A DNA stretch of 64,000 nt from an uncultured Chthonomonadaceae bacterium (GTDB lineage: Bacteria; Armatimonadota; Chthonomonadetes; Chthonomonadales; Chthonomonadaceae): positions 480,001 through 544,000 of the forward strand of contig CAWFQB010000004.1 in assembly GCA_963817895.1 (NCBI GenBank), written 5' to 3'. The position numbers and the translations under genes are program-made. Shown one piece after another: positions 1 through 64,000 of this stretch (positions are counted from its first letter, which is position 1; each line of letters begins with the position of its first letter). The notes under the pieces are model-generated. The model searched no databases and was not told the DNA's origin. It saw only the letters and a list, made by a program, of their open reading frames with translations.

Positions 1-85
1 GTGGTTGGTGGTTGGTGGTTGGTGGTTGGTGGCTTGCTCGTATCTCGTATCTCCTATCTCGTATCTACTTATCCCTTATCCCTTA
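1..85. repeat. Heptameric short tandem repeats (GGTGGTT)n, (TATCTCG)n, (CTTATCC)n
   Basis: Tandem 7-mers read directly at the window start, upstream of rpiA. Confidence 0.8.
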
Positions 86-150
86 CCACTTCCCCCTTAT
101 TGCAGGTATAATGAGCGGACAGAAACCGTCGCCATGAGGGAGAAACCGCT

Positions 151-841
151 TTGGAGCCGAAAGACGCCGCCGCGCGCAGAGCCGTGCAGTATGTACAGCC
201 GAATACCATTATTGGTATCGGCACGGGAAGCACTTCAGCGTATGCCATTCGCGCCCTTGCGGAGCGGGTGCAGCGCGAGGGGCTGAAGATCGCTGCCGTT
301 CCCACATCGGAACAGTCGCGCGTCCTTGCCGAACAGCTTGGATATTCCGCTTGCGGATTTATCTGAAGTGGGTACGCTCGACCTGACTTTTGATGGCGCG
401 GACGAAGTAGACGCGGACTTGAACCTCATCAAAGGCGGCGGGGGCGCATTGCTGCGAGAAAAGATTGTTGCCAGCGCCAGCCGCGAACTGGTCATTATTG
501 TGGATGACAGCAAGGTAAAGCCGAAACTGGGGGCGTTCCCGCTGCCCATCGCCGTTGTGCCGTTCGGACACGAAGCCACGCACCGCCGCCTGCTGGAATT
601 CACGCCCAATGTCGCGCTGCGCATGGACAAAACCGAACCCTCCCAACCCTTCATCACCGACGACCACCTGTACATTTACGATATGCAGATGGGACATATT
701 GACGATCCGCCCGCTCTGGAAATCGCAATCCGCCGCATTGTGGGCGTTGCGGAAGTGGGGCTTTTTATCCGCATGACTTCGCGGTTGGTGATCGGCTACG
801 CGGACGGGCACACAGAGGAAAGAATGAAGGAAGAAGGATGA
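151..841 (+). CDS. rpiA: Ribose-5-phosphate isomerase A (one frameshift near 330)
   Basis: IGIGTGST in ORF 151-366; DGADEVD and IKGGGGALLREK in ORF 326-841. Confidence 0.9.
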
Positions 842-884
842 AGGATGGAGACTCTCCTTCTCCTAGGATGCCCGGAGTGAGGTA

Positions 885-2154
885 ATGAATTGGGAAGAGG
901 AAGCGCGGCGGCTGGATGCGGAGGACGAACTTGCCGGGTTTCGGCAGAAATTTTATTTGCAGCCGAATACGATCTATCTGGACGGCAACTCGCTCGGGCT
1001 GCTGTCGCGGCAATCCGAGGCCGCGCTCCTTCGCATCGTGGATATGTGGAAAATGTCTTGCCATTGACGGCTGGACGAGTGGCGAGACTCCGTGGTTTTT
1101 CCTTGCAGAAGAACTGGCGAAACTCACGGCTCCTCTGATTGGCGCGGATGCGGATGAGGTAATCGTCACCAATTCCACTACCGTCAACCTTCACCAACTG
1201 ATAGCCACACTGTATGTCGCCCGATGCCGCGTCGTTCGTATATTCTCGCGGATGCCCTCAATTTCCCCTCCGATTTGTACGCACTGCAAAGCCAACTGCG
1301 CCTGCGTGGATTTGATCCTGCCACGCATCTGGTACTTGTGCCGGGGCGCGACGGCCTGCTGAATGAAGATGATATTGTGGCGGGCATGTCCGGGCAAGTA
1401 CAAATTGCCCTGCTTCCGTCTGTGGTTTATACAAGTGGACAATTGCTGGACATCGGCGTATCTGACCGCGCAGGCGCATCGCCGAAATATTCTTATCGGC
1501 TTCGATTGTTCCCACTCCATCGGCAGCGTGCCGCACGATTTCGATGCGCAGGACGTGGATTTCGCCTTCTGGTGCAGCTACAAGTATCTGAATGGAGGGC
1601 CAGGGGCAAGCGGGGGATTGTACCTGAACCGGCGGCATTTCGGACGCGCGCCGGGATTGGCGGGTTGGTTCGGCAGCGCGAAAGAGCGTCAGTTCGACAT
1701 GGGGGGTGAACTTCATGCGGCCTCCCATGCGGGCGCGTTACAGATCGGGACCCCCAACATTCTGAGCATGGCTCCTTTACAGGGCGCTTTGGAACTGTTC
1801 GCGCAGGCGGGAATAAACGCGCTGCGGCGTAAATCCCTGCTGCTGACGGATTTCCTTATGCGGATGGCGGATGCTGAATTAGGTTCAGCCGGAGTCAGTA
1901 TTGTCAACCCACGCGAAGCGCATCGCCGGGGCGGGCATGTCGCGCTTCAGCACCCGGAAGCCATGCGAATTTGCCGCGCTCTGCGGGCGCAGGGCGTTGT
2001 TCCCGATTTCCGACCCGCCAGTATCATTCGTCTTGCCCCCGCGCCCCTGTATAATTCGTTCACCGACTGCCGCCGCGCCGTACAAATTCTCTCCAAAATA
2101 TTACAGCAGCGTACCTACGAAACCTATGCTACAACCCGCGAAATGGTTTCTTGA
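885..2154 (+). CDS. kynU: Kynureninase (frameshifts near 1055, 1225, 1455)
   Basis: [36 protein letters not shown] and [12 protein letters not shown] (PLP lysine) spread over consecutive ORFs. Confidence 0.9.
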
Positions 2155-2166
2155 AAATTTAAGTTC

Positions 2167-2376
2167 TTTGTCTTGAACCATGAATTCACTACCGGACACA
2201 TTTTCCGAGTATTGAAAATACCCGTCTGAGTGGCGTTCCGCCAAGCGTCCTTCGGACGCGGAAATCTATGCAACAAAGAATCGCGTCCGAAGGACGCTTG
2301 GCCGCAGGCCATGTAGACAGGGTTTTTCAACCCCTGGCAAAAGGTGTCCGGTAGTGAATTCATGGTTCAAGACAAA
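2167..2376. mobile_element. About 210-bp fold-back, MITE-like element
   Basis: 33-bp perfect inverted repeat 2167-2199 / 2344-2376, inner 20-bp perfect IR 2241-2260 / 2282-2301; no credible ORF. Confidence 0.65.
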
Positions 2377-2394
2377 AAGGAACGCCAACCACCC

Positions 2395-3014
2395 ATGCCC
2401 TTCTACGACATTACGCTTCCGCTTACCTCCGACATTGCGCCCTGGCCAGGAGACACGCCTTTTCGCTGACGCGGAATCTGGCGCTTGCGAATGGCGACAG
2501 CGTGAACCTGAGTTCATCTGCATGAGCGTTCACAATGGAACCCATACGGATGCGCCGTACCATTTTTCGGAGGCGGGAGCGACAGCAGAAAAACTGGACA
2601 TTTCCGCGTATATCGGGCCAGCGGTTGTTCTGGATGTATCGGGTAGAACGTTGATTACTATTGAAAATTTGGCAGGTATTGAGATTAGCCGGACGCCGCG
2701 CGTTTTGTTCAAGACGGGCGGCATGGCAGGATCACAGCCGGTTTCCCGAACATATTCCCACCCTGATGCCCGATGTACCCGCATATCTCCATTCGCGGGG
2801 CGTGGTTCTCGTCGGCTTCGACGTGCCTTCGGTAGACGCGCTCGACAGCAAAGACCTGCCGGTTCATCACGCGCTTGGCAAATATAATATCGCCATTCTC
2901 GAATCGCTGCTGCTGAAAGATGTGCCGCCGGGTGAATACGAACTGTTGGCGTTGCCGCTCAAATTAGTCGGCGCGGATGGCGCTCCGGTTCGCGCCGTTC
3001 TGCGTTCTTTGTGA
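2395..3014 (+). CDS. kynB: Kynurenine formamidase, cyclase family (two frameshifts)
   Basis: MPFYDITLPL..PWPGDTPF start, HNGTHTDAPYH metal motif, GFDVPSVD, GADGAPVRAVL; next to kynU. Confidence 0.85.
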
Positions 3015-3028
3015 TACCGGCTTTGCGT

Positions 3029-3772
3029 TCACTGCTTGCGGGGCCGAAATATCAAGTAAAACTGGCTGGCATGGCGCAGGAAATCTTGACGTTCGGCCAG
3101 TTCCCATCCCGCTTCTTCCGCTTCCCGAATCACGTCTTGTTCCCCGACCCAATGCCCTTCGGGAGCCGATGGATCGCCTTTGATGCCCGCATCAAAATCA
3201 ATGATCGCTAATCGCGCGTCCGGGGAAGCCGACTTGCGGAGCGTCTGAAGAAACGCGACGGGATTTTCCACCTCGTGGTAGACAGTGAGCAGCACGAAGC
3301 AATCCACGCTGCCTCGCGGCAATTTCGGATCGTCCGCGCGTCCTAAAATCACATGAACATTACGATGTGACTGCGCTTTTTGTCGCAGGGTCGGCAGGAA
3401 CGCCGCCTGTATCTCCTCCTCGAACACGCAGCCCCGCGCCCCGACGCCCCTGCTCAAATACGGCAGGAGATACCCTGAGCCTGCGCCGATGTCCGCTACA
3501 ATCTCGCCCGGTTTTAAGCGCAGCATTTCCACCAATCTCTGCGGCTGCTGCCATTTGTCGCGCTTCTCTCCTTCCAGCAGTTCCCCGGCATGTTCAGGGT
3601 TGAATAAGGGCGATACGGAACGCGGCGGGGGAAGCAAGGAGAGCGGGGGCAGTTCGCGCGACGGCGCAAGGGGATAGCTGCTGCGTTGAACTTGCGCCAC
3701 GCGCAGCAGTGTGCAAAGGCTCAAAACCGAGCAGGCGGCAATCAATAAACCGCGAAACCGCAAAGCGTTCAC
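3029..3772 (-). CDS. Class I SAM-dependent methyltransferase with N-terminal signal or TM segment
   Basis: VADIGAGSG motif; GTG start at 3772 overlaps the upstream TGA. Confidence 0.8.
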   Translation of the reverse strand: MNALRFRGLLIAACSVLSLCTLLRVAQVQRSSYPLAPSRELPPLSLLPPPRSVSPLFNPEHAGELLEGEKRDKWQQPQRLVEMLRLKPGEIVADIGAGSGYLLPYLSRGVGARGCVFEEEIQAAFLPTLRQKAQSHRNVHVILGRADDPKLPRGSVDCFVLLTVYHEVENPVAFLQTLRKSASPDARLAIIDFDAGIKGDPSAPEGHWVGEQDVIREAEEAGWELAERQDFLRHASQFYLIFRPRKQ

Positions 3773-4940
3773 GGCAACACTCCCACCGTGTACAGCGCAT
3801 GATGATAGCAAAAACTTAGATGTTCCCCATCCGGCAGCCAGCGAACATCCTGAATTTCATCCTGACAGGAACGCCCTGCAATCGGCGCGCCGAGCCGCGT
3901 TGTTCTCCGCAGCTTCATGTCCACTGTTACGCCGCCGATCTCGCGCATGTCACTGCCATCCAAATGCGACACCTGTAGGCTCATCCACTGATAGGAGGGC
4001 GCTTCGAACCGGGGGTAAAGCGGCGCAGCAGGGCGCGAAGAGGAGGCGTATAAGCGCGCGAGTGAAACAGCCAGAAGACGCGATTGCCCTGCGGCGAAAT
4101 CCGGGCAGAATCGCCGTCAGCGCTGTTACACGCGGCGAAGGTCAGGCCGGGGGGCGCGTGAACCACATGTTTGACGGCGGCTGATCCGGGCGTAAGAGAT
4201 TGCAGCAGCAGGACGCGCGTATCGTTTTCCTCATAAGCGGACGCATACGCATACAGCAGGCCACTGGCCGTAAGCATGGGCGGGCTGTAGTATTGCGCGG
4301 CTCCAAATTCGGGCAGAAAAGGAATAGTGAGGAGTTTTAAATTTTGAATTTCAGTTTGCGGATTAACTATGATCGCGCTTCCGTCTTCTGACGAGATTTG
4401 CGCATCCAATTTTCGCGCGTCTAAAAACGGAAGGCGCAGAAAGTTGTCGGAAAGGGGGGCGGTTGCATTGTTCAAATTAGGCAGGAACACAAGGCGTCCG
4501 TTCGCCAGCCAGAACGGAGCGCCATTGGCAATGTTCTGATTGTCCGGCGGCGTGTTCCACTGGCAGGATTGCAGCCGGGTTCCTTTCGTCGTGAAAAGTT
4601 GAGGCGTGGCCGAGCCATGATAAACGACATGCTTGCCATCCGGCGAGACTTTGAGGAAATAGGGCATATCCGAAGTGTTGGACAGGCTGCGCTGAAGTTC
4701 GGGCAAGGGAACCTTTGTTCCCGTCAGCGTGTCCAGACGGAAGCAGTTCCAGCCATGCTCCGGCGCGCGGTCAAATACCAACAATTCATGGTTGGAAAGC
4801 CATTGATACGGCGCGTCGCCCGAAAAAGCGGTTCGGGCAGCCTTTTGAAGCAGGTCAGGGCGCGGCGTCAGGCAGAGCAGAAGCAAAGCCCATCCGCCGA
4901 AAACAAGCGCGCCGATAAGGATAATGGACAATCGTCGCAT
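3769..4940 (-). CDS. Membrane-anchored TolB/WD40-like repeat protein (probable frameshift near 4012)
   Basis: N-terminal TM, SPDGK, SPQGN and WLPDGE turns; ORFs 3981-5189 and 3769-3984 join across a G5 run. Confidence 0.55.
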
Positions 4941-4992
4941 GGTTTTACAGCGGATGGCAATTTGAAAGCAAATTGCCATCCGGCAGAACAGA

Positions 4993-5166
4993 TCAGGGCA
5001 GGGAACTTCCGTCCCAGGCGTGTTCCGGGTCGGGGTAAAAGGTGACGTTGCTGTTGCAGGTGACGCCGGTGTTGTGCAGCAGAATAAGCCAGCCGCCCGG
5101 CACTTTCGCGCGGTAGACCTCGCACAGATAGGGATGATTTTTGAGATGTTGCCACTCGATAGACAT
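4993..5166 (-). CDS. 57-aa small hypothetical protein, absent from the ORF track
   Basis: Hand translation MSIEWQHLKNHPYLCEVYRAKVPGGWLILLHNTGVTCNSNVTFYPDPEHAWDGSSLP; GAAAGGA RBS upstream of the ATG. Confidence 0.7.
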   Translation of the reverse strand: MSIEWQHLKNHPYLCEVYRAKVPGGWLILLHNTGVTCNSNVTFYPDPEHAWDGSSLP

Positions 5167-5276
5167 TGCCGCGTCCTTTCCGAATTCACCGATGAATTGC
5201 TATGCTTCTCATGTTGAGAAGACCTACATTACCGGAACGCCAAACATCATGCGCCAAACACTTTTGATGTTGCAAC

Positions 5277-6293
5277 TTAGAATTCTACAATGGCCTTAAT
5301 AACTCCTGTTTCCGGCTTGATCCAATCGGGAAAATGCGCAATCATATTTTCGCAATCGGCGCGATGGGTAATCCAGGGAGCGGTATTGATTTTCCCGGTT
5401 TCCATCAGGCCGATAATGCGGCGGAAATCATCCCCGGTGGAGTTGCGGGTCGCCAGCAGGGTCAGTTCGCGGCGGTGGAAATCCGGGTCCTGAAAAGTGA
5501 CCTCGCCGAGAAACAGGCCGACAAACACCAATTTGCCGCCCGCCGCAGGGTACTGAAACGCGCCGTGCATGGACGCGGAATTGCCCGTCGCGTCGAAAAC
5601 TATGGTGGGCAGGTCGCTGTGTGTCCGTTCCTTAATGTCCAGAAACGCGCCTTCACCGGCAAGAACGGTTTCCGAAACCCCCATATTTTGCCGGCAAAAT
5701 TCCAGCCGACCGGGATTGGTGTCCATCACAAGAACCCGCGCTCCCCGCGCCTGTACAAACTGAATCACGGCAAGGCCGATAGGTCCCGCGCCAATAACTA
5801 ACGCGGTATCGTCCGCCTGAACATCAGCCCGCTGCACGGCGTGAGCGCCGATACCCAATGTTTCCACAAGCGCCAGTTGGTCCAGCGAAAGTTTGTCGGA
5901 TTTGTGCAGCTTTCGGGCGGGAACTTCGATAATTTCGCGCATCCCGCCGTCCGTATGCACCCCCAATACTTGCAGGGATGTGCAGCAATTGATTTTGCCC
6001 CGCCGACACGCGATGCAATGACCGCAATTCAGATAAGGCTCTACCGCGCAGAAATCACCCGCCTTCAAGTCCGTAACGTTCGCGCCAACCTCAACCACTT
6101 CCACGCCCAGTTCGTGGCCGAGGATACGCGGGTAAGTGAAGAACGGCTGCCGTCCGGCAAAAGCGTGAATATCCGTGCCGCAAATGCCTACGCGCCGGAC
6201 GCGGACGAGTACGCCGTTTTCGGAGGAGAGCATCGGCGCGTCCGTATCGCTGTGCGCCAGTTGGCCGGGTTCGTGCAGGGTGATTGTTTTCAT
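5277..6293 (-). CDS. Zn-dependent MDR dehydrogenase, L-galactonate dehydrogenase (YjjN/LgoD)-like
   Basis: GICGTDIHAFAGRQPFFTYPRILGHE, CGHCIACRRGKINC, GAGPIG. Confidence 0.8.
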   Translation of the reverse strand: MKTITLHEPGQLAHSDTDAPMLSSENGVLVRVRRVGICGTDIHAFAGRQPFFTYPRILGHELGVEVVEVGANVTDLKAGDFCAVEPYLNCGHCIACRRGKINCCTSLQVLGVHTDGGMREIIEVPARKLHKSDKLSLDQLALVETLGIGAHAVQRADVQADDTALVIGAGPIGLAVIQFVQARGARVLVMDTNPGRLEFCRQNMGVSETVLAGEGAFLDIKERTHSDLPTIVFDATGNSASMHGAFQYPAAGGKLVFVGLFLGEVTFQDPDFHRRELTLLATRNSTGDDFRRIIGLMETGKINTAPWITHRADCENMIAHFPDWIKPETGVIKAIVEF

Positions 6294-6295
6294 AG

Positions 6296-6374
6296 TGGTA
6301 GGGGGTAGAGAGTAGGGTGTGGGGAGTAGGGAGTCGGTCTTGTCTACTCCCTGCTTCCTACTCCCCACACCCTA
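6296..6374. repeat. Inverted heptamer repeat arms (GGGAGTA / TACTCCC)
   Basis: gtagggtgtggggagtagggag ... ctactccctgcttcctactccccacacccta. Confidence 0.65.
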
Positions 6375-7301
6375 ATTATTTTCCGGCCTGCCGTTGGGCC
6401 ATGTCTTGTTGTGAATGGGTTCTAAAATGGCGAGTACGTCGCGCAGTAAATCAGGGTCGGGCGCGACGCCGACGCAGGCGAGATTTTGCGCGAGTTGTTG
6501 ACGATTGGCGATGCCGCTCAGGGTGGAAGCCACGTCGTTGTTGGATAAAGAGAATTGCAGGCCCAGCGCGGCTATGTCCGTGCCGCGTTCCCGGCATAGC
6601 GCGGCGGCGCGAGCGCAGGCGGCTCTCATTTCCGCATCGGCGGAATGCCATGCGGGCGGCGGGTGATTGGTCAGCAGGCCCATGCCAAGCGGCGAGGCGT
6701 TGATGATGCCGACGTTTTTGGCTTGCAGATAAGGAATCGTTGCTTCCAGTGTCGTGTCGTTAAGGGAATAGTGACAGTACGTGATGATGGCGTCCACATC
6801 CACGCGGTCAAGCACTTTCGGGTAAATGGCGAGTGGCAGGCCGCTAAATCCGACAAACCGAACCTTGCCCGTATCCCGTACCTTATACAAAGCGGGAATG
6901 GCCTCCTCTACAACCTGATTGATGTCCACGAACTCTATGTCGTGGCATAAGATCAGGTCAATGTAATCCACGTTCAGGCGCTGAAGGCTTTCATCTATGC
7001 TGCGGGTTACGCGCCCGGCGGAAAAATCGAAATCGCTGTTGCCATAGCGCCCGACTTTGGTGGAAAGAATATAGCGGTCGCGCGGCACAGTTTTCAGCGC
7101 TTTACCGAGTACAATTTCCGCCTTCAACACGCCATAATACGGGGACACGTCCACATAGTTGATACCCGCATCGAACGCGGCGTGAACTGTAGCGATGCCG
7201 TCCGCCTCATCCAGTTCCCCGAACACGCCCCCAAGCGGCGCGGCTCCCAATCCGAGGACGGAGAGTTCCAGTCCGGTTTGTCCTAATGGTCTTGTTTCCA
7301 T
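6372..7301 (-). CDS. Aldo/keto reductase, L-galactose or D-threo-aldose dehydrogenase-like
   Basis: METRPLGQTG, GLGAAPLGGVFG, DVSPYYG, STKVGRYG, CHDIEF. Confidence 0.8.
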   Translation of the reverse strand: METRPLGQTGLELSVLGLGAAPLGGVFGELDEADGIATVHAAFDAGINYVDVSPYYGVLKAEIVLGKALKTVPRDRYILSTKVGRYGNSDFDFSAGRVTRSIDESLQRLNVDYIDLILCHDIEFVDINQVVEEAIPALYKVRDTGKVRFVGFSGLPLAIYPKVLDRVDVDAIITYCHYSLNDTTLEATIPYLQAKNVGIINASPLGMGLLTNHPPPAWHSADAEMRAACARAAALCRERGTDIAALGLQFSLSNNDVASTLSGIANRQQLAQNLACVGVAPDPDLLRDVLAILEPIHNKTWPNGRPENN

Positions 7302-7413
7302 AATCTTGATTCTCACCTGCAATATGACGCGCGCAATCGGCAGACGAAGCAAAGCCGGAAATGTATTCACATGCTTTGCCACTTCCGATTTTTCAACGAC
7401 ACAGGTTAAGCCG

Positions 7414-8175
7414 CTAACTGCCACCCTGTAACGCCGCAATTATCGCGAGCAGCCGCGCATTCTCCGCGTCGGCGTTGTCTGCGCGTTGGACTGCTTCATT
7501 GGCGCGTTGCGCTTCTTGCTCGGCGCGTTGCGTTGCTTCATTAGCGCGTTGCGCTTCCATATCCACGCGCTGCATGGCTTCCAGAGGCGTGAGCAGCACA
7601 ATATCGCGAATGGGATCATACAGGCGCAACGTGTTGCCTTCCAGCATCAAATCAAGCCCTAACTGCTCACTGCGCATCCGGTTCTCTACCAGAGGAATGG
7701 CCACATAGTGGCCTTCCACCAGCCTGTAACCTTGCAGGCGCGGGCGCAGGTAATCCCCTGTTGGATCGAACATGAAATATTCCGGCACGCGCAGAATACG
7801 CTCGTACATCGGACGCTTCCGGTCTGTATCCTGCCGCCTTGTCTTTTTAGACGTTATCTCAAAGACTACGTTCGGCGTCCTGCCATTCTCTTTCCAGACC
7901 ATGAATGTGTCGCGTTCGTGTTTGGGTACATCGAACACCACATAGCAGTCCGGCGACACGACCGCGTGAGGGTTGCCCTGCTCGAAGTACAGAAAGTTGT
8001 TGCCGGCCACATAGATATTCGGATCGTCGGCATAATGCGCCGCCAGCCCGTTAATCATGTAAAACATCTGATTCAAGTGAATATCGGTTTCTGCTATTGG
8101 TTTGCCGTCACTCGTCGGATACATATCGTCCTCATTACGAGGGCGTTTGGAACGGAGTGGAATCGTCGCAGTCAT
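7414..8175 (-). CDS. Uma2 family endonuclease with C-terminal coiled-coil repeats
   Basis: YPTSDGKPIAET, SPDCYVVF, FEITS, EYFMFDP; EAQRA repeats. Confidence 0.85.
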   Translation of the reverse strand: MTATIPLRSKRPRNEDDMYPTSDGKPIAETDIHLNQMFYMINGLAAHYADDPNIYVAGNNFLYFEQGNPHAVVSPDCYVVFDVPKHERDTFMVWKENGRTPNVVFEITSKKTRRQDTDRKRPMYERILRVPEYFMFDPTGDYLRPRLQGYRLVEGHYVAIPLVENRMRSEQLGLDLMLEGNTLRLYDPIRDIVLLTPLEAMQRVDMEAQRANEATQRAEQEAQRANEAVQRADNADAENARLLAIIAALQGGS

Positions 8176-8240
8176 CAGCGTTTCTCCTCGACATTCGCGG
8201 GTAGTTCAGAATTCAAGGCGATAGTGTCCCGCATTTGGCT

Positions 8241-9212
8241 TCAAAGTTCGGCCAGAAAGTCGAAAATGCGGTCATTGCATCCGGGCAGTCCCTCGTGGCC
8301 GTAGTCCGGGTAGATGAGCAGGTCTTTGGGCGCGGTAATCTTATTGTACGCGGCGAACTGCGTGGACGGCGGGCAAATCGTGTCCATCAGGCCGACTGCC
8401 ATGAGAACGCGGGCGCGTATCCGATGCGCGAGATGCTGGTTGTCAATATAGCCAAGCCGGGTGAATATCTCAGCCTCGCGCTCGTGCAGCGGATCGAACT
8501 GGCGCAGATATGTTCGTAACTCCTCATACGCGCCCACTGCCAGATCCATTTCCCATACGCGTTGATAATCGCACAGGAACGGATAGACCGGCGCGGCGCG
8601 TTTGATGCGCGGTTCGAGGGCGGCGCAGGCAAGCGTCAATGCCCCGCCCTGTGAACCTCCGGTTGCGCCCACCCGGTTCGCGTCCACTTCGGGCAGGTTC
8701 ATCACGATGCCTGCCAGTTGCGCCGTGTCCAGATACACCTGCCGGAAATACAATTTTTCGGGCGCGTCGTCCAACCCGCGTATGATATGCCCGCGCAGCG
8801 TGTTGCCCCGAACGCCCTCGATGTTTTCCGACAATCCGCCCTGTCCGCGCGCGTCCAACGCGGCCACGCAAAAGCCCTGCCCGACGTAATTGAGTTTGTC
8901 CGCCCAATCGCCGCTGTTGCCGGAATACCCGTGAAACATCAGCGCGGCGGGACAACCGTTTGGATTTAGCGCGGGCGCGTTTTTGGGGCGCAGGTATTTG
9001 GCATGAACGCGCGACCCGCCCACGCCCGTAAAATACAGATCGAAACATTCGGCATGGGGCGCGTTCAGTTTATGCGGAACCAACTCCACGCGGGCGTCAA
9101 CGCTGCGCATCTCTTCCAGAGCGTGATCCCAGTACGCTTCCATATCGTCGGGGCGCGGGTTGCGGCCCTCGTACACTTTCAATCGTTCCAGCGGCATATC
9201 AACCTGTGGCAT
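8241..9212 (-). CDS. Acetyl xylan esterase / cephalosporin C deacetylase (CE7)
   Basis: RGQGG, GGSQGG nucleophile, GLMDTICPPSTQFA, YGHE. Confidence 0.9.
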   Translation of the reverse strand: MPQVDMPLERLKVYEGRNPRPDDMEAYWDHALEEMRSVDARVELVPHKLNAPHAECFDLYFTGVGGSRVHAKYLRPKNAPALNPNGCPAALMFHGYSGNSGDWADKLNYVGQGFCVAALDARGQGGLSENIEGVRGNTLRGHIIRGLDDAPEKLYFRQVYLDTAQLAGIVMNLPEVDANRVGATGGSQGGALTLACAALEPRIKRAAPVYPFLCDYQRVWEMDLAVGAYEELRTYLRQFDPLHEREAEIFTRLGYIDNQHLAHRIRARVLMAVGLMDTICPPSTQFAAYNKITAPKDLLIYPDYGHEGLPGCNDRIFDFLAEL

Positions 9213-9224
9213 GGCAGAACCTCC

Positions 9225-9323
9225 GGGGAGGGGAGTAGGGAGTGGGTTGTAGGGAGTAGGTATGCGCGAAATTTAGTAACATCTCAGTGTTTCCTACTCC
9301 TTGCAACCTACTCCCTACTCCCC
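9225..9323. repeat. Inverted heptamer repeat arms (GGGAGTA / TACTCCC)
   Basis: ggggagtagggagtgggttgtagggagtagg ... cctactccttgcaacctactccctactcccc. Confidence 0.65.
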
Positions 9324-9734
9324 GCTTTTCCAACATCTTGGCGCGATTATAAAAAACGAGTGAAAATTTAAGAAGCATAGCGCTAATTACGGCGGATGGC
9401 GGTTCAACTCCTGCCTGCAAAACATTGTAGAACAGAGAATTACCTGTTTTTGAACAAACTTATTTTCCTTCTGTCGGCTATTGCTTTTTCCACATGCCAG
9501 TAGGGTAATATGAAAAAGTAGATTGTGCTTTTTGGAACTCCTTTGGATGCCGGATTGTTTATCAGGCTGGCGCGTCGTTTTCTGCAACGCGCTCGCCCAT
9601 TCAACAGAATTCATTGGCGCGTTATCCCTCCCACAGTTTTGCCGTTGTTTGTGTCGCCGCTTGCAAGATTCCGCATTGCCGTTGTTGCTGTATTGGTCAC
9701 ATTCGCTGTATTCTGCACACGAGAAGAGGAAGAC

Positions 9735-10667
9735 ATGCGCTGCCTTGCCGGGTTCCTGCTGCTGATACTGCTGTTGCTTTTTGCCGGGTGCGGGGGCAAC
9801 TTAGGCGCTCCGACCGGGCTTGTCGCCGCAACGGTGACGTTTACCGCAACCGTTCCGCCAATGCCCTCCCCGCAACCCAAATCGGTGCAACTGGCGATTG
9901 CGAAAGCGAACCTGAACGGCTCCGATTTCACGGTCACGCAGAATATCAATCCCACCAACGGCGGCATGTTTCCCGTTCCCGCGGACGGACACCCGCTTGG
10001 CCCCCTGCGTCCCATCACGACCACGCTGAGTTCACGCTTTTATTCCGGGCCGGATGCCAGCGGCGACGTGATTTCCAGCGCGAATGTACCCATTACGCTT
10101 CATTCCGGCCCCAACCAGTTCGGTTTCGCTTCCAATGCCGCTGTCGCGTCCATTGCCCTCGTTCCCGATCAATCGCTTGTTCTGGGACAGTCTCGCGCCC
10201 TCGATGCTATTTTGCGGGACAAGGACGGCAACTACGTGGCGGTTCCCGGCAGCCAGATCAGTTTTACGGTTACGCAGGGACAGGATGTGGTTCAGGCCGT
10301 CAACAACAACACGCAGCTGAAGGGCCTGAAACTCGGAACCGCGACCGTAACAATCACCGCGCAGGGTCTGACCAGCGCGCCGGGTACGGTTCAGGTGGTG
10401 GCGGGCGTGTTCATCAATCCGACAAGCGCGTCTGTCGCGCCCGGAGCGCAGCAGACGTTTACGGCCAGCCAGCCCGTCGTGTGGAGCATTCAGGAGGGCG
10501 CGGCGGGCGGAACCATCGTCACCAACACCGACGGCTCGGCAACGTATACCGCCCCGGTCGGCGCGGGAACCTTCCACGTCGTTGCCACCAGTCAGGCCAA
10601 CTCCACGCAATCGGCGACGGCAGCGGTCACGGTGCAGTCCGGCACGGGCGGCTTCATTATTCAATAG
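9735..10667 (+). CDS. Lipoprotein with Ig-like domains (candidate anchor subunit)
   Basis: Lipobox LFAG-C, beta-rich domains, one WSIQEGAAGG repeat, C-terminus TVQSGTGGFIIQ. Confidence 0.8.
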   Translation: MRCLAGFLLLILLLLFAGCGGNLGAPTGLVAATVTFTATVPPMPSPQPKSVQLAIAKANLNGSDFTVTQNINPTNGGMFPVPADGHPLGPLRPITTTLSSRFYSGPDASGDVISSANVPITLHSGPNQFGFASNAAVASIALVPDQSLVLGQSRALDAILRDKDGNYVAVPGSQISFTVTQGQDVVQAVNNNTQLKGLKLGTATVTITAQGLTSAPGTVQVVAGVFINPTSASVAPGAQQTFTASQPVVWSIQEGAAGGTIVTNTDGSATYTAPVGAGTFHVVATSQANSTQSATAAVTVQSGTGGFIIQ

Positions 10668-10750
10668 CCGCCTGTACAGAATTTTTGAACCGCAAAGAAG
10701 CAAAGACAGCAAAGAAATAGCAAGGGAAGAAAAGCAAGGAAACAACGGTT

Positions 10751-12883
10751 ATGAAGCGCTTGATTGCCTGTATTCTTGTGGTTGGAATGGCGCTCCTGTT
10801 GAGTGGATGCGGCGGCGGGGGATCGGGGTCGAACGGCTCCTCATCCTCTACCACAGGCCGACAAACAGGACAGGCCACCTTTACCATCGCCTGGCCCACA
10901 TCCGGCAAACAGGCGGCCATCCAACCCGCCCCCGGTAAACCCGCGTCCCGCGTTTCGCGGGTGATACCGGATTCCGTCGCCAGCATCCGCATTACGATTA
11001 CAAACGGGGGTGTGATTGTCGGCGATAAACTGTTTCCGCGCCCATCACAGGGCGGGCAAACGAGCGCGGCTATCAGCGGCCTGCCTGCCGGTGTTCCGCT
11101 CACGGCAACGGTGTACGCTTTCCCCAACGCGGCGGGAACCGGCGTTCCGGTCGCGCAGGCGTCCATTCCCATTGCCATTGTCGCCAACCAGAACACGCAG
11201 GCTCCCACGATTACGCTCGACAGCGCGATTAACCATGTGGATGTGACGCCGGGTACGCTGCTTGCCGCCGGCCAAAGTGTTACGGTTTCTGCGGGCCAGA
11301 CCCTATCCCTTACAGTCGGGCAAACTCTTCCCCTTGTCGCCACCCCCCGCGACAGCTCCAACAACGTCGTGCTGATCGCGCCCGGCAATCTGACGTGGGC
11401 TTCCAACAATGCCGCCGTTGCGATTGACCCGGCTTCGGGCGTCATCACGGCGAAACAGCCCGGCGCGGCCAACATCGTGGCAACCGTGAAAGTGGCGAAC
11501 GGCGATCCCGGCATCGCGTCCCCCGCCTTTCCGGTTGTCGTCCATGTCAACATCGCCTTTAATCCCACTGCGGTTGTTATGACCATCGGGCAAAGCGTGA
11601 CCTTTTCCGCCACGCTCACGCCTGCGGGCAGTGGCGGCGTCACGTACAGCGTTCAGGAGGGGAGTTCGGGCGGCAGCGTCAACCCGTCTACGGGAGCCTA
11701 TACCGCCCCCGGCACAGCCGGAACGTACCACCTCGTAGCCACCAGTCAGGCCGATCCAAGCCAGAGCGCGACAGCAACTATCGTGGTGCAGGAAGCGGCT
11801 CACGCGGTTGTCACTGCCAGCCTGCAATTCGCCACCATCACGCCGCAAAGTTCTCTCACTCTTGCCGCGTCCGTGCAGGGCAAGACCAATACGGGCGTCG
11901 CGTGGAGCATACAGGAGGGCGCGGCGGGCGGAACCCTGACAGCCGATGCCAGCGGAACCGAAACCTACACCGCCTCGAACAACCCCGGCATTTATCACAT
12001 CGTCGCCACCAGTCAGGCCGATCCGTCGCAGGCAGCCGTATCCACGATTGTCGTTCAATTCGCGCCTGCCGCCATCTACTCCACCCTGAGCGCGGCCACT
12101 CTTGCCCCGCAAACAAATGTGACGCTGCGGGCCATTGTCGCCAACCAGACAAGTACGGGCGTGACGTATACCATTCAGGAGGGCAGCGCAGGCGGCATCC
12201 TGACCGCGAACCAGGACGGAACCGAAACCTATACCGCGCCGGGTACAGCAGGCACGTACCACATTGTCGCCACCAGTCAGGCCAATCCTTCGCTTGTGGC
12301 GGTTTCCACAATCACGGTTCTGGGCCAGGCGGGAGCCGCCATCCATCCGAACCTGACGGCTGCGATTGTGTTCCCGCAAAGCGCCCTGACGCTGCGAACT
12401 ATCGTGACCGGCTACGCGAATACGGGCGTGACCTATACCATTCAGGAGGGCGCGAGTGGCGGAACTCTGGTTGCGAACCCGGATGGAACTGAAACCTACA
12501 CGTCGCCGAACACGGCGGGAACCTATCACATCATGGCGGTCAGTCAGGCCGATAATACGCTTGTTGCTGTGATCCCGATCTCTGTAACGGGAAGCCAGTC
12601 AGCAGTGATTATCATTCCGCCCACAGTGACGCTTACCTTGCAGCAAACCACGTCGTTCTGCGCGGCTGTCGCCAATATGATCAACAATACGGTTACGTGG
12701 AGTATTCAGGAGGGCGCGAGTGGGGGCGCGTTGTCAGGGCAGGCGGGCAACACAACCAACTATACGGCTCCCACCACGCCGGGAACCTATCACCTGATTG
12801 CCACCAGCCAGGCGAACGGGGCATTGCAGGCAACCGCAACAATCACAGTGAAAGCGGGCGCGCTCAACGTCACGGTAAATTAG
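10751..12883 (+). CDS. Lipoprotein with N-terminal beta domain, Big_2-like domain and five tandem Ig-like repeats (candidate stalk subunit)
   Basis: Lipobox LLSG-C, ATFTIAWP..SRVIP, five repeats of about 88 aa containing QEGxxGG..YTAP..GTYH.VATSQA, C-terminus TVKAGALNVTVN. Confidence 0.85.
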   Translation: MKRLIACILVVGMALLLSGCGGGGSGSNGSSSSTTGRQTGQATFTIAWPTSGKQAAIQPAPGKPASRVSRVIPDSVASIRITITNGGVIVGDKLFPRPSQGGQTSAAISGLPAGVPLTATVYAFPNAAGTGVPVAQASIPIAIVANQNTQAPTITLDSAINHVDVTPGTLLAAGQSVTVSAGQTLSLTVGQTLPLVATPRDSSNNVVLIAPGNLTWASNNAAVAIDPASGVITAKQPGAANIVATVKVANGDPGIASPAFPVVVHVNIAFNPTAVVMTIGQSVTFSATLTPAGSGGVTYSVQEGSSGGSVNPSTGAYTAPGTAGTYHLVATSQADPSQSATATIVVQEAAHAVVTASLQFATITPQSSLTLAASVQGKTNTGVAWSIQEGAAGGTLTADASGTETYTASNNPGIYHIVATSQADPSQAAVSTIVVQFAPAAIYSTLSAATLAPQTNVTLRAIVANQTSTGVTYTIQEGSAGGILTANQDGTETYTAPGTAGTYHIVATSQANPSLVAVSTITVLGQAGAAIHPNLTAAIVFPQSALTLRTIVTGYANTGVTYTIQEGASGGTLVANPDGTETYTSPNTAGTYHIMAVSQADNTLVAVIPISVTGSQSAVIIIPPTVTLTLQQTTSFCAAVANMINNTVTWSIQEGASGGALSGQAGNTTNYTAPTTPGTYHLIATSQANGALQATATITVKAGALNVTVN

Positions 12884-12896
12884 GAGCAACACGTTT

Positions 12897-14561
12897 ATGC
12901 GCGGTTTAACACAATCTATCTCCATGGCTCTGCTTCTGCCGCTTGCCGTATTTCTGTGCGGATGCGGCGGCGGAGCGGGCAAAAACGCGCTTGCCGGGGC
13001 GGGGCGCAAGGGCGGCAAGGGCAAGCTGACCGTAACCTTCAAATGGCCCACGCCCGCAAAGGCGGCAAAACGCCATCGCTTTATTCCGCTCGCGTCCATG
13101 AGCGTAGTTGTCAGCGTAAACGGGCCGACCGGCTACACGGCCACCTCCCCGCCCCTGACGCCAACCGGCAGCGGGGTGGGCGCGACAAGCACGTATACTT
13201 TCAATACCGTTCCCACCGGCACGATTGCGGTGACATCCAAAGCGTTTCCCAACCCGGATGGAACCGGAACCGCGCAGGCCGGCGCGACCAATCCCAACGT
13301 CACCATTCAGGCCGATCAGACTGCTAATCTGAATCTGACAATGGACACCACCATTGATAACGGTCACACGACGATTACCGGGTTAGGCCAACTAACGCGG
13401 ACGCGCGCTTCCAATTACACCGTCATCTTTCAGGATGGCGGCGGCAACACGGTACTGGTGGCTCCCAATACCGTCACATGGGGTACGGATGACCCTACCA
13501 TCGCCCTGGTGACAGTGGTTTCCCCGGATGGATTGACAGCAGCCGTATCGGGCATTTCGGCGCGTGAAACCAACATTCACGCCATCTATCAGGAACCCGG
13601 CGAGGCGGCGCAGTTTCCCAACAACCCGAACCGCTCCGGCAATTTCGACCTGAAAGTTTTGCCCATCATCTATATCTGCGACAATGGCAACAACAACATC
13701 GTGGAAATAGATAACATCAACGGGGATAATCGCGCCACACTGCCCCCCTCCGGCGCAGGCTATGCGTTTTCGCAGCCGCAGGGTGTTGCTGTTGATTCCG
13801 TTGGTGGGGTGTACGTGGCGGATACGGGCAACAATCGCCTGGTTCGGATCAACAGGGCGGACGGTTCGGATTTAGTGTCCGTGTCAACCCTCAACGGCAG
13901 GAACCTCAATACGCCGACCGCCGTTGCCATTGATAACAGCGACAACATCTATATACTGGACGACGGCAATTCCCGCGTAGTACAGTGTACCTACACCCCG
14001 AACAACTCGATCAATTTCGTACAGGAGTGGCCCATCAGTTCCGGGCTATTTCACAATGCCCTGACCTCTACGGACCCCGGAACGTTCACGTATACTGAAG
14101 TCCTTACGAGCCGCGCCAATGGCCCCTCACCCGCTATCGTTCAATTCGACGGCTCGGCTTCCAGCGTTTTCCACGGGCAGGGCGTGGTTGCGCTGAAATT
14201 TCCCTGGGGCGTTGTCAACAACTCCGGCAGCCTGATTGTGGCCGACCGGGACGGCAACCAACTGCTTCAACTGGACGGGCAAGGCAGCAGCAACGGCATT
14301 ATCAACTTCGATACCATCACCGTCGCTTCCCGCCTCAACTCGTTCAATAATATCGCGCTGAACGCGCCTCGCGGACTCGCGGCGGACGGCTACAGCAACC
14401 TGTATATCGCGGACACGGGAAACCAACGCATCATCCAGAACTCCAATTTTATCCGCCTGGGGCTGTTTTCTTCCTCTCCCACGTATACCCCGTCCGGCGG
14501 TTCTGCGCTGAACGCTCCCTACGCCGTAGCCGTAGACCCGCCGGAACCGCCACGATTTTAA
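12897..14561 (+). CDS. Lipoprotein with homologous N-terminal beta domain and C-terminal NHL propeller (candidate tip adhesin)
   Basis: Lipobox FLCG-C, LTVTFKWP..HRFIP, NHL motifs PQGVAVD..YVADTGNNR and PRGLAAD..YIADTGNQR. Confidence 0.85.
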   Translation: MRGLTQSISMALLLPLAVFLCGCGGGAGKNALAGAGRKGGKGKLTVTFKWPTPAKAAKRHRFIPLASMSVVVSVNGPTGYTATSPPLTPTGSGVGATSTYTFNTVPTGTIAVTSKAFPNPDGTGTAQAGATNPNVTIQADQTANLNLTMDTTIDNGHTTITGLGQLTRTRASNYTVIFQDGGGNTVLVAPNTVTWGTDDPTIALVTVVSPDGLTAAVSGISARETNIHAIYQEPGEAAQFPNNPNRSGNFDLKVLPIIYICDNGNNNIVEIDNINGDNRATLPPSGAGYAFSQPQGVAVDSVGGVYVADTGNNRLVRINRADGSDLVSVSTLNGRNLNTPTAVAIDNSDNIYILDDGNSRVVQCTYTPNNSINFVQEWPISSGLFHNALTSTDPGTFTYTEVLTSRANGPSPAIVQFDGSASSVFHGQGVVALKFPWGVVNNSGSLIVADRDGNQLLQLDGQGSSNGIINFDTITVASRLNSFNNIALNAPRGLAADGYSNLYIADTGNQRIIQNSNFIRLGLFSSSPTYTPSGGSALNAPYAVAVDPPEPPRF

Positions 14562-14658
14562 AGGTATCAGGTATCAGGTGTCAGGTGGCCTGATTTTTCC
14601 CGATTATCGCGGTTAAGATAATGAGGATCATGTACTGACACCTGATACCTGATACCTT
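14561..14658. repeat. 24-bp perfect inverted repeat of heptamers (AGGTATC)
   Basis: aaggtatcaggtatcaggtgtcag 14561-14584 versus ctgacacctgatacctgatacctt 14635-14658. Confidence 0.8.
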
Positions 14659-14676
14659 CCTTAAAGGAGACATGCC

Positions 14677-15342
14677 TTGCAGCGCAAACAGGGTTTACAC
14701 ATATTGGCGATGCTGATGCTTTGCCTGGGGCTTGCTCCCGCCGCGCGCGCGCAATTTGCCGGCGGCAGCGCGCTTGTCCGATTTGACGCGACGCGCAAAG
14801 AGCAAACAAGAGTATATGGCGCATTCGACGTTTATCCGTTTGCGCCGTTTACCACTGGTGGCAATTTTGCGAATGGTTCTTCCGGCACACAGACGAATTT
14901 CGGCGCGCTCATTGCGACCAACATCGGAATCAAACCGGCGAAATCGCGCAATGCCGTGGAAGTTGGGGGCTGGTTTTGGACGCGGGGCGGTTCCAGTCTG
15001 AGCCAATACCATATACGGGGATTTTTCACGCCCGAATTCGGCGTTCAATTCAGCTATTTGCAATCCTCGCGCGCTCCCGGCGCGGCATACACGGCGTTTT
15101 TTGTTTATGACCTGCTTTCCACCCGCGTCAATCCGCAGTCCACGCGCCACTGGTCTATTGAAGGCGGTCTGGGCGGCTTCTTCGATCTTGCGGCGGGACG
15201 CAGCACGTCTTCCGTCACCATGTACGTGCAGGGCAGCTACCAATTGGTCGGCAATCTCAGCGCCAATGCCGGTATCTGGTATCTGCGCGACCGCTCCGAC
15301 GACCTGAACCGCTTTACCGTTGGCTTAGGGTACAATTTCTGA
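14677..15342 (+). CDS. Small outer-membrane beta-barrel protein
   Basis: AAAGGAG RBS, Sec signal ending ARA-Q, alternating aromatic and Gly strands, C-terminal beta-signal FTVGLGYNF. Confidence 0.75.
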   Translation: MQRKQGLHILAMLMLCLGLAPAARAQFAGGSALVRFDATRKEQTRVYGAFDVYPFAPFTTGGNFANGSSGTQTNFGALIATNIGIKPAKSRNAVEVGGWFWTRGGSSLSQYHIRGFFTPEFGVQFSYLQSSRAPGAAYTAFFVYDLLSTRVNPQSTRHWSIEGGLGGFFDLAAGRSTSSVTMYVQGSYQLVGNLSANAGIWYLRDRSDDLNRFTVGLGYNF

Positions 15343-15349
15343 AATTCTT

Positions 15350-15512
15350 GTTAGCCGCGAATGAACGCGAATAAACGCAAATGAGAGACAAAAATATTCA
15401 ACGCTGTTTGCTGCCCTATGTTTTTTTTGCAGCCCGCTATATTTATACGTGGATGCTGACTGTTTGTAACACTCGGCCCATTCGCGTGTATTCGCGTGTA
15501 TTCGCGGCTAAC
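15350..15512. repeat. REP-like imperfect inverted repeat (GCCGCGAAT family)
   Basis: gttagccgcgaatgaacgcgaataaacgcaaatg versus cattcgcgtgtattcgcgtgtattcgcggctaac. Confidence 0.7.
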
Positions 15513-18500
15513 CTTGCATTTTTCCTCTGCTTCACTCTGGCAAACGCGGCGTGGAGTGACGAGGCTCCGATTCTGCGCGTCAATCCGGGCGGGCATACCG
15601 CGCAGGTGCGGGCGGTGCAGTTCACGCCGGATGGACAGCAGTTGATTTCCGCCGGGTTCGACAAAGTGGCGCGGGTCTGGAATTTGCGGACGGGGCGGCA
15701 AAGCGCGATACGGTTTCAGATCGGGCCGGATTTGGACGGGGCCGTAAAATCCGCGGTGATTTCCCCCGACTCGGCTTCGCATCTGCTCGCGCTGGGCCTG
15801 ACGAGTTCGCACGGCAACATTCTGCTGCTGGATTACACAACGGGCAAACTGGTCGGCAAACTGAGCGGCCACGCGGCCCGCATCCAGACCGCGCATGGCG
15901 ATATTCTGAATACCATCACGGGCCTTGCGTTCTCGGGTGACGGCAAAACGCTGGCATCGTGCGACACGGACGGAACTGTTCGATTGTGGGACGTTGCCGG
16001 ACAGAAATCGCTGCACGAGTGGTCATTAAAGGATCGGCAATCCCGCCCGTATCTTGCCGGGATCGCCCTTTCGCCGGACGGTTCGCAGCTTGCGGTCGCC
16101 AGCAATCATGAAACAACCCGCAACGCTTTCAGCGGGGATGTGCTTGTGTGGGACACGCATACTTTCAAGCAGACGCAAAAATGGCAGTGGCGCGATTTAA
16201 TCAACTGTATTGCCTGGTCGTCGCAGAACGCGCTCGCGTTCGGCAGCCGGGACGGAACCATTCAAATCTGGAACGCCCGAACCGCTTCCAAACCCGAACG
16301 CCTGCCCCGCCAGAAAGATACGGTTGTGTGCCTCGCGTTCAGCCCGGACGGGCGCGAACTGCTCAGTGGCGGTGGCGAAGGCGGGCAGGATTTGTCGGCA
16401 AGCGTATGGACCGGTCCCGATTTCCACCTTACCCGTACCTATCTCACTCATGCCGCGCCGATTTTCGCCTGCGCCCTTGCCCCGGACGGAGCGCAGGCTG
16501 CAACCGGCGATCTGTTCGGAACCATTCACGTCTGGAAAACCGATACCGGTGATGAAGTTCGCGCTTTGCAGGGAACCGGCAAGCCTGTGTTCGCCGTCGC
16601 CTGGTCGCCGGACAACGCGCAGGTCGCCTGGAACACGACGTTCAAAAGCGCGAAACTGGAAGCCGGGTTCGATCTGTCCCGCGCCGTACCCGCCGATGCG
16701 TTCGACCCGACGCTGCCCTGGAAGGGTGGGGAAACGCAGGGCGCGGGCGGTCAAATCAACATCGCTTTCGACAACGCCAGCCTGACAATGGGGGAGAAAC
16801 CCGGCGGCAAGGGCGGCAACCCGAAGCGTATTTCCGCGCAAACCGGCGATCTGTTCCGTTGCGCCACATATGCCCCGGAAGGCGGCGTAATTGTCGGCTC
16901 GGATCAGTATCTCGCGCTGTACGCCAAACCGGACGGCCCGCCCACGCGCCTGTTTGAGGGACACGAAGGCCCCGTCACTGCGGTTGCCGTTTCACCCAAC
17001 GGCAAATTTCTGGCCTCCGCTTCGATGGATCAGACCGTTCGCGTCTGGAGTCTCGACCCCAAAGACGAGGTTGTCGTTCTTGGGCGGCGCGTTGTCCGTC
17101 CCCTGCTGTCCATTTTTCAGGCCAACGACGATGATTGGGTGGCATGGACGCCGCAGGGGTATTACAACGCTTCGGCAACGGGCGACCGCTTGATCGGCTG
17201 GCACGTCAATCACGGCCTGGACAAACTGCCCGACTACTATTCCGCCGACCGGTTCGCGCCCCTGCTGTACCGCCCGGACATCATCTTTTACCAGTTCAAA
17301 ACTGGCAGCCTTGTCGAAGCCTTGCAGGAAGCGGACAAGGCGCGGGGCAAGCAGACCGTTGCCTACGACATCAATCAGGATTTAACCCGCCTCGCCCCGC
17401 GTCCCGTCGCGATTCAGTTTCCCGCCGAAGGCAGCGCTGTAGACAGCCCGGAACTGATAATAGGCGTGAAGTACGAGGGCAACGCGCAGAAAAGCGTCAG
17501 CGTGGGCGCGGTCGTGCTGGAAGCGCCAAGCGCGCGCAGCGTTGTCGAAGTGGATGCGGGCGCGGCGGCTAACGGGCAGAAACTCACAGTTCCCCTTGTG
17601 CCGGGACGCAACACGATTCGCGTTTATGCCGTCAATGCGCAGGGGGTGCGCGGCCTGGCTTCGGAACTACACGTCACCTACAACGCGCCCGCCGGTGAAG
17701 AATCCGGCCCGCATTTCGACACGCTGCATCTGCTGACAGTGGGCATCGGCAAATTCCCGAAACTGGATGAAAAGTGGCAGTTAGGGTACACCACGCAGGA
17801 CGCCAAAGCCGTAGACGCCCTGTACCGCGCCCAACAGGACAAACTGTTCAGCCATGTAGACGCGAAATCCCTGCTGGATTCAGAAGCGACGGGCGACAAC
17901 ATCATGCGATCCATCGAAGACCTGAGCAAACAGGTCGGCAAAAAGAAGCGCGATTTCGTTGTCTTGTTCGTCTCCTCGCACGGTTTTCCCGGCGGCCCGG
18001 ACAAAACCTCGCTGTTCTTCGCGCCCTCCAACCTTGACGCTTCCAGTCAGGCGAAGATGGAGGAAACGGGCGTGGCGTGGAACAAGATCATCGAACAGTT
18101 AAAGCAGCTCCCCTGCCCCGTTCTGCTGCTGATTGACACCTGCCATTCCGGGGGCGTAGGCATTGAACTGTTCCGCTCGTTCGACCCGGTAAAAGGGCGC
18201 GGATTCGACCCGCGCCGCGAAGCCATCCGAGAAGCGACGGAAAGCGGCCTGTACGTCCTGTCCGCCTGCCGCCCCACCGAGCAGAGCCTGGAAACCGAAG
18301 CGTGGATGCACGGCGCGTTCACCAAAGCGTTTCTGGAAATGGGGCAGGCGCAAAATAAAGCCCGCGTAGACCCGGACGGCGTGATTATCTTCCGCAACGC
18401 CTTCGACTACGTGTTCAACCGCGTCCGCGAACTCGTCGCCCCCGGCAAGCAAAGCCCCAAACTCTACGAACCGCTCGACTCCGCCGGCGACCTACCCTTG

Positions 18501-18515
18501 CTGAAAGTGCGCTGA
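15453..18515 (+). CDS. Secreted WD40-repeat protein with C-terminal caspase-family (C14) peptidase domain; start uncertain
   Basis: GH..WD repeats, DWVAWTPQGYY, catalytic SSHG and DTCHSG motifs, HGAFT; signal-like N-terminus. Confidence 0.85.
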   Translation: MLTVCNTRPIRVYSRVFAANLAFFLCFTLANAAWSDEAPILRVNPGGHTAQVRAVQFTPDGQQLISAGFDKVARVWNLRTGRQSAIRFQIGPDLDGAVKSAVISPDSASHLLALGLTSSHGNILLLDYTTGKLVGKLSGHAARIQTAHGDILNTITGLAFSGDGKTLASCDTDGTVRLWDVAGQKSLHEWSLKDRQSRPYLAGIALSPDGSQLAVASNHETTRNAFSGDVLVWDTHTFKQTQKWQWRDLINCIAWSSQNALAFGSRDGTIQIWNARTASKPERLPRQKDTVVCLAFSPDGRELLSGGGEGGQDLSASVWTGPDFHLTRTYLTHAAPIFACALAPDGAQAATGDLFGTIHVWKTDTGDEVRALQGTGKPVFAVAWSPDNAQVAWNTTFKSAKLEAGFDLSRAVPADAFDPTLPWKGGETQGAGGQINIAFDNASLTMGEKPGGKGGNPKRISAQTGDLFRCATYAPEGGVIVGSDQYLALYAKPDGPPTRLFEGHEGPVTAVAVSPNGKFLASASMDQTVRVWSLDPKDEVVVLGRRVVRPLLSIFQANDDDWVAWTPQGYYNASATGDRLIGWHVNHGLDKLPDYYSADRFAPLLYRPDIIFYQFKTGSLVEALQEADKARGKQTVAYDINQDLTRLAPRPVAIQFPAEGSAVDSPELIIGVKYEGNAQKSVSVGAVVLEAPSARSVVEVDAGAAANGQKLTVPLVPGRNTIRVYAVNAQGVRGLASELHVTYNAPAGEESGPHFDTLHLLTVGIGKFPKLDEKWQLGYTTQDAKAVDALYRAQQDKLFSHVDAKSLLDSEATGDNIMRSIEDLSKQVGKKKRDFVVLFVSSHGFPGGPDKTSLFFAPSNLDASSQAKMEETGVAWNKIIEQLKQLPCPVLLLIDTCHSGGVGIELFRSFDPVKGRGFDPRREAIREATESGLYVLSACRPTEQSLETEAWMHGAFTKAFLEMGQAQNKARVDPDGVIIFRNAFDYVFNRVRELVAPGKQSPKLYEPLDSAGDLPLLKVR

Positions 18516-18601
18516 ACGCCTTTTTGCCCTCCCGCGCATCTTCCCAATGCGTGGTGAACTCAATTACTACATGTGAATTTTCAAGCCTCATGCCTAAATT
18601 T

Positions 18602-19351
18602 TTACTGCATTGATGCGCTACAAGATACGCATTTTTTATTTTTCGCCTCCTGTTGATGATTGCAATAGCGACAACGAACCAGTTCTTCGCCAGGCTGAGG
18701 CAGGCCATATCCGTTCGCCATATTGCGCTTCGCTTGCTCGCGTCTGTCGAGTTTTTGTGTTTGCGCTTCAGCGCGGTGTTTCTCATGATCTTCCTGGGAG
18801 ATGGACAACTGCTGACCAATCGCCTTCTGAATTTCAGGAGCAATTTCATTCGGATTGAACCTGGATACCAGATAGGCGCGACCAGCATACAACCCCATGC
18901 TCACGACGAGAATAAGAGAACTCCCTGCCAGTTCCCATTTGCCTGCCGTACTGCTTTTAGCTGTTAAGGTCGCCACTCCTACAAGCATACCCACGATAGC
19001 CACCACCAGTGTCATACCGCCTGCTGTAATCATCCACCTCTTCTGTCTTCCTTTAGTAATCGGGATCATGTCAGCTTGTAACCAACCGCAAGAAGGGCAT
19101 GGGACTGGTTCAATAGCGCTATTAAGCACGGCATCAAGTATGTAATTGACATTATGGCGTTTAGGTTCCATTAGGCTGCTTAAAGGACCGGTTGCCTTAC
19201 GAGTTACCTGATAAACGTAACCAACCTGACACTTCTCGCACTTGACCGTTTTGGCGCGTGTGCCTGTAATGGTTCCCGTACTCGATTCGCCCTTGATTTT
19301 TGAAACACCTTCCGCCCCATACACTATCAATCTCAAGAGTAAACGAAGCAT
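18602..19351 (-). CDS. Hypothetical membrane protein with zinc-ribbon CxxC motifs
   Basis: CEKC, CPSC, two TM helices, CRYC..CVSC; GAGGAG RBS; AT-richer than flanks. Confidence 0.6.
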   Translation of the reverse strand: MLRLLLRLIVYGAEGVSKIKGESSTGTITGTRAKTVKCEKCQVGYVYQVTRKATGPLSSLMEPKRHNVNYILDAVLNSAIEPVPCPSCGWLQADMIPITKGRQKRWMITAGGMTLVVAIVGMLVGVATLTAKSSTAGKWELAGSSLILVVSMGLYAGRAYLVSRFNPNEIAPEIQKAIGQQLSISQEDHEKHRAEAQTQKLDRREQAKRNMANGYGLPQPGEELVRCRYCNHQQEAKNKKCVSCSASMQ

Positions 19352-19406
19352 TATTCCTCTCCTCAAGGCGTCATGTAGATGCCACGCTATCCACAAGCAT
19401 GAAACG

Positions 19407-19709
19407 TTATCTTGATGCCTGTTCGGAACGACGTGAGACTACTCGTATAGATACGCCCCTAATGCCGCGCCGTCCATTGCTGCGGTTCTGTGTTTCAATG
19501 ACATACTCGACTTCATCCCCTATTTGGCATTGGGATACTAGACTTTGCTTGCTGACAGTGACAAGCGGCGGGCAGCTGGCCCAATTCATGTCAGTATCTA
19601 TCCGCTCTTGTTGCCAGAAAGCCTTCAATTCCGCTGAGTTTTGTACACGAATGTTCCGCTGATTGCTACTAAACGGCACGATTTCGCCACGAACAGTAAA
19701 CTGTGCCAT
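19407..19709 (-). CDS. 100-aa hypothetical protein, C-terminus resembling an OB/cold-shock fold
   Basis: QIGDEVEYVIE..GRRGIRGVSIRVV pattern. Confidence 0.45.
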   Translation of the reverse strand: MAQFTVRGEIVPFSSNQRNIRVQNSAELKAFWQQERIDTDMNWASCPPLVTVSKQSLVSQCQIGDEVEYVIETQNRSNGRRGIRGVSIRVVSRRSEQASR

Positions 19710-19727
19710 CTTCTTGCCCTTTCGATG

Positions 19728-19820
19728 CTACTCTACAGCTTTTGCGTTAGCTCCAAGCAGGATACTTCCCGCCAGATACCAGAGGAAGGCATGGGTATCT
19801 ACGAAATGCTTTGTTTCCAC
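19728..19820 (-). pseudogene. Truncated PIN (VapC-like) toxin, 30 codons
   Basis: METKHFVDTHAFLWYLAGSILLGANAKAVE then stop; near-identical to the N-terminus of the gene at 48127. Confidence 0.8.
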
Positions 19821-20038
19821 TAAAGTTCAATGTCCTCATGCCACTCCGCGCCCTTAAAATCTTCTTCCGTCAGCGATTGAAGTTGAGGAAACATCCCAAA
19901 GGTTATCAACTGTGACGTTGTGGCTGGCGTTGGGTCGTCAGGAGTAACCGTAATCTTGTATTTGCGTGTACCCGGCAACTGGCTCAACTGCTTCACAAGT
20001 TGTTCCGGCGTTCCTTCATGAATCTGCGCGTGTGCCAT
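19820..20038 (-). CDS. Putative antitoxin (72 aa), copy 1
   Basis: 58 of 72 residues identical to 47909-48127 by hand count; TAGTG stop/start overlap with the PIN remnant. Confidence 0.75.
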   Translation of the reverse strand: MAHAQIHEGTPEQLVKQLSQLPGTRKYKITVTPDDPTPATTSQLITFGMFPQLQSLTEEDFKGAEWHEDIEL

Positions 20039-20363
20039 TGTCTTTGCCTCCGGTTCGATTCTGCCAATTATAACACACTCGTCAAGATAGTACAAACAGT
20101 TTAATAAATAATCGAAACACCGATTCAATTCAATTAGCGTAACGCGGGTACAGGCTGTTTGGCGCGGGGCAGTAACTTCTTCAAGTCCCGCGCGTCCGGC
20201 GCGATGACGACCACAACACTCCTTATGCATCGTCACGTCACCCGGAGAACGATGCAGGAAACGTCTGTACCCTTCCGCTTCCTCCAAGTTGGTGGGATAT
20301 GCGTCCACTACAATGGCGACGTTTGCCAGTGATGTCGAAATTTGGATTGCCTATCCAACCCGT

Positions 20364-21977
20364 TTAAACCTGTGCCTGCCACAGGGTCCAGTTGCCGTTG
20401 AACACGCGGAATGGTTTGTCCGGCGCAAACAGCAGCAGTTGTGTGGCGACCTTGTCCAGAAAGAAACGGTCGTGACTGACGACTACCACCGCGCCGGGGA
20501 AATGGATCAACGCCTGCTCCATCACCTGGGTACTGGTCAGATCCAGGTGATTTGTTGGCTCGTCCAGAACCAGCACCTGGGCGCCCGAAAGCAGGCACTG
20601 CGCGAGCGCCACCCGCGCCTTCTGCCCGCCGGAAAGCGTTCCGATCCTTTGCTGCATATCCATCTCCGAAAACTGAAGCAAGGAAAGAAAGCGATTCACC
20701 TGCTTTTTCTGCGCCTGGCCCGCCATGCTGAACTGACCACCGGTTGTGTTGACGGCATGTGTCACTGTGTCTTTCAGGTCAAGGTCGCGCTCAGCCGCAT
20801 TAAAATCCGCAAAGATGACGCCCCGTTCCCATACAACTTTGCCGGAACCGGGAGCTTCCTGCCCGGTCAGCAGGCGCAGCAGTGTGGACTTGCCGCTCCC
20901 ATTAGGCCCGACAATCCCCCACCGCTCTCCTTTCCCCACCTCCAGCGTGACGCTGTCAAAGAGGCGATTGTCGCCGTAAGCATGAGCCACCGCTTCCACC
21001 CGACACAACCGGTCGGGGATACGCAACCCCTGATAAATAGCGGTGATAATGGTGTCTACGGGGCGGGGAGCGCGACGTTTTCGGATGTCGGCCAGTTTGC
21101 GCTGCAGACTGTCACTGGGATTGCGCGCCAGTTCCTCGCGGTCAGAAGCCGCTTCCCCCTCCAGGGTCAGCAATTCTTCCTCATGTTCGAACTGCCGTTC
21201 CAGGTTTTTGAGGCGAAAAGGCTTGGTACGCACATAATTGGTGTAGGTCCCCGGATAATCGTGGAGATGATAGTTTTCGACCTCCACAACGCGCGTCACG
21301 ACCTGGTCCAGAAACTGGCGGTCATGCGAAACCAGGAGCAATCCGCCACGGTAGTCCCGCAGCCACGTTTCCAGCCAGGCCAGACCTTCCACATCCAGAA
21401 AGTTGGTCGGTTCATCCAGGAGCAGCACGTCGGGTTGTTCCAGCAGGATACGCGCAAGGGACGCGCGAATGCGCCATCCGCCCGAAAGCTCCTCAATCGG
21501 TTGATGGCGGCGGGTGGCGTTAAACCCCAATTTGGTGAGAACGGTGTCTATCTGGCGCGGATAATCCCATCCGCCTCTCCTGTCCATCTCTTCCAACAGG
21601 TGCGCCTGTCGGTCAATCAACGTTTCCATCTCCTGCATATCGGTGACGCTTTGCAGCGCCAGGCCGAGCCGATCCAATTCGTCCTCAACGGCCTTCAGGT
21701 CGGCGAACAACGCTTCCAATATCTGCTGAATGGAATCAGAACCGCTTAAATCGGAGAACTGAGAGAAGTAGCCCAGTCGTACGCCCTGAGTGACATCCAC
21801 CTCCCCTTCGTCCGGCTCCTCCTGTCCCAGAATCAGACGCAGCAGGGTCGTCTTGCCCGCGCCATTTCTGCCGAGCAACCCGACACGTTCTCCCGCTCGT
21901 AGTCGGAAAGAGACGTCGCGCAAAACCATCCGGTCGCCGTAACGCTTGGTGACGCGGCTCAACCGTACGAGGCTCAT
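20364..21977 (-). CDS. ABC-F family ATPase
   Basis: Two Walker A (GRNGAGKT, GPNGSGKS), LSGG signatures, LDEPTN twice, no TM. Confidence 0.9.
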   Translation of the reverse strand: MSLVRLSRVTKRYGDRMVLRDVSFRLRAGERVGLLGRNGAGKTTLLRLILGQEEPDEGEVDVTQGVRLGYFSQFSDLSGSDSIQQILEALFADLKAVEDELDRLGLALQSVTDMQEMETLIDRQAHLLEEMDRRGGWDYPRQIDTVLTKLGFNATRRHQPIEELSGGWRIRASLARILLEQPDVLLLDEPTNFLDVEGLAWLETWLRDYRGGLLLVSHDRQFLDQVVTRVVEVENYHLHDYPGTYTNYVRTKPFRLKNLERQFEHEEELLTLEGEAASDREELARNPSDSLQRKLADIRKRRAPRPVDTIITAIYQGLRIPDRLCRVEAVAHAYGDNRLFDSVTLEVGKGERWGIVGPNGSGKSTLLRLLTGQEAPGSGKVVWERGVIFADFNAAERDLDLKDTVTHAVNTTGGQFSMAGQAQKKQVNRFLSLLQFSEMDMQQRIGTLSGGQKARVALAQCLLSGAQVLVLDEPTNHLDLTSTQVMEQALIHFPGAVVVVSHDRFFLDKVATQLLLFAPDKPFRVFNGNWTLWQAQV

Positions 21978-22124
21978 GATTGCACCATAAAAATTGTTGT
22001 ACTCATGAGCTGAGTATACCTGTTCTACGAACCACTCGACTCAGCGGGCGACTTACCCTTGCTAAAGGCGCGCTGAAAGCTGGTTTGCCCGCCCGAATCA
22101 CACTGAGAACATCCCCTGCAACAC

Positions 22125-22160
22125 AAAGGCTGCGCTCCCGTAACAGGAACGCAGCCTTTT
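22125..22160. terminator. Intrinsic terminator-like hairpin
   Basis: aaaggctgcg..cgcagcctttt. Confidence 0.55.
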
Positions 22161-22319
22161 ATTTGATTGGTAGCCAACCATTAAAACTTGTGTGGCTGGC
22201 TGCCGAACATTAGAAACGCTTCAAGAGGACAGGAAGAGGCTGCGTAGGAGCTACCCTCTTTTGAAACCCGAATGGTTCTGTCCTCTTCAAGCCACGTTCG
22301 CTTGACCGCGCGGGTTGTG

Positions 22320-22598
22320 TCAATGCGAATAGCGACGATGCGCGCGCAAGCGCGCTCGGATCGCGTTCGCTTTCAGATGCGCGCGCTCGGCGGCGGCGCG
22401 GTTGCCATGGTTGATCTCCTGCGCGTAGACACCATGCAGTTTCTGCAGACGCTGCCGCGCCTGACGAACCATAGGGCGATGGTGTCCATAATCCATCTCA
22501 CGATGCTCATACCCCTGTGCAATGGCGCCGTTGCCGATACCGGCGAATAAGGCGCACAAACCGCCCAATGCGACAACCCTGGCGACTAAAACCTTCAT
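22320..22598 (-). CDS. Small secreted Arg/His-rich helical protein
   Basis: Signal peptide ending AIA-Q, GAGGA RBS. Confidence 0.6.
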   Translation of the reverse strand: MKVLVARVVALGGLCALFAGIGNGAIAQGYEHREMDYGHHRPMVRQARQRLQKLHGVYAQEINHGNRAAAERAHLKANAIRARLRAHRRYSH

Positions 22599-22900
22599 GG
22601 GTTCATCCTCAACTTTCAAATTGAATTAGATGGGGGCATAAATGCTCCCTTCCTTTATGTCCACAGACGAAGGGAACAATGCGACGGTTAGTTCGCTCTG
22701 CGCCTCAAGTTCATCTGTAGTCATTTTCAAAAAGACGAAGCGCGATGCCTGACGTGACACATCTATCCTATGGGATTGCTGAAAGAACGAACGCATCATC
22801 CCTGTTACGGGTTGGGAGTTACCTTTAAGCTCCGACAGTGCCTGTCTTGACTTCTGCAGGTCCGCCTATCCTGTTTCCCTTGCGCATCGGAGATAGGCGT

Positions 22901-23386
22901 TCAGCCGCGACGAGCTGCCTCGATGGTCGCGATGTCGATCTTCTTCATCTGCATCATCGCCTCGAATGCGCGTTTGGCGACAGCGGGGTCGGCGTCTGTT
23001 ACCGCCTGGATCAGAGCGACCGGCGTGATCTGCCAGGACAATCCCCACTTATCCTTGCACCAGCCACACTCACTCTCTTCGCCGCCATTACCGACGATGG
23101 CGTTCCAGTAACGATCCGTTTCCGCCTGATCAACGGTTGAGACCTGAAACGAGAATGCTTCGCTGTGCTTGAACGCAGGCCCGCCATTAAGCCCGAGGCA
23201 GGGAATCCCCATCACGGTGAACTCGACCGTCAACACGTCCCCTTGCTTCCCGGCCGGATAGTCGCCCGGCGCGCGGTGTACCGCGCGGACGGTCGAGTCG
23301 GGGAATGTCTCGGCGTAAAATCGCGCCGCGTCCTCGGCGTCCCCGTCGTACCACAGACAGATCGTGTTCTTTGCTGGCTTTTCCAT
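22901..23386 (-). CDS. VOC / PhnB-like (3-demethylubiquinone-9 3-methyltransferase family) protein
   Basis: ICLWYD..AEDAARFY, LNGGP, CGWCKDKWGLSWQ. Confidence 0.9.
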   Translation of the reverse strand: MEKPAKNTICLWYDGDAEDAARFYAETFPDSTVRAVHRAPGDYPAGKQGDVLTVEFTVMGIPCLGLNGGPAFKHSEAFSFQVSTVDQAETDRYWNAIVGNGGEESECGWCKDKWGLSWQITPVALIQAVTDADPAVAKRAFEAMMQMKKIDIATIEAARRG

Positions 23387-23678
23387 TTCATCTCTCCTTC
23401 TTGATGAGCTGCCCCGAAGCCGGAGCCGTCGGCGCACCCGAAGTCAAAGGCATCCGTCCCGCAGACGTTTTTCACGCGCTTAAGCGCCGCAAGCTCCTGA
23501 TGACTTCTGCTATGACGGCTGTAACGGTTTTCGGGCGAGCCGGTTTCCTTACCCTCACTCATAGTCGAACGGCCGAACCGGAATTCGACAAATCATTCAA
23601 TAAATTTTCCGGCGATTGCCTGACTGTACTTAGTGAGTTGACGCCAACGGTTTTCTCAAGACCAGCAGAGGGCGCTTA

Positions 23679-24281
23679 TCAAGAGTTAAAAGGGCGTGAC
23701 CCCCTGATCAGGATGTCTATCAGGCGTGTGGCGCTTGCTTTCCAGTCTTCGCTCGGCCCAAAGAACGTGACGCCGACGATAGCCAGAATATGATCTACCG
23801 GGTTAATATCCGGTCGGATATCGCCCGATTGGATGGCCCGCTCATAGATCATCGTGGCCGCTCCTCGAACTTTCGACATGCTCTCCTCAAATACCGGGCT
23901 GCTGCCCACAAGACCGTTCAATGCGGCCGCAATAATCTTCTTGGTGGCAAGGTACTCAATAAAGAGTTGCAGCCAGGCCCGAATAGCCTCCTCTGGAGAC
24001 AACTCTCGAGAGAGTTGCTCGGCAGCATCAGCGAGCTTCTCCACCTCAGCTCGGTAGACCGCCCCCAGAAGCGCCTCTCGTGAGGGAAAGTGACGGTAAA
24101 GGGTGCCTGCGCCGACGCCAGCCTGTTTCGCGATGTCATCCAGGCTCGCGCCGGCGCCGTTTTCCGTGAAAGCCTCTTTAGCGATTTGAATGATTAACTC
24201 CCTGTTGCGCTGACCGTCAGATCGGGGCTTTCGTGATGATTGTGGGTTTTCCGCAGTTGGGGATGTTTTTTCGAGTTTCAT
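23679..24281 (-). CDS. TetR family regulator
   Basis: RSDGQRNRE..SLDDIAKQAGVGAGTLYRHFP. Confidence 0.9.
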   Translation of the reverse strand: MKLEKTSPTAENPQSSRKPRSDGQRNRELIIQIAKEAFTENGAGASLDDIAKQAGVGAGTLYRHFPSREALLGAVYRAEVEKLADAAEQLSRELSPEEAIRAWLQLFIEYLATKKIIAAALNGLVGSSPVFEESMSKVRGAATMIYERAIQSGDIRPDINPVDHILAIVGVTFFGPSEDWKASATRLIDILIRGSRPFNS

Positions 24282-24302
24282 AGGATTATGGCAAAATCGC
24301 GC

Positions 24303-24352
24303 TTGACAAACGGAGACTATCTCCGGTAATATATTAAGCGGAGATAGTCTCC
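24303..24352. promoter_or_regulatory. Divergent promoter with two TetR operator palindromes
   Basis: TTGACA at 24303, TAATAT at 24327; CGGAGACTATCTCCG 24311-24325 and an inverted copy at 24339-24352. Confidence 0.7.
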
Positions 24353-24428
24353 ATTATACCGATTTATTGCTGCGGGAGTCAACCGAGCGCGGGGAGTCGG
24401 ACGTTTGTGACTATCGAAGGAGAAAGCA

Positions 24429-25322
24429 ATGAGAGTATTCATAACGGGAGCAACCGGATTCATTGGTTCAGCCTTGATTCCTGAGTTGATTCAGGCGGGC
24501 CACACGGTTCTGGGCATGACGCGGTCGGAGAAAGGCGCCGAAAGGCTGACGAAGGCCGGGGCTGACGTTCATTACGGCACTCTTGAGGAGATCGAGAGCC
24601 TGAAATCAGGAGCCTCTCTGGCCGACGCCGTCATCCATCTGGCGTTCAATCATGACTTTTCAAGGATTCAGGCAAGCTGCGAGGAGGATCAACGCGCAAT
24701 TGAGGCGATAGGGGAAGCACTCGCGGGTTCGGGGCGACCGTTCATCGGCACGGCAGGCGTTTTGGTTGACAACCTGACCACCGGAAAGCCTTTTGATGAG
24801 GACGATACGAAGCCCGCCTCCCAATTCCCCCGGGTATCGGAAGAAGCCACTCTGGCGACGGTCGAAAAAGGAGTGAAGGGAAGCGTGATGCGCTTATCCC
24901 AGATTTACGACACGCGGCAGCAAGGACTTGTGAGTTTCTTGATTCAGATTGCCCTGGCGAAAAAGGTAGCGGCCTATGTCGGCGATGGCGGCAGCCGGTG
25001 GGCGGCGGCGCACGTCAGCGATACCGCGCGGCTTTACCGGTTGGCTCTGGAAAAGGGCGAGGCTGGATTCAAATGGCATGCCGTTGGCGAACAGGGCGTG
25101 ACTGCCAGGGACATAGCGGAAGCGCTTGGCCGACGTTTGAACCTGCCGGTGGTTTCAATTACTCCTGAAGAGGCTCCTGCGCACTTCGGTTTTCTCGGCC
25201 ATTTCATGGCGCTTGACTCGCCCACTGCGAATACGAAGACCCGCGAACGGCTGGGATGGGAGCCGACGGGACCCTCGCTTATCGAAGATCTAAATCAACT
25301 TGTTTTGCCGGAAGAAGCCTGA
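24429..25322 (+). CDS. NAD-dependent epimerase/dehydratase (atypical SDR)
   Basis: VFITGATGFIG, HLAFNHDF. Confidence 0.9.
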   Translation: MRVFITGATGFIGSALIPELIQAGHTVLGMTRSEKGAERLTKAGADVHYGTLEEIESLKSGASLADAVIHLAFNHDFSRIQASCEEDQRAIEAIGEALAGSGRPFIGTAGVLVDNLTTGKPFDEDDTKPASQFPRVSEEATLATVEKGVKGSVMRLSQIYDTRQQGLVSFLIQIALAKKVAAYVGDGGSRWAAAHVSDTARLYRLALEKGEAGFKWHAVGEQGVTARDIAEALGRRLNLPVVSITPEEAPAHFGFLGHFMALDSPTANTKTRERLGWEPTGPSLIEDLNQLVLPEEA

Positions 25323-25382
25323 GTTTATCCGGTGATTGTCGCGGGTTGAGTTTGTGGTATAACAACATCACGACTCCTTCAT

Positions 25383-25454
25383 TAGACCTCTTTCATAAGT
25401 TCTTGTAAGCGCGGCAGGTTTCATCTCATTCAACAGACTTACGAAAGAGGTCTA
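25383..25454. mobile_element. 72-bp mini-IS/MITE remnant
   Basis: TAGACCTCTTTCATAAGT versus ACTTACGAAAGAGGTCTA (17/18 inverted match). Confidence 0.5.
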
Positions 25455-25570
25455 TTTACCCCATTCCGCCCCAATCCTTTGCAGGATTCCGCCTGTTTCT
25501 GTTGAATTCTAACGTCGCTGCTCAAACAGGTTGCCCATCCGGTCGTGATGAGTCCTCTTACCGCGCCCTG

Positions 25571-25701
25571 AGAGCCTATCCCGATAGGTTCCCCTTCCCC
25601 CAGGTTGCGTATTTCCAAAGCGAAGCAGAAATACGCAACCTGGGGGAAGGGGTATGTCTACAAGAGGACGCCCGGATTGAGGGCTAATTGGGATAGGCTC
25701 T
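25571..25701. mobile_element. 131-bp MITE-like element with internal 25-bp perfect hairpin
   Basis: AGAGCCTATCCC / GGGATAGGCTCT termini; inner stem 25591-25615 / 25628-25652. Confidence 0.55.
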
Positions 25702-25739
25702 TAGTTGGCTGGCTACAATTTGTTAAGATGGAGAAACCA

Positions 25740-26823
25740 ATGCAATATGGATTGAATATAAACCCTGCGCGTGGGCTGGACTTAGTCTCACTGGGGGCAC
25801 TTGTCCACCGCCTGGATACCGGGATCATTCCCTTCCGCAAGGCAACCGAGTGCCAGATTCATGTCAGCGGCGGCGAGTTCAACGTGGCCGCCAATATGGC
25901 GGACTGCTTCCGGCTCAAGACGGGGATTGTCACCGCGATGGTGGATTACCCGGTCGGGGATTTGGTTGCGGATCGGGTCCGGGCGATGGGGGTCGAGCCA
26001 TTCTACAAACGCTACTCACACGATGGCGTCAGCGGCCCCAATATCGCCTCCGTTTACAGCGACCGTGGTTTTGGGAGCGCGCGCGCCCGTTGTCTTTTAC
26101 AACCGCGCCAATGAGGCCGCCGCGCAGCTCAAGCCGGGCAACTTCGACTGGACGGCCATCTTCGCGAACGGGGCGCGTTGGTTTCACAGTGGCGGCATTT
26201 TCGCCGCGCTTTCCGAAACAACCTCCGAGGTAATTCTGGAGGGAATGGCGGCGGCAAAGGCTGCCGGCGCAATCATCTCCCTCGATCTCAATTTCCGCGA
26301 GAAGCTCTGGCGGAAGTCGGGAGGCGCGGCCCGCGCCCAGGAAGTATTAGGGCGCATCATGGCGTATGTGGACGTGCTTGTCGGAAACGAAGAAGACATG
26401 CAGAAGGGACTCGGCATCTATGGCCCGGAGGTTTCCGAGAAGTCTAGCCTCGACCCCAGCACCTTCTTCGGGATGATTGATCGCGTGGTGGAACAGTACC
26501 CGCAGGTGAAGATCGTGGCGACGACCCTGCGGGAAGTACATTCCACAAACCGGCATACATGGAGCGCGGTCGCCTGGGTGGACGGCCAGACATACGTGGC
26601 TCCGACCTGTGATCTAGATGTTTATGATCGCGTCGGCGGGGGCGATGGATTTGCCTCCGGCTTCTTCTACGGCCTGCTCACGGGCGAGACGCCGCAGGCA
26701 GCAATCAACCTGGGATGGGCGCACGGGGCGCTGCTGACGACGTTTCCCGGCGATACGACAATGGCAACGCTGGATCAAGTCCGCGCCTACGCGCAGGGTG
26801 GCTCCGCGCGAATTCAGCGTTAA
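25740..26823 (+). CDS. kdgK: PfkB sugar kinase, 2-keto-3-deoxygluconate kinase-like (frameshift near 26075)
   Basis: SGGEFNVA, WFHSGGIF, DLNFREKLW, DRVGGGDGFASG. Confidence 0.75.
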
Positions 26824-26897
26824 TCAAGCGCCCCTCCGGGCAAGTGAAAAGAGCGGCTGCCTGGCCGCTCTTCCATCAAGGTTGACCGCGACAGACC

Positions 26898-27422
26898 TCA
26901 AGTCAAAGAACTGCTCATGCGAGAATCAGCGTTGTTTCGTAGAACGTCGGGGGCGTCTACCCACCCCATTCCGACTTCCTCCGAAAGACGTTTCACCGTT
27001 GCTTTATCTGCCGTCATGGGCAAACCCTTTGGGGGAAGCGTCCGAGTTTCGGCAGGCTGCGCTGCTTCGATAATCATTCTTTCGAAACCCGCCGGGGTAT
27101 AAGAGTTCAAAACGCGCGCCGTTTCGGTATCCACGCGAAAGCTGTGGACGGTGCCAGGCGGCACAGTGACGAAGGAGCCTGCGCCGGCCGTGATGGTTTC
27201 GTCGCCAACGAGGAAGGTGATCTCGCCCTCGAGAATATAGAACATCTCCCGCTGTTCGTGCGTGTGAGGCGGTGGCCCGGAGTCCTTCGGGCAAAGTTGT
27301 TCCATCAGGGAATATTGACCGTTGGTGGTTTCGCCGGTGGCGAGAATGAGCCAGAGAATGTCCACCTCCCAATAGGCGGGAGCATGGGAATTACTCTGAA
27401 CAAGCGCGTTGAGTATCATCAT
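26898..27422 (-). CDS. Cupin domain protein (quercetin dioxygenase-like)
   Basis: GPPPHTH..EMFYILEG, VPPGTVHSF. Confidence 0.85.
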   Translation of the reverse strand: MMILNALVQSNSHAPAYWEVDILWLILATGETTNGQYSLMEQLCPKDSGPPPHTHEQREMFYILEGEITFLVGDETITAGAGSFVTVPPGTVHSFRVDTETARVLNSYTPAGFERMIIEAAQPAETRTLPPKGLPMTADKATVKRLSEEVGMGWVDAPDVLRNNADSRMSSSLT

Positions 27423-27449
27423 TTTACCTCTTCCTGATTTCACCTGGGT

Positions 27450-28338
27450 TCAGGAACGTTTTCCAATCGCGTCCTGTAGTTTCGTCCATACGACATCGGG
27501 ATAACGGGCGTTATCCAGTGATTGATGATGCGCGCTGAACATGCTCTGCATGTACTGACTCTGCTGCCAGCCTGCATACAGCTCGTTCTCGCCCTCGGGA
27601 TGCGCGGCGCGTTCGCGCTTGTTGTACACACCCAAATCTTCCAGACTTCCTATGCGCGCGAGCGTGAAAGGCGTTTTCAAAGTCTCCCCGGTGAACTTGA
27701 CAAGATCATTGGGGCTGACTTGAAAACTCGCAATCTTCAGAGCGCGCGGCGTTGTGGGATCGAGGGCGGCGGCGGCGGTATAGGCGGCGGTGTCATCCAT
27801 CGTGGTGAAGTCAATATGCCAATCAGGATCTTCCCAATACCCGACCGTCTTCTTTTCAAAGTCCAGAAGCGGAACGTTATAGGTCAGAATTTCGCCGAAG
27901 GCTCCGTTGAAGATGGAGGTCGAAGCGATGGGCGCGACATCCAGGCGTTTGTGAAACTCGCGCCGCAGATCAAAATTGCGATTCTCGCCTTCCGGCAACG
28001 TGGTGAAGTCGGTGCAAAAATCCGACGGAATGAACCGTGGCACTCCCGCCGCAATAGCCGCTTCCAGCAAAACGGACTGAGCCTCAACAATCACGTCCCG
28101 CAGTCCTTGAAATCGCAGAAACCACGCAACCTGATCCGGCGCATGCTCTGGCGATGTCGGCGGCGCTTGACATGTCAACGACAGCGACCTTTACGCCAAA
28201 TTCTTCTAACGCCTTGATTTTGTCGGCCTCCGCTCCGACCCGCGTAAGCGCGACCACGTTGGCTCCTCGTCCGAGGAGAGCCTTTGTGATGCGCTTGCCA
28301 AGATTACCTGTCGCGCCCGCTACCACGATTGTCGTCAT
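27450..28338 (-). CDS. NmrA family NAD(P)-binding protein (frameshift near 28110)
   Basis: VAGATGNLG in ORF 28084-28344; GVPRFIPSDF in ORF 27450-28178. Confidence 0.8.
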
Positions 28339-28422
28339 TGCCACGCTCCTTACCCGATGTCTTTAATCGGGGTTTGTGAAACCACTGCTTTCCGACCTTT
28401 GGAAGGAAACTGCCTCAGAATA

Positions 28423-28479
28423 AGTTACCACTGGTAACTAATCTTAAACAGAGTGTAGCACAGAGTAACCACCGGTTAC
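28423..28479. promoter_or_regulatory. Two palindromic operators upstream of the NmrA gene
   Basis: AGTTACCA-C-TGGTAACT 28423-28439 and GTAACC-ACC-GGTTAC 28465-28479, next to a TetR gene. Confidence 0.6.
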
Positions 28480-28584
28480 AAGACTAATGGAAATATTATC
28501 AAGGAAAATTTTCAGGGGACGATTTTCTTAGCGGTTTCTGTGGCGCGCCTGCGAGGAGGGGCTTACAAACTAAGTGCGCTCCCA

Positions 28585-29229
28585 TCAGGAGAAGGCTTCC
28601 GGCTCTGAAGCGATTGTTTTCAGGCCCGCCCACATGATCTTGATGGATTGCTCCACGACGCTGGCCGGCGACGACAGGTGCGGAATGTTTCCCTGGACGA
28701 TCAAAACCATGGTCAGCCCGAAAATGGAGTTCCACCAGGTATGCGCGTCCAGCAGTGGGTCTGCCATGCTCAACCCGCTGTAGCGCGAACACTCAATGAA
28801 TACCTTCACCAGGCGTTCGAACAGGGGTCTGCCAATGGCGTTGATGTAGTCTCCAGCGCGGATGCCGTTGCGGTCTTCCGGCCCGAAGAAGACGATGCGA
28901 AAATGCTGGGGGTGCGTCAAACCGAAGCGAACGAAGCCGCGTGAGGTTTGGAAGAGACAATCTTCGGGGTTCGCCGCCGCGACCGCGATGGCGTCGAACT
29001 CGGCGACAAGGAGGGCGAACGTCTCGCGACAAAGTTCGGCGAGAAGATGCGATTTATCAGGAAAGTATCGGTACAAACTGGCGTGCGTACAACCCATTTC
29101 TTCTGCAATCGCGCGTAACGTCACGTTTTCGTAACCTAATTTAGAAAAAAGGCGGCTGGCAACGTCGAGAATATCTTTGCGGCGCTGATCGCGGCGCTCT
29201 TCTTTGCGACTGCTCGATGGGGTACTCAT
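28585..29229 (-). CDS. TetR family regulator
   Basis: TLRAIAEEMGCTHASLYRYFPDK. Confidence 0.9.
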   Translation of the reverse strand: MSTPSSSRKEERRDQRRKDILDVASRLFSKLGYENVTLRAIAEEMGCTHASLYRYFPDKSHLLAELCRETFALLVAEFDAIAVAAANPEDCLFQTSRGFVRFGLTHPQHFRIVFFGPEDRNGIRAGDYINAIGRPLFERLVKVFIECSRYSGLSMADPLLDAHTWWNSIFGLTMVLIVQGNIPHLSSPASVVEQSIKIMWAGLKTIASEPEAFS

Positions 29230-29320
29230 TATATATTAGAATACCCGGGTTCGGCCAACATTTGGATATAGAGAAGATTGCCATGACCGATAGTTGGATC
29301 AATCGTGATGCTCCAGCAAT

Positions 29321-30253
29321 TCACGGCCTGGCGGCTAATAAATGTTTTTGTACAAACGCCATGATGTGCGTCACCGCTTCCTGCGGATTTTTGCCGAAAT
29401 CGGCATGGCCTGCCCCTTCCAGACGCAGAAAGTCCACATCTGCCCCCTTCTCTTTGAGCTTTGCCGCAAACTCCTCCGACTGGGTAATAGACACCAGCGT
29501 ATCCGCCGTGCCATGCGTCAGGAGCGTCGGAACCGTCTTCTTGCTGACATACGATATGGGACTGGCCGCCCGGTATTGCGCTGCCTCCTGCGAAGGTGTT
29601 CCTCCCAAAAATCCTTCCAGCGCGCTGCGCAGTCCGCGCCCCTCCTCTTCCTTCTGCTGAAACGTGTCGCGATATATCCGCGCGAGATCGTAGGGGCCGC
29701 TCATGCAAATCATGGCGCAAATGGCGCTGGACTGTTCGGGATTCCCTCCCGTGCCTTCCCACCTCTTCTCCCCATTGGTCGTTCCCAGCAGCGCCACGAG
29801 ATGCGCCCCGGCGGAGCCACCCAATGCCCCGATACGCCTGGGGTCAATGTGGTATTTGTCGGCATTAGCCCGCAGCCAGCGCACCGCGCACTTCACGTCT
29901 TCAACCTGCGCGGGAAAGCGGTATTTTGGAGCGAATCGGTATTCAATCGAGATACACACGATGCCCTGTTGCGCAAGGGAATATAAGAAGGGACGCAAGC
30001 TCTCTTTGTCGCCGCCGATCCACCCACCGCCATGCACCAACACCAGCGCCGGAAAGGGGCCGCTTCCCTGTTTGGGACGAGCCAGGTCCAGATGCAGTGG
30101 CTGCTGGCCTCCAGTTCCGAAGACAAGGTTGGTTTCCAGCGCGATGTTGGGCGGAGGAGCCTGCGCCTGTTTCTTGACGAAGGCTGCCAGAACCAGAAAG
30201 CTCAACAGAGCTAGACAACTCAGCAGCAAGACTGACAAAGCGCGTTTGCGCAT
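29321..30253 (-). CDS. Secreted alpha/beta hydrolase (esterase/lipase)
   Basis: HGGGW, GGSAGAH, HGTAD, GAGH. Confidence 0.9.
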   Translation of the reverse strand: MRKRALSVLLLSCLALLSFLVLAAFVKKQAQAPPPNIALETNLVFGTGGQQPLHLDLARPKQGSGPFPALVLVHGGGWIGGDKESLRPFLYSLAQQGIVCISIEYRFAPKYRFPAQVEDVKCAVRWLRANADKYHIDPRRIGALGGSAGAHLVALLGTTNGEKRWEGTGGNPEQSSAICAMICMSGPYDLARIYRDTFQQKEEEGRGLRSALEGFLGGTPSQEAAQYRAASPISYVSKKTVPTLLTHGTADTLVSITQSEEFAAKLKEKGADVDFLRLEGAGHADFGKNPQEAVTHIMAFVQKHLLAARP

Positions 30254-30488
30254 TTGCACTCCTTTTCGATACTCCCGGTACGGTTCACATGGGAGGAGCC
30301 TGTCCGGTTTCACGAGTAACACCGACAGAGAGAGAGATAAACGAACCGGCAGAAAGGAACCACTTCATCAGGTAATATTTAGACCGTGAACTGATGTGAT
30401 TGGTTTCAGATCGCTTATATTAATTAACACACAAGGACGTTATCTTACCTGATCAAGCAGCCGGACAATCGAAAGCGAGGATTTCAAA

Positions 30489-30827
30489 ATGGACAAACAG
30501 CATACCGGGCAAGTTTCCTGCGCGAATTTCGAATTCAGTGGGACGATCTGGTACTGGAAAGGTCCGTCTCCGTATCATTTTCTGACGGTTCCCGCCGCGC
30601 AATCAGGTGAGTTGAAGGAGATTGTCCATCTTGTCACTTATGGTTGGGGAATGATTCCCGTCCAGGCCCATCTTGGCAGTACAAGTTTCACAACGTCGCT
30701 GTTTCACAAAGACGGGCGCTATGTCTTGCCCCTCAAGGACAGCGTCCGAAAGGCGGAAGGCGTAACAGAAGGGGATCAGGTGACTGCGCGTATTGAGGTG
30801 AAAGTCCGGAGCAGAGAATCGTTATAG
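30489..30827 (+). CDS. DUF1905 family protein
   Basis: WYWKGPSPYHF, YGWGMIPV, TSLF.KDG.YVLPLK. Confidence 0.75.
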   Translation: MDKQHTGQVSCANFEFSGTIWYWKGPSPYHFLTVPAAQSGELKEIVHLVTYGWGMIPVQAHLGSTSFTTSLFHKDGRYVLPLKDSVRKAEGVTEGDQVTARIEVKVRSRESL

Positions 30828-30993
30828 CAATCGCTGAAACTGGCGTTGCGCGGCAGGAAACCAATCGCCGCTAAAATCGTACCTTCACTATCGGCGTTTA
30901 CATTTTTTAAGCTGATAAGGCTCATTCCGAGTTCCTTCCGATGTGGACAGGCGAACATTGTTTTCCTGTTATTCATTTTTAGGAGATGCTTTC

Positions 30994-33900
30994 ATGGTCA
31001 AGCTGCCTATTGGTTTCCGCAAGCGAACGAGCGCGCCGTCCCCTTCCACACAGCCGTACAGCCCGCAAACGCTGCGCAAGGCGTCGCGATTGGATGGCGC
31101 GACTTTGACGAAAAGCATCTGTCCGTATTGCGCGGTCGGGTGCAGTCTGGATGTGTATACCAAGGGCGGCAAGCTGATTGACATCGAGGGCAACCCGGAC
31201 AGCCCCATCAATGAGGGTACGCTGTGTCCCAAAGGCGCGAACAGTTTCCAACTCGCCGTCAATCCGCATCGCGTGAAAACCGTGCTGTACCGCGCGCCCT
31301 ATTCGGATAAGTGGGAACAGAAGCCTCTGGCGTGGGCGATGGAGCAGATCGCGCAACGCGTCAAAATGGCGCGGGATAAAGGCTGGAAAGATACGTCCGA
31401 AGAGGGGCTTCAGCTCAACCACGTTACCAACGTCGGCACCCTGGGCGGCGCGACTCTGGACAACGAAGAAAACTACCTCATCAAGAAACTGTTCTCAGCC
31501 GGGTTGGGCATCCTTTCCGTAGAGAATCAGGCGCGCATTTGACACTCCGCTTCCGTCCCCGGTCTGGGGGCGTCATTCGGCAGGGGCGCGGCCACCACCA
31601 ATCAGCAGGACTTGCAGAACAGCGATTGCATTCTCATCATGGGTTCCAATATGGCCGAAGCGCATCCCGTCGGCTTCCGCTGGCCCATGAAAGCCAAAGC
31701 GAAGGGCGGCAAAATCATCCATGTTGACCCGCGCTTTTCCCGCACGTCTGCCCTTGCCGACGTGTACGTTCCCATTCGGGCGGGAACCGACATCGCATTT
31801 TTAGGCGGGCTAATCAACTACGTTCTGACGCAGGAGCGCTGGTTCAGGGAGTACGTTCTCGCGTATACCAACGCTTCCACGATCATCGCGGAGGGTTTTG
31901 AAGGCGCGGAGGATTTGGACGGCCTGTTCAGCGGCTATGACCCAAAACAGCGCAGATATGAGGCGGCAAAGGGGCATTGGGGCTACAAAGATTCCGCAAG
32001 CGATAAGCCACCAGAGGAGCAGGAACAGCAGGGACAGGGGGGTGGTATGAAAGGTTCGCAGGGGGTTCAGGGCCACGCTCTGGATGGCAATTCCAGCGCG
32101 CACGATACGCCGCAGGCAAGCGGCGTCCGAGAACCGGGACAGGAAATCCCACGCGACGAAACGCTGCAAGACCCGAATTGCGTGATGCAGTTATTGCGCA
32201 AGCACTTTGCCCGCTACACGCCCGAAACGGCTGCGCAAATTTGCGGCTGCTCACCCGAACAGATTATTCACACGGCCCAACTGCTGTGCGACAATTCAGG
32301 ACGGGAACGCACAAGCGCGATCTGCTACGCGGTCGGCTGGACGCAACATTCCACGGGCGTACAGATAATTCGCGCGGCTGGTATTCTACAACTGCTGCTC
32401 GGCAACATCGGGCGTCCCGGCGGCGGAATTCTCGCGTTGCGCGGTCACGCCAGTATTCAAGGTTCAACGGATGTTCCCACGTTGTATGACCTGCTGCCCG
32501 GTTATCTGCCGCAGCCGGTTTCCGCGCCCACTCACGCTACGCTGGACGGCTATTGCGAGTATGAGAGTATGCCGACGGGTTACTGGGTGAACTTCCGCAA
32601 GTTCACGGTCAGCCTGCTCAAAGCGTGGTATGGCGACGCGGCGCAGCCGGAAAACGAGTTCCGGTTCGGCTGGCTGCCCCGTCTGGACGACGATTATTCG
32701 ATGGTTCCGTTTTTCGATAAAATGGCGAAGGGCGAAGTGGAGGGCTATCTCATTTTCGGGCAGAACCCCGCCGCCGGCACGTCCAACGGCAAGCGGGCGC
32801 GGCAGGGTTTGCGCAATTTGAAGTGGCTCGTGGTTGCCGACTGGTTTGAAACGGAAACCGCCGCGTTCTGGCGCGACGATCCGAACGCCCCGCCGCCTTC
32901 AGAAATCGGAACCGAAGTGTTTTTCATGCCCGCCGCAACTTCGCCGGAAAAAGAGGGTAGTTTTACGAATACGCAGCGCCTGCTTCAGTGGCACGACAAA
33001 GCCCTCGACCCGCCACAAGACTGCCGTTCCGATGCGTGGTTCATGTACAATCTGGGCAAAAAACTCAAGGAGTTGTATCGCGACAGCATTGATGCCAAAG
33101 ACGCGGCTTTGCTGAATCTGACGTGGGATTATGACCCGGACGAACCGCCGCGTCTGCCGGATGGTTCGTTGAGCCGCATTGAGGGCGAACCGGACGGACA
33201 CAAAATCCTTCAGGAGATGAACGGCTACCACGTTGGCGAAATAGACCCACGCAGCGGCAAGCCCAGACTGCTTTTAGATTTTTCTGAGTGCAAAGACGAC
33301 GGCAGCACGGCCTGCGGCGTGTGGATTTACAGCGGCGTGTTTCCCGAACCTGGACGCAACCGCGCCCGCGAACGGGAGGGACACGACAGCAACCCCATCC
33401 ATCCGAACTGGGGCTTTGCCTGGCCGCACAACCGCCATATTCTGTACAACCGGGCAAGCGCGGACCCCGAAGGCAACCCCTGGTCGGAGCGTAAAAAATA
33501 CCTGTGGTGGGACAAAAACGCGCAGAAATGGATGGGCAACGATGAGCCGGATTTCGAGCCGAACAAACCGCCCGATTACAAACCGACTGCCGACTGCAAG
33601 GGCATGGACGCGATTGGCGGCGCGGACCCGTTCATTATGAAGCCGGACGGCAAGGGATGGCTGTTTGCGCCCGGTGGAACCAAAGACGGTCCGTTCCCCG
33701 CGCATTACGAACCCATTGAATCGCCCGTCCGTAACCTGCTGTACCCGAAACACGTAGATAGCCCAACGGTACGCTATCTGGAATCGCCCGGCAATCCGAT
33801 TGCCCACGCGCCCACGCAGCAGTTCCCCATTGTGGCCTGCACGTTCCGCATGACCGAGCATTACCTGAGCGGGCCAATGAGCCGCTTCAACAGTTGGCTC

Positions 33901-34326
33901 AACGAACTGATGCCCGCCATGTTCGTGGAACTCAGCCCGGAACTGGCGGCAGAAAAAGGTATTGCGAACGGCGACTGGTTGACCGTTTTCAGCCCGCGCG
34001 GCGAAATCGAAGCCCGCGCCCTCGTCACGCGGCGTATCCATCCGCTGCATGTCGAGGGACAGACCATTCACCAGATCGGCATCCCGTTCCAGTGGGGCTA
34101 CGCGGGTGAAACAGTCGGCAGCAGCGTCAACGATCTAATCGCCATGTCTGCCGACGCCAATGTGTCCATGCACGAAACCAAAGTATTCGCGTGTCAAATC
34201 CATGCGGGACGCGCCCAAAACCAGCCCACCAAACCAACGGTAGAAGTCGCGCCCTGGGCCAACCGCGAAGCCATTCCCGACACGCCACAATCGGCACAAC
34301 CGGAAGGCCACATGCGGCGAGAATAA
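30994..34326 (+). CDS. fdnG: Selenocysteine-containing formate dehydrogenase alpha subunit (UGA at 31540-31542 read as Sec)
   Basis: CPYCAVGC..C Fe-S motif; ENQARI-TGA-HSASVPGLGASFGRGA in frame; ALRGHASIQGSTD. Confidence 0.9.
31540..31580 (+). promoter_or_regulatory. Bacterial SECIS element
   Basis: Stem-loop CCCC-GGTCT-GGGG starting about 15 nt after the in-frame UGA. Confidence 0.75.
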
Positions 34327-34331
34327 ACAGA

Positions 34332-34477
34332 GGAATATTTCACCACCAAGACACCAAGTACACCAAGAGGGAGAAGAGAAGAGGAGAAATAAACTGCTTT
34401 GCGACCTTTGCCTCTTTGCGGTTTTCTTTGTATTCTCTTATCTTGGTGTACTTGGTGTCTTGGTGGTGAAATATTCC
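34332..34477. repeat. 37-bp perfect inverted repeat built from CACCAAG(A/T) units
   Basis: 34332-34368 is the exact reverse complement of 34441-34477. Confidence 0.85.
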
Positions 34478-34493
34478 CCAATGTTGATGAGGA

Positions 34494-35351
34494 GTGTTGA
34501 AAATGCTGGAGCCTGTACGGGATATATTGAAGTTGGTGCGGCCTGAAGAGATCGCGCTGATTGAGCGGGGAGGGGAGGGCAACAAGCCCGCAATGGGGTT
34601 TTTCACGGACACCACGCTTTGCATCGGGTGTAAGGCGTGTGAAGTGGCCTGCAAGCAGTGGAACCAACTGCCTTCGGACGGCTTCCACTTTACGGGCAAC
34701 AGCTACGACAACACCAGTCAACTCTCGGAAACGACATGGCGGCACGTCGCGTTTGTGGAGCAGATGGATCGGAAACGGGACGACGGCGGGCGATGGCTGA
34801 TGATGAGCGATGTGTGCAAGCACTGCGTGGAAGCGCCCTGTCAGGAATCGTGTCCCACCGGCAGCATCATTTACAACGAGTTCGGGAACGTGTACGTGCA
34901 GCCCGACATTTGCAACGGCTGCGGGTACTGCGTGATTGCGTGTCCGTTCGGCGTATTGGGGCGCAGCCACCACGACGGCCATGTTCACAAATGCACCCTT
35001 TGCTATGACCGGCAAAAAGGCGACATGACTCCCGCCTGCGCCAAAGCCTGCCCCACCGCCAGTATTCAGTTCGGCGAAGTGGAAACGCTGAAAGTTCACG
35101 CGCAGGCGCGGGTCGAGGAATTGAAAGCGCAGGGAGAAGCCGGAGCATACCTGTACGGCGCGGACGCCACCGAAGAATACAGTTCCCTCAACGCCTTCTT
35201 TCTATTGACGGACTCCCCCAACACCTACAACCTGCCCGAAGCCCCGAAAAAACCCACCACCGGCATGAAGCAGCGCTACGCCTGGAGCTTGCTTACCGGC
35301 ATCGCCCTGACCGCCGCTTCCGCCCTCATCTTCGCCCGCAACAAAAGTTAA
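34494..35351 (+). CDS. fdnH: Formate dehydrogenase beta (4x4Fe-4S) subunit with C-terminal TM anchor
   Basis: CIGCKACEVAC, CKHC..C..CP, CNGCGYCVIACP, KCTLC. Confidence 0.85.
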   Translation: MLKMLEPVRDILKLVRPEEIALIERGGEGNKPAMGFFTDTTLCIGCKACEVACKQWNQLPSDGFHFTGNSYDNTSQLSETTWRHVAFVEQMDRKRDDGGRWLMMSDVCKHCVEAPCQESCPTGSIIYNEFGNVYVQPDICNGCGYCVIACPFGVLGRSHHDGHVHKCTLCYDRQKGDMTPACAKACPTASIQFGEVETLKVHAQARVEELKAQGEAGAYLYGADATEEYSSLNAFFLLTDSPNTYNLPEAPKKPTTGMKQRYAWSLLTGIALTAASALIFARNKS

Positions 35352-35653
35352 GCCCTGTCCCTGAGTTGGCTTCTTCCTTCATGCTGATGCAGGGCAGCAC
35401 GGTGTACTCTCCAATCAGTCTACCAAGAACGCATCAACTTAGCGGCAGAGAAGGCAGATGAGCAGGCGATGCCCGGAAAACAAATGTCGCAGGGAAAGCA
35501 GGAATAACCCGGAAAATTGGTCAATAATGGTGTATACATCAACGTTGAGGAGTTGACGAATACGAACATCGGCGGATTTCTGTAGCGACCGCAATCTTTG
35601 CAGATATTCCGTGCAGTTATTCTGTCTGTTTCCGTACCCGATTGGAGTTTCTA

Positions 35654-36214
35654 ATGCTGAATATGCAAGAACCTGTCACTATCTATCCCGCCACCTCCAA
35701 AGCCCTTCACGGAGTGCGTAAGCGGCTGCTATGTATCGCCCTGCCTGTCAACTTGATGATGTTTATCCTGTTGAGCATGTCGCCGGTTCCTCTTGACGGG
35801 TTTACCAATCTGCTGCGCTGGATGCTGCTGGCGGAACTCCCTCTCCTCTACTTTTTGATGGCTCGAAAACTCGCGAAACAAACCAGCCCAATCGTATCTT
35901 TGTCCTCGCAGGGCATTACGGTCAACGCGCTTTGGAGTCGGGTCGGTTTCCTGCGGTGGGACGAAATCAAGGATGTACACGCCTACAGCCTGGGCTACCG
36001 TTTTGTCGGCATCACGCTCAACGATCCTAAAACCGTGTATCGGCGTCTCGGCCTGAAGCGTAGTTGGATACTGCGAATGAACGGGGCTGTCGTACCCCTG
36101 TACAAACTGTTCAGGATGCGCGTCGCGCCCATCAACATTCCGCATGAGTTCCTGCCGATGAGCGCCGATGAGCTGACAGCGCAGATACAAGCGTACCGCG
36201 CCACCTATGCGTAG
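35654..36214 (+). CDS. Hypothetical membrane protein (STM3941-like)
   Basis: Two TM helices then P.VSLSSQGI..GFLRWDEI. Confidence 0.6.
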   Translation: MLNMQEPVTIYPATSKALHGVRKRLLCIALPVNLMMFILLSMSPVPLDGFTNLLRWMLLAELPLLYFLMARKLAKQTSPIVSLSSQGITVNALWSRVGFLRWDEIKDVHAYSLGYRFVGITLNDPKTVYRRLGLKRSWILRMNGAVVPLYKLFRMRVAPINIPHEFLPMSADELTAQIQAYRATYA

Positions 36215-36247
36215 GCCGCATAAACAACAACAGTGCATTAAGTAAAT

Positions 36248-37538
36248 ATGAAGCAAGAGAACATGAAGCAAGTCAACTGGGCGGGAAATCTGGAATACCG
36301 GGCGGCAAGGTGGCATTGCCCGGAAACGGTTGCGGAAGCGCAGGAGTTGGTGGCGAAAAGCCGCAAGGTGAAAGTCCTCGGTTCGCGCCACTCCTTCAAC
36401 GCCATTGCCGACACAACCGAAGATATGCTCGACCTGTCGCGTTTCGATCAGGTTGTAGGTCTGGACAGGGAACGGCATCAGGTAACGGTCGAAGCCGGTA
36501 TTCGGTACGGGACGCTGTGTAAGTTTCTGCACGGTGAAGGCTACGCGCTGCACAATCTGGCTTCCCTGCCGCATATTTCGGTTGCGGGCGCTTGCGCGAC
36601 GGCTACGCACGGTTCGGGAAACGGAAACGGCAATCTGGCGACGATTGTTTCCGGGCTGGAACTGATTACCGCAACCGGGCAAGTCAAGACATTCTCGCGT
36701 GAACAGGATGAGGAACAGTTTCCGGGCATGGTTGTTGGATTGGGCGCGTTGGGGATGGTTACAAAACTCACGCTGGATGTGCTTCCCGCCTTTGTCATGC
36801 GACAGGACGTGTACGAAAATTTGCCCCTGAGCCAACTGGAAGCGCATTTCGACGAAATTACGAACAGCGCGTACAGCGTGAGCCTGTTCACGGAATGGAA
36901 AACCGCCAGTTTCAATCAGGTGTGGCGCAAAAGCCGCGTGGACGCCGACGCGAATGTGGAAACGTTTGCTGAAATGACTGCCGAATGGTTCGGGGCCACT
37001 CTCGCTCAACGTCCGCTGCATCCTATTCCCGGCGTGTCGGCGGAAAACTGTACCGAACAAAGGGGCGTTGTCGGCGCGTGGCACGAGCGCCTTCCCCACT
37101 TCCGCATGGAATTCACGCCAAGCTGCGGCGAGGAACTGCAAACCGAATACCTTGTACCTCGCCAACACGCGCTGGATGCTTTACGCGCCATTTATGAACT
37201 GCGGGAACAGATCGCGCCCCTGCTCTTAATCTCTGAAATCCGAACGGTTGCGGCGGATGATTTGTGGATGAGTCCCTGTTACCATCAGCCGTGCGTCGCC
37301 ATTCATTTCACATGGAGACTGGATTGGCCCGCCGTCCGCGAATTGCTGCCGCGTATCGAAGCCGCGCTTGCGCCCTTTCAGGCCCGCCCTCACTGGGGCA
37401 AATTGTTCACTATGCGCGGGGAATCCCTGAAATCGCTATATCCACGCCTGCCGGATTTTCAGCGTCTTTGCCGCGCCTTCTGATCCACAGGGCAAATTCC
37501 GCAACGCGTTTCTGGATGTGAATTTGTTTGCCGTTTAA
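36248..37538 (+). CDS. FAD-binding alditol/xylitol oxidase-like protein (frameshift near 37481)
   Basis: NWAGN, GSRHSFN, NLASLPHISVAGACATATHGSG, RPHWGK; shifted tail DPQGKFRN. Confidence 0.85.
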
Positions 37539-37590
37539 CAGCTTCAGGTATTCGTATTTTGCCTGCTTCCATACCGCTTCAGGAGTTTCA

Positions 37591-38731
37591 ATGGTGACAC
37601 TGCGACGAGTATCTGAACACATAACGCGCCGTTGTCAAGGCGCAATCGCTGTCTGCGCGGGCATTGCCGCCCTGCTTGCATTGCCCGCTCTGGGTTTGCG
37701 TCCCGGCCAGGCTCCCCGGACGGGCAAACCTGCTGCTTCTCTGGCCAGTTCCGCCTGGGTTCCCATTTCCGGCTACCTGCTCAAAAAACTCGCGGACGAG
37801 GGGAAAAAAGTCAGTTCTCCCAATGGCACTGCGGGAGTGAGCGTGGATCGTAAGACGGGCGATGTCATTGTTGTTGTGCCGAATCAGGGACTTTGGAGAA
37901 GCAAGAACAAAGGGAGGACCTTTGAGCGCATGGATGGGGGCAGTATCGGGGGCTTCTGTCAAACCGGATATGCGCTGAATGCCGACCCTGCGGGAAGTCG
38001 GCTGGCCTGTTTCATGCTGGATGGGCCGAGCGGAATCACTCTGGATGATGGCAAGACCTGGGATGTGTTTGCGATAAGTGGGCGTGACGCGCGTGGATGG
38101 GATTACGGCGTTGTGGATTGGAGTCGAAGCGCTCCGCAGGAGATGCTTGCCGTCCGCCATGAGTTCGGGCGGCGAACTCAACCGCAGCGCGGATGGCGGT
38201 AAAACTTGGAATGTGTTGGGAAAAGGTTTTACCGCTATCGGCATTATTGGCCCCCGTACCTATGTCGCAAGCAAGGGGGATGGGACATTGCGCAGCGTGG
38301 ATGGCGGCGCGACGTGGACGAAGGTTTCCAAAATAACCCCGACTGGCCGAACCCTGTGCATGTTCAATCAGGTCGCCTATTGGATTGCCCCGGAAGGCTT
38401 GCTCTTCAGCCTGGATCGGGGCTATAGCTGGCACTATTCAGGCAGTCCGATGGAAGCCGTATGGGGACCCTTTTTTGGTGTGGACGAGACGCAGATAGCG
38501 GTTGTAGGGCGTAAGGGGAAAGACCTGGGTATCTGGCGAACGGACAACTCGACAAAAACCTGGAAATTCGCCGCGTCCTTTCCGGGTTACGCATTGAACG
38601 CGAGTCCCAATTTAACTCCTTATGTAGACGGAGGAGCCGGATGGGGATATTGCTTCGGCTGGGATTGGAAGAGCCATGTCTTTTATACCTCGAACCTGAA
38701 TTTCCCAACACTTGCTGTTATATCAAAATGA
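37591..38731 (+). CDS. Secreted BNR/Asp-box repeat protein (frameshift near 38165)
   Basis: S.D.G.TW repeats (TLDDGKTW, SADGGKTW, SVDGGATW). Confidence 0.7.
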
Positions 38732-38765
38732 CCGATGCCCGCAACTTTTGAGATTGGAAGCCTGA

Positions 38766-40989
38766 ATGAGACGCCGTGATTTTCTCGTTCGCTTATCCTG
38801 CGCAGCCGGGGCTATGGAAGCCGCGCGGCGCGGATCGTTCGCGTTCGCCGCAAAGCGGACGCGGATCGGGGAGGGGGACGCTTACGCCCACTACGTCCGC
38901 TCGTCGCGCGATTTTCAGCGCGTGAAGCAGGATCGCGGCTGGCTGGACAAAGCCTATCCCGGCTGGATTTATATGCCCTGGACGTATCAATGGACGCTCG
39001 GTTATACGGAAGCGTCCGGCAAGTGGAGTCAGGCGCATGGGTATAATGGCGCGTTTCTGGACGGAAATGGCGGCGACCCCGATTCACCCAGAGGCAAACT
39101 GGATTGGATCAACCGTTTTGGCCTGCGCTTCTACATGGACCATACCGCCCGTAAAGGCTACCTGCACCTGTGGGACGGCGACAAAAAGCAGGCGCATTTA
39201 GCCGAACTGCACGGAACCGGGGTTCGCCCCGTTCCGCTCAACGACACCCTGCAAACCAAATTGCGCGGGTTCATTCAGGAAAACGTAACCAGAGTAAAAT
39301 CGTCGCCCTTCCGGGCCGCCTATGCGCTGGATGATGAAGCGTCGTGGGGGCATTTTGTGCATCCGACCATGTGGCGCGTTACGGACGACGAGGCCGCGTA
39401 TCCCAACTGGTTACGGGAAGTATACGGCGCAGGCAACGCGCCCACGCGAAGCAAATGGGTGGGGTATGAGGACATTCGCCCCAATCTCGAAACGTGGTCC
39501 ATCCGTGATTTCGACGCAAGCCCGCTCATGGATCAGTGGAGTTTCAACGACTCGCATTGGTGCAATTTCGTGGGCGATCTGGTGACGTATGCGAATACGG
39601 TTGACCCGGATACGCCCTGCGGACTTGTCGGCGGGCAGGCTCCCAATGCGTTCGGCGGTTACGATTACGCCAAATTAATGCGCAAGATTCAGTACATCGA
39701 GGCGTACAACCTCGGCTCCTCGCAGGCCATCATCCGCTCATTCAATCCTCACAACGCCGTTCCCGCCGTGACAAGCCACTTTCACCAGAAGGCGGAAGAC
39801 GACATCTGGCAGACGTGGTACTATCTCGCGCATGGCAACCGGGGACATATCGGCTGGGTGGAAAACTGGTTCGAGGGGCAAACCCCCAAAGGATGGCAAG
39901 AGCAGGTAGCCCCGCACTATCTGGAAGCGGGCAAAAAGATCGGCCCACTGCTGCGCGACGCGGAATGGAAGCATGACGGGGTTGCCCTGTACTACAGCCA
40001 CGCTTCCATTCAATTAGGCTGGATACTGGACGCGCAGGCGCACGGCAAAACATGGGTCAACCGGGACGGCGACCACCGATTGGGCGCGTCGCATCACGTC
40101 CGGCAGGCATGGGAAAACATGCTGCGCGATTCCGGCCTGCAATACAGTTTCCTCAGTTACGCGGACGCGATTCAGAACAACATTCCCGCCGACATAAAGG
40201 TACTGATTCTGCCCGCGTGTTTGTGCCTGTCGGACGTGGAGGCGCAAATCATCGAAGCGTTTTGCAGACGGGGAGGAACGGTCATTGCCGACTATCTGCC
40301 CGGCGTGTGGGATCAGCATGGCAAGGGACGGGCGGGCGGCGGCGCGTTGGACAAGCTGTTCGGCGTTCGGCACGACCCGGCTATGACCGCGAAAGATGTG
40401 TTCAATGGCGGCAAATTGTGGTGCGAAGTGGATCAGGACGCCAATTTCGGCTGGAAGACCTACAAGGAGTTCCTGACCAATGCCAATACCTGCCTGAAAG
40501 ACGCAAGCGGATTTCAACAAAGCCGTCCGCAACATGAAAACGGAAACCGTCAGCCATGTCGGAAATGGAACCGCCGTGCTGCTGAACCTGTCGCCGCAAT
40601 GGTTCAACGCTTACCGCGTGGAGGGTTACGAGGCCGCGAAAAAACGCGAAGTGTTTATGAAGCACGTCCATGCAGGGGGTGCAGAGCGGTGGGTAGAGAT
40701 TGAAAACGCGGGCGAGGCCGAGTTCGGCTACGAGATCACCTATTTCCACAGACCGGACGGCAGAACCGTCCTTTTCGTCTGCTCCAACCCGGAAACGGTC
40801 GGAACCGAATTGGGCGGCGGCAACGCTGTAGGATTGAAAACCGGTGTTCGGAAAGTTGTGTTGAAGTTCCATAAGCCTGTCCGCAACGTCCGTGACGAAC
40901 GAAAAGGAACCGATTTTGGTAACGGAGAGCGGTTCTCGTTTACATGGGCGCAGAATGAAGCGGTTGTGTTGTCTTTCAATCAAATGTAA
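38766..40989 (+). CDS. Tat-exported glycoside hydrolase with beta-galactosidase trimerisation-like domain (frameshift near 40515)
   Basis: MRRRDFL Tat motif, YALDDE, VALYYS, KVLILP..LSD..F..RGG.VIAD. Confidence 0.65.
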
Positions 40990-40993
40990 CGTT

Positions 40994-41103
40994 CGTAGGG
41001 ACACAACATGTTGTGTCCGCATGGGCAATGTTGTGTCCCTATCCTTCACTACTGGAGGAACATAACGCTGCCAGCAGAGGACACAACATGTTGTGTCCCT
41101 ACG
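40994..41103. repeat. GTAG-family REP doublet (REPIN-like)
   Basis: GTAGGGACACAACATGTTGTGTCC and an inverted copy ending CCCTAC. Confidence 0.8.
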
Positions 41104-41147
41104 GATGTTTGTTTGCGCAGTATTGGTTTCAACCCGGCGTATAATGT

Positions 41148-42512
41148 TCAAACCGTAACCAAAACGTCTTTGAATTCAATTTCGCCGCCTTCGCAGAACC
41201 AGAACAGGCGAGCGCCGCTTTTTTCGGGCAGGCGATTGATGAGGCAGCGGCTGTCAGCGACGCAAACATCTATAATATCGCCCCGGCAAATTACAACAAG
41301 GTCGAACGGTTCGGTGATTTCACTCACGCCCACAATGGATTGGTCGGCAAGGGTGACAGTTTGGGTTCCCGGTTCAAAGGCAAGCGCGTAAAAGGATTCA
41401 TAATCGCCACTACCGCGCAATCCCAACCCGAAACGGGCATTGTCGCCGCGTGGATGGATGCGGCAGCGCAGTTGAAAATCGCGGGGTAGATCGTCGAAAG
41501 CGGCTACGGACTGTCCGTTCAGGGCTTCCAGATAGATGTTTTCAGCATCGCCTTCCACGTTCGGGGTGAGCGGCTGCAAAGTGGGTTCGAGGCGCGTCGC
41601 GCCGGGGCGGGAGAGTTCGGGTACAAACCGGGTGGAAAGCATATCGTCGTCGCGCTGAACCAACTCGCGCAGCACAAGATTGCCGCCCCACACTATGCCC
41701 TCGTTATCCTTATCGGCTTTGCGCGAACCAATCCACGCCGCGCCGATGCGCCGATTGTCGCCGAACGGGGCTGTTTTCATTACGGCAATCAGGCGGCTGT
41801 CTAAAAGCGGGTTGGGGGGCGTATGCCACAATCCCAGCGGATAATCGCTGACGCGATAGTGCGTTTCCAGTCCATTCCCGAACACAAGATAATGCCGGTC
41901 GTTCCACTCAAAAACATCGGGACATTCGGGGATGCCCGCGTAATCCTTTGCGTTGCCCGGTATCAGAAGGGGTTCTTCTACATTCCAGTCGGTTAAGTTC
42001 GGGGAACTCAGGCGCAGCAGGCAGCCGCCGCGTTTGGGTAGGGGATAATCGGCCTGCCGCGCCGTAATGACCATCTGGAAAATGCCGTTTTCGTCCTGAA
42101 ACACAAACGGATCGCGGAAGTGCAGCGGATCGTAACCCGGCGGAACCGGCAGTACGGGAACCGGGCGCGTTTTTACAAAGGTGATGCCGTCGTCGCTTTG
42201 CGCGTGGCTGAGATGCTGCGTCCAATCCGGCTTGCGCGTAGCGTAAAAGGCGTGGAAAACGCCCTCGTGCCAGAATACCGATCCGGTACAAATGGACGCT
42301 TCCCAATCCTCCTCAACGGGCAGGGCGAGCGGATGGTGTTCCCACTGTATAAGGTCGGTTGAGGAAGCATGCGCCCACTGATGCCCGCCCAATCCATTCA
42401 GCCCCTGATGGTGGTTCTCGTCCCGCAGATAAAACAGGTGAAACACGCCGTCGTGAAAAAACGGCATACAGTCGCCCACAAAATAGTCGCCTTCCGGCTT
42501 GAAGTATTGCAT
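41148..42512 (-). CDS. Glycoside hydrolase family 32-like five-bladed propeller
   Basis: GDCMPFF..HLFYL, WAHASS.DL, TGS, FRDP, ECPD. Confidence 0.85.
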   Translation of the reverse strand: MQYFKPEGDYFVGDCMPFFHDGVFHLFYLRDENHHQGLNGLGGHQWAHASSTDLIQWEHHPLALPVEEDWEASICTGSVFWHEGVFHAFYATRKPDWTQHLSHAQSDDGITFVKTRPVPVLPVPPGYDPLHFRDPFVFQDENGIFQMVITARQADYPLPKRGGCLLRLSSPNLTDWNVEEPLLIPGNAKDYAGIPECPDVFEWNDRHYLVFGNGLETHYRVSDYPLGLWHTPPNPLLDSRLIAVMKTAPFGDNRRIGAAWIGSRKADKDNEGIVWGGNLVLRELVQRDDDMLSTRFVPELSRPGATRLEPTLQPLTPNVEGDAENIYLEALNGQSVAAFDDLPRDFQLRCRIHPRGDNARFGLGLRGSGDYESFYALAFEPGTQTVTLADQSIVGVSEITEPFDLVVICRGDIIDVCVADSRCLINRLPEKSGARLFWFCEGGEIEFKDVLVTV

Positions 42513-42610
42513 TTCGATTTTTGGCCTGTCGGTTGAGATAGAAAAAGTGTACCAGAAACACGCGCATGGTCGCGCAATGTTCACAATCCCCAATGATGAG
42601 AGGAACGATT

Positions 42611-43597
42611 ATGATTGATCTGGAAGAACTGCCAATGCGGGTCGCGGTCGGGCAGATGAACGAACTGACGGACGAGCAACTCGCGTTCGCGCAACAGTGC
42701 GGCGTTGAAGATATTCAACTGAATACGCCCACGCTTCCGGGTGAAGAGCGGTGGGAACGGGAAGACCTTTGCGCCTTGCAGGAACGGGCGCAGGCGCATA
42801 ACCTGCGCCTGATCGCGCTGGAAAACGTTCCTGTCCGCTTTTACGACAAAATCATGCTCGGTTTGGAGGGACGCGAACGGCAGTTGGAGAATATGAGCGC
42901 GACGATCCGCAATATGGGGCAGGCGGGAATTCCCATTCTTGGCTACCACTGGATGCCCAACGGCGTATGGCGCACGGATTTCGCCACGCCGGTACGCGGC
43001 GGGGCCATTTCCAACTCGTTCAAATACGCGCTGGCGAAAGACCTGCTCCTGACGCACGGCGAAGAGTTTTCCGAAGCCGTGATGTGGGCCAACTACGACT
43101 GGTATCTGGAACGCATTTTGCCCGTGTGCGAGGAGGCCGGGGTACGGTTTGCCCTGCATCCCGACGATCCACCCGTACCCACGCTTGGCGGCGTCGCCCG
43201 ATTGTTTCACAGTTTCGACAACTTCAGGCGGGCGATAGAAACGCATCCCAGCCCCATGCACGGACTGGATTTTTGTCACGGCTGCTGGTCGGAAATGCGC
43301 GGCGGCGCGGGCATTCTGGAAGCTATCGAATGGTTCGGCAGCCGCAACCGCATTTTGTACGTTCATTTGCGCGACGTGCAGGGCTGCGCCGAAGACTTTA
43401 CGGAGTGTTTCATAGACGAGGGGAACAGCGACATTGTTGCGGTTGTGCAGAAATTGAAGGACGTGGGCTTTCGTGGCTTCATTCTCGATGACCACGTTCC
43501 GCATCTGGTGAACGATTCGACATGGGGGCATCGCGGGCGGGCGTTCGCCACCGGCTATCTGCTCGGCATCCTCCACTCCGTTGTGGGGCGTAAATAA
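42611..43597 (+). CDS. uxuA: Mannonate dehydratase
   Basis: ALHPDDPP, GLDFC.G, YVHLRDV, DHVP. Confidence 0.8.
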   Translation: MIDLEELPMRVAVGQMNELTDEQLAFAQQCGVEDIQLNTPTLPGEERWEREDLCALQERAQAHNLRLIALENVPVRFYDKIMLGLEGRERQLENMSATIRNMGQAGIPILGYHWMPNGVWRTDFATPVRGGAISNSFKYALAKDLLLTHGEEFSEAVMWANYDWYLERILPVCEEAGVRFALHPDDPPVPTLGGVARLFHSFDNFRRAIETHPSPMHGLDFCHGCWSEMRGGAGILEAIEWFGSRNRILYVHLRDVQGCAEDFTECFIDEGNSDIVAVVQKLKDVGFRGFILDDHVPHLVNDSTWGHRGRAFATGYLLGILHSVVGRK

Positions 43598-43624
43598 GGG
43601 TCTGTAAATCTATAACGTTCCGGC

Positions 43625-43648
43625 GGACACAACATGTTGTGTCCCTAC
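43625..43648. repeat. Single GTAG-family REP
   Basis: GGACACAACATGTTGTGTCCCTAC. Confidence 0.75.
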
Positions 43649-43695
43649 GTTCGGAACCTTACACTGTCTCAGATTCTAAAGGGAGATCATTACTG

Positions 43696-45705
43696 TTGAA
43701 AACATCGGCCCTGTTTGCTTCTCGTTTTCTCATCCTTTTGGCGTTATTGGCTTCAGGCGTTGGTTCCGCTTTGGCGCAGGGCAAGCCCAGACAGGCAACG
43801 CCGAAACAGGCTGCGTCAAAGCCGCCCGCAGCAAAACCCGTCGCGTCGAAAGCGGCGTGGACGCTGATGATTTATGAGGATGCCGATAATTCGCTCGAAA
43901 CTCCGCAAATGGCGAACGTCAAGGAGATGCTGCAAGTGGGCAGCAGCGAACAGGTACAGATCGTGATGCTGTGCGACCGCAGCCCGAAAAGCGTCCCGAA
44001 AGACCAGTACACGGACGAGGCTATTGGCGAATTGCCCGATTGGGCCGGGGCGAAACTGCTGCATGTGGAAAAAGGCAAACTGAAAGAACTGGCGGATTGG
44101 CACGAAACCAACATGGCGGATTCAGCCACCCTGCGCCGGTTTCTGGAAGCGGGCGCGAAAGCGTACCCTGCAGACCATTACGGCCTGATTATCGCCGATC
44201 ACGGTTCAGGATGGGAAGCGCTGTGCGTGGACGAGAGCAGCGGCGATAAGGTCATGAGCCTGCGCGATCTGCGGGCGGGATTGGAAGCGTTTACAGCCGC
44301 GCATGGCAAACTGGAAATGGTAGGATTGGATGCCTGCCTGATGGCGAGTTTTGAAACGGCGCAGGCTCTACAGCCGGTCGCGCATTACATGGTAGCGTCG
44401 GAAGAACTGGCTCCGGGGCGGGGCTGGAACTACGACGCGCTACTGAAAAAACTTGTTGAAACGCCAACAATGACGGGTTACGATCTGGGACGAACCATTG
44501 TAGATGCGTACACCATCCATTTTCGCGAATCCAAAGACCCCCTTGCGCAGTTTGAAGCGATGGGTACAACCCTTTCCGTGCTCGATTTGGAACAACTCCC
44601 CCTGCTTGTCAGCGCGATGAACGTGGCGGGAGATCGCTGTTCCAACGCGCTACGGGGCGGGCGTCCGGGCTGGATTAAAGTGGCGCGTTCGCGGGCGGCT
44701 TCCGAAGAATACGGCGCGTCGGGAGTGCGGGGCGAAGGCAGCGAGGAGGAGATGCACGACCTGATGGGCATCGCGCAATCGCTGGAAGCGTCGGGCGATC
44801 CCGCTGTGGCCGACGCGGGACGGCAGGTGGATGAGGCCATTCGCAAGGTAGTGCGTTATCTCATGCGCGGCCTTTGCCGTCCCCACGCGGGCGGCATCTC
44901 GGTGTATTTCCCCACAGATGGTATCACGCTGCAAGACGCGACGGGCGCGGCGTATCTGCATCGCACGTATGCCGGGGAGTGCCGCTGGATCAATTTTCTG
45001 AGTCTGTACTCCGTCGCCATCAACGACTTCGCGGAAAAACCCGTTCTGTTCCCCCTGAAATTTACCGGGAAAACAGCCTCGCTCAACAAACCCATTGAAA
45101 TTCTTTCTAAGACGGCTGATAAAGATGTAGACAAAGTCCACTTCCTGATGCTTGCCCATGACGGCCCGGATTTGCTTGTGATTGGACGCCTGCCCACCTT
45201 CGCCACGCCCGACGGCACGTTAGGGCAGCAGTTCAAGGGCTTATGGTTCATGTTGAGCGACAAGAAGCGGATTGTGACGTGTCCGATTACCTCGTTCGAG
45301 TCGCTGGACAGCAAGGGGACGCGCTATCTGGCCTACGTTCCCGCGCAAATCCGGCGGCGCGATACCGCCAAATGGATAGACGTGGAATTCACTTTTCTGA
45401 TAGACTCTCAGGGCAAAGCGCCGCACGGACAACTGCTGTATGCGTTTGCCGAAACCCCGCAGGGGCCACTGCAAATTCCGCTTTTGCCCGGTGATTCAAT
45501 TTTGCCCGTGTACACCCGTCTGACCGCCGAGGGCGGCATAAAGGACTGGACGGGCGGAGAAAAGGCCGCGATACATCTGGAGAATCCGGGCGATTTTACA
45601 CTGGGATGGGGCCAGATCAGCAAGGGCGCGTACCAACTCGGCTTTGAGGTAATTAATCTAGCGGGACTGCCTGCCGTGAAACTGGAAGATTTTATATTGG
45701 AGTAA
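43696..45705 (+). CDS. Secreted clostripain-family (C11) cysteine peptidase
   Basis: WTLMIY..ADN.LE, ADHGSGW (His), LDACLMA (Cys), ASEE..PG.GW.Y. Confidence 0.85.
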   Translation: MKTSALFASRFLILLALLASGVGSALAQGKPRQATPKQAASKPPAAKPVASKAAWTLMIYEDADNSLETPQMANVKEMLQVGSSEQVQIVMLCDRSPKSVPKDQYTDEAIGELPDWAGAKLLHVEKGKLKELADWHETNMADSATLRRFLEAGAKAYPADHYGLIIADHGSGWEALCVDESSGDKVMSLRDLRAGLEAFTAAHGKLEMVGLDACLMASFETAQALQPVAHYMVASEELAPGRGWNYDALLKKLVETPTMTGYDLGRTIVDAYTIHFRESKDPLAQFEAMGTTLSVLDLEQLPLLVSAMNVAGDRCSNALRGGRPGWIKVARSRAASEEYGASGVRGEGSEEEMHDLMGIAQSLEASGDPAVADAGRQVDEAIRKVVRYLMRGLCRPHAGGISVYFPTDGITLQDATGAAYLHRTYAGECRWINFLSLYSVAINDFAEKPVLFPLKFTGKTASLNKPIEILSKTADKDVDKVHFLMLAHDGPDLLVIGRLPTFATPDGTLGQQFKGLWFMLSDKKRIVTCPITSFESLDSKGTRYLAYVPAQIRRRDTAKWIDVEFTFLIDSQGKAPHGQLLYAFAETPQGPLQIPLLPGDSILPVYTRLTAEGGIKDWTGGEKAAIHLENPGDFTLGWGQISKGAYQLGFEVINLAGLPAVKLEDFILE

Positions 45706-45745
45706 ATCTACGGACGTAGATTTTCACAAGATGCAAAGGAGCAAC

Positions 45746-46543
45746 ATGAAACTGGGAGCGAATTCCGTGCTGTTTGGCGGGCATGATCTGGAAACGGCCT
45801 TCAAATATCTGAAACTGTCGGGCTATGACGGACTGGAACTGTCCGCCATTGACGGCATGAGCGAGCATCTGGTACTGGACAACTGGCGCGAACTGGCCCC
45901 GGAAATCAAGCGGCTGTCAATGGAATATGGGCTGGAACTGCTGGCAATGGAGCAGCCGAACCAGAACCCCGAAAAGATGGAACTGGCGTTTCAAGCTGCT
46001 GCGGAGATCGGTATTCCCATCGTCAACTGCGGCCCGGGCGGCAAATCGGATGATGAAAGCAGTTTGCAGGAAAGCATCAACTCGCTTGGAGCGCTTGCGG
46101 ACAGGGCGCAAACATACGGCGTCATTCTGTGTGTGAAGGCGCACGTCGGCGCAAGCATTTACAACACGCCCACAACATTACGGGCAATGGAAGCGATAAC
46201 GTCTTCGGCATTCGGCATTGACATGGACCCTTCGCACATCTGGCGGGCGGGCGAAAACCCCGTTGACGCCATTACCGCCGTCCTTTCCCGCGTGAAACAC
46301 GTCCATATCCGCGACTGCAAAGGCCGCCAGCAAAACCCCGGCAAGCCGGAAGACCAGGCGAACGGCAGGGGCGACATTGATCTCGTCGGCTACATTCGCG
46401 CCCTGCATACGGGCGGCTATGATGGCCCGGTGAACCTTGAAATCATCGGCGCGAAAACTTACGGAGTAGAACAATGCTGCATCATCGCCGCTAAATCGCG
46501 TGGTCACATGCAGGCGTGTTTGCAGGCTTGCGGAGCGCGTTAA
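45746..46543 (+). CDS. Sugar phosphate isomerase/epimerase (xylose isomerase-like TIM barrel)
   Basis: GYDGLEL, DMDPSH, HVHIRD, GYDGPVNLE. Confidence 0.8.
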   Translation: MKLGANSVLFGGHDLETAFKYLKLSGYDGLELSAIDGMSEHLVLDNWRELAPEIKRLSMEYGLELLAMEQPNQNPEKMELAFQAAAEIGIPIVNCGPGGKSDDESSLQESINSLGALADRAQTYGVILCVKAHVGASIYNTPTTLRAMEAITSSAFGIDMDPSHIWRAGENPVDAITAVLSRVKHVHIRDCKGRQQNPGKPEDQANGRGDIDLVGYIRALHTGGYDGPVNLEIIGAKTYGVEQCCIIAAKSRGHMQACLQACGAR

Positions 46544-46811
46544 GCCTTGCCGGGTCTTTATCAGGAGGAGACGAAACGGTTAGTACGACTATGCTGTCAC
46601 TGAAAAAGCAATAGCATAAGAATGTATATGCAAACTGCTCCAGTTGCGGTATAATAAAACCCTGCTCGCTTCCTGATTGTTACCGGTGGATGTAGTCGTT
46701 CCTTGCTTATACAGATGGATTTCCCAATGTCACGACGCGGCAGAGACGTACTCCAATCATCTGCGGATGATTAAATCTTTGCGCGAAATCGCGCTGACAA
46801 GGAACAACCAC

Positions 46812-47829
46812 ATGTCTCTTGCTTTCCGTTCTCTGCTGTGCGACTGCCGTAAATTTGTCCGTCCGGTTCAACCAGAAAACCTGACTCGCGGCCTGCGAAC
46901 CGGCATGGCCTGTTTTGCGCTGGCGTTTCTGATTGTCGGAACCTGCCCGCTAACCGCCGGGGCGCAACTGACGATTGACAATCCCAATGGCGTGGGAAGC
47001 ACGGTCTTTTCGGGTATGGACGGCAACAACGTCGTGGGCGGGTATGTAGACAGCATGATGCGCGACCATGGCTTCCTCTACAATGGTCAAACCTTCACAC
47101 CAATAGACGTCCCTAACGCCCTGTTAACCGATCCCTTCGCAGTTTCAGGAAACAACATCGTGGGTTCCTATACGGATAGCATGATGCGCGATCATGGCTT
47201 CCTCTACAATGGCGCTACTTTCACAACGCTTGATGTTGCCGGGAGTATCGGAACACAGGCGCACGGCATTTCGGGCAATCATATCGTCGGCGAATACGTG
47301 GACAGCTCGTTTAATGTTCTCGGTTTTCTGTACGACGGCGCTAACTTCACCACGCTGAACGGCCCGATTGGAGCAACGCAAACTGTCGCCTACGGTATTG
47401 AGGGCAACAACATCGTGGGAACCTATGCGGACGCCACCGGCACGGATCACGGTTTCCTGTACGACGGCGCGACCTATACAACGTTCACCGACCCGAACGC
47501 GGGAACCGGTTTCGACATCGGCACGTACGCCAGCGCGATTTCAAGGCAGCACAATCCTGGGTTCCTATACCGATGCAGGTGGAACCAATCACGGCTTCCT
47601 GTACGACGGCTTCCACTTCACTGCGATAGACAATCCGCTTGCCGGACCGAGGGGAACATTTGCCTTCGGACTTTCCAATGGCAGAATCTCCGGCACCTAC
47701 TACGACGCGCTCGGAAACACGCATGGCTATATCGTTCCCGAACCCGGCAGTCTCGCCCTGCTCGGCGGGCTTGTTCTGTCCCTGCTTCCGCTCAAACGCC
47801 GCCGACACAGGAAACAGACTGCGCCGTAA
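46812..47829 (+). CDS. PEP-CTERM surface protein with HGFLY(D/N)G repeats (frameshift near 47545)
   Basis: Repeats of about 42 aa; C-terminus VPEPGSLALLGGLVLSLLPLKRRR in ORF 47368-47829. Confidence 0.8.
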
Positions 47830-47908
47830 ATCATTCCGTACCATCGGCGCGTGAAACGTTCGTGTCTGTGTTATAATTTGGTAAGAATAGGAATGGAGGC
47901 AGAGAAAA

Positions 47909-48127
47909 ATGGCACAAGCACAAACTTATGAAGGAACCCCTGAGCAACTTGTGAAGCAGTTGAGCAAATTGCCGGGTACGCGCAAATACAAGATTACGGT
48001 TACGCCTGACGAGTCGCCCACAGCCACAACGTCAAAGATGATTACCTTCGGTATGTTTCCTCAACTCCAATCGCTGACGGAAGAGGATTTCAAAAGCGCA
48101 GAATGGCGAGAGGACGTTGAGTTTTAG
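47909..48127 (+). CDS. Putative antitoxin (72 aa), copy 2
   Basis: Directly upstream of and overlapping a PIN gene; TGTGTTATAAT promoter and GGAGG RBS. Confidence 0.75.
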   Translation: MAQAQTYEGTPEQLVKQLSKLPGTRKYKITVTPDESPTATTSKMITFGMFPQLQSLTEEDFKSAEWREDVEF

Positions 48128-48480
48128 TGGAAACCAAGCACTTTGTAGATACTCACGCCTTCCTCTGGTATCTGGCGGGAAGTCCCTTGCTTGGCGAGAA
48201 CGCAAAAGCGATTTTGCAGGAACCTGCTAGCGCATTACTTCTTCCCGCCACCGCTCTGGCAGAAGCCTGCTGGATTGTGCAGCGAGGCCGCGTGGCGCTT
48301 ACCATCTCAGATATATTGACGGCTATTGATAATGACCCTCGTATTGTCATTGTTCCTCTTGACCGAACGATCATTGAGCGAAGTAATACGCTGACTGCCA
48401 TCGGAGAAATGCACGACCGGCAGATCGTAGCCACAGCCCTTGTTTTTCAGGATCAGGGCGAGACAGTTGATTTGCTAGAC
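48127..48480 (+). pseudogene. PIN (VapC-like) toxin lacking its C-terminus at the IS junction
   Basis: VDTHAFLWY, ALAEA, MHDRQIVATA; after ETVDLL the frame runs into IS sequence without the final T.D motif. Confidence 0.7.
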
Positions 48481-48496
48481 GTGTACCCTGTTTTCT

Positions 48497-50220
48497 GGTT
48501 CACCGCTGCTTTTGGTGAGCGGGAGGCAGGCTCTGTTGTCCGTACAATTTTGCCGTCTGTTTCAGGTGGCTTGCACCCTCGGCAGCACCCGCGCCCGCAG
48601 CAGATCGAAACTTGGCGCGTCCGTACATGGAACGCTTCACCAGTTTGAGACGGTTCACCTGCCCTCAATCTGACCATTGCTCCATGGCAGCGACAAACCG
48701 GCTTCGACCGCTGCCAAGTCCTGCTTGAGACTGGCAGCAAAACGGGCCAACACCGTATTGCCGCTGTCGGTGGCGGCTTGCATCCAGGCGGGCAGCGCCG
48801 CTTTATTGCGCTTACGTACCATGCCCAGGAACTGCTGCGCCAGATCATAGGCGCTCTGCAAGGCGGGACATTGCTGCCACAAAGCCGTGAGAAATGCTTG
48901 TTGCTTGGCGTCTAAGTCTTGCGTTCGGCACAGGAACCAGGCCGCAATTTGCCGTGTCGCGGGTACTTTGGGCATAGGGGCTTTCTCCTGCGCCTGACGC
49001 AGAGCGGTGACATAGCGGCATACCCACGAGGCGACGCCCGTGTAGCCCTGCTCTTTGAGTTCACGCGCCAGTTGGCAGGCATTGCGGCAGCCTTCCTGCC
49101 AGCGTTTATGCAGATACGGCTTGAACGGGTCTAACGAGGTTGGCTCAGGCGAACGCGGGGCGCGCTCCGGGAACGTCCCTGCCCGTATATAGTGAGCGAC
49201 CGTCGCCCGCGCTACATCCAGTCGGCGCGCAATCTCGCGTTGCTCGATGCCTTGCTGGTGCAGTTGCACCACCTGTTCATAGCGTTCCAAGCGTTTGCGA
49301 CGGCGCTCCTGGCTTTCTTCCTCCGCCATCTTGCCCTTCGTAGGCGGCCAAGCAACGGCGATAGGTTCTTGCAAGGCAGGCGCGGCCTGTTTCAACGCGG
49401 CCCGGTTCTGGTCGAGAACCCGCTCCAGCGTTTCAGACAGGTTCTTGAGCAAGTGCCAGCGATCCGCCACCTGAACGGCGTTGGGAGCGCCTTGCCTGGC
49501 TCCGTCAGCATACGCGCCTGCGCGGTCACGGCTGAGTATCTCCACGCCGGGATGCGCTTGCAGCCAGGTTGTCAGGCTCTGCGAAGTGGCATCGGGGAGC
49601 AGGTCAACGACGCGATGCTGCTCCAGGTCCACCAGAATGGTTCCATAACGGCGGCCTTTGCGGAACGCCCAATCGTCTACACCCAACACCCGCACGGGGG
49701 CAGCGCCTCGTTGCGGCGCCGACACTGGCCTGCCGAAGACGGCGCAGGAGGGTGTTGGGACTGACGAGCAGCCCTAAACTGACGGCCAACCGCGCTCCGG
49801 CTTCGCCGCCCAGAGCGTAGCCGAGCAGATACAAAGCATGGTGCAGGCGGTTTGTCTTGCGCGCATAGCGGGCCGCGAGATCAGGAAGCGGCTCGGTGAA
49901 GATGCGGCGTGAGCATCCAGGCTGGTCGCAGAAGAACTTGCGCGCCTGCACATTGATCTGCACGGCAACGCGGTTCCAGGGCATGTCGGCCAGAGTACGC
50001 GCGTAGCGGCTATGCACTCGCGCCGAAGCGTGTTGGCACACAGGGGCAGGTCGCCGAAGTCGCCACGACAGCCAGGTCAATGACGATCTTGTCGGCCGTG
50101 CTGGTGACTTGCACAACGCGCAGGCCGTCGCCTGTGGGCAGCAAAGTAGAAGTAGACATACTTCTTTTTACTGGCTGCCATTTACCCGCAGTTCCTTTTC
50201 ACCAAAAGCGGCGGTGAACC
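48497..50220 (-). mobile_element. ISL3 family insertion sequence
   Basis: 22-bp terminal IR GGTTCACCGC(T/C)GCTTTTGGTGA (21/22) enclosing the transposase. Confidence 0.85.
48562..50159 (-). CDS. ISL3 transposase (several frameshifts)
   Basis: HSRYARTLAD.P, RKFFC...C.RRIFTE, GVDDWAFRKG..YGT, SRDRAGAYA, VADRWHL, WSNGQIEG. Confidence 0.85.
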
Positions 50221-50243
50221 AATTTATCGGGGGACAGGTCAAA

Positions 50244-50892
50244 TTACGCATGGCTGCCACCCGTACGCTTGTACAAAATAAAGGAGTAGGCGGCGGGAAT
50301 CAACAGGGCCACCATCAGGAAGATTGTACTCGCCGCTACCGGCGCGCCCAACCAGATGGCAATGGCCCCGATAATGCCTGCGCCCGTCAGCAAATAGCCC
50401 CCCAGACGATGCGTTGCCACCCATACCTCATCGCTCGCCAGTGTCCAGGGGGTGCGTATGCCCATCCACAAATTGCGCTTTACGCGCCCAAGCACGTTGC
50501 CCATCAGCGCCAGAAGCAGAAACAGGCCAACCAGCAGGCTGCGTCCGAATTCCAGAGTGGGATGCAGCGCCGCCTGTAGCATAATGATGTGGATATAGCC
50601 CATTAGCGCCGTACATATCAGCATCAGGTAATCGAACGTTTTGCGGAACGATGTTACGCTGAAATTGTCGGGCGACCGCAGCGGCAGCGTCACCTGCATC
50701 CCGATCAATGCCAGCATCACGCTCGGCATCAGCCACACCGCCAGACTTTTTCTCGGCCCAGCCATCTACCTGCCCGCGCAGGTTCCAGTGGATCGGGATG
50801 CTGTCCGGCAATTGCGGGTAAAGCGCCAGGGAATATACGATTGCGGCGGCGAGTAATCCGCCCGCGATAAACAATGCCTGTCTGGATTTCAT
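50244..50892 (-). CDS. sdpI: SdpI-family immunity membrane protein (frameshift near 50748)
   Basis: LPDSIPIHWN..GQVDGW, GIRTPWTLASDEVW..THR. Confidence 0.8.
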
Positions 50893-51236
50893 AGGTCTGA
50901 CCTCGCTGCGCTGGAAACGGCGTCACATGCGATCGTTGTTGGGAATGGATCCTCGCCCGGCTGAAGTGTTTCGCCAGGTTCCGGCGCGAACACATTCAGC
51001 AGAACGCTCATTACGTCCTGAAAAACCGTTGTATTGAGGGCATACACGATCTGCTGCCCTTTGCGCGTGGCCGTCACCAGTTCCGCCTGCTTGAGCAGAT
51101 TGAAATGGTGCGACATGGAAGGGGCAGAAATACCGAAATGCGCCGCCAACTCCCCGGCAGGCATCTCGCGCTGCCGCAGCAGTTTGAGAATGTGCCGACG
51201 GGTAGGGTCCGCCAATGCTTTGAACACCAAATCCAT
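50889..51236 (-). CDS. sdpR: ArsR-family autorepressor SdpR
   Basis: FKALADPTRR.IL, SMSHHF..LKQA.LV, YALNTTVFQD; coupled to sdpI. Confidence 0.8.
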   Translation of the reverse strand: MDLVFKALADPTRRHILKLLRQREMPAGELAAHFGISAPSMSHHFNLLKQAELVTATRKGQQIVYALNTTVFQDVMSVLLNVFAPEPGETLQPGEDPFPTTIACDAVSSAARSDL

Positions 51237-51254
51237 AGGCTGCCGTCCTCTTCG

Positions 51255-51292
51255 CTGTATATTAGATGATTAGTCAATTGTCTAATATACAG
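51255..51292. promoter_or_regulatory. SdpR operator-like palindrome
   Basis: CTGTATATTAGA-N14-TCTAATATACAG just upstream of sdpR. Confidence 0.65.
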
Positions 51293-51582
51293 TGTACTGA
51301 CAAGACTCTCGTTTGTCAAGGGTGGGAAGGAGTAAATTGAACATGCGCGAACCGAAAATGGCGAACCTGAGTTATATTGACAATTTGCCGCGTTCTGTAC
51401 GCCGCCACACATGGAGAATCAGGTAGGAAGTGAGCATCCACACACAACTGCGCGTGACAACAATGCAGATTCCCGCAGGCAAGTAGAACGAAGCGCCACT
51501 ACTCTTGCCGGGAAACTCGTTCTACAGGCGCAAAGAGTTTGCGCCTGCTCCCGTATCATCTCCGCTATACTTCACGCAGCCA

Positions 51583-51855
51583 TCAATCTTCGCTGATTTC
51601 TACGCCATGTGTTCTGGCGGCTTGTTTGATACGATTCTTGATCTTGGTTACGTCAGCCGCCTCGTACCTGGCGGCATTGTCCTTATGGTTGATGTATTGC
51701 CAGGCGGCGCGCACATGTTCGGGCGTATCAATGGGGTATTTCTTGTTCGTTGTATCCGCGAACTCCACATCTCCGTAGCGATGTTCGCCCTCGTCGGGGT
51801 TTACATCGTCTCGTTTTTCCACCTTGCTGCCGGACTGACTTTTCGTATCGCTCAT
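51583..51855 (-). CDS. DUF6582-like small protein
   Basis: YGDVEFAD..NKKYPIDT.EHVRAAW.YIN. Confidence 0.75.
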   Translation of the reverse strand: MSDTKSQSGSKVEKRDDVNPDEGEHRYGDVEFADTTNKKYPIDTPEHVRAAWQYINHKDNAARYEAADVTKIKNRIKQAARTHGVEISED

Positions 51856-52222
51856 CGTTGATCTCCTTTGCACTGATCACCGCATCGTGACAGTCTCTAT
51901 TCTTCATGACTGTATATCTGTTTCAAGCCATTTAGGCAGGAGAATGACTTCTGCCGTTTTCAACAAAGAGACTGTGCCAATAACTTACGATGTTCCAAAA
52001 AGTCCGCGTGTCCATGTGCCGAAGCGCAATGAGAAACACGCGGATTCCTCTACTCCTGGCAGGATTTCCGCAACCCCGTCTGTAATCATTAGTGAAATGG
52101 GAAACATAGCTATGGCGGTTTCCATTGAAGGGCGACACCTTTACCGTCTCATGTCGGAACAGTTGGAATACTATAACCGCAACAGGCGTCTCGTCCACTT
52201 GCCCTGATAGAAAGGCCTCCTG

Positions 52223-52738
52223 ATGCGACATTCTTCTGACCAGGTTGCTATTGACCTGATTGCCCTTGCTATTGTGCGTCACGAAGACAAAATTGTGCTT
52301 GTCCAGCAGCGATTGAGCGATGGCGTTGCGCCTACGTGGGTGATTCCAGGTGGCCTGGTAGAAGCGGGAGAACTCGTTAGCGAAGCCCTGGTTCGGGAAG
52401 TACGGGAAGAAGCGGGCGTACATGTTGAGGAAGTGGGACATCTCGCCTGTGTGATGCAGATTGATCGTCCCGTCCATCACGCGCAAACTCTTGCCTACTT
52501 CTTCGAGGTCGCGAAATGGCACGGAGAGTTGGGCGTCCATGATCCTGATAACGAAGTGCTGGCGGTGGAACTCGTGTCGCTCGTTGATGTTATTACAAGG
52601 CTACAGAGCAATGGCGGCTGGCCCTGTATTCAAACGCCTCTAATCGCCTATCTGAAGCGCGAAATGGCAGCAGGGGCCTTCTGGCTCTATCGAGAAGACG
52701 TAAAGGGGCAGCATCTTATCGCCCGGATGCCAAAGTAA
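52223..52738 (+). CDS. NUDIX hydrolase
   Basis: PGGLVEAGE....ALVREVREEAG Nudix box. Confidence 0.85.
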   Translation: MRHSSDQVAIDLIALAIVRHEDKIVLVQQRLSDGVAPTWVIPGGLVEAGELVSEALVREVREEAGVHVEEVGHLACVMQIDRPVHHAQTLAYFFEVAKWHGELGVHDPDNEVLAVELVSLVDVITRLQSNGGWPCIQTPLIAYLKREMAAGAFWLYREDVKGQHLIARMPK

Positions 52739-52797
52739 CATGAAAAACTTCGCGCCCAAAATGCCGCTTTGTAGAACTTAACCGCTCACGCGCCATT

Positions 52798-53037
52798 GTG
52801 AACCGACAACCTCAACCGGTGCGTCGCATCCACATCATCGGCATGGCAGGCAGTGACAAAACCACGCTGGCTCGTCAAGTTGCCGCTCGTTTGAAGGCAT
52901 CCTGCTACGAATTGGATGTGATCGGTTATGAAAACGGTTCGGGCGCGAAACGCTCACGGGAACAACGTCAGGCCGACATTCAGAGCATTCTCGCGCAACC
53001 CTGTTGGCAAGGTCGTACATTGTCGCCGTCCTGCTGA
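52798..53037 (+). pseudogene. Fragment of an adenylate-kinase/FlaR-like P-loop protein
   Basis: RIHIIGMAGSDKTTLARQ with a degenerate P-loop, then early stop. Confidence 0.55.
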
Positions 53038-53116
53038 TGTCAAAGTGTTCTTGAAGCAGATCGCATAAGGACATTCAGATACATCATCAATCAACATGAT
53101 CTCCGCCCTTTTCCAC

Positions 53117-54154
53117 TTATGGCGCCTTGTTCTCCCCTGACCTGTTTGCATCTTGTGGCTTGCGATAGCGGGGAAACGCTTTACGAACGTGAAATCCCAC
53201 GCTGCCATACAGGTTTTTGGCCTGCGTTGGAAACTCCGAAACGGTGTGCAGCCGAACCACGCTGACGCCCTGCCCTTGCAAAGCGCGTAATCCGAAAGCC
53301 AGCAGACCGCGCGCCAGACCGCGCCGTCGCCACTGTGGACCTACACTCACTTCGTACACTTCCCCACGCCCGCGCTCGATCTTGCACAACACCTGTCCGG
53401 CGACTTCCTCACCATCCCAGGCGACCTGCCACAAAGCCGGATCATGCCCGGATGCCTCAAAGTAGGCGCGGAACCGTTCCTCGGTGGGGTCTTCTGCGTA
53501 GCGCCCTTTCGCATACGATTCTTGAATGCTGCCCCAAACGGCGCGGTAGTGTAGGGGTGTCAGCGGACGCAGTTCCAGGCTGGCGGGCAAGTTCGGTTCC
53601 GGCATACGCGAGAAGTCGGTGAGTTCCATATCCAGAACCGTGTACGCTGCATAGTAGCCGTTTTCACATAACAAGGCGGTGGCTTCGACTTCCGTGTTGG
53701 TGGCGTTAGAGGCATATTCCCATTGACCCTGTGTGGGATGCTCGAAGGCCAGTTTTTGGATGCGCGTTTCGGCCCAGTATAGCATGGCGGTTCCAATGCC
53801 TTTGCCACGCCAAGTGGGAACCACCCAGCCAGTCGTCAGATACACCCACATGCCATCCGTCTCTGTCCACCAGTTGATCCGGCTGTACCCGATAACTTCC
53901 CCGTTGACCTCTGCGATCAGCCAATTGGAGTTGTGTCCTTCTTGAACGACTTGCGCGATCCAGCGAGCAAGGTCTTCTTGCGTCGGCGTATGTTCTATTG
54001 AGGACAGCCGATCTGTCTGGTCGTGGTCGGCGCGCTGCTCATGGACGCGAAACAACGCTTCGGCATCCCTCGCATCAGAGACATGGCGAAAGCGCAGTCC
54101 CGCGATAGCAGGAGCCTTTTCGAGAACAGGGTTCATGGCTTGAGATTGGTTCAT
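53117..54154 (-). CDS. Tandem GNAT acetyltransferase
   Basis: VVPTWRGKGIG and VGPQWRRRGLA motifs. Confidence 0.85.
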   Translation of the reverse strand: MNQSQAMNPVLEKAPAIAGLRFRHVSDARDAEALFRVHEQRADHDQTDRLSSIEHTPTQEDLARWIAQVVQEGHNSNWLIAEVNGEVIGYSRINWWTETDGMWVYLTTGWVVPTWRGKGIGTAMLYWAETRIQKLAFEHPTQGQWEYASNATNTEVEATALLCENGYYAAYTVLDMELTDFSRMPEPNLPASLELRPLTPLHYRAVWGSIQESYAKGRYAEDPTEERFRAYFEASGHDPALWQVAWDGEEVAGQVLCKIERGRGEVYEVSVGPQWRRRGLARGLLAFGLRALQGQGVSVVRLHTVSEFPTQAKNLYGSVGFHVRKAFPRYRKPQDANRSGENKAP

Positions 54155-54714
54155 ATCGCGTCTCCTGGGGTAGAACACTGCGCCTGCCACTCATGGTCAA
54201 GAATTGCATACAGAAGACCGTCCCACCACCTGCCCTTAAAAAACTCTTTCTCTCGAAAATACCCTTCGCGCTGCATCCCAATCTTTTCCAGAACGCGCGC
54301 GGAGACGACATTCTCCGCTACGCAGCCCGCCCATATGCGATGTAGATTGTGTTCTTCAAAGCCCACGCGCAGCATTTCGCGGGCCGCTTCAGTGGCATAG
54401 CCACGTCCCCAATATCGGCTGTCGAGTTCGTAGCCAATATTGCCTTCACGTAAAGAAATATCATTGACGCGCAGACCACAATTGCCAATCAGCTTTCCGC
54501 TTGTTGGAAGGATAATGGCGAGTTGAAATTTCGCGCGCGGCTGTTCATGTTGCTGAGACACAAACCTGCCGACGAACTCACGCGCTTCCGTTTCGGTAGG
54601 TTGTTCCCAGGCGTGATAGCGTGTGTAAAGGGGATCAGACTGGTACGCCTGAACGGCTTTCCAATCCTCTGCCACAAACTCGCGCAACAGCAGTCGGGAG
54701 GTTGTCAATTGCAT
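54151..54714 (-). CDS. RimJ/RimL-type GNAT acetyltransferase
   Basis: T.RLLLRE, IGY...YWGRGYATE, N..SARVLEKIGM. Confidence 0.9.
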   Translation of the reverse strand: MQLTTSRLLLREFVAEDWKAVQAYQSDPLYTRYHAWEQPTETEAREFVGRFVSQQHEQPRAKFQLAIILPTSGKLIGNCGLRVNDISLREGNIGYELDSRYWGRGYATEAAREMLRVGFEEHNLHRIWAGCVAENVVSARVLEKIGMQREGYFREKEFFKGRWWDGLLYAILDHEWQAQCSTPGDAI

Positions 54715-54906
54715 GGCTTACCGCTCTCCTTCCAATTCTCCAACAACTCCTCTGGATTTAAGGGTTTCTTTTTTGTCGCGCGCTTGTGGATAGATGCTAA
54801 AGGGATATACAATCAGAGGTGACTATCGAGATGCAGGCACAGGCGATAAGATTCTCGCCTGTGACTGCGAACAAAATGAGAAGCGGGCCTTGTGGAAGCC
54901 TTGCTG

Positions 54907-55905
54907 TCAGGGCCGTTTGGGAACAAGGCTGTCAATGCGCTTGAGTTCTTCCTCTGTGAAAGTAATGTTGCTCAGGGCAGCGACGTTTTCCTCGATCTGC
55001 TGCACACTGGATGCGCCGATCAGCGCGCTGGTGATACTCGGCAGGCGCAAAATCCAGGCCAGCGCCATCTGCGCCAGGGTTTGGCCGCGCTCTTTCGCAA
55101 GGCCGTTCAAACCGTTGAGCGCGGTTTTCTTTTCCGCGTTGAGGTTCTTCTCCACCCACTCCGCGCCCCATTTCTGCGCCGCGCGGCTTTCGGCAGGGAT
55201 GTCGCCGCCCAGATACTTATCCGTGAGCAGACCCGATGCGAGAGGACAAAAGGGAATGACACCCGTTCCCGCCCGCTGTGTCTGCGGCAGCAAATCCCAC
55301 TCGATCCCGCGTCCGAGCATGTTGTAGTAGGGCTGATGAATGGTGATAGGCGCAAGGTTCATGCGTTCGCAAACACGAACGGCCTCCGCAAATTGCGTGC
55401 CGCTGTAGCTGCTGACGCCGATGTAGAGCGCTTTGCCCTGCTTCACCAGATGGTCGAGGGCTGCCATCGTCTCTTCGAGGGGCGTATCCGGGTCAGGACG
55501 ATGCGAGTAGAAAATGTCGAAATAGTCCACGCCCATGCGCTTGAGGGACTGGTCGCAACTGGCAATCAGGTACTTTCGGCTACCCCACTCTCCATAAGGG
55601 CCAGGCCACATGCGGTAGCCTGCCTTGCTGGAGAGAATGAGTTCGTCGCGGGGCATCTCCTGGATGATCCTGCCGCAGACGATTTCTGCGTTTCCAGGTG
55701 GAGTGCCGTAGTTATTCGCCAGGTCAAAATGCGTAATGCCCAGGTCGAAAGCGCGATACAGGCACTCTTTCGCCACCTCCGCGTCCCGGTACCCGCCGAA
55801 CGTTTCCCAGGCTCCGAGGGAAATGGCGGGCAGCAACAAGCCGCTCCTGCCGCACCGCCGATACTGCATCGTGTCGTACCGATCCGCCGCCCATTGCTCT
55901 GTCAT
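54907..55905 (-). CDS. yghZ: Aldo/keto reductase, L-glyceraldehyde-3-phosphate reductase type
   Basis: MQYRRCGRSGL.LP.ISLG, FDLANNYG.PPG.AE, KAGY.MWPGPYGEWGSRKYL. Confidence 0.85.
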   Translation of the reverse strand: MTEQWAADRYDTMQYRRCGRSGLLLPAISLGAWETFGGYRDAEVAKECLYRAFDLGITHFDLANNYGTPPGNAEIVCGRIIQEMPRDELILSSKAGYRMWPGPYGEWGSRKYLIASCDQSLKRMGVDYFDIFYSHRPDPDTPLEETMAALDHLVKQGKALYIGVSSYSGTQFAEAVRVCERMNLAPITIHQPYYNMLGRGIEWDLLPQTQRAGTGVIPFCPLASGLLTDKYLGGDIPAESRAAQKWGAEWVEKNLNAEKKTALNGLNGLAKERGQTLAQMALAWILRLPSITSALIGASSVQQIEENVAALSNITFTEEELKRIDSLVPKRP

Positions 55906-56216
55906 AATCTCACTTCCTTTGCGCGCTTGCCGATTCGTCCCCTGCCTGTATTGCTCGAAGGGATCACCAGCCTATTTTGCGCTCGATTTTTATTTTCCTT
56001 CTGTCTGTTAGAGATGGGGATGCAAAAGTCCTCCACTTTCAGACCTCTATCTTAACAGCCTGGTTCTCTTTGTGCCGGGCAGTGACGCCATTAAAATTAA
56101 GATGCGGGGACTGTGGCCTGCAGGCGACATGGGGAAGCGTTCAATTGGCCCAAGGTTCCATCTGGCGGCACTCGCTGACAGAGGGGGACAAGCCGTTCGC
56201 CTTTAGGCGACGGTAG

Positions 56217-56456
56217 TTGACTCTTTTGTTACTGTTCTTTATCCTGTTCTACCGGTTTATGCCAGCGCAGGCGCAGGAAGCGCCTGTTTATACAGAGCCA
56301 TTGGGTATCGCGCTGGAATCCTATCCCTATCCATACTCTGTCCACTCCCTACTCTTGACGATTGAGGGGCAATCTGTCCGCATGGCCTACATGGATGTCG
56401 CCGCCACAGGAGCGGGCAATGGACAGGCTGTTTGGGCAACTATCCGCTTATCATAG
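56217..56456 (+). pseudogene. N-terminal fragment of a secreted alpha/beta hydrolase
   Basis: LGIALESYPYPY.V..L....GQ..RMAYMDV; stops before the catalytic core. Confidence 0.55.
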
Positions 56457-56466
56457 AAGGAGAAAT

Positions 56467-56501
56467 ACAACGCGCCGGAGAAATGTTCTCCGGCGCGTTG
56501 T
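56467..56501. terminator. 16-bp perfect hairpin
   Basis: acaacgcgccggagaa-atg-ttctccggcgcgttgt. Confidence 0.5.
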
Positions 56502-56689
56502 GCTATGCGGCGAGTTGATGAACACAGGACGAGGAGGGGCGAGAGCGACTCCATAATTGAATCAGCAGATCGAAGAAAACGTCGCTGCCTTGAGCAATCT
56601 TGCCTTCACAGCAGAACTCAAACGCATTGACAGCCTTGTTCCAAAACGGCCCTGACAGCAAGCCGTCGCGCTGAAAGTTTATAGAGGAA

Positions 56690-58465
56690 GTGCCTGTGAG
56701 CGATGAACGATTCCGCCTTTTATTTGAGAACAGCCTGGATGCGATGGTGCTTGCCGACGATCACGGCAGGTATCTGGATGTGAATCAGGCCGCCTGTGAC
56801 CTGTTTGGATACTCGCGGAAGCAGATGCTTGCTATGAGCGTTGGCGACTTGATGACCCTGCAATCCCCCGAAGCCGCAGAGCGCTATCAGGCGTATCTCC
56901 AGTCCGGCCGCGAAGTCGGAGAGTTCCCCTTCAGGCGAGCGGGCGGCGAAGCGCGTATCGCCTCCTATTCTGCCTGCCGCCTCGATCAAGGCCAACACCT
57001 CAGTATGCTGCGCGACATTACACAGGCCAGGCGCGCCGAACAGAGACTCAGGGACACGGAGCAGGAACGCGCGCATGTGCTTTCCAGCGCGCGTTGTCAG
57101 TTGTGGTATGCCGACATCACAGACAGCGACCATCCCGATCAACTTTTTTGGGACGCCCACTTTGTGGATGTGGAGGCCGCGCAGCGCTTCTTACCCCTGA
57201 ATATGCAGCCAGGCGAGTCGTACCAGGATGCTCGCCGCCGCGCAAGGCTGCCGGAAGATCGGGAAACGAGCGACCGCGCGGGAACCGCCTCCATTCGCGC
57301 CGGACGCAGTTACGAACAGGAGTTCCGTTGCTATGCGGCGGATGGAACCATTCACTGGCTGCACGAAGACATTCGCGTGGAAACGGTCGTGGAGGGCAGA
57401 CAGTGGACAGCCGTAGGCGTCTGCACCGACATCACGGCGCGTAAGCAGGCGGAACAAGCCTTACAGCAAAGCGAAGCGCGATTCCGCTCCTTAATCGAGA
57501 ACGCGCTGGACATTATTAGCATCATGGATGCCGAGGGGATCATCCGCTATCAGAGTCCGGCTCTGGAACAGGTACTGGGTTACACTCCCGATGAGTTGAC
57601 CGGCAAGTCTGCTTTTGGTTTCGTTCATCCTGACGATCTGCCCACGCTGGTAGCCGCCTTTTTACGCATCCTTTCCAATCCCGGCGTCACCGTTGCGACA
57701 GAGTACCGTTTCCGCCACACAGACGGCTCATGGAGGTTGCTGGAATCACGGGGCAGAAATGCCTTTGACAATCCTGCCGTATCCGGCGTGATTATCAATT
57801 CCCGCGACATCACCGAACGAGCGCAGTACCTTCAAGAGATCGAGAGCCTGAATTCCCGCTTGCGGCGCTCCATTCAAGAAACGCACCATCGGGTCAAGAA
57901 CAACCTGCAAATCATCTCCGCGCTGGCAGAATTGCAAACCGAAGAGGGCGAGGATACCGTTCCCGCAACAGCGATGAAGCGTATCGGGCAGCATACCCGT
58001 TCGCTGGCGGCGATTCACGATCTGCTCACCCATGAAACCAAAACCGACGCGCACGCCGACAGCATTTCCATCAAAGCGGCTCTGGATAAACTTATGCCTC
58101 TGCTGCAAGTCACCACCGGCGGGCGGCGCATCCAGCGCGTGGTTGAGGATTTCCGCCTGCCCGTGCGGGAAGGAGCCTCGCTTGCTCTGTTGGTATCGGA
58201 ACTTGTCAGCAATGCCGTCAAGCACGGGCATAACGAAATCGAAGTGTCGCTGACGGTAAAGAGAGACAGCGCCTGCCTGCAAGTAAGTGATGATGGGCCG
58301 GGATTTCCCCCGAACTTCGATTGGCGTAAGGCCGCGAATACCGGACTTGGATTGATTGACAGCACAGGTCGGCACGACCTTCGCGGCAGTATCTCATATC
58401 AGAATCGCCCGGAAGGCGGCGCGCGCGTCGTTGTAAATTTCCCCATCCCTCAACAGGCAGGCTGA
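56690..58465 (+). CDS. Multi-PAS sensor histidine kinase (HisKA_2/HWE type)
   Basis: Three PAS/PAC segments, ETHHRVKNNLQ, ELVSNAVKH, DDGPG. Confidence 0.9.
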   Translation: MPVSDERFRLLFENSLDAMVLADDHGRYLDVNQAACDLFGYSRKQMLAMSVGDLMTLQSPEAAERYQAYLQSGREVGEFPFRRAGGEARIASYSACRLDQGQHLSMLRDITQARRAEQRLRDTEQERAHVLSSARCQLWYADITDSDHPDQLFWDAHFVDVEAAQRFLPLNMQPGESYQDARRRARLPEDRETSDRAGTASIRAGRSYEQEFRCYAADGTIHWLHEDIRVETVVEGRQWTAVGVCTDITARKQAEQALQQSEARFRSLIENALDIISIMDAEGIIRYQSPALEQVLGYTPDELTGKSAFGFVHPDDLPTLVAAFLRILSNPGVTVATEYRFRHTDGSWRLLESRGRNAFDNPAVSGVIINSRDITERAQYLQEIESLNSRLRRSIQETHHRVKNNLQIISALAELQTEEGEDTVPATAMKRIGQHTRSLAAIHDLLTHETKTDAHADSISIKAALDKLMPLLQVTTGGRRIQRVVEDFRLPVREGASLALLVSELVSNAVKHGHNEIEVSLTVKRDSACLQVSDDGPGFPPNFDWRKAANTGLGLIDSTGRHDLRGSISYQNRPEGGARVVVNFPIPQQAG

Positions 58466-58473
58466 TCTCTAAC

Positions 58474-58503
58474 GTGGCAGGCAGGGAACTCCCTGCCTGC
58501 CAC
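58474..58503. terminator. Hairpin between convergent genes
   Basis: gtggcaggcaggga-ac-tccctgcctgccac. Confidence 0.6.
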
Positions 58504-58525
58504 ACATGAATCGCGGCCAGATTTT

Positions 58526-59886
58526 CTATTCGGCAGCCGCCAGCGATCCCATGGGATGCCAGGGCGGAAGGCCAATCGGTTCCGTGTCCAGCAGGGCCAG
58601 CAGTTCAGGCGCGACGTACTGCTTTTCCACCACAACCTCATAGTTGAACTGATCGAACCAGGCGTCGGTCATCAGCATAAAGCCCTTGTCGCCGTTCTTG
58701 TCGCCCCAACTGTTTTCCACGCGCCATTTGCGGGGCTGTTCGCTGTCATCCAAATCTACGCCCGTGAACACCATCGCGTGGGTCATCAGGCTTGCGCCGT
58801 AATCCAGCCGCTCGGCTTTGGTCATGTGGAAGGGAACGCCGTACACGCCCTCGAAATCGTACAACTCCGTATCCATCAGGCCCAGGTCGCGGTCGAACAT
58901 CTTGCCCACATCGCAGCCGAACCAGACAGGCTTGCCGTCCTTAATCATGGCGACACTGGCCTTTTTCAGCACGTCCATCTCGACATTCAGATAACGAACC
59001 CCATGCCCGCCGACCACATTGCCCAGATAGTTGACCGTGTACATGGTGTTGTAAGGGGTTTCCTGCGTGGGGCAGTGGATCAGGCAGACCATCGAATCGA
59101 GGTCAATCGGCACGTATTTTTCGCGGAACTGCTGCGGCGTCAGGGTTCCGTCGCGATGGAACTCTTTGTCCTTGTCGCGCCACTGCCACTGGAAGTCGGT
59201 CGGCGGCTCGCCTAGATGGATGCACAGCATGCGGTACACTTCCGAAAGCATCTGCGTTTTCTGCGCGCGCAGTTCGTCCAGATCCAGCCCCTCCCGATGC
59301 GCCCCCGCAGCCGCGCCGCGTATTCGCGCAGTTTGTTGGTGATGCGGTCGTTCATGATATGGCTGGCGCTGCTGCTTTCGGTTTCCGGCATGGCCTCTTT
59401 GGGAACTACGCCGTACTTCTTCACCAGATTGACGAACATATCCCACTGCCCGCCGTCCTGTATGGGCGACTGCATCAGCCACGCGATCAGGCGGCTGTCC
59501 GCGTCCTCATGCAGCGTACCCAGAATGCTTTCCAGAAAGAAATTGGATTTTTCCAGTTTATCCCACAGAAAAAGATAGTTCTGCGACAGCTCGAAGTCTT
59601 CCAGATTCATGATTTCCGCCGCTTTCATGCGGAACAGGTTCAGTCCGGCGAACATCCAGCAGCGCCCGCTTTTGTTCTGGCTCGTCGCCGCGCCCGCTTT
59701 GACCAGATGCGAATACGTGTGGTTGGCGCGAACCACAGCCTTCCGATTCATGGCAATCTGCTTCAGCGGGGTTTTCGTCACCGCGTTGAGCGCGGCCTGA
59801 TGCTGCGGCTCGGCGGCAAACGCCGCCTGAAACTGCGCCAGTTCTTCCGTTCCAATCCCATGCGTGGCTCTGACAAGAGTATCCAA
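58526..59886 (-). CDS. pepC: Aminopeptidase C / bleomycin hydrolase (C1B), frameshift near 59305
   Basis: QNKSGRCWMFA, DGGQWDM, THAMVFTGV, WRVENSWG. Confidence 0.9.
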
Positions 59887-60142
59887 AACGTTCTCCTTTT
59901 TTGCGTGCAACGATGATTGTTGTAATTCGACGCGCAGGTACTGGATTCCTTACATTATGCGGTTCGCGCAAAGAATATACTGCCGAAGTTTGGAAAGTTC
60001 TCCCCTGTATCGCTGGAATCGCCGCAAAATTCCCCTGAGCAACCCTCTGCAAACTGCCACAATTACCGGTGTAGGCAGTCGCCGACTGTCCCACAGACGT
60101 ACACCCTGAACCCTCGTTATTTCCCGCTTCTGGAGATTTGCT

Positions 60143-63100
60143 ATGCGAAGTCCCTTCCCGCTGTCCGGCTGCGCCCTGTCGGTTGCCGTTCTTCTTACCG
60201 CGACCCCGGCGCAATCAAAGCGCGTATCGCCGTCCGCCCACATCGCGTCGCGCAATGCGTCCGTCAGCGCGGACGGACAAACGGACGCGCCGGACGATGA
60301 AACCCCCGAAGAGCGAACCGCCCGGTTAAAAAGAAGGGCTGCGCAAAATCAGAAACAACAGCCCGATAAAAAGACGCTGCCGGAACGCGACCCACTGCCC
60401 AACGAGCAGCCGGAAGATGTGCCGGAGGATACAACCGATTCTCCCGACGCGCCCAAATCCCACACTCGCCGCAATTCCGATGCTGATAAATCCGGCAAAA
60501 AGAAGAAGATGGATACGACTGTGGAAGCGAACGATGTGGACGAGGAAGACAACACGCCCCTGCGCAACGCTCCTGGCGCATTGCGCAAAAAAGCGCAGCC
60601 CCTTGAACTGTTCGGCTACTCCTACTTTACGCAGGCGCGGGAAACCATTCAAATACGCCGCAACACGCTGCGCCAGTACGCAGGGAATGGGCAGGCGGGC
60701 GTTGCCGGCATGAGTGGGAAACGCGACAGCGGCAAAGAAATTTCCACTTCAAACTCAAGGGGCGAGGAAGCCACTCAGAACCGCAATTCAGGCGAACGTA
60801 ACGGGCGCGAGTTGGGACAGGACAGAAGCGGTCAGGAAAAATCCGGGCGGGACGGAATTGGACAGGACAAAACCGGTCAGGAAACGGACGAGCAGGGCAA
60901 GGAAAACGCCTCCAATCGGAAACATTCCAATTCCATTGATGCCCGCCAGAGTATTCTTGGCCCGGACGATATGCAGGCATTGAATGTGTTCGCGCCTGCC
61001 CCCGAACGCTACCAATTGGGCGCGGGCGATACCGTCACCATACGCTACTGGAGCCGAACGCTGGAAGCGACCGAAGCAACCCTGACGGTAGACGCGGGCG
61101 GAACGCTGGCCCTGCCGAGCGGCGACCGCATTGTCGCGCGCGGCCAAACGGCGTCACAGGCGCAGGAGGCCATTCGCGCTCATCTTGCCCGCAAATTCCG
61201 CCAGATACAGGTGACGCTTGCCCTGAAGGAGCTGCGGACGATTACGGTTCTGGTGACGGGCGAGGCGTATGCCCCCGGTTCGTACCAGATGCCAGCAACG
61301 GTTACGCTGTTCAACATGCTGTACGCCTGTGGCGGCGCGAGCGAGCGGGGAACGTTGCGCAACATTCAGGTGCGCCGCACAGACGGAACCACGCGCCCCT
61401 TCGACTTTTACCATTTTCTGCTGCGCGGCGACAGCAGCCAGGACACGCCCCTGCAACCCGGCGATGTGATCTTTATTCCCCCCTCAGAAACCCGCGTTTC
61501 CGTGACGGGTGAAGTATTCCGTCCCGCCATTTTTGAACTGCTGAAAAATGAAAAATTGCGCGACGCGGTTGGCTTCGCGGGCGGCGTGAAACCGTCCGGT
61601 ATCGCGCAGCGCGTGTCCGTGCAATCGGTACAACCCGGCAGCGAGCATCGGCTGGTAGACGCCAACCTGAATTTGCAGGATGCCACCAACAACCCCACTC
61701 TCTATGATGGCGACATTGTGGAATTGCTGAGTATCCGCTCGCAAATCGCCAATCTGGTCAGCGTGGAGGGCGCGGTAGACCAGCCGAGCCGCTACGCCCT
61801 TGCGCCCAACATGACCGCCGCCGACCTGATAGACCGGGCGCGCGGCCTGCGCGATGATGTGTATATGCTTCGCGCCGACCTGTTTCGCGCCAATCCCGAC
61901 AACACGCAAAAACTGGTGTCGCTTGACCTGACCAAAGTTCAGAAACGCGAACCCGGCGCGAACCCTGTTTTGCAGCCCCGCGACCGGCTGGTTGTGTACA
62001 GCGCGAGTGACGTGCAGTTTATGGGCTTTCGCCGCGTGACCGTGAAGGGCGCGATCCGCAAACCGGGCGCGTACTACCGCGCCGACAACATGCGGGTTGG
62101 CGACCTGCTCTTGCAGGCGGGCGGGCCGCAGCCGGACGCTTCGCTCCGACAGGCGTTTTTGCAGCGGCGCAACGACGACGGCACGTATGGCCCCCTTGTC
62201 AAAGTGGATGTCGGCAAGGCGCTTGCGGGCGACGGCGCGGAAAACATCGAGGTGCAGGATAGGGATACGCTCACGCTCTTCACGCTCAAGGACGCGCAGT
62301 TCACGCCCGAATCCAGCGTGGAAATTTCCGGCCCGGTGCAGCGCGAAGGCAAGTACACGCTTGCCGCAGGCATGAAGTTGAGTGACCTGCTTCAATTATC
62401 GGGCGGCGCGTTGCCAAAAGCGGGGGAACGTATCGAAATCGCCCACGCCCACGCCGAGTCCGGTATGAAACCGCTTGTAGTTGCCTTAGATATGCGAACG
62501 AAGCAGTGCAGCGATGATCCGGTTTTACTGCCGGGCGACATCGTGATTTTGAAAGCGCGGGGCGAGTACGAGGACAAACCTCGCATCGTGCGGGTGTACG
62601 GCGCGGTGGATCGTCCCGGCCCTGTGATATTGCACACCCGCTCCATGCGCCTGAGCGATGTTATTAAGGAAGCGGGCGGCTTGACGACAGATGCGTACAT
62701 GCCGGGAAGCGAATTTACGCGCAATTCCGAAATGCTGGAAACGGGGACGCAGAAACAATACGCCCTGCTCATCAGCCATTTAATGGACGGCCAGAATCAA
62801 GCCGAGTACAAGCGAGAAATGGCAAAGGCGGATATGGAACGATTGAAATCCGTCAACAGCGCGTCCAAAAGCGACTTTCCCATCAGTATCCCCGGATTAA
62901 CCGGCGGCGCGGGAGACGGGGCCACAACCGCCGCCGCTAGTTCCAAAACGCTGGACAAACTGCTCAGTCAGGATTTGGTTTCCACGCCCCGCGTCCTATC
63001 CGCGCAGGATTTGGAGCCGAAGGGCAACGTGTTTGTCAACCTGACGGGCGCGATGCAGAAACCGGGCGGAAACGATGATCTGGTGATGATGGACGGCGAC

Positions 63101-63448
63101 GTGATTACCGTTCCCACCAAACCCTCGACCATTCAGGTTGTCGGCGGCGTCACCCAATCCCGCGCCGTTCCGTTCCAGCAGGGCGCGACTGCCGAGTATT
63201 ACGTCACTTCAGCGGGCGGTTTCGCCCCCGATGCCGCCAGAGACCACATCATCGTCATCCGGTTGGGCGGTGGCCTGATGCCGCTCAACAAAGTCCATGC
63301 CCTGCTGCCGGGTGACGTGATTATGGTTCCCACAAAGGTACAGGCCGAGCAGTTGAGCAAGCGTTCCAACGGCGTAGACAGCTTCTTCAAGTCGCTCACC
63401 TCCTCGTCGCTGTTGTTCTTCGGCGCGAAGAAATTGTTGGGGTTTTAG
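60143..63448 (+). CDS. Polysaccharide export protein with multiple SLBB domains (Wza/KpsD-like)
   Basis: Signal peptide, LFGYSYF, YQLGAGD, repeated G.V..PG.Y...LSDL...AGG. Confidence 0.85.
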   Translation: MRSPFPLSGCALSVAVLLTATPAQSKRVSPSAHIASRNASVSADGQTDAPDDETPEERTARLKRRAAQNQKQQPDKKTLPERDPLPNEQPEDVPEDTTDSPDAPKSHTRRNSDADKSGKKKKMDTTVEANDVDEEDNTPLRNAPGALRKKAQPLELFGYSYFTQARETIQIRRNTLRQYAGNGQAGVAGMSGKRDSGKEISTSNSRGEEATQNRNSGERNGRELGQDRSGQEKSGRDGIGQDKTGQETDEQGKENASNRKHSNSIDARQSILGPDDMQALNVFAPAPERYQLGAGDTVTIRYWSRTLEATEATLTVDAGGTLALPSGDRIVARGQTASQAQEAIRAHLARKFRQIQVTLALKELRTITVLVTGEAYAPGSYQMPATVTLFNMLYACGGASERGTLRNIQVRRTDGTTRPFDFYHFLLRGDSSQDTPLQPGDVIFIPPSETRVSVTGEVFRPAIFELLKNEKLRDAVGFAGGVKPSGIAQRVSVQSVQPGSEHRLVDANLNLQDATNNPTLYDGDIVELLSIRSQIANLVSVEGAVDQPSRYALAPNMTAADLIDRARGLRDDVYMLRADLFRANPDNTQKLVSLDLTKVQKREPGANPVLQPRDRLVVYSASDVQFMGFRRVTVKGAIRKPGAYYRADNMRVGDLLLQAGGPQPDASLRQAFLQRRNDDGTYGPLVKVDVGKALAGDGAENIEVQDRDTLTLFTLKDAQFTPESSVEISGPVQREGKYTLAAGMKLSDLLQLSGGALPKAGERIEIAHAHAESGMKPLVVALDMRTKQCSDDPVLLPGDIVILKARGEYEDKPRIVRVYGAVDRPGPVILHTRSMRLSDVIKEAGGLTTDAYMPGSEFTRNSEMLETGTQKQYALLISHLMDGQNQAEYKREMAKADMERLKSVNSASKSDFPISIPGLTGGAGDGATTAAASSKTLDKLLSQDLVSTPRVLSAQDLEPKGNVFVNLTGAMQKPGGNDDLVMMDGDVITVPTKPSTIQVVGGVTQSRAVPFQQGATAEYYVTSAGGFAPDAARDHIIVIRLGGGLMPLNKVHALLPGDVIMVPTKVQAEQLSKRSNGVDSFFKSLTSSSLLFFGAKKLLGF

Positions 63449-63459
63449 AACAATATCCG

Positions 63460-63577
63460 GCCCGTAGGGACACAACTTGTTGTGTCCGCATTGGCGGATT
63501 GTGTCCGCGTTGCTCTCTGCCGGAGGAGGACACAACCTCTGCCGGAGGAGGACACAACAAGTTGTGTCCCTACGGGC
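63460..63577. repeat. GTAG-family REP doublet (REPIN-like)
   Basis: gcccgtagggacacaac..gttgtgtccctacgggc with an internal tandem ctctgccggaggaggacacaac. Confidence 0.8.
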
Positions 63578-63589
63578 GTGTTTTGAAGG

Positions 63590-64000
63590 ATGTTCACCGT
63601 GACGCATAACGAAGTCGAAGAACCTATCATAGATGTACAGCGCGTGGGGCAGATTGCGCGGCGACGCTGGAAAGTCTGGGCGTTGTTGGGGACGGGATTG
63701 TTCGGGGCGGGAATGGCGGGCGGGCTGTGCCTGCTGCCGCAAACGTTCACGTCTGTAGTCTCCATTTCCGTGCAGCGTCCGGGCGGGAGCAGTTCGCCGC
63801 TTGGCGGGCTGATAGGATTGGGCGGCGGGCAGAAAAGTTACGGCGGCGTGGTGAAGAGCCTGCGCATGGCGGGTGAAGTCGAGTCCGAAGTCGGCCTGCG
63901 ACAGTTGTACCGGCTGCCCTCCCCGGAAGAGGCCGCGCGCAGGTTGTCGAAGAGCGTCGGGCTGGACGACAACGCGGCGGAGGGCCTGCTGTACATCACG
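63590..64000 (+). CDS. Wzz/GumC-like polysaccharide co-polymerase, 5' part only
   Basis: Hand translation MFTVTHNEVEEPIIDVQRVGQIARRRWKVW, TM segment, LPQTFTS..SI, GLIGLGGG; downstream of the SLBB exporter. Confidence 0.65.
   Translation, partial: MFTVTHNEVEEPIIDVQRVGQIARRRWKVWALLGTGLFGAGMAGGLCLLPQTFTSVVSISVQRPGGSSSPLGGLIGLGGGQKSYGGVVKSLRMAGEVESEVGLRQLYRLPSPEEAARRLSKSVGLDDNAAEGLLYIT

Follow-up and report, generated by a model that had tools for sequence, protein, structure and literature searches.

Can lipoproteins of a bacterium outside the Bacteroidia be joined into a surface chain by exchanging β-strands after proteolysis? This question is raised by three genes, A, B and C, in the window (the whole 64,000-nucleotide stretch of Chthonomonadaceae DNA that was analysed), whose products, judged by sequence patterns and weak structural models, look built to join as anchor, stalk and tip once an Arg protease opens a groove. 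A 2026 paper describes type V pili as consisting of a FimA/Mfa1 stalk, a FimB/Mfa2 anchor and Mfa3-5 as adaptor and tip, and calls them unique to Bacteroidia (PMC13655056). Fibre building by strand swapping after Arg cleavage has so far been described only there; we propose that it may also occur in Armatimonadota.

Inspection of the sequence revealed that A, B and C are co-oriented ORFs on the + strand, each with a signal peptide, a lipobox Cys and a Gly linker, and that their products are lipoproteins, as the initial annotation had stated. A (9735-10667; 310 residues, lipobox Cys19), the putative anchor, contains a divergent N-domain without the Arg motif, a Big-like domain, one Ig repeat and a donor-like C-terminal strand. 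B (10751-12883; 710 residues, lipobox Cys20), the putative stalk or adaptor, harbors a family N-domain, a Big_2-like domain, five Ig repeats and a donor-like tail, and C (12897-14561; 554 residues, lipobox Cys23), the putative tip, consists of a family N-domain, a second Ig-like domain and an NHL propeller (Pfam NHL, E 2.8e-20) with no tail. The N-domains of B and C share 30% identity (E 1e-7, pairwise alignment) and both show the previously proposed layout of a strand, W-P, a loop and R-x-I-P. In B, the first strand together with W48 (10868..10894, + strand) forms part of the predicted fold as one of its strands and is a putative removable "anchor strand"; R70-V-I-P (10958..10969, + strand), in a loop without secondary structure, is the predicted cleavage site; C carries R61-F-I-P in its N-domain (13077-13088, + strand). 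The claim that all three proteins have this N-domain in common held for B and C and was not confirmed for A, which was not recruited by the family profile within four rounds and which hhalign aligned to the family with a probability of 0.7% (E 0.078) and a resemblance limited to colinear motifs. A search with the N-domain of A returned one near-identical protein and nothing else, and the single-sequence structure model of A (pLDDT 37.7) was unusable. The loop of A does lack an Arg, as had been noted, though Lys49 immediately precedes the next strand.

The N-domain family, comprising the first strand, W-P, the loop and R-x-I-P, was found in 138 of 301 genomes of the phylum and forms 2140 clusters at 50% identity. 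It is unnamed: the N-domain gave no family, pilin-family or solved-structure match in Pfam, NCBIfam or the PDB sequences, its Atlas neighbours near 0.9 were unnamed clusters while the named clusters all fell below 0.8, and no description was found in the openly accessible literature searched. Named relatives come from Armatimonas and other Armatimonadota, including Armatimonas rosea (at least two loci in named genomes). The profile and neighbourhood survey that had been suggested for W-P..R-x-I-P and the tail showed a conserved Arg. Of 146 parsed sequences, 137 have Arg and 5 have Lys at the P1 position of the motif (142 of 146 together), figures that are inflated because the sample was limited to the 150 highest-scoring sequences for a profile in which the motif is already included. 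In these top representatives x-I-P is conserved as strongly as the Arg, and the loop holding the Arg varies from 2 to 30 residues and has no predicted structure. The cargo of tail-less members is diverse, with Pfam matches in 18 of the 28 scanned, and includes PQQ/BamB, PD40, lactonase, NHL and FG-GAP propellers as well as CBM6, FGE-sulfatase, CAP and di-haem peroxidase domains.

A and B end in G-x-x-x-hydrophobic-x-hydrophobic-Q/N, a pattern that mimics the first strand of the N-domain family, whereas C stops after its NHL repeats. The likeness of the tails exceeds chance: using a matrix built from the first strand of relatives only, the tail of A (residues 303-310; 10641..10664, + strand) scored 2.9 and that of B (residues 703-710; 12857..12880, + strand) 3.4, as against -25.3 for the end of C, which agrees with the earlier description of all three ends; among 6166 ORF ends of the host genome the 95th percentile was 0.1 and the 99th 3.9. 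Across the phylum the tails depend on gene position: genes in first position had ends above the 95th percentile in 28 of 39 cases, those in the middle in 9 of 14, those in last position in 6 of 36, and genes standing alone in 4 of 19 (first versus last, Fisher p 2e-6, computed on related and hence not independent sequences). The 11 first genes below the threshold and the 6 last genes above it count against reading these clusters as chains. All 15 lipoproteins with the Ig repeat but without an N-domain match carry the tail at their end, and 14 of them lead their cluster, the 15th being the downstream part of a frameshifted first gene. The register is tight: strand position 8 is the exact end point of 33 of the 37 tails, Gly is the first residue in 32, and 34 have Ile or Val at position 7, as in the first-strand columns. 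The tail also terminates 11 genes without an Ig repeat of this kind, two of which look doubtful.

One alternative, to which we assign a low probability, is that A, B and C are independent surface lipoproteins that form no chain, with R-x-I-P as a shedding or maturation site and the tail either directing sorting or being what remains of the first strand of a truncated Ig repeat. Consistent with this, 15 of the 19 family genes without a cluster partner are tail-less, fusions of the N-domain to clostripain have no tail, and C contains extra basic residues ahead of its first strand. In addition, two of the four internal linkers of B score like its tail (4.9 and 1.6 versus 3.4), which counts against the chain reading, and surface clostripain (fragipain) frees many lipoproteins in B. 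fragilis according to a review (PMC12632263). However, independent lipoproteins leave unexplained why cargo-less Ig-plus-tail lipoproteins lie directly 5' of cargo genes (15 of 15), why the terminal register is fixed, and why tails follow unrelated domains and are absent from most terminal genes.

An AlphaFold2 model of the N-domain (pLDDT 76) contains seven strands, with the first strand within the fold and the Arg loop unstructured, and on this model the N-domain is transthyretin-like. The structural comparison with FimA/Mfa pilins that had been suggested gave matches to Mfa3 (Z 7.7, rmsd 3.3, 98 aligned residues) and the FimA prepilin (Z 7.5, rmsd 4.7, 101 aligned residues), both aligning from the first strand onwards. 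These matches stand at background level, tied with unrelated β-sandwiches; the top Z was 8.4 and values below 8 are common. Foldseek gave no match at E 0.001 or better. In complex prediction, trimmed C paired with the last 90 residues of B scored 0.43, while the best of three controls scored 0.00; the runs agreed in 100% of contacts and the partner pLDDT was at least 73. Of 157 solved pairs 116 attained the pass mark, as did 2 of 215 mismatched pairs, and passes scoring 0.60 or under comprised 18 of the 157 solved pairs and both mismatches, so that the score is a pass within a weak band. It lends weak support to the proposed docking of C with the C-terminus of B, and as no interface was returned it does not place the tail in the vacated groove.

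Taken together, we judge it fairly probable, from sequence and modelling, that A, B and C form a modular surface-display chain assembled through protease-triggered strand exchange. All subunits would be lipidated and reach the outer face. Cleavage before x-I-P would be the work of a clan CD peptidase specific for Arg; a clostripain is the likeliest enzyme, and in the host genus the WD40-caspase-like protein of the operon is a possible one. The lipid-bearing first strand would then be replaced by the C-terminal strand, 8 residues long, of an upstream-type subunit. In this scheme C would be an acceptor only, capping the tip and displaying its NHL propeller; B, with about seven Ig-type domains, would be both acceptor and donor and insert once or repeatedly; and A, a donor only, would stay uncut and lipidated and so terminate and hold the chain; the product would be a trimer (A-B-C) or a fibre (A-Bn-C). 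The anchor, stalk and tip roles and the type V-like logic of the initial annotation are supported by the conserved Arg, the position-dependent tails and the Ig-only anchors, and further by the transthyretin-like fold, the weak docking pass and the linked clan CD protease. Counting against the chain, many clusters have no evident uncut anchor, because 19 of 24 N-domain genes in first position retain the Arg, and 19 family genes stand alone. Since many loci consist of an anchor and a tip only, or of a lone tip, long pili are not assured and the word pilus may overstate the length.

Strand pairing could also take place without proteolysis, with the tail joining a sheet edge or displacing the first strand while the subunits stay lipid-anchored; the Arg would bind the terminal carboxylate of the tail and the result would be a membrane-bound lattice or a small complex. 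We regard this as improbable. It fits the free carboxylate at a fixed tail position and the equal conservation of x-I-P and Arg, as well as the genomes in which candidate proteases were not found: canonical operons occur in family f29, yet no clostripain was found in its 19 genomes, which counts against the chain reading, and neither C11 nor C14 was found in 6 of the 138 N-domain-positive genomes. Against it, the Arg sits in a variable loop with no predicted structure, the copying of the first-strand pattern by the tail suits replacement, and if every subunit kept its lipid there would be no call for a separate lipidated anchor.

Returning to the protease-triggered chain, clan CD candidate maturases of the Arg/Lys type are encoded both in the genome (C11) and in the operon (C14). 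The C11 candidate in the window is a secreted clostripain-family peptidase unlinked to A-B-C (43639..45705, + strand), and the lipoprotein clostripain of the host is split over three frames in the assembly. C11 occurs in the host genome and in 199 of 301 phylum genomes. Its raw co-occurrence with the N-domain (125 of 138 positive genomes) is partly circular, because some weak N-domain matches are themselves clostripain fusions; recomputed on matches at E 1e-25 or better it was 45 of 50 genomes, and with weak matches removed the link at family level was not significant (p 0.21). Among 55 C11 ORFs examined, 11 are fused behind a family N-domain, two of them with a full W-P..R-L-I-P. In Bacteroides, the clostripains fragipain, thetapain and iotapain are C11 enzymes that cut after Arg/Lys and to which pilin processing is attributed (PMC12632263; bioRxiv 10.1101/522870), and a review reports cleavage of type V pilins by surface clostripain (PMC12632263). 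The Armatimonadota C11 enzymes examined, which are candidate maturases, are likewise mostly lipoproteins; unlike those of Bacteroides, some carry the acceptor domain as a fusion partner. The locus-linked candidate is a secreted protein with WD40 and caspase-like (Peptidase_C14) domains (15381..18515, + strand; the true start probably lies downstream of 15381), in which His (SHG) and Cys (DTCH) are intact and Asp residues occupy what we take to be the positions where metacaspases bind Arg/Lys. Its putative Arg specificity rests on these motif positions, since the caspase-like domain gave no significant PDB sequence match. C14 was rejected as a universal maturase (65 of 138 N-domain-positive genomes; family-level p 0.71). 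C25 was not found in the five genomes searched, where the search control gave no signal either, and a Pfam scan of 64 of 105 selected flanking ORFs found no recurrent assembly or protease gene.

The parallels with type V pili, as set out in published work, are several. In both, the precursors are lipoproteins in which the first strand after the lipid Cys belongs, here by prediction, to a transthyretin-like domain (PMC13655056), an Arg follows in the loop (here R70 in B and R61 in C), a C-terminal donor strand (here a putative one) is present on anchor and stalk and absent from the tip, the anchor is uncut (here presumably), tip genes lie at operon ends (bioRxiv 10.1101/2024.11.15.621889) and a clan CD protease is available. 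The two also differ. By their domain layout, the proteins here have one transthyretin-like acceptor domain ahead of Big_2, Ig repeats or cargo in place of the type V pilin with NTD and CTD; the donor is a single 8-residue strand after unrelated domains, whereas that of Mfa1 spans about 21 residues in two strands on its own CTD; and the anchors often have no acceptor domain (15 show no N-domain match). Sequence searches detected no relationship to pilin families or PDB chains, a result compatible with remote homology, and the host belongs to Armatimonadota rather than Bacteroidia. In other donor-strand polymers (chaperone-usher pili, archaeal cannulae and Tat-fimbriae) a strand of one subunit likewise completes the next fold, but the portions of the literature searched describe no lipid-anchored, protease-removed strand for them. 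Chaperone-usher donor strands are N-terminal, and a chaperone and an usher are required. Invasin/intimin-like Big_1/Big_2 proteins also have stacks of Ig-like domains that end in an adhesive domain (here by weak Pfam matches) and are single chains on a barrel; unlike in these, the stack here is divided among separately lipidated genes.

A wider reading seems to us evenly balanced between right and wrong: a phylum-wide, undescribed plug-and-socket display system of Armatimonadota in which strand exchange triggered at Arg would let a small acceptor domain and an 8-residue C-terminal plug fasten any cargo, from adhesive propellers, carbohydrate-binding modules and haem proteins to the clostripain maturase itself, to lipid anchors and stalks of Ig repeats. 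Such a system would be either a minimal counterpart of type V pili that was built separately or their ancient relative, in a phylum distant from Bacteroidota, and it would be a candidate explanation of the fimbriae that have been reported on Fimbriimonas. If this is true, protease-triggered strand exchange between lipoproteins would be a general building principle that works with far fewer components; the large unnamed family would acquire a function, and the phylum, little studied so far, a candidate organelle for adhesion and display. Predictions of cut sites and tails have single-residue precision, there are two candidate proteases, and Armatimonas rosea carries members; combined with an acceptor that a protease switches on, the 8-residue tag would moreover be useful for coupling proteins.

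Downstream of C, a gene on the + strand (14677-15342) encodes a small outer-membrane β-barrel of 221 residues with no Pfam or NCBIfam family. The initial annotation took the barrel for an export or anchoring partner, a role that we reject as a general one: it was found in 7 of 301 genomes, as against 138 for the N-domain family, and accompanies the WD40-caspase gene, of which it is rather a partner than a core part of the chain. Its Atlas neighbours include SlipAM and BBP2 clusters at 0.96 with low shared counts, for which reason we do not claim it as a translocon. As a variant of the chain, barrel and WD40-caspase-like protein could form a dedicated export or maturation machine in the host genus. 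This is unlikely in our estimate, even though all six barrel and WD40-C14 cassettes in three genomes of the genus lie directly 3' of N-domain family genes or a tail-bearing remnant and the variant would suit the intact catalytic residues of the window copy, its Asp positions and the split host clostripain. The rarity of the barrel and the missing family-level link of C14 speak against it, as do the other genera, in which three barrel loci adjoin C14 without a family gene in the available DNA and two further barrels have neither. The WD40-C14 gene adjoining the barrel had not been mentioned in the initial annotation. A scan for promoters and terminators stayed at chance level, and a perfect 24-nt inverted repeat (14561..14658, no strand) lies between C and the barrel gene.

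For the co-oriented lipoprotein genes A (9735-10667), B (10751-12883) and C (12897-14561), the initial annotation, which proposed them as anchor, stalk and tip of a type V pilus-like assembly, correctly describes the ORFs, their lipoboxes, the W-P and R-x-I-P motifs and how the proteins end at the C-terminus. Intergenic gaps measure 83 bases (A-B), 13 (B-C), 115 between C and an outer-membrane β-barrel gene (14677-15342) and 38 between the barrel and a WD40 plus caspase-like gene (WD40-C14, 15381-18515, 1044 aa), and this five-gene order is conserved in one genome of the same genus. B consists of an N-domain, a Big_2-like domain and five Ig repeats, and C of an N-domain, a second domain and NHL repeats. 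The N-domains of B and C are homologous; A was thought to share them, and homology is not detectable there, although its motif order is similar. Two intergenic inverted repeats lie in the window, one at 14561-14658 (24-nt, perfect) and one at 15350-15512 (34-nt, 88%). A 16-mer from the latter has 98 copies genome-wide, which suggests a REP- or MITE-like element; this element and the apparent 5' end of the WD40-caspase ORF overlap, and the orthologue does not have this extension.

A search profile built from 21 N-domains matched 138 of 301 genomes sampled from the phylum Armatimonadota, part of the weaker matches being clostripain (C11) fusions. The family comprises 2140 clusters at 50% identity and has no match in Pfam or among PDB sequences; the named members belong to Armatimonas and other Armatimonadota, with annotations that read hypothetical, Ig-like or refer to the cargo. 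No description of it was found in the literature outside subscription journals and preprint supplements. Among the 146 parsed of the 150 top representatives, P1 is Arg in 137 and Lys in 5, an upper estimate since the sample consists of the highest scores against a profile that itself includes the motif, and the preceding loop spans 2-30 residues. The genome of the window holds 14 profile-positive frames, with clusters on its sequences C1 (two), C2, C4 and C6, several of these clusters being frameshifted in the assembly. Frameshift splits in tips, a barrel and the lipoprotein clostripain (C1:1633.7-1635.4k, C6:146.0-147.9k, C1:318.1-318.9k, C1:75-77k) are either assembly errors or decay, and a pair of N-domain genes on C2 (L080:5913-7789:+) has no clear R-x-I-P or tail.

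The tail, an eight-residue C-terminal mimic of the first strand, depends on gene position. We surveyed 60 regions, biased to clusters because mostly picked from the best and multi-hit places, together with the window, using a matrix derived solely from the eight residues preceding W-P and a threshold at the 95th percentile of a control set, 6166 ORF ends from this genome. We excluded two near-duplicate loci and also six ORFs that represented a shadow frame, frameshift pieces, an open end or a duplicate. Tails are present in 28/39 first, 9/14 middle, 6/36 last and 4/19 single genes (p 2e-6, overstated as kin are not independent), and exceptions run both ways. Their register is fixed, 33 of 37 stopping at position 8, and they also occur after other domain types. 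With an Ig-repeat profile made without tail columns, 15 neighbouring lipoproteins matched that have no N-domain match; all 15 carry a terminal tail and open their cluster, one of them being a frameshifted piece. Tail-less members bear diverse cargo (Pfam match in 18 of 28 scanned; 55 listed). Two tip-type members end in haem domains, L048:2563-4353:+ with a di-haem cytochrome c peroxidase match and L049:5331-6728:- with a CxxCH motif near the terminus, which suggests displayed redox proteins. At L035:5706-13223:+ five family genes stand in tandem, with an FGE-sulfatase-like domain in both scanned; the three middle genes have terminal tails, and thus cargo-bearing stalks exist. Five highly divergent lipoproteins at L072:2255-10535:+ follow the same grammar and are succeeded by a barrel and WD40-C14. 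The profile hardly detects most of these lipoproteins, so our counts understate the size of the family.

The motifs, their distribution and the gene order are direct observations and the fold is a prediction; surface location, cleavage, strand exchange and chain length are inferred. We regard the following assembly as probable: all subunits would be lipidated, B and C would be cleaved at the Arg, and the tail of the upstream subunit would displace the first strand, giving A-(B)n-C. Counting against it, lone tips are common, two of the four internal linkers of B have a tail-like score, and the Arg is kept in 19 of 24 first-position N-domain genes. That the proteins are instead independent, shed lipoproteins appears unlikely; strand pairing without cleavage appears slightly less likely still.

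An AlphaFold2 model of the N-domain (73 sequences) predicts a sandwich of seven strands (pLDDT 76), in which the first strand belongs to the fold and the Arg lies on a loop of pLDDT about 58. A wide structural search with this model returned transthyretin-like and related sandwiches (top Z 8.4); Mfa3 (Z 7.7, rmsd 3.3, 98 aligned) and the FimA prepilin (Z 7.5, rmsd 4.7, 101 aligned) lie less than one unit below the top, which is background level. In complex prediction, C trimmed after R61 scored 0.43 with the last 90 residues of B, and the best of three controls 0.00. The score mark is reached by 116/157 solved and 2/215 mismatched pairs, and at or below 0.60 by 18 of those 157 solved pairs and both mismatches. 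Contact agreement among runs was 100% and partner pLDDT at least 73, the output being scores with no interface. The prediction lends weak support to strand exchange, and its score may also come from likeness to solved strand-exchange complexes. The proposed assembly resembles the type V pilus in its working, as outlined in PMC13655056 and bioRxiv 10.1101/2024.11.15.621889. We nevertheless set it apart, because type V pili have a two-domain pilin layout that is missing here and belong to a different host class, and the likeness of the N-domain is at background level. The system is real, phylum-wide and unnamed, and the genomic evidence argues strongly, the structural evidence weakly, for type V-like assembly. 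The Fimbriimonas genome paper (PMC4072686) ascribes the fimbriae of that organism, putatively, to type IV-like genes.

Surface clostripain cleaves Bacteroides pilins, according to a review (PMC12632263), and C11 enzymes are described as cleaving after Arg/Lys (bioRxiv 10.1101/522870). C11 is found in 199/301 genomes, and its raw overlap with the family (125/138) is in part circular, as the family N-domain sits at the N-terminus of 11 of the 55 examined C11 ORFs. With strong N-domain matches only, C11 is present in 45/50 genomes versus 199/301 overall, and the link at the level of taxonomic families is not significant (9/10, p 0.21). Of the families listed, seven (46 genomes) have neither C11 nor an N-domain match; family f29 has operons and no C11. 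More telling than co-occurrence are the fusions themselves (L103:3906-5699:-, L122:2134-4491:+, L133:1356-3401:- and eight more), none with a tail; since two retain a complete W-P..R-L-I-P, C11 looks like tip cargo. This genome encodes an intact secreted C11 (43639-45705 in the window) and a second, lipoprotein C11 that is split in the assembly.

The gene 3' of the barrel encodes a Peptidase_C14 domain above the curated cut-off with His and Cys intact, and each of the six cassettes of barrel plus WD40-C14 seen in this genus comes after family genes or a remnant tail. The barrel occurs in 7/301 genomes versus 138/301 for the family, and C14 in 65/138 family-positive genomes; thus neither is core to the system, and the suggested role of the barrel as general export or anchoring partner does not hold. 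On sequence C14 of this genome, L078:8061-8600:- lies 5' of such a cassette with only a tail-like ending left directly before the barrel, suggesting the remains of a cluster that was deleted. In another family, a lipoprotein directly 3' of a family gene (L091:6859-8706:+) matches our own caspase-like profile weakly, at E 2e-6, and has no Pfam match.
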